Assembly (NCBI GenBank): GCA_038203565.1
Contig: JBBRDV010000021.1
Span: 1 to 20,564 of the forward strand
Reading direction: 5' to 3'
Length of the DNA: 20,564 nucleotides
Source of the DNA: Atribacterota bacterium
GTDB taxonomy: Bacteria > Atribacterota > Phoenicimicrobiia > Phoenicimicrobiales > Phoenicimicrobiaceae
Within the stretch, counting starts at the first letter, position 1; every line of letters begins with the position of its first letter. The notes beneath the pieces are model-generated. The model did not search any database. It was not told where the DNA came from and was given only the letters and a program-made list of their open reading frames with translations. Made by a program: the position numbers and the translations under genes. This document shows positions 1-20,564 of this stretch, piece after piece.

Positions 1-93
1 TTTTTTTTATTACATCTGGGGTTCATTCTTTTCAATATAAAATAAAATTTTTTTTTTCCAACCCCGGACCCCCTGTAGAGGAGAATAAAGGGA

Positions 94-711
94 ATGATGG
101 TGATAGTAGATTACGGGATGGGAAATTTAAAAAGTGTGCAAAATGCCTTTGCTAAAGTCGGATATAAAACGGTAATAACTGATGACCTAAATCTGATTAA
201 GAAAGCTGATGCTATAGTTCTTCCCGGAGTAGGAGCTTTTAGGGATGCTATTAAATTCTTAAAAGACAAAAAAATAGATAAGGAATTAATTGATGCCATA
301 AAGGCAGGAAAACCCTTCCTGGGTATCTGTTTGGGGATGCAGCTATTGTTTACTTTTAGTGAAGAAGGCGGGCTTTTTGACGGGTTGAATATTATACCGG
401 GTAGAGTTAAAAGACTTCCCCCTTTGTTGAAATGCCCTCATTTGGGGTGGAATAAAATAAAATTTACTCATAATTCTAATAACAATATGAATCCTATCTT
501 CCAAGATATTTCGGATGAATCTTATTTTTATTTTGTTCATTCTTATTATTGTGAAGCGGATAATCTGCAGGTGATATATTCTACAACTGATTATGGCTTG
601 TTCTTCCCCTCTTCCATTTGGAGAGACAATTTATACGGAGTCCAATTTCATCCCGAAAAGAGCAGTAGACAAGGCTTAAAAATATTAAAGAATTTTGGAG
701 AGTTAAGTTAA
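94..711 (+). CDS. hisH: Imidazole glycerol phosphate synthase, glutamine amidotransferase subunit
   Basis: N-terminal IVDYGMGNLKSV, LPGVGAF, nucleophile motif GICLGMQ, YFVHSY and catalytic QFHPEKS; directly upstream of hisA/hisF. The start could be ATG 97. Confidence 0.97.
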   Translation: MMVIVDYGMGNLKSVQNAFAKVGYKTVITDDLNLIKKADAIVLPGVGAFRDAIKFLKDKKIDKELIDAIKAGKPFLGICLGMQLLFTFSEEGGLFDGLNIIPGRVKRLPPLLKCPHLGWNKIKFTHNSNNNMNPIFQDISDESYFYFVHSYYCEADNLQVIYSTTDYGLFFPSSIWRDNLYGVQFHPEKSSRQGLKILKNFGELS

Positions 712-1461
712 ATGTTAATTATTCCAGCTATAGATATTAAAGAAGGTAAATGTGTTCGTCTTAGAGAAGGCCAATTTTCTGATGCGGAGATATTTTCTGA
801 TGACCCAATAAAGGTAGCAGTAAAGTGGGCCGATAAAGGGGCGGAAATGCTTCATATAGTAGATTTAGATGGTGCCCGTTATGGTAAATTAACCAATATT
901 TCTTTGGTGGAGCAGATTATTAAGAAAATTGGTATTCCGGTTCAGGTTGGAGGAGGGATTAGGAGCTATCAAAAAGTAAAAAACTTGATAAACCTTGGGG
1001 CAAGCCGAGTAATTTTAGGTACAATTCTTTGGAAGGATAAGACCTTAGCCAAGAAATTATTTGAGGATTTTTCAGAAAAGATAATAGCGGGTATTGATGC
1101 TCGAGAGGGATATGTAGCTATAGAGGGATGGCAGAATGTTCTTTCTATTGATGTCCTGGATTTTGCAGGAGAGATGGAGAGATTAGGTGCCAGGCGAATA
1201 ATTTATACTGACATTAAGAGAGATGGGACTCTTAAAGGACCTAATATAACGAATATAGAAAAGATGGTAAAAAATGTGAATATTCCACTTATTTGCTCTG
1301 GAGGAATCGCTTCCTTAGATGATATTAAAAAATTAAAGAGATTTGAAACTAAGGGATTAGAAGGAGTTATTTTAGGTAAGGCTTTGTATAAAGGAACTAT
1401 TTTATTAGAAGAGGTACTTAAAATAGCCCAAAGTAAAATAAACGATAAGAAAGGAAGTTAA
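712..1461 (+). CDS. hisA: ProFAR isomerase (phosphoribosylformimino-5-aminoimidazole carboxamide ribotide isomerase)
   Basis: IIPAIDIKEGKCVRL, HIVDLDGA, QVGGGIR, YTDIKRDGTLKGPN, SGGI; abuts the hisH stop codon. Confidence 0.97.
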   Translation: MLIIPAIDIKEGKCVRLREGQFSDAEIFSDDPIKVAVKWADKGAEMLHIVDLDGARYGKLTNISLVEQIIKKIGIPVQVGGGIRSYQKVKNLINLGASRVILGTILWKDKTLAKKLFEDFSEKIIAGIDAREGYVAIEGWQNVLSIDVLDFAGEMERLGARRIIYTDIKRDGTLKGPNITNIEKMVKNVNIPLICSGGIASLDDIKKLKRFETKGLEGVILGKALYKGTILLEEVLKIAQSKINDKKGS

Positions 1462-2253
1462 ATGCTTACTAAAAGAATTATACCTTGCCTGGATATAAAG
1501 GAAGGTCGAGTGGTAAAGGGAATTAAGTTCATTAATTTAGTAGATGCGGGGGATCCAATTAAATTGGCTTCATTTTATGAGAAAGAAGAGGCAGATGAAC
1601 TGGTTTTTTTGGACATTACCGCTTCCTGGGAAAAGAGAAATATTATAATTGAATTAGTAGAAAAGACAGCGGAAAAAGTTTTTATCCCCTTTACCGTAGG
1701 GGGAGGGATTAGGAACTTGGAAGATATATATCATTTATTAAGAGCAGGAGCAGATAAAGTATCCATTAATACGGCGGCTGTTTTAAACCCCTTCCTAATT
1801 CAGGAGGTTTCTTTAAAATTTGGCAGTTCTACTATTGTAGTGGCTATTGATGCCGTGAAGATAGATTCTGATTGGGAAGTTGTGATTAATGGAGGAAGAA
1901 CCAGGACCGGTTTAAGGATATTAGATTGGGCTAAAAAGGTGGAAAGGTTAGGAGCAGGAGAGATACTGCTTACCAGTATGGATAAAGATGGGACCAAAGA
2001 GGGTTATGATATAAAATTAACCAAAATAGTTTCAGAAAATGTTAATATCCCCGTTATTGCTTCTGGTGGTGCAGGGAAACCAGAACATTTATATAAAGTA
2101 TTAGTTGAGGGGAAGGCGGATGCCGCTTTAGCTGCTTCCATATTTCATAAAAAAGAATATTCTATACCAAGAGTTAAAGAGTTTTTAGGAAAAAGGGGAG
2201 TAGAAATAAGACTGGCGAAGGAGAAAGTAAAAAGTGAGAAAAATAATAAATAA
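1462..2253 (+). CDS. hisF: Imidazole glycerol phosphate synthase, cyclase subunit
   Basis: [62 protein letters not shown]. Confidence 0.98.
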
Positions 2254-2968
2254 AAGTGAAATTTTAAGTCAAATAAAATTTAATAATAAAGAAGGGTTAA
2301 TCCCGGTAATTATTCAGGACGAGAAGACCAATCAGGTTCTGATGTTGGCTTATATGAATAGGGAATCTTTGGAAAAGACTTTAGAAGAAGGGAGAACCTG
2401 TTTTTACAGCAGAAGTAGAAGAGAATTATGGTTTAAAGGGAGTACTTCCGGAAATACTCAGTTGGTAAAAAAAATTATTTTGGATTGTGATAATGATACC
2501 TTGTTAGTTTTGGTAGAGCAGAAAGGAGTTGCCTGTCATACCGGAAACTATTCCTGCTTTTTTAAAGAGATTAAAGGTGATACAATAGAAGAAATTAAAC
2601 ATGGATCTCCTATATATTTACAAAAAGAACAGGCAGAGAAGATGAAATCTTCTCAAGGGGAGAGTAGAGGTGGGCAATTGGAAATAGATAGTGAAATTAT
2701 TGATGAGATATATAAAGTAATTAAAGATAGAAAATCAAATTATAAAAATGATTCTTATGTTTGTAAATTGCTGGCTAATTCTGAGGATATGTTGCCTAAA
2801 AAGATAGGAGAAGAGGCAGCAGAAGTTATTATTGCCCTTAAAGATAAAGATAAGAATGCAATAATACATGAAGTGGCTGATTTATGGTTTCATACTTTAG
2901 TGGCTTTAGGTAGTTGCAATATTTCCCCTCAGGATGTATTTAAAGAATTAAAAAAAAGAAGAAAATGA
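2234..2968 (+). CDS. hisIE: Bifunctional phosphoribosyl-AMP cyclohydrolase / phosphoribosyl-ATP pyrophosphatase
   Basis: HisI motifs [29 protein letters not shown] and [10 protein letters not shown]; HisE motifs KKIGEEAAE and [11 protein letters not shown] start overlaps the hisF end. Confidence 0.95.
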
Positions 2969-2978
2969 GGTGGTAAAA

Positions 2979-3281
2979 ATGGAAGATTATCCTCGTTGGA
3001 GAGACGGATTAACCGACCAATTATTTAAGGCAATATTACTCTTAAAAAACGGAAAAGAATGTTACAGTTTTTTTGAGGACTTAGCTACCATCAATGAAAT
3101 TAAGGAATTTAGCCAAAGGCTGGAAGTGGCTCGAATATTAAGTGAGGGCTCTACCTATGAAGAGATTGCTAATAAAACAGGAGCAAGTTCCGCTACTATT
3201 AGCCGGGTAAAAAGGTGTTTAAACTATGGAGCTGATGGTTATAAATTAATTCTGGGAAGATTATTAGGGAAAAAGAAATAA
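2979..3281 (+). CDS. yerC: YerC/YecD family TrpR-related HTH protein (candidate histidine regulator)
   Basis: LFKAILLL..ECYSFFEDLATINEI..SQRLEVA..TYEEIANKTGASSATISRVKRCLNYGADGY is the YerC/YecD signature; RBS GAGGTG before ATG 2979. Confidence 0.88.
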   Translation: MEDYPRWRDGLTDQLFKAILLLKNGKECYSFFEDLATINEIKEFSQRLEVARILSEGSTYEEIANKTGASSATISRVKRCLNYGADGYKLILGRLLGKKK

Positions 3282-3340
3282 GATGATGACCCAAAATAAA
3301 TAAAAAGGATTTTAAAAATATACTTTGTGCAAACAATCAC

Positions 3341-3369
3341 TTGACGGGATAGTTATTATTTGTTAAATT
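3341..3369 (+). promoter_or_regulatory. Sigma70/SigA-type promoter for the aminotransferase-serA-DUF1015 operon
   Basis: TTGACG (3341-3346), 17 bp spacer, TG-n-TAAATT extended -10 (3361-3369); RBS AGGAG before ATG 3401. Confidence 0.6.
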
Positions 3370-3400
3370 AAGTAAGTTATTAAAATAAGGAGAAGAAATA

Positions 3401-4471
3401 ATGTACAAAAAACTTTTTATTCCCGGACCAGTTAATGTAACCGAAGATACTTTACAAAAGATGGCTACTCCCATGATTAGTCATCGAGGCAAAGAGGCTT
3501 CAATTCTGCAGAGAGGTATTAGCGATAAACTAAAAAAGCTGATGTATACCCAAAATGAGATTTTATTATCTACCTCTTCAGGCAGCGGCCTGATGGAGGG
3601 AGCTGTTCGTTCATGTACTCAAAAAAGGGCAGCAGTATTTTCCTGTGGTAACTTTGGCAACCGCTGGTTTGCCATGGCAGAAGACAATAATGTACCAGCT
3701 GATAAATTTGAAGTTGAATGGGGATTACCTAATACTGCGGAATCAGTAGGTCAAGCCTTAGCCACCGGTAAATATGACCTGATTACTATAACCCACAATG
3801 AGACTTCCAGCGGAATAATGAATCCGGTTGAAGAGATTGCTGAGGTGATGAAAAAATATCCCAAAGTAATATTCTGCGTAGATGCGGTTAGTTCTTTAGG
3901 TGGAACTAAGATAGAAGTGGATAAGTTAGGCATCGATATTTGTATAACTTCCAGTCAAAAATGTTTAGGTCTACCTCCCGGTCTTTCTCTATGCTCAATC
4001 TCAGAAAAAGCCTTGGAGGCAGCCAGGAAAGTTAAATTTAGAGGAACTTACCTTGATCTCTTACAAATCTATGAGTATATTAAAAAGAAAGATTATCAAT
4101 ACCCCTCTACTCCTTCTCTGTCTCATATGTTTGCTCTTGATTATCAATTAGATAAGATACTCGAAGAAGGTTTAGAAAGCCGATTTGCCCGCCATACAAA
4201 AATGGCTAATTATGTAAGAGCGTGGGCCAAAGAAAAATTTGCTCTCCTGGCCCAGGAAGAATTTGCCTCTAACACAGTGACCTGTGTAAAAAATACCCGA
4301 GAGATTAGCGTAGGCGATTTAAACAAGGCTTTAGGAGAAAGAGGATATATGATTTCTAACGGGTATGGGAAATTAAAAGATAAAACCTTTAGAATAGCTC
4401 ACATGGCAGAAGCGACTTTTGATGAGATTAGAGAGATCCTTTCTCTAATTAATGAGATTTTAGGATTATAG
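3401..4471 (+). CDS. Class V PLP-dependent aminotransferase (serine-pyruvate/alanine-glyoxylate family; by context a phosphoserine aminotransferase)
   Basis: FIPGP, MISHRG, THNETSSG, VDAVSS, PLP-lysine motif TSSQKCLGLPPG, PSTP and FRIAHM; upstream of serA. Confidence 0.88.
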   Translation: MYKKLFIPGPVNVTEDTLQKMATPMISHRGKEASILQRGISDKLKKLMYTQNEILLSTSSGSGLMEGAVRSCTQKRAAVFSCGNFGNRWFAMAEDNNVPADKFEVEWGLPNTAESVGQALATGKYDLITITHNETSSGIMNPVEEIAEVMKKYPKVIFCVDAVSSLGGTKIEVDKLGIDICITSSQKCLGLPPGLSLCSISEKALEAARKVKFRGTYLDLLQIYEYIKKKDYQYPSTPSLSHMFALDYQLDKILEEGLESRFARHTKMANYVRAWAKEKFALLAQEEFASNTVTCVKNTREISVGDLNKALGERGYMISNGYGKLKDKTFRIAHMAEATFDEIREILSLINEILGL

Positions 4472-4483
4472 GCGGTGATAAAG

Positions 4484-5392
4484 ATGTTAAGAATATTAGT
4501 AACTGATGGAATGGATAAAGGATCTGTTCAGACTTTAAAAGATATGGGGCATGAAGTAGTAGAGCAATTCTTTGAACCCGAAGAATTAAAAGAGCAAGTG
4601 AAAAATTTTAATGTAATAATAGTACGTTCTGCTACAAAAATCAGAAAAGATATCATAGATTCTGCCCTTGAGACCGGAAATTTAAAGCTGATTATTCGGG
4701 GTGGGGTAGGCGTGGATAATATAGATGTAACTTACGCTGAATCGAAAGGGATAAAGGTTAGAAATACTCCCAAATCGAGCAGTTTGGCGGTGGCAGAATT
4801 GGCTTTGGGACATATGTTTTGCCTGGCTCGATTTATTGGAATTGCCAATGTTACCATGAGAGAAGGTAAATGGAACAAAAATAAATATACCGGGATAGAG
4901 CTTTCCGGTAAAACTTTAGGACTTATAGGATTGGGAAGAATCGGAAGAGAATTAGCTAAAAAAGCTAAAGCATTGGGGATGAAGATTATCTATCATGATA
5001 TCTTGGGACCTGCCAAAGATTGTTCCGGATATTCATGTGTTTCTCTGGATGACCTTTTGGCTGATTCTGATTTTATCTCTTTACATCTGCCGGGGAATGA
5101 AGATGAGTCTCCGGTGATCGGTAAACTAGAATTTACTAAAATGAAAGATGGAGCATACCTTATCAATTGTGCCCGGGGTAGTGTGGTAGATGAAGCAGCT
5201 TTACTGGAGGCCTTAAATTCCGGTAAACTTTCTGGAGCAGGGATAGATGTCTTTTTTGAAGAGCCTTCTCAGAATTTGGAGCTGATAAGCCATGAGAGAG
5301 TTTCGATAACTCCTCATATTGGTGCATCTTCCAAAGAAGCCCAAAAGAGAATTGGAGCTGAAATTGTTTCTATTATTAAAGAAAATTTTTAG
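4484..5392 (+). CDS. serA: D-3-phosphoglycerate dehydrogenase-like D-2-hydroxyacid dehydrogenase (short form, no ACT domain)
   Basis: IVRSATK, RGGVGVDNID, GLIGLGRIG Rossmann motif, INCARG, DVFFEEP and TPHIGASSKEAQ; ends at about 302 aa. Alternative GTG start at 4475. Confidence 0.82.
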   Translation: MLRILVTDGMDKGSVQTLKDMGHEVVEQFFEPEELKEQVKNFNVIIVRSATKIRKDIIDSALETGNLKLIIRGGVGVDNIDVTYAESKGIKVRNTPKSSSLAVAELALGHMFCLARFIGIANVTMREGKWNKNKYTGIELSGKTLGLIGLGRIGRELAKKAKALGMKIIYHDILGPAKDCSGYSCVSLDDLLADSDFISLHLPGNEDESPVIGKLEFTKMKDGAYLINCARGSVVDEAALLEALNSGKLSGAGIDVFFEEPSQNLELISHERVSITPHIGASSKEAQKRIGAEIVSIIKENF

Positions 5393-5413
5393 ATTAAAAA
5401 GGGAAATTCAGAA

Positions 5414-6658
5414 ATGCCAGTAATCAAACCATTCAAAGCTTTTAGGCCCCAACCGGAGTTGGTGATCAAAGTAGCATCACCACCTTATGATGTTCTAAAT
5501 GCCGAGGAAGCCCGTCAATTGGCGAAAGATAATCCTTATTCCTTTCTTCACGTTAATAAAGCAGAGATAGATTTAGACCCTTCCGTAGACCATTATAACC
5601 AAAAGGTGTACGAAAAAGCCAGGGAAAATCTCGATAGGTTGATTGAGAAAAAAGTGTATTTACAGGACAAACAGGAAAAGATTTATATCTATAGACAGAT
5701 AATGAAAGGAAGGGCTCAAATCGGATTGGTGGTCTGTGTTTCTGTAGATGATTATCTTCAAGAAAAGATTAAGAAACATGAAAATACTCGAGAAGACAAA
5801 GAAAGAGACCGCATAAATCATATTGATTTTACTGATGCCAATACCGGTCCGGTTTTTCTTACTTACAAAGCAAAAGATGAGATCAAACAAATTGTAAATA
5901 GATGGACTAAAGAGGAAAATCCCATATATGATTTTACCTCAGAGGATGGAATTACTCACACCTGCTGGGTCATTGATGATGAATTAACCATTCAGCAGTT
6001 AATAGAATTCTTTGCCGGGATTGATTATTTTTATATTGCCGATGGTCATCATCGGGCAGCAGCCGCGACTAAAGTAGGGCTTAAGAGAAGAGAACAGCTT
6101 AAAAATTATACCGGGAAGGAAGAGTTTAATTACTTTCTGTCTGTTCTTTTCCCTCATGATGAACTATATATTATGAGCTATAATCGGGTAGTAGCTGATT
6201 TGACAGGAAATTCTGAAGAAGAATTTATCCGGAAAATATCTGAAAAATTTAGCATAGAAGAATATAGCAAAGAAGGTCTCTACCAACCGGAAGCAAGGCA
6301 TACCTTTGGTATGTATTTAGGTGACTGTTGGTATAAACTAACTGCTAATCCGGGGACTTTTGGTGAAGATGATGTAGTAAATAGTCTTGACGTCTCGATA
6401 CTGCAAAATAATCTGCTCACCCCTATTTTAGGGATAGAAGACCCCCGAACAGACCAGAGAATAGAATTTGTAGGAGGAATCAGAGGCTTAGAGGAGTTAG
6501 AGAAAAGAGTAAAGGAGGGGATGAAAGTTGCCTTTTCCTTGCATCCTACTTCTATAGAAGAATTGATGAAGGTAGCCGATGCAGGAAGATTAATGCCTCC
6601 CAAATCGACCTGGTTTGAGCCTAAACTGCGAAGCGGTATCTTTATCCATAAACTATAA
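5414..6658 (+). CDS. DUF1015 family protein
   Basis: PFKAFRP, SPPYDV, NPYSFLH, IKKHENT, YIADGHHR and MPPKSTWFEPKLRSG are DUF1015 hallmarks; usual position after serC-serA. Confidence 0.92.
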   Translation: MPVIKPFKAFRPQPELVIKVASPPYDVLNAEEARQLAKDNPYSFLHVNKAEIDLDPSVDHYNQKVYEKARENLDRLIEKKVYLQDKQEKIYIYRQIMKGRAQIGLVVCVSVDDYLQEKIKKHENTREDKERDRINHIDFTDANTGPVFLTYKAKDEIKQIVNRWTKEENPIYDFTSEDGITHTCWVIDDELTIQQLIEFFAGIDYFYIADGHHRAAAATKVGLKRREQLKNYTGKEEFNYFLSVLFPHDELYIMSYNRVVADLTGNSEEEFIRKISEKFSIEEYSKEGLYQPEARHTFGMYLGDCWYKLTANPGTFGEDDVVNSLDVSILQNNLLTPILGIEDPRTDQRIEFVGGIRGLEELEKRVKEGMKVAFSLHPTSIEELMKVADAGRLMPPKSTWFEPKLRSGIFIHKL

Positions 6659-6660
6659 AC

Positions 6661-6706
6661 AGTATATAGTATGTAGTATGTAGTATATAGTATAGAGTAT
6701 ATAGTA
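6661..6706. repeat. Heptanucleotide tandem repeat (AGTATRT-like) x ~6.5
   Basis: AGTATAT AGTATGT AGTATGT AGTATAT AGTATAG AGTATAT AGTA, starting 3 nt after the DUF1015 stop. Confidence 0.9.
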
Positions 6707-6732
6707 AAAAAAATAAAAGAAAGAAAAATGTT

Positions 6733-6757
6733 GGAGACGGATGAATTCGTCCCCTAC
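6733..6757 (-). repeat. GTAG-type REP-like palindrome
   Basis: Minus strand reads GTAGGGGACGAATTCATCCGTCTCC: a GTAG tetranucleotide followed by an imperfect GC-rich palindrome in an AT-rich intergenic region. Confidence 0.55.
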
Positions 6758-6816
6758 CTGTGAGCCTGGCAAGAATGATAATTTGTCAGTAATAAATATT
6801 TCATTTGAAAGCAGAT

Positions 6817-7710
6817 ATGAATACGAAAGAAGAAATAAAAGAACAATTAAGTAAAAGAACTCTATTGCTCGATGGAGCAATGGGCACCATGCTCCAACTA
6901 TATGGCCTTAAGTCGGGAGAGTGCCCTGAAGAATGGAATATATCTCATCCTCAAGTAGTGCAAAAAATTCATCAAGAATATATAGAGGCTGGAGCGGATA
7001 TAATACTGACCAATACTTTTGGCGCTAATAGAATTAAATTAAGAGGTTTTGGTAGAGAAACCAATATTCTACAAATAAATGAAATGGCAGTCAATATTGC
7101 TAAAGAGGCAGTAGACAAAGAAAGAAATTTAGAAAAAAGGATATTTATCGCCGGTTCTCTAGGACCTACGGGGAAGATCTTAGAACCATATGGAGATTTA
7201 AAAGTAAGTGAGGTTTATAAAAACTATAAAGAACAGACAGTTATTTTGGAGAAAGCAGGTGTAGATTTAATAATTTTAGAAACTTTTTATGATCTTGAAG
7301 AGATAAAAATTGCACTAAAGGCAGTGAAGGAAAATACTAATTTAATGGTGATTGCTTCGATGACTTTTGATAAAAATTTAAAGACTATATATGGAGTTGA
7401 CCCGGAAAGAGCAGTAATAGTTCTTGAAAATGAAGGAGCAGATGGGGTAGGAGCTAATTGCGGAACCGGTCCGGAAGTTCTATATAAAGTCTTGAAAATA
7501 ATGAAGAAGGTAAGCAAGATTTATTTAATGGCTGAGCCTAATGCGGGGATGCCTGAATTGATTAAAGGTAAAGTAGTATATCCTGCATCTCCCAAAATAA
7601 TGGCTGATTATACTGAAAAATTTGTTAAATTAGGGTTAAATTTAATTGGTGGTTGTTGTGGTACCACACCCTTACATATTAAAGCAATGTCGGATAAAAT
7701 TATTAGCTAA
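6817..7710 (+). CDS. Homocysteine S-methyltransferase family protein (stand-alone MetH Hcy-binding domain)
   Basis: LLDGAMGTMLQ, AGADIILTNTFGAN, AGSLGPTG, LETF, Zn ligands GANC and GGCCGTTP, PNAGMP. Alternative TTG start at 6805. Confidence 0.92.
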   Translation: MNTKEEIKEQLSKRTLLLDGAMGTMLQLYGLKSGECPEEWNISHPQVVQKIHQEYIEAGADIILTNTFGANRIKLRGFGRETNILQINEMAVNIAKEAVDKERNLEKRIFIAGSLGPTGKILEPYGDLKVSEVYKNYKEQTVILEKAGVDLIILETFYDLEEIKIALKAVKENTNLMVIASMTFDKNLKTIYGVDPERAVIVLENEGADGVGANCGTGPEVLYKVLKIMKKVSKIYLMAEPNAGMPELIKGKVVYPASPKIMADYTEKFVKLGLNLIGGCCGTTPLHIKAMSDKIIS

Positions 7711-7713
7711 AAT

Positions 7714-7742
7714 TTGACAAAGTTTATAAATGATGATAAAAT
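7714..7742 (+). promoter_or_regulatory. Strong sigma70/SigA-type promoter driving the riboswitch/ANTAR transcript
   Basis: TTGACA (7714-7719), 17 bp spacer, TG-A-TAAAAT extended -10 (7734-7742). Confidence 0.75.
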
Positions 7743-7763
7743 TTCGGAAAATTGAATATGTTT

Positions 7764-7878
7764 ACAGAAGTGTGTCTAGGGTTCCGTCTAATTAATTATT
7801 AGAGTCTGGACCAAGCGGTACAAGGTATCTAATCTGATACTACACTTTTAGGATAAAAGCCTGAGAGATAGGTTCTGT
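7764..7878 (+). ncRNA. ykkC-yxkD family riboswitch, subtype 2 architecture (probably ppGpp-sensing)
   Basis: Core CTAGGGTTCCG...CTGGACCAAGCGGTACA...ACAC...AGG-ATAAAAG-CCT...ATAGG. The extra P0 helix ACAGAA (7764-7769)/TTCTGT (7873-7878) and the 5' AAGTGT are typical of ppGpp/PRPP subtypes rather than guanidine-I. Confidence 0.9.
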
Positions 7879-7912
7879 CAATAACATCATTACCTATTTT
7901 TCAGGCTTTTTT
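7855..7912 (+). terminator. Intrinsic terminator (expression platform of riboswitch 1)
   Basis: AAAAGCCTGAGAGATAGGT (7855-7873) pairs with ACCTATTTTTCAGGCTTTT (7892-7910; 2 G-U pairs), and the T-run extends to 7912. The 5' arm is the aptamer 3' end, so the two structures are mutually exclusive. Confidence 0.85.
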
Positions 7913-7990
7913 ATAAATAAAAATGTTTAATACTTTAATTAAATAAAAAATTAAGAAAAATATTTATCTTAATGGATAGCATGGAGAATT

Positions 7991-8695
7991 ATGAATAATT
8001 TAGATTATGAAGATTATTTAAAAACATTAAATAAAATAAGTAGAGCTATAACTTCTGATCTTTATTTTGAGGATATATTAAAACTTATTGTAACTTTAAC
8101 TGCCAATGTAATGAAGGCAAAAGTTTGTAATGTGTGGTTATTAGACGAAAAAAAACAAGAATTTAATATTAAAGCTACTCAATCAATGCACCAGGAATAT
8201 CTAAAAAAAAGAACTATGAAATTAAATGAAGGTATAGTGGGATTAGTAGCTAGAGAGAAAAAACCAAAAATAATTTTTGATGTATTAAAAGAGGAACAAT
8301 ACAAAGAAAATAATCTTGCTATAAAAGAAGGCTTGGTTTCTATGGCAAGCATCCCTATGATGGTAAAAGATAAAGTTATTGGCGTACTTAATGTTTATAC
8401 AAATAAGCCTTATGAATTTACCAAAGCCGATATTTCTCTTTTAAGCACCATTGCCAATCAGGCAGCAGTAGCTATTGAAAAAACTGAATTAATAGTTAAG
8501 ACTAAAATAATTCAAGAAGAATTAGATACCAGAAAAAAAACAGAGAGAGCAAAAGGAATATTAATGGAAGAAAAGAACATAAATGAAAGTGAAGCTTTTT
8601 CTTTAATTAGAAAATCTAGTATGGATAAGCGAATCTCTATGAAGGAGATTGCTGAAGCCATAATACTTTCTTATGAAATTCGGCAAATAAAATGA
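7991..8695 (+). CDS. GAF-ANTAR domain RNA-binding antiterminator
   Basis: N-terminal GAF domain (EGIVGLVA, SMASIPMMVKDKVIGVLNVYT, FTKADISLLSTIANQAAVAIE), a coiled coil, then a C-terminal ANTAR domain (RKKTERAKGILM...ESEAFSLIRKSSMDKRISMKEIAEAII). Confidence 0.93.
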   Translation: MNNLDYEDYLKTLNKISRAITSDLYFEDILKLIVTLTANVMKAKVCNVWLLDEKKQEFNIKATQSMHQEYLKKRTMKLNEGIVGLVAREKKPKIIFDVLKEEQYKENNLAIKEGLVSMASIPMMVKDKVIGVLNVYTNKPYEFTKADISLLSTIANQAAVAIEKTELIVKTKIIQEELDTRKKTERAKGILMEEKNINESEAFSLIRKSSMDKRISMKEIAEAIILSYEIRQIK

Positions 8696-8821
8696 ATTAA
8701 CATATCCCAAACATAATATAAATTAAACTATTATAAATTATTGAATATTGGGGAAGTATGGCTCTTAATTGTTATTTTATTAATATAATAGGAAGATAAA
8801 AGATAATTAAATATTTTAAGT

Positions 8822-8886
8822 TTCTACAAGGGAGTAGAATAAGCGGCAAAGAAGCCTAATTATTTCAACCAGGCCAAAGAAGTCCT
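8822..8886 (+). promoter_or_regulatory. ANTAR-binding RNA motif: three hexaloop hairpins
   Basis: TTCTAC-AAGGGA-GTAGAA (8822-8839); GGC-AAAGAA-GCC (8845-8856); AGGCC-AAAGAA-GTCCT (8871-8886, one mismatch). All loops are 6 nt with A1 and G4 and are closed by C-G. Confidence 0.85.
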
Positions 8887-8924
8887 TTTTTGACAATGTT
8901 TGTCTTAAAGGGGCTTCTTTTTTT
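8876..8924 (+). terminator. Intrinsic terminator in the gdh leader, overlapping the third ANTAR hairpin
   Basis: AAGAAGTCCTTT (8877-8888) pairs with AAAGGGGCTTCTT (8907-8919); inner stem GACAA/TTGTC; T-run to 8924. Confidence 0.85.
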
Positions 8925-8980
8925 ATAAGTAAGCCTTCGTATTGAAGTAACAAAGAGAAAACAGGAGGAGGGATTGGTTT

Positions 8981-10321
8981 ATGGTAATTAAAAAAATTAA
9001 TTCAGGAGGAAGATTAACAATGACAAATCAAATAGATACTTTTGAAATGTTACAAATACAGTTAGAAAAAGATGTTAATAAAATAAATGCTTTTGAAGTA
9101 GCTCAGCTGCAGTTAGAAAAAGCTGCTTCTATAATGAATTTAGATCCTAATATTTTGATCCAACTCAAAGAACCAGAGAGAGTTTTAATGGTCTCTATTC
9201 CGGTAAAGATGGATAATGGAGCGGTGAAAGTATTTACCGGTTTTAGAGTACAATATAATACTGCTCGAGGACCGGCAAAAGGTGGAGTAAGATATCATCC
9301 TGATGTTAGTTTGGATGAAGTGAAAGCTCTTTCTGCTTGGATGACCTGGAAGTGTGCTGTTGCGGGAATTCCTTATGGTGGTTCCAAGGGAGGGATAATT
9401 TGTAATCCAAAAGAACTGTCAGATGGGGAATTAGAAAGAATTTCCCGAAGATATATCTATGAGATTTCATCTGTTATCGGCCCGAGAAAAGATATTCCTG
9501 CTCCTGATGTTTATACTACCCCCAAGATTATGGGTTGGTATATAGATACCTATAATAAACTTACTGGAGAGGAAAGTTTTTCCACTATAACCGGGAAGCC
9601 TTTAGAATTATGGGGTTCAGAGGGTAGAAAAGAAGCTACTGCTCGCGGTTTATCTTATACGGTAGAACTCGCTGCAAAAAAGCTAAATATTAATCCCTTA
9701 GAGGCCACAGTAGTAATTCAAGGGTATGGGAATGCCGGTTCAATCTCTGCTAAATTACTTCATGAACAGGGATATAAAATTATCGCGGTTAGTGATTCTA
9801 AAGGTGGAGCTTATAATCCTCAAGGGATTGATCCATCAGAAATGTTAGATTATAAAACTAAAACAAGTACGGTTAAAGGTTTTCCGAAAGCAGAATTCAT
9901 TTCCAATAAAGATTTATTAGAAATAGAATGCGATGTTTTAGTACCGGCAGCTTTGGAAGGAGTAATAACTGAGAAAAACGCGAATAATATAAAAGCAAAA
10001 ATAATAGCTGAAGCCGCAAATGGACCTACCACTCCGAGAGCAGATGAAATATTATATCAGAGAGGAGTTTTTATGATTCCCGATATTTTAGCTAACGCTG
10101 GTGGTGTTACTGTATCTTATTTTGAATGGGTACAAGGTCTTTATGGCTATTTCTGGGATGAAGAAAGGGTAAATCGAAGATTAAAAAAGCTAATGGTAAA
10201 GGCATTTAATGAAGTATTAAAGCTTGCTCAAAGAGAGAAAATAGATAATCGAACTGCAGCATACATATATGCTGTATCACAGGTAGCGGAAGCAATGAAG
10301 GTCCGAGGAATCTGGCCTTAA
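8981..10321 (+). CDS. gdhA: Glutamate dehydrogenase (Glu/Leu/Phe/Val dehydrogenase family)
   Basis: [78 protein letters not shown] second possible start, ATG 9020, has its own AGGAGG. Confidence 0.96.
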
Positions 10322-10381
10322 ATTTTTTAGCTTAATCTATTTATTAAGCAAAGTCTAATCAGGCTAAAGGAGGATGAACAG

Positions 10382-11797
10382 ATGGCGACAGTAGAGTTTA
10401 GTGAACGTACCAATCTTATAGAGCAGGCTGTATATAAATATAGTCTTCAGGATGTAGCAGAACCAAATCTTTTCCGGGAGATAATGCCCTACAAAGAGAT
10501 TCCTAAGGTAACTTTCAATCATAGACATGTTCCTATGGTTGTCCCTAATGAAATCTGGATTACTGATACAACCTTTAGGGATGGGCAGCAGTCTCGGTCT
10601 CCTTATACGACGGACCAGATATTGAGAATTTTCGATTTTCTTCATGAACTTGATAATGAATCTGGGGTAATAAGACAGACAGAATTTTTTATCTATTCTA
10701 AAAGAGATAGGAAAGCCGTAGAAAAATGTCTGAGTAAAGGATACTTATTTCCTGAAGTGACAACCTGGATAAGGGCTAAGGAAGAGGATTTTAAGTTAGT
10801 TAAAGAGATGGGCATAAAAGAGACAGGGATATTGGTCCCTTGTTCTGATTATCATATATTTAAAAAGCTTAATCTTAGTCGGAAACAGGCAATAGAAATG
10901 TATATTTCTATTGTGAAATTAGCCCTGGAGAATGGGATAATTCCCAGGTGTCATTTTGAAGACATTACCAGGGCAGATTTTTATGGTTTTGTTGTTCCGT
11001 TTGCGAATGAACTTATGATACTTTCCAGACAAACGAAAATGCCTATCAAGATAAGGGCTTGTGATACTTTAGGGTTAGGTGTTTCTTACCCGGGAGCAGC
11101 TTTACCGCGATGTGTGCAAGGTATTATATATGGACTTAGACATTATGCTGAGGTACCTTCAGAATGGATCGAGTGGCATGGTCATAATGATTTTTATAAA
11201 GTTGTAACCAATTCTACTACAGCCTGGCTTTATGGTGCCTCAGCCGTGAATACCTCTATTTTAGGAATAGGTGAAAGAACGGGAAATTGCCCTCTGGAAG
11301 CAATGGTTATTGAATATGCTCAACTTAGAGGGACGACAAAAAATATGAAATTGGAAGTCATAACTGAGATAGCTAATTATTTCGAGAGGGAAATTAAATA
11401 TCAAATACCGTCTCGAACTCCTTTTGTGGGGGATGCTTTTAATAAAACCAGAGCAGGAATTCATGCGGATGGAATATTAAAGGATGAAGAAATTTATAAT
11501 ATATTTGATACAGAAAGGATATTGAATAGACCTGTGCTAGTTACAGTTGATTCGCATTCAGGGCTGGCCGGGATTGCTTTTTGGATGAATAAATATTTTA
11601 AATTAGAAGGGGAAAGAAGAATAAACAAAAGAGATCCGATGGTTTTAAAGTTAAAGGAATACATTGACAAAGAATATGTAAAAGGTAGGGTAACTAGTTT
11701 TAGTGATGAAGAACTGGAATCTTTAATAACTTTCTCCATTGAAGGAAGAGGACAGAGTAAGGGCGAAACGCCCGGTTTCGATTTATCTAACCCTTAG
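10382..11797 (+). CDS. Re-citrate synthase (DRE-TIM metallolyase / isopropylmalate synthase-like family)
   Basis: IWITDTTFRDGQQSRSPY, RQTEFF, PRCHFEDITRAD, metal motif HGHND, GIGERTGN and AGIHADG, as in clostridial/Syntrophus Re-citrate synthases. No LeuA regulatory domain; adjacent to aconitase and IDH. Confidence 0.82.
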   Translation: MATVEFSERTNLIEQAVYKYSLQDVAEPNLFREIMPYKEIPKVTFNHRHVPMVVPNEIWITDTTFRDGQQSRSPYTTDQILRIFDFLHELDNESGVIRQTEFFIYSKRDRKAVEKCLSKGYLFPEVTTWIRAKEEDFKLVKEMGIKETGILVPCSDYHIFKKLNLSRKQAIEMYISIVKLALENGIIPRCHFEDITRADFYGFVVPFANELMILSRQTKMPIKIRACDTLGLGVSYPGAALPRCVQGIIYGLRHYAEVPSEWIEWHGHNDFYKVVTNSTTAWLYGASAVNTSILGIGERTGNCPLEAMVIEYAQLRGTTKNMKLEVITEIANYFEREIKYQIPSRTPFVGDAFNKTRAGIHADGILKDEEIYNIFDTERILNRPVLVTVDSHSGLAGIAFWMNKYFKLEGERRINKRDPMVLKLKEYIDKEYVKGRVTSFSDEELESLITFSIEGRGQSKGETPGFDLSNP

Positions 11798-11830
11798 GGG
11801 GATTGGGTCGGATAAATCCCGCCCCCTATA
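11774..11830. repeat. Inverted pair of REP-like palindromes
   Basis: GATTTATCTAACCC (11780-11793) matches the reverse complement of GGGTCGGATAAATC (11805-11818) at 12/14. The second unit ends CCCCCTATA, resembling the CCCCTAC end of the 6733-6757 element. Confidence 0.55.
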
Positions 11831-11893
11831 TAATTAAAAGCAATAGTATATTAGAAAGATAGTTTTGAATTTTGAATTTAGGAGGTTTTTAAG

Positions 11894-13834
11894 TTGCAAT
11901 TAACGGTTGCCCAAAAGATAATTAGTGAACATTTGGTAAGCGGGAAGATGATTTCAGGAGAAGAAATAATAATAAGTATTGATCAGACTCTTACTCAGGA
12001 TGCTACCGGAACGATGGCCTATCTTGAATTTGAAGCATTAGGAGTTGACAGGGTAAAGACAAAAAAGTCTGTAGCGTATGTTGACCATAATACTCTCCAA
12101 ACCGGGCCTGAAAATGCTGATGATCATCTTTATATCCAGACGGTGGCGAAGAAGTATGGGATATATTATTCAAAACCAGGTAATGGCATATGTCATCAGG
12201 TTCATTTAGAAAGGTTTGCAATTCCAGGACAGACGCTTTTAGGCTCTGACAGTCACACTCCCACCGCTGGTGGCATGGGAATGCTGGCTATAGGGGCAGG
12301 AGGGGTTGATATAGCTGTAGCTATGGCAAACGGAGAATATTGTATTGCAATGCCCAGGATATTAAAAGTTAATCTTATAGGTGAATTGAATCCTTGGGTT
12401 TCGGCAAAAGACATTATACTCGAACTTTTAAGAAGAGTAACTGTTAAGGGTGGAGTTGGTAAGATATTTGAGTATGCTGGTGATGGTATTAAGAACTTAT
12501 CTGTCCCTCAAAGGGCAACAATCACTAATATGGGGGCTGAACTGGGGGCGACGACTTCTATATTTCCGAGTGATGAAATTACCTTTAGTTTTTTAAAAGC
12601 TCAAAAAAGAGAGAAGGATTTTTTTGAAATGAAAGCTGATGATGGGGCAATTTATGATGAAGAATTAGAGATAAATCTTTCCCAAATAGAACCTCTGGCA
12701 GCTTGTCCTCATAGCCCGGATAAGGTAGTGCCTGTATCCTCTTTAAAAGGAATTAAGGTTAACCAGGTAGTTATAGGAAGCTGTACGAATTCCTCTTATA
12801 GTGATTTGGTAAGGGTAGCAAAAATTCTCGAAGGTAAAACCATAGCAGAACATATTTCTTTAGCAATAGCGCCAGGATCAAAACAGGTTTTATCTATGCT
12901 TGCTCAAAATGGAGTTTTGGCAGCGTTAATTATATCAGGAGCAAGAATTCTTGAATGTGCCTGTGGTCCCTGTATTGGCATGGGACAATCTCCGCCAACA
13001 AATAGCGTGTCTTTAAGAACTTTTAATCGGAATTTTAAGGGGAGATCAGGTACGCTCTCGGCAAAAATTTATTTAGTAAGTCCCGAAGTTGCTGCAGTGT
13101 CAGCAATTACCGGTTATTTTACTGACCCAAGAGAATTCGGATTAGAAGATTATAGTGAAATTAAAATGCCTAAAACATTTTTAGTTAATGATAATATAAT
13201 TTTAACACCGGTTAATAATTACGAAGAGGTCGAAATAATAAGAGGACCTAACATAAAACCGTTTCCGTTAAGTGAACCCTTGAGCCCAGAGGTTCAAGGA
13301 AAAGTTCTAACAAAAGTAGGGGATAACATCACGACAGATGATATAATGCCTTCAAATGCAAAACTTCTTCCTTTCAGATCAAATATACCTTATCTTTCTA
13401 ATTATTGTTTAACTCCTTGTGATAAAGATTTTCCGAGGAAAGCAAGAGAAAACAGAGGTGGCTTTATTATTGGGGGTATAAATTATGGGCAAGGATCAAG
13501 TCGAGAACATGCTGCTCTTGTCCCTCTGTATTTGGGAATAAAAGCTGTTTTGGCAAAATCATTTGCGAGGATACATCAGGCAAATCTTATAAATAATGGA
13601 ATAATGCCTTTGGTATTTGAAAATCCAGAAGATTATGATGATATAGAAGAAGTAGACGAACTTTTAATAGAAGATGCTATTTCCCAGGTCAAGAGCAGAA
13701 CGATTAAGCTTAAAAATTTAACCAAGGGCAAAGTATATAAGATGATTTTAGATATTACTCTCCGACAGAGAGAGATGATAATTCAGGGAGGACTTTTAAA
13801 TCTAATAAGATTTAAAGGAAAGGGAAAGGAATAA
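11894..13834 (+). CDS. acn: Aconitate hydratase (short, ~650-aa type)
   Basis: TQDATGT, YVDHN, GICHQVH, GSDSHT, Fe-S cysteines IGSCTN and CGPCIG, FNRNF, NITTD and NYGQGSSREHA; TTG start after AGGAGG. Confidence 0.93.
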   Translation: MQLTVAQKIISEHLVSGKMISGEEIIISIDQTLTQDATGTMAYLEFEALGVDRVKTKKSVAYVDHNTLQTGPENADDHLYIQTVAKKYGIYYSKPGNGICHQVHLERFAIPGQTLLGSDSHTPTAGGMGMLAIGAGGVDIAVAMANGEYCIAMPRILKVNLIGELNPWVSAKDIILELLRRVTVKGGVGKIFEYAGDGIKNLSVPQRATITNMGAELGATTSIFPSDEITFSFLKAQKREKDFFEMKADDGAIYDEELEINLSQIEPLAACPHSPDKVVPVSSLKGIKVNQVVIGSCTNSSYSDLVRVAKILEGKTIAEHISLAIAPGSKQVLSMLAQNGVLAALIISGARILECACGPCIGMGQSPPTNSVSLRTFNRNFKGRSGTLSAKIYLVSPEVAAVSAITGYFTDPREFGLEDYSEIKMPKTFLVNDNIILTPVNNYEEVEIIRGPNIKPFPLSEPLSPEVQGKVLTKVGDNITTDDIMPSNAKLLPFRSNIPYLSNYCLTPCDKDFPRKARENRGGFIIGGINYGQGSSREHAALVPLYLGIKAVLAKSFARIHQANLINNGIMPLVFENPEDYDDIEEVDELLIEDAISQVKSRTIKLKNLTKGKVYKMILDITLRQREMIIQGGLLNLIRFKGKGKE

Positions 13835-13858
13835 TTACATTGGCAGGAGGTAACTTAA

Positions 13859-14854
13859 TTGACTTATAATATTACCTTAATTCCGGGGGATGGAATTGGC
13901 CCACAAGTAACAGAAGCTGCAAAAATGGTTTTGGAGGCTAGTGGAGTAGAAATTAATTGGGAAATTGTGGAAGCTGGTGAAAAAGTTATTGAAAAATATG
14001 GTACACCCCTTCCTGATTATGTAATAGATAGTATCAAAAGAAATAGGGTGGCATTAAAAGGACCGGTTACAACACCTGTAGGTACAGGTTTTAGAAGTAT
14101 TAATGTAGCGCTAAGAAAAACTTTAAACCTTTATGCCAATGTAAGACCTGTAAAGTCCTATAAGGGCGTACCATCAAGATATGAGGATATTGATTTGGTA
14201 ATAGTTCGAGAAAATACCGAGGATTTATATTCTGGAGTAGAGCATATGGTAGGAGAAGATGCTGCTGAGAGCATAAAAATAATAACCAGGAAAGCGAGTG
14301 AAAGGATTGCAAAATTTGCCTTTGAGTTAGCCAGAAAAGAAGAAAGAAGAAAAGTTACAGCAGTTCACAAGGCAAATATAATGAAATGTACAGACGGACT
14401 TTTCTTAGATTGTGTTAGAAAAGTGTCTCAAGAATACCCCGAGATAATTTTTGAAGACGTGATAGTTGATGCAATGAGTATGAAGTTGGTTCAAATACCT
14501 CAAGATTATGAGGTTTTAGTTATGCCAAATCTTTATGGAGACATACTTTCTGATTTGGCAGCAGGATTAGTTGGGGGCTTAGGGGTAGTGCCAGGAGCCA
14601 ACATAGGAGATAGAGAGGTTGTATTTGAACCAGCACATGGATCAGCTCCTGAATTAAGTTCGAATATAGCTAATCCAACAGCAACAATACTTTCCGGGAC
14701 AATGATGTTAAGGTATTTAGGAGAGAGAGGAGCTGCAGACAGGGTGGAAAAAGCTGTCGAAAAAGTATTAAAAGAGGGCAAAAAAACAACTAAAGATCTT
14801 GGAGGAAATTTAGGAACATTAGAGTATACCCAGGCAATTATAGATATTTTATAA
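13859..14854 (+). CDS. icd: Isocitrate dehydrogenase (isocitrate/isopropylmalate dehydrogenase family)
   Basis: [17 protein letters not shown] and RSINVALR (the IDH-type S-x-N-x-x-x-R rather than the IPMDH pattern), [31 protein letters not shown]. Follows aconitase; TTG start after AGGAGG. Confidence 0.85.
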
Positions 14855-14877
14855 ATAAAAATATTGCATCTGGCTTC

Positions 14878-14906
14878 TTGCCTAATGTTATTTTTTAGTA
14901 TACTAT
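14878..14906 (+). promoter_or_regulatory. Possible promoter for ilvD
   Basis: TTGCCT (14878-14883), 17 bp spacer, TACTAT (14901-14906). Confidence 0.4.
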
Positions 14907-15008
14907 AGTTCTTAGTAATGCAACGTGGATGTATTGCTTAACCAATAATCGATTTATCTATCGAAAGCTTATTAATTAAGATAAAAAATGAAAAGTAGGT
15001 GAAGAATT

Positions 15009-16670
15009 ATGCGTAGCGATGTAATAAAAAAAGGTGTAGCCAGGGCTCCTCATCGTTCCTTACTTAAAGCATTAGGAATTACTGATGAAGAAATGAACAA
15101 ACCCTTTATCGGTGTTGCTCAGGCAGCTAATGAAATTATTCCCGGACACCTTCATTTGAAAAATATTGCTCAGGCAGCAAAAGATGGAATAAGAATGGCA
15201 GGTGGAGTCCCCTTTGAATTTTCAACTATAGGAGTGTGTGATGGGCTGGCTATGAATCATGAAGGAATGAAATATTCTTTGCCGAGCAGAGAGTTGATAG
15301 CAGACTCTATTGAAATTATGGCCAAAGCCCATGCCTTTGATGCCTTAGTGCTTGTCCCTAATTGTGATAAAATAGTTCCGGGAATGATTATGGGTGCCCT
15401 AAGGGTGAATATACCGACTATTTTGATAAGTGGCGGACCTATGTTAGCAGGATTTTACCAAGGAAAAAATATTGCTCTGAGCAATGTCTTTGAAGCAGTA
15501 GGAAAGTTTCAAACAGATTCTATAAGTGAGCAAGAATTAAAAGAAGTAGAAGATTATGCTTGTCCGGGAATTGGTTCATGTGCCGGCCTGTATACCGCTA
15601 ATTCTATGAATATTTGGGCAGAAGCTGCAGGTATAGCTCTCCCCGGTAATGGAACTATTCCAGCTGTAGATGCCCGAAGGATAAGGTTAGCAAAACATAC
15701 TGGAATGAGAATTATGGAATTGTTAAAAAAAGAGGTTAAATTTTTAGATATTATTACTAAAAAGGCTATAGAGAATGCGATCGCTGTGGAAATGGCCTTG
15801 GGAGGTTCCTCTAATACCATGCTTCATTCTTTAGCGATTGCCTTTGAAGCAGGTATTCCTTTTGACATAGATGATTTTAACCGAATAAGGGAACAAGTTT
15901 CGCAATTGTGTAGCCTTTCTCCTGCCGGAGAGCACCATATTCAAGATTTAGATAGAGCAGGAGGTATTTCCGCTTTACTTAAGGAGCTGAGTAGGAAGAA
16001 GATTATTCATTTAGGAGAAATGACCGTAACCGGCAAAAACGTCGGTCAGAATATTGAAAATGCCCAAATATTGGATCATAAAGTCATCAGAACCATAGAA
16101 GAGGCCTATAATCCTAAAGGGGGAATTGTCTTCTTAAAAGGTAATCTGGCTCCTCAAGGTGCAGTAGTAAAAAGTTCGGCAGTTCATCCGGATATGCTCG
16201 AACATTGTGGTCCTGCTAGAGTATTTGATTCCGAAGAAGAAAGTACTAAAGCAATTTTGGAAGGTAAGATTAAAAAAGGAGATGTTATAGTAATCCGTTA
16301 TGAAGGTCCTAAGGGCGGTCCAGGAATGAGGGAGATGTTAACTCCTACATCGGCCATCTTTGGTATGGGATTGGATAAAGATGTAGCTTTGATTACCGAT
16401 GGACGTTTTTCTGGAGCTACCCGAGGAGCATCTATCGGTCATGTTGCCCCTGAGGCAGCTGCAGGAGGACCAATAGCTATTGTTAGAGAAGGAGATATTA
16501 TTAAAATCGATATACCTCAAAAAAGGTTGGACCTTAAGATAGACGAGGAAGAGATAAAACAAAGATTAGATAAATTAAAATTACCTTCTTCTACAAGAAA
16601 ATCAGGTTATCTAAAATATTATGCTAATTTTGTAGGGCCCGCTGACAAAGGAGCAGTAAGAAATATTTAA
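15009..16670 (+). CDS. ilvD: Dihydroxy-acid dehydratase
   Basis: [74 protein letters not shown] and TDGRFSG. Confidence 0.97.
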
Positions 16671-16741
16671 ACTTTTGGGTATTGGCGGTTTTTTATCTAT
16701 AAACTTGCCAGATAAAATATAAAAAAATTTTTAAACTCCGC

Positions 16742-16770
16742 TTGACATTTAAGATTAATTGTTGTATTCT
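16742..16770 (+). promoter_or_regulatory. Sigma70/SigA-type promoter of the ilvBNC leader
   Basis: TTGACA (16742-16747), 17 bp spacer, TATTCT (16765-16770). Confidence 0.7.
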
Positions 16771-16794
16771 ATTTTTTAATAAACAAAAATTGTA

Positions 16795-17082
16795 AACAAT
16801 GAAGGAATAAGTAGGCAGACAGAGATTGTTAAAGAGAGCCAATGGTTGGTGCGAATTGGTAACATAACTTTGCCGAAGATCTCACCTTCAAATATTTTAT
16901 ACACAGGTGAAATTACCTAGTAACCTGTGACGCCTCAAAGGCGTTATCTATTGTCTACCAATTAAGGATAAAGGTAAGGAAGGTTCACCCCTTCTTTTCT
17001 TTATTAAATTAGGGTGGTACCACGAATAACTTTCGTCCCTATTTTAGTCTTTATAGATTAAGATAAAGATGGAAGTTTTTTT
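16795..17082 (+). ncRNA. T-box riboswitch, specifier CUC (Leu), with transcription terminator
   Basis: Stem I GAAGG/CCTTC with AGTA motif, AGAGAG bulge and GGTGCGAA distal loop; specifier loop GAAGAT-CTC-A (16881-16883); stem II CACAGGT...AGTAACCTGTG; T-box AATTAGGGTGGTACCACG (17007-17024); antiterminator partner CGTCCCT; terminator 17028-17082. Confidence 0.95.
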
Positions 17083-17089
17083 ATTTTTC

Positions 17090-17213
17090 GGGAGTATGCC
17101 TAGGGTTCCGTCTAATCAATTAAGCTTAGAGCCTGGACCGAGTGGCATAAAATACTAATATCACAGTATTAGTATTACACCGTGGGTAAAAAAGACCCCA
17201 GCGGATAGGTCCC
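17090..17213 (+). ncRNA. ykkC subtype 2a (ppGpp) riboswitch in tandem after the T-box
   Basis: GGGAGTATGCCTAGGGTTCCG...CTGGACCGAGTGGCATA...ACACCGTGGGT-AAAAAAG-ACCC-CAGCGG-ATAGG-TCCC; P0 helix GGGA/TCCC. A17200 occupies the position that is G in PRPP aptamers. The ilv context is canonical for ppGpp riboswitches. Confidence 0.92.
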
Positions 17214-17258
17214 TTTTGTTTTAACTAACGAAATGGGTTTATTTGCTGGGGTATTTTT
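17195..17258 (+). terminator. Intrinsic terminator (expression platform of riboswitch 2)
   Basis: ACCCCAGCGGATAGGTCCC (17195-17213) pairs with GGGTTTATTTGCTGGGGT (17235-17252), followed by ATTTTT; overlaps the aptamer 3' end. Confidence 0.8.
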
Positions 17259-17336
17259 ATATATAAAAACAAAAGTAAGATTTTTAAATTATCTGCCAAT
17301 TTGTACCACAAATTATAGGAAAAGGAGATGAGCCAT

Positions 17337-19010
17337 ATGAGATTAACTGGAGCACAAATAGTAGTAGAATGCTTAAAAAAGGAAGATGTAAAAGTAATAT
17401 TTGGCATCCCAGGTGGGGTAATAATGCCTTTATATGATGTACTCTATAGTGAAACTTCTATAAAACACATACTTACCAGGCACGAACAGGGAGCAGCTCA
17501 TGCTGCTGACGGGTATGCCCGGGCTACTGGTAAAGTAGGTGTTTGCGTGGCTACTTCCGGACCGGGAGCTACTAATTTGGTAACCGGTTTGGCTAATGCC
17601 TACCTTGATTCTATTCCTTTGGTAGCATTTACCGGTCAGGTGCCTACTAATTTAATTGGAACCGATGCTTTTCAAGAAGTAGATATCTGCGGTATTACCT
17701 TACCAATTACAAAAAATAATTATGTAGTAAGAGATGTAAAAGATTTGGCCAGGATTGTACAAGAAGCTTTTTATATTGCTCGAACAGGAAGACCCGGGCC
17801 AGTGTTAATAGATTTTCCCAAAGATATCCAATTAGCGCAGACCGAATTTGAATATCCTAAAAAGATTTGTTTAAATGGGTATAAGCCAACTTTTAGTGGA
17901 AATGTTAAACAAATTAAAGCAGCAGTACAAGCAATAAAAAATGCAAAAAAGCCGGTTATCTATGCAGGAGGAGGAGTAATTTCATCTAATGCTTCTTCGG
18001 AATTAAGAGATTTGGTTCTTAAAACTAATATCCCGGTTACTACTACTTTAATGGGTTTAGGCTCTTTTCCCGAAACTCACTCTCTATCCTTGGGAATGTT
18101 GGGAATGCATGGCACTCCTTACGCAAATTATGCTATGAGTGATGCTGATTTAATTATTGCTTTAGGAGTAAGATTTGATGATCGAATTACCGGAAAATTA
18201 GATGAGTTTGGTTCAAATGCTAAAGTAATCCATATTGATATCGATCCAGCAGAGGTAGGTAAAAATGTCTTGGTAGATATCCCTATTATAGGTGATGTTA
18301 AGGATATATTAGAAAAATTAAATAAATATATTCTCAAAAAGAAGGAAACAGAGTGGTTAGAAAAAATAAAAGATTGGAAAAGAAAATATCCTCTAAAATA
18401 TTGTAAAAATAACGGAGAATTAAAACCACAATATATTATGGAGGCAATTAATAAAATTACTAAAGTAGGGACAGTAATAGTTACCGATGTAGGGCAGCAC
18501 CAGATGTGGGCTGCCCAGTATTACCAATATAATGAACCTCGAACTTTTATTTCTTCAGGAGGTTTGGGAACAATGGGATATGGCCTCCCTGCTGCTATTG
18601 GAGCAAAGATGGGTTGTCCTGAAAAAAGAGTGATTTGCATTTCAGGAGATGGCAGTTTTCAAATGAACTTACAAGAAATAGCAACTGCCATCAATAATAA
18701 TTTAGCTATTACAGTGATTATTATGAATAATGGTTATTTAGGAATGGTAAGACAATGGCAGGAATTTTTTTTTAATAAAAGATATGCGGAAACTACTTTA
18801 AATGGCAATCCTGATTTTGTAAAGTTAGTTGAAGCTTATGGAGGAACGGGAATAAGAGTGAATAAAAAACAAGAATTATACCCTGCTTTAGAAAAAGCCC
18901 TTTCCTTAGATAAATTTGTTTTAATTGATTGTCTTATTCCCAAAGAAGAAAATGTATTTCCTATGGTGGCTCCAGGCTCACCTATATCTAAAATGATAGG
19001 AGTTGAATAA
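17337..19010 (+). CDS. ilvB: Acetolactate synthase large subunit, biosynthetic type
   Basis: FGIPGG, RHEQGAAHAADGYAR, ATSGPGATN, DAFQE, RFDDR, DVGQHQMW, TPP motif GDGSFQMN...NN and LGMVRQWQ. Alternative ATG at 17328. Confidence 0.97.
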   Translation: MRLTGAQIVVECLKKEDVKVIFGIPGGVIMPLYDVLYSETSIKHILTRHEQGAAHAADGYARATGKVGVCVATSGPGATNLVTGLANAYLDSIPLVAFTGQVPTNLIGTDAFQEVDICGITLPITKNNYVVRDVKDLARIVQEAFYIARTGRPGPVLIDFPKDIQLAQTEFEYPKKICLNGYKPTFSGNVKQIKAAVQAIKNAKKPVIYAGGGVISSNASSELRDLVLKTNIPVTTTLMGLGSFPETHSLSLGMLGMHGTPYANYAMSDADLIIALGVRFDDRITGKLDEFGSNAKVIHIDIDPAEVGKNVLVDIPIIGDVKDILEKLNKYILKKKETEWLEKIKDWKRKYPLKYCKNNGELKPQYIMEAINKITKVGTVIVTDVGQHQMWAAQYYQYNEPRTFISSGGLGTMGYGLPAAIGAKMGCPEKRVICISGDGSFQMNLQEIATAINNNLAITVIIMNNGYLGMVRQWQEFFFNKRYAETTLNGNPDFVKLVEAYGGTGIRVNKKQELYPALEKALSLDKFVLIDCLIPKEENVFPMVAPGSPISKMIGVE

Positions 19011-19012
19011 TA

Positions 19013-19516
19013 ATGAGGCATACTATAGCAGTTTTAGTAAAAGATCATCCCGGTATCTTGGCGAGAGTGGCAAGCTTATTTACCCGTCGAGGTTTTAATA
19101 TTGAGAGTCTGGCGGTTGGTCATACCGAAGAAACTGATATTTCCAGGATGACTATTGTAGTCAAAGGAGATGAACGGGTTTTGGAACAAATAACTAAACA
19201 GTTAAATAAATTAATTGATGTGATTAGAGTTAAAGATATTTCTCCTCAAAATTCAGTTGAAAGAGAATTAGCTTTAATCAAAGTAAATACTAATTCCTTA
19301 CCCGCCCGCTCGGAGATAATTCAAACGGTAGATATTTTTAGAGCGAATATAATTGATGTAAATAGTCAGATAATGACTATTGAAACTACCGGTACAGAGG
19401 ATAAGATTAATGCCCTGATCGAACTATTACGTCCTTTTGGCTTAAAAGAGGTTGTTCGGACCGGAAAAATTGCCCTATCTAGGGGGAGCGTTACTTCTTC
19501 TGGGTTAAAAAAATAA
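19013..19516 (+). CDS. ilvN: Acetolactate synthase small (regulatory) subunit
   Basis: ACT domain PGILARVASLFTRRGFNIESLAVG, EQITKQLNKLIDV, ERELALIKV and EVVRTG. Confidence 0.97.
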   Translation: MRHTIAVLVKDHPGILARVASLFTRRGFNIESLAVGHTEETDISRMTIVVKGDERVLEQITKQLNKLIDVIRVKDISPQNSVERELALIKVNTNSLPARSEIIQTVDIFRANIIDVNSQIMTIETTGTEDKINALIELLRPFGLKEVVRTGKIALSRGSVTSSGLKK

Positions 19517-19634
19517 GCCGAATAAATATTTTATAAGTATAAATAGATCGATGAAAGATAATAAGAGCAATACTTAAAACTAATTGGTTTTAAGGGTTAG
19601 ATAAAAAGCCAAAATAAAAAGGAGGATTAGAAAA

Positions 19635-20564
19635 ATGGCTAAGATTTATTATGACAAGGATGTAAAAAAAGAATATTTAGAAGGAAAAATGGTCGCTGTA
19701 ATTGGCTATGGAAGTCAGGGAAGGGCGCAAGCTCTCAACTTGCACGATAGCGGAGTGAAAGTAGTAGTGGGTTTACGAGAAGGCAGTAAATCGTTTAATT
19801 CAGTAGAAAAAGATGCATTAAAAGCGATGACTATTTTTGAGGCAACTAAGATAGCCGATGTTATTCAAATGTTGATTCCGGATGAAGTTCAGGCTAAAGT
19901 CTATTACCAAGAAGGAATTGCTAAGAATTTACAGGAAGGTAATGTCTTAATGTTTTCTCATGGATTTAATATCCACTTTGGTCAGATTATTCCTCCTAAT
20001 AATGTGGATGTAGTTATGATTGCACCTAAGAGCCCGGGTCAATTAGTGCGGGAGATGTATGTTCAGGGTAAAGGTGTTCCTAATTTGATAGCTGTGTATC
20101 AGGATTATTCAGGTAAAGCTAAAGAAATTGGGTTAGCCTATTCCCAGGCAATAGGGGGAACTCGGGCAGGGACGATAGAGACCACCTTTAAGGAAGAGAC
20201 CGAAACTGATTTGTTTGGTGAGCAAGTAATTCTTTGTGGAGGAGTTACCTCCTTGATTCAAGCTGCTTTTGATACTTTAATAGAAGCTGGATATCAACCA
20301 GAGATTGCTTATTTTGAATGTCTTCACGAATTAAAATTAATAGTGGATTTAATCTACAAAGGTGGAATTACTCTTATGAGAGATTGTGTTAGTAATACTG
20401 CTGAATATGGAGATTTAAAGGTGGGAAAGAGAATTATAACTGAAGAAACAAGAAAGGAAATGAAAAAAGTATTGGCAGAAATACAAAACGGAGAGTTTGC
20501 CAAAGATTGGCTTATCGAAAATCAGGTGGGGAGACCTTACTTTAGAGCAATGCGCAATAAAGAA
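19635..20564 (+). CDS. ilvC: Ketol-acid reductoisomerase (3' end beyond the window)
   Basis: Not in the supplied ORF track because it has no stop codon in the window. ATG 19635 follows AGGAGG and translates [96 protein letters not shown]. Confidence 0.97.

Follow-up and report, generated by a model that had tools for sequence, protein, structure and literature searches.

The window analyzed here is a 20,564-nucleotide stretch of DNA from an Atribacterota bacterium, and its forward strand carries between positions 7714 and 14854 a promoter, a ykkC-type aptamer overlapping an intrinsic terminator, a gene for a GAF-ANTAR protein, three hexaloop hairpins overlapping a second terminator, and genes for glutamate dehydrogenase (gdh), Re-citrate synthase, aconitase (acn) and isocitrate dehydrogenase (icd). 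Every one of these serial elements, proposed in a first-pass annotation, proved to be real, and conservation across the lineage extends to their order, to the structure of the aptamer and to the way in which each switch overlaps its terminator; the loci compared are close relatives, with some redundancy between collections. A simple terminator scan missed both terminators because their loops are larger than its limits.

The aptamer (7765-7877) is of the ykkC subtype-2a type. An Rfam search matched RF00442 at 7765-7869 (62.8 bits, E = 1.9e-10, model positions 1-107), and helix P0 (7765-7769/7873-7877) extends the element to 7877; because this score lies 0.2 bit below the gathering value of 63, the match is missed at the gathering threshold, and orthologues scored from 47.6 to 65.4 bits. 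Eight pairs show changes on both sides (a covariation reached in 0 of 500 shuffles), and P0 and P3 (7845-7852/7860-7867) were each 100% paired, P3 in 15 sequences. Intrinsic terminator 1 (7855-7912; stem 7855-7910 plus U tract) takes as its 5' arm the 3' strand of P3 together with the 5-nt P3-P0 linker (7868-7872), as the reported overlap implied; aptamer and terminator thus share a strand and are mutually exclusive, and the element is therefore read as an ON switch. The fold of 7765-7912 reaches -48.9 kcal/mol (z = -5.0, 0 of 200 shuffles), with the OFF fold at -48.9 and the ON fold at -30.2 kcal/mol. In 15 sequences 96.4% of terminator 1 cells were paired, and covariation of this stem was not above that of shuffles.

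The second attenuator contains three predicted ANTAR targets, H1 (8822-8839, 6 bp), H2 (8845-8856, 3 bp) and H3 (8872-8885, 3 bp plus a mismatch), all with hexamer loops bearing A1 and G4. An ANTAR target calls for at least two such hairpins with stems of at least 3 bp; binding at this triplet is predicted. With one C-U mismatch and a folding energy of +0.1 kcal/mol, H3 is marginal; it overlaps the 5' arm of intrinsic terminator 2 (8876-8924; hairpin 8876-8920, -22.6 kcal/mol, z = -4.4), in agreement with the first-pass annotation; relatives carry a comparable hairpin. The triplet pattern was matched at 51 of 58 loci, with A1 kept in 24 of 25 (H1), 24 of 26 (H2) and 26 of 26 (H3) variants. G4 of H1 was kept in all 25 hexaloops while positions 2, 3, 5 and 6 vary; G4 in H2 and H3 was imposed by the search pattern, and the loops of these two hairpins are conserved beyond A1/G4 alone. 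The stems barely vary, and their two-sided changes come from one sequence. The linkers between hairpins measure 5 and 15 nt here and 5-7 and 14-21 nt in variants; a strict linker-length constraint has been reported for ANTAR target RNA. A genome-wide scan for dual hairpins with a terminator returned five matches, of which the site at 8822-8924 was the strongest and four were weaker, and two replicate mononucleotide shuffles returned 0 and 0. Rfam holds no family for the hexaloop element, and a PyrR match there was attributed to chance (E = 4.4).

Between the two attenuators, the gene at 7991-8695 encodes a 234-residue protein that domain profiles identify as a GAF-coiled coil-ANTAR one-component antiterminator, with GAF_2 at residues 27-163 (E = 2.4e-22) and ANTAR at 175-225 (E = 2.5e-19). 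The ANTAR domain (PF03861) scores 69.2 bits against a cut-off of 27.3, and the protein is the only ANTAR match in the genome. Residues through which EutV contacts RNA are largely kept: R142, K143, K149, E160, M172 and R175 are identical, K147, Y164 and N173 are replaced by R, F and D, respectively, and R177, which is S here, is not kept. The GAF domain finds both its best sequence match (E = 8e-19, about 30% identity) and its best structure match (PDB 3CI6 and 3TRC; E = 9e-14, rmsd 2.1) in GAF domains of EI-Ntr. It thus appears EI-Ntr-like, as expected of a nitrogen-status sensor, with a similarity, about 30% identity, from which the ligand does not follow. Because of this resemblance, and because members of the family lie beside nitrogen genes (glnA, gltD, amt and glutamine-using enzymes), the domain most likely reads the glutamine/2-oxoglutarate balance. 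The cascade could also be real with a GAF domain that requires no ligand or senses a signal unrelated to nitrogen, in which case (p)ppGpp would be the sole input and the ANTAR tier would set a threshold for it, amplify it or delay it. The ligands of GAF folds are diverse, and cyclic-nucleotide GAFs also score well; PMC7496416 gives no GAF-ANTAR protein as characterized, and in a sister family the riboswitch alone suffices. We nevertheless regard this reading as unlikely, since homologues sharing 50-83% identity keep the GAF domain strongly conserved and since the domain's best matches and the family's gene neighborhoods both point to nitrogen.

Published features of subtype 2a binding are P0, A5, an unpaired G6, a G-C between P1a and P1b, P2-ACAC and a 4-5 nt (A)NARG linker (Jagodnik 2023, PMC9881157). 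All have counterparts at this locus, namely P0, A7769, unpaired G7770, G7815-C7816 between P1a and P1b, ACAC at 7842-7845 and a 5-nt linker that agrees with the consensus, and the overlap of P3 with the terminator is likewise that of subtype 2a; the last C of ACAC is absent in one orthologue (L018). The locus departs from guanidine-I aptamers (subtype 1) in having P0 and in carrying C rather than A at 7816, the C49-equivalent position, and from PRPP aptamers (subtype 2b) in that the 8 bp of P3 form without a bulge and without the additional G96-type base, the register for this comparison being assigned by eye from the published description. The purE aptamer of the same genome, in contrast, has a 9-nt P3 3' strand. 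Subtypes 2c and 2d were compared by gene associations alone, and neither fits. A search of GTDB with the P3 pattern gave 73 loci, including KE993473, the record of the validated pppGpp binder C101. Twenty-six of these loci carry the genes of this lineage; 13 of them begin with a GAF-ANTAR gene, 6 with a LivK-type gene, 3 with gdh, 1 with gltB and 3 with other genes. A long RelA/SpoT gene is present in the genome. The assignment to the (p)ppGpp type made at first pass is hence backed by published sequence features and by context (gltB, gdh, LivK-type transporters), with binding predicted.

Single-base changes can switch ykkC ligands, and 5 of 30 predicted 2a aptamers were weak or non-binding (PMC9881157), so a variant for another ligand (PRPP, GMP/XMP, pGpp or nucleoside diphosphates), which would make the first input something other than the stringent alarmone, has to be weighed. 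P3 here is unlike the canonical 2a P3 before ilvB in the same genome, and its natA-type form occurs with a different linker, a combination absent among the Table S1 rows compared. A GMP/XMP-binding ykkC class was reportedly described in 2025. Set against this are a P3 without the extra G, a linker that fits (A)NARG, the (p)ppGpp binding of the natA-type aptamers C94 and C101, and contexts of gltB, gdh and LivK-type transport rather than purine, hydrolase or EamA/TauE genes; we consider a different ligand quite improbable.

Downstream of terminator 2, gdh (8981-10321) probably starts at 9020, the conserved start, rather than at 8981, and is followed by genes for a putative Re-citrate synthase (10382-11797), aconitate hydratase (11894-13834) and isocitrate dehydrogenase (13859-14854). 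The enzyme order given in the first-pass annotation was recovered, with gdh, an HMGL-like synthase and an aconitase above its cut-off (NF005558, 989.9 bits against 612) on the same strand; icd stood at family level, belonging to the Iso_dh family (PF00180) with isocitrate dehydrogenases as its best NCBIfam models, and passed no NCBIfam equivalog cut-off. The Re-citrate synthase product is 67-72% identical to four proteins named citrate (Re)-synthase among 120 matches listed, while most named matches among those listed are labeled isopropylmalate synthase; it falls below the NCBIfam cut-offs for homocitrate synthase and isopropylmalate synthase, and on NCBIfam scores a lysine (homocitrate) reading of the three genes behind gdh was rejected. 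Identity and synteny with acn and icd favor Re-citrate synthase, a predicted activity given that the names are source annotations. Of the GDH families, the Thermotoga/Thermococcus-type family comes nearest to this enzyme, whose biosynthetic direction is not certain, because that family includes NAD-specific enzymes and because Re-citrate synthase has no match in three genomes in which the riboswitch directly precedes gdh. The same two tiers might accordingly have a catabolic or anaplerotic output, with GDH deaminating glutamate and GAF sensing amino-acid excess; catabolic NAD enzymes are found in the GDH family, and several relatives (L171, L173 and L190) keep ANTAR-gdh without Re-citrate synthase, acn and icd behind. 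Such an output appears very unlikely in view of the co-location of gdh with the 2-oxoglutarate branch, as in C. acetobutylicum, of the direct gating of Re-citrate synthase by hairpins in L018, which has no gdh there, of the lack of a full glutamate synthase FMN domain among the genes of this genome, and of ppGpp switches being known as activators of glutamate synthesis.

The promoter (7714-7742) is a predicted sigma70-type site with an extended -10, matching 11 of 12 consensus positions with a TG extension, and it is the best of 32 matches within 6500-16000. Because 32 matches is a chance-level count (32.6 in shuffles), the site is singled out by its score and by conservation in relatives alone; TTGACA is kept upstream of the aptamer in the relatives displayed. 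Between the ANTAR stop and H1, promoter-like matches reached at most 9 of 12 positions and none held a fixed position among the relatives compared, a comparison that left out four rows (L007, L172, L191 and L197) in which AT-rich hairpins had been taken for H1. As no conserved internal promoter was found, one transcript probably runs through both attenuators. That gdh has its own promoter there, placing the attenuators on separate transcripts with the riboswitch acting only by supplying protein, is most improbable: the AT-rich region 8697-8807 holds two 9/12 matches, but such scores are at chance level, many relatives have a spacer of only 25-48 nt, and the position of the matches is not conserved. 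Metatranscriptome runs contained at most 0.16 of the words and consisted entirely of contigs, from which starts, ends and levels are not readable; four contigs were aligned, and one contig covers ANTAR to Re-citrate synthase, which, as a contig, is no proof of a single transcript.

The survey for ykkC aptamers upstream of GAF-ANTAR genes, run in genomes and metagenomes, revealed a recurrent arrangement. An aptamer precedes the gene in 14 of 14 close genome orthologues and lies upstream at 42 of 44 close metagenomic loci, as opposed to 0 of 43 distant homologues (0 of 36 distant metagenomic loci). The earlier claim that an alarmone-type riboswitch here precedes the gene of an RNA-binding sensor rather than an enzyme thus held up, and from these sequences a ppGpp-type riboswitch appears to control such a gene in uncultured sediment bacteria. 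In the sister family the same aptamer lies directly before the orthologous gdh with no ANTAR tier, and the gdh placed directly behind the riboswitch groups as sister to the clade of ANTAR-gated gdh genes (SH-aLRT 98), which suggests that a riboswitch and its gdh target were probably in place first and that the ANTAR tier was inserted between them. The aptamer tree is poorly resolved (a wrong aptamer for L062, seven Bacillota rows missing), and the insertion argument does not use it.

We consider it probable that the locus is a pair of attenuators in series, an alarmone and nitrogen-status AND gate driving 2-oxoglutarate and glutamate synthesis. A single transcript would begin near 7750 and pass the attenuators one after the other. 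By analogy with known ykkC-2a behavior, terminator 1 would form when (p)ppGpp is absent, and bound (p)ppGpp would stabilize P3 and P0 and let RNA polymerase read the GAF-ANTAR gene. The protein, as in EutV and NasR, would act as a dimer activated via its GAF domain and bind the A1/G4 hexaloops, stabilizing the intrinsically unstable H3, blocking terminator 2 and allowing transcription of the four enzyme genes. Output would follow only if amino-acid starvation and the right nitrogen status coincide, the logic that we infer being that of a coherent feed-forward AND gate made of RNA attenuators. More tentatively, with somewhat less than even confidence, we propose the complete history and wiring: on a single transcript, the alarmone riboswitch permits synthesis of a GAF-ANTAR protein sensing glutamine/2-oxoglutarate, and this protein in turn permits transcription of the remaining operon, the ANTAR cassette having been laterally acquired and inserted between ppGpp riboswitch and gdh, with the one-tier ancestral state retained in the sister family. 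If the AND-gate and insertion reading is true, the widespread GAF-ANTAR class would gain from this locus its first ligand and its first RNA target. The findings would add a regulator gene to the enzymes and transporters under (p)ppGpp riboswitches, and Atribacterota, a lineage abundant in sediments, to Bacillota as their hosts. They suggest a route by which a riboswitch gains a second input, the insertion of a sensor-antiterminator module, and sister groups display the states with one tier and with two. They also provide a small, fully specified system for an uncharacterized class (113-nt aptamer, 234-aa protein, 100-nt target, four candidate metabolites) and a potentially portable two-input RNA logic part.

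No description of this two-tier wiring was found in the open literature searched. With ykkC 2a (p)ppGpp riboswitches (Sherlock 2018, PMC6003355; Jagodnik 2023, PMC9881157) the locus shares the P0-P3 fold, the diagnostic nucleotides, P3 as antiterminator and a link to glutamate and branched-chain amino acid genes, and with the natA-type aptamers C94 and C101 the unbulged P3, but the gene behind the aptamer here is an RNA-binding regulator. The 105 published 2a examples comprise 78 BCAA, 15 glutamate synthase and 12 natA cases; "ANTAR" and "GAF" each occur 0 times in the Jagodnik 2023 supplement (PMC9881157), and the coordinates listed there place the regulator genes rex and mgsR upstream, not downstream, of their aptamers. 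EutV (Ramesh 2012, PMC3369931; Walshe 2022, PMC8934654) and one-component NasR (PMC7496416) likewise use A1/G4 hexaloops on short stems, a last hairpin overlapping the terminator and nitrogen-metabolism targets including glutamate synthase, whereas here the sensor is a GAF domain of an uncharacterized class, the hairpins number three rather than two, the target is gdh with the 2-oxoglutarate branch, and a riboswitch is predicted to gate production of the ANTAR protein. Riboswitch and ANTAR inputs also give AND-like control in EutX/Rli55 (PMC5821096), where a B12 riboswitch controls an sRNA sponge of EutV; that system employs a decoy RNA in trans, while here the ANTAR gene is in cis in the same operon and the ligand differs. 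In Bacillus subtilis hutPHUIGM (PMC12591593), too, an antiterminator gene comes first, followed by the overridden terminator and the enzymes, with an upstream layer (CodY) reading amino-acid status, but that layer is a DNA-binding repressor rather than a riboswitch, HutP is not an ANTAR protein and the pathway is catabolic. The tandem T-box and ppGpp riboswitch AND gate (PMC6003355), an example of which lies before ilvB within the same window, likewise has (p)ppGpp as one of the inputs to two serial attenuators, yet its sensors share a single leader, and neither of them controls synthesis of the other as a protein. The glutamine-sensing GAF of EI-Ntr (PtsP; PMC4848567), the closest counterpart of the sensor domain, differs in its output, which is phosphotransfer there and predicted RNA binding here. 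Both devices are known individually, and what appears new, within the literature searched, is the serial wiring of known parts.

The two-tier attenuator was found to be real, conserved and lineage-restricted, and is assembled from two known devices. Its leader contained the elements that the first-pass annotation had placed there: a TG-extended promoter at 7714-7742 (consensus score 11/12), a ykkC aptamer covering the entire RF00442 model at 7765-7869 (62.8 bits, E 1.9e-10), and an overlapping terminator, with the 148-nt leader folding at -48.9 kcal/mol (z -5.0) versus -30.2 kcal/mol for the aptamer fold. In the folding, the 5' arm of this terminator consisted of the 3' strand of aptamer helix P3 plus the linker; because the two folds are mutually exclusive, ligand binding should give readthrough. 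Two-sided changes occurred at 8 aptamer pairs (0/500 shuffles) in an alignment that takes in L003, a paralogue from the same genome.

Assignment to the guanidine-I class (subtype 1) was rejected on the basis of a C at the diagnostic position and the presence of helix P0, and assignment to the PRPP class (subtype 2b) was rejected because P3 pairs over 8 uninterrupted bp and has no extra G; the purE aptamer of the same genome, unlike that of the window, has one extra P3 base. The window aptamer showed every (p)ppGpp-binding feature given in the accessible text of Jagodnik 2023 (PMC9881157), and its non-canonical P3 was the same as in the natA-type subtype-2a aptamers C94, C101 and C103, of which C94 and C101 are described in that text as (p)ppGpp binders preferring pppGpp. 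A search of GTDB with the P3 pattern returned 73 loci, all with an aptamer-level match and the C101 record among them. Bacillota contributed 47, mostly with natA-like ABC genes downstream, and the first gene in the other 26 encoded a GAF-ANTAR protein (13), a LivK-type binding protein (6; identity scanned in 3), gdh (3; scanned in 2), or gltB, an aminotransferase, a dipeptidase or a TRAP binding protein (1 each). According to the available part of PMC6003355, ppGpp riboswitches classically stand before genes for glutamate synthase or for branched-chain amino acids, and the source genome has a RelA/SpoT gene (716-aa frame). The ligand of the window aptamer is very probably (p)ppGpp.

Further ykkC elements were observed in the window and elsewhere. 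A T-box (16787-17043, 112.3 bits; specifier CUC (Leu), read by eye) precedes a second ykkC (17089-17206) with canonical P3 and a terminator of its own upstream of ilvB (17328), an arrangement corresponding to the published T-box plus ppGpp tandem. The third copy in the source genome (L003, G000:C60:61-161) has an unbulged P3 like that of the window aptamer and lies on a contig that stops short of a gene; near-identical aptamers in relatives have a LivK-type ABC binding protein downstream. The fourth (L004, G000:C166:871-1021) has a PRPP-type P3 upstream of an ORF named PurE-like by eye from its translation. One genome thus contains three ykkC flavours. In Clostridia, natA-type aptamers also occurred upstream of ~400-aa membrane proteins (L047, L065, L073, L076, L078, L081, L082, L105, L041 and others), two of which were scanned and are MFS proteins, and upstream of a GNAT gene at L107; these contexts fall outside the three classes of Sherlock 2018 in the accessible text of PMC6003355. 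L094 and L101, short contigs whose aptamer and genes resemble those of Atribacterota, sit in MAGs labelled Fusobacteriaceae and Promethearchaeota and are probably mis-binned.

The ORF at 7991-8695 carried both GAF and ANTAR domains, as annotated, and its predicted structure (pLDDT 86) ran from the GAF domain through a long helix (145-195) to the ANTAR helices; it was the sole ANTAR match in the source genome, which is 99% complete. The GAF domain was nearest to those of EI-Ntr (PtsP) in sequence (3CI6, E 8e-19) and likewise in fold. The EI-Ntr GAF is a glutamine binder according to the part of PMC4848567 available, where 2-oxoglutarate as a second effector appears only in a cited title. Twenty neighbour proteins at distant GAF-ANTAR loci, chosen by eye and not blind, comprised GlnA (3), GltD-like (2), PurF-like (2), NAD synthase (2), AmtB (1), GDH (1) and other proteins (3), with 6 lacking a match. 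One cluster of this protein family included a member from Omnitrophota. Our best guess, held with moderate confidence, is that the GAF ligand is glutamine or 2-oxoglutarate.

Behind this gene lay the three anticipated A1/G4 hexaloop hairpins, H1 (8822-8839), H2 (8845-8856) and H3 (8872-8885), the last overlapping the second terminator (-22.6 kcal/mol) and unstable alone (+0.1 kcal/mol). The triplet pattern was matched in 51 of 58 loci; the 7 misses comprised 4 contig ends, 1 locus with H1 and H2 only, 1 distant homologue and 1 without explanation. The fourth loop base of H1 was G in 25/25 hexaloops, the remaining positions being variable and the H1 loop having been left free in the pattern, and compensation in the stems was seen in few sequences only. 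At L204 and L209, loci of distant GAF-ANTAR homologues (~65%), two A1/G4 hairpins stood directly downstream of the gene, followed at L209 by a gene for a PRK13663 protein; the gene-plus-target cassette occurs there without a riboswitch.

The spacer between the ANTAR stop and H1 ranged from 25 to 365 nt across relatives owing to short AT-rich repeats and palindromic insertions, which were seen between genes at 6640-6760 in the window and after the ANTAR stop in L010, L164 and L171. Within this spacer no promoter match scored above 9/12 and none stood at a conserved place, and no promoter-like site was found between terminator 2 and gdh. One transcript passing both attenuators would be the simplest reading.

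Among 61 related genomes, 14 (own included) had a GAF-ANTAR orthologue at 77-100% identity and 7 a 50% homologue, the orthologues being spread over 13/30 genomes of the family and 1/22 of the sister family. The link between a ykkC aptamer and a GAF-ANTAR gene on which the first-pass annotation was built held by cmscan in 14/14 close and 0/7 distant cases. In metagenomic records (80 loci retained of 115), the aptamer was upstream in 42/44 loci at ≥75% identity, both misses being records cut within the gene, and in 0/36 at <70%, 13 of the latter also having been checked by cmscan. Because the loci are related to one another and in part duplicated, they document conservation within a single lineage and do not speak for repeated origin. 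The gene following GAF-ANTAR was gdh in 12/13 genome loci and Re-citrate synthase in 1/13. At L018 (G019) the cascade is kept, gdh is missing and the hairpins directly precede Re-citrate synthase; its aptamer is short of one C in ACAC and its H1 loop has 7 nt.

Three sister-family genomes (G031, G039 and G049) carried the same aptamer type directly upstream of orthologous gdh (65-70%), and a search of them for a GAF-ANTAR orthologue gave no match. Such a distribution could arise by loss of the ANTAR tier in the sister family or by its insertion in the lineage of the window. The directly riboswitched gdh clade was sister to the ANTAR-gated one (SH-aLRT 98, quick tree). The lineage's GAF-ANTAR proteins grouped with metagenomic homologues and not with the 50% homologues of their own phylum, monophyly with the latter being rejected (p-AU 0.0115; LG+G4, 29 rows, group named after tree inspection). 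Because of the sister gdh clades and the rejected monophyly, insertion of a foreign cassette appears likelier than loss. The sister-family loci with this aptamer type straight before gdh or gltB, and with the ANTAR gene absent, are L110, L111, L112, L062, L063, L092 and L079; some records occur twice in this set. At L062/L063 a divergent ykkC was seen as well, upstream of an IlvB-like ORF.

All four output genes named initially (gdh, Re-citrate synthase, aconitase and IDH) were present behind the hairpins by profile or homology. The latter three would form an oxidative branch to 2-oxoglutarate by analogy with C. acetobutylicum, for which the accessible text of PMC4669385 describes such a route. 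The source genome has glnA, and its glutamate synthase FMN domain matches were only weak and partial; the window GDH may thus be the chief source of glutamate. On the other side, the GDH family has catabolic enzymes, the source genome has a second GDH, and some relatives have ANTAR-gdh without Re-citrate synthase, acn and icd. Re-citrate synthase (10382-11797) was 79% identical to a Caldicellulosiruptor protein versus ~70% to other clostridial ones, hinting at acquisition by transfer. Beyond icd (window 14855-16670), ilvD follows across a 154-nt gap without promoter, terminator or ykkC matches and may therefore be transcribed as part of the gated operon; at L171, L173 and L190, which lack Re-citrate synthase, acn and icd, ilvD comes with a promoter-like site of its own and with a canonical ykkC.

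On the sequence evidence, the cascade probably acts as an AND gate that combines alarmone and nitrogen status. In the open literature searched, where environmental ykkC alignments often lack gene labels and may contain an unremarked instance, we found neither a ppGpp riboswitch tied to an ANTAR gene nor a riboswitch in Atribacter; one review covers riboswitches, ANTAR and ppGpp but draws no connection between them, and GAF-ANTAR received a passing mention in the accessible part of PMC7496416. The one-tier state in the sister family and the natA-type P3 assignment are derived here. The nearest precedents, as far as the available portions of these sources go, are EutX/Rli55 (PMC5821096), hutP under CodY (PMC12591593) and the T-box/ppGpp tandems (PMC6003355); the window cascade differs from each of them in placing the ANTAR gene itself under riboswitch control.
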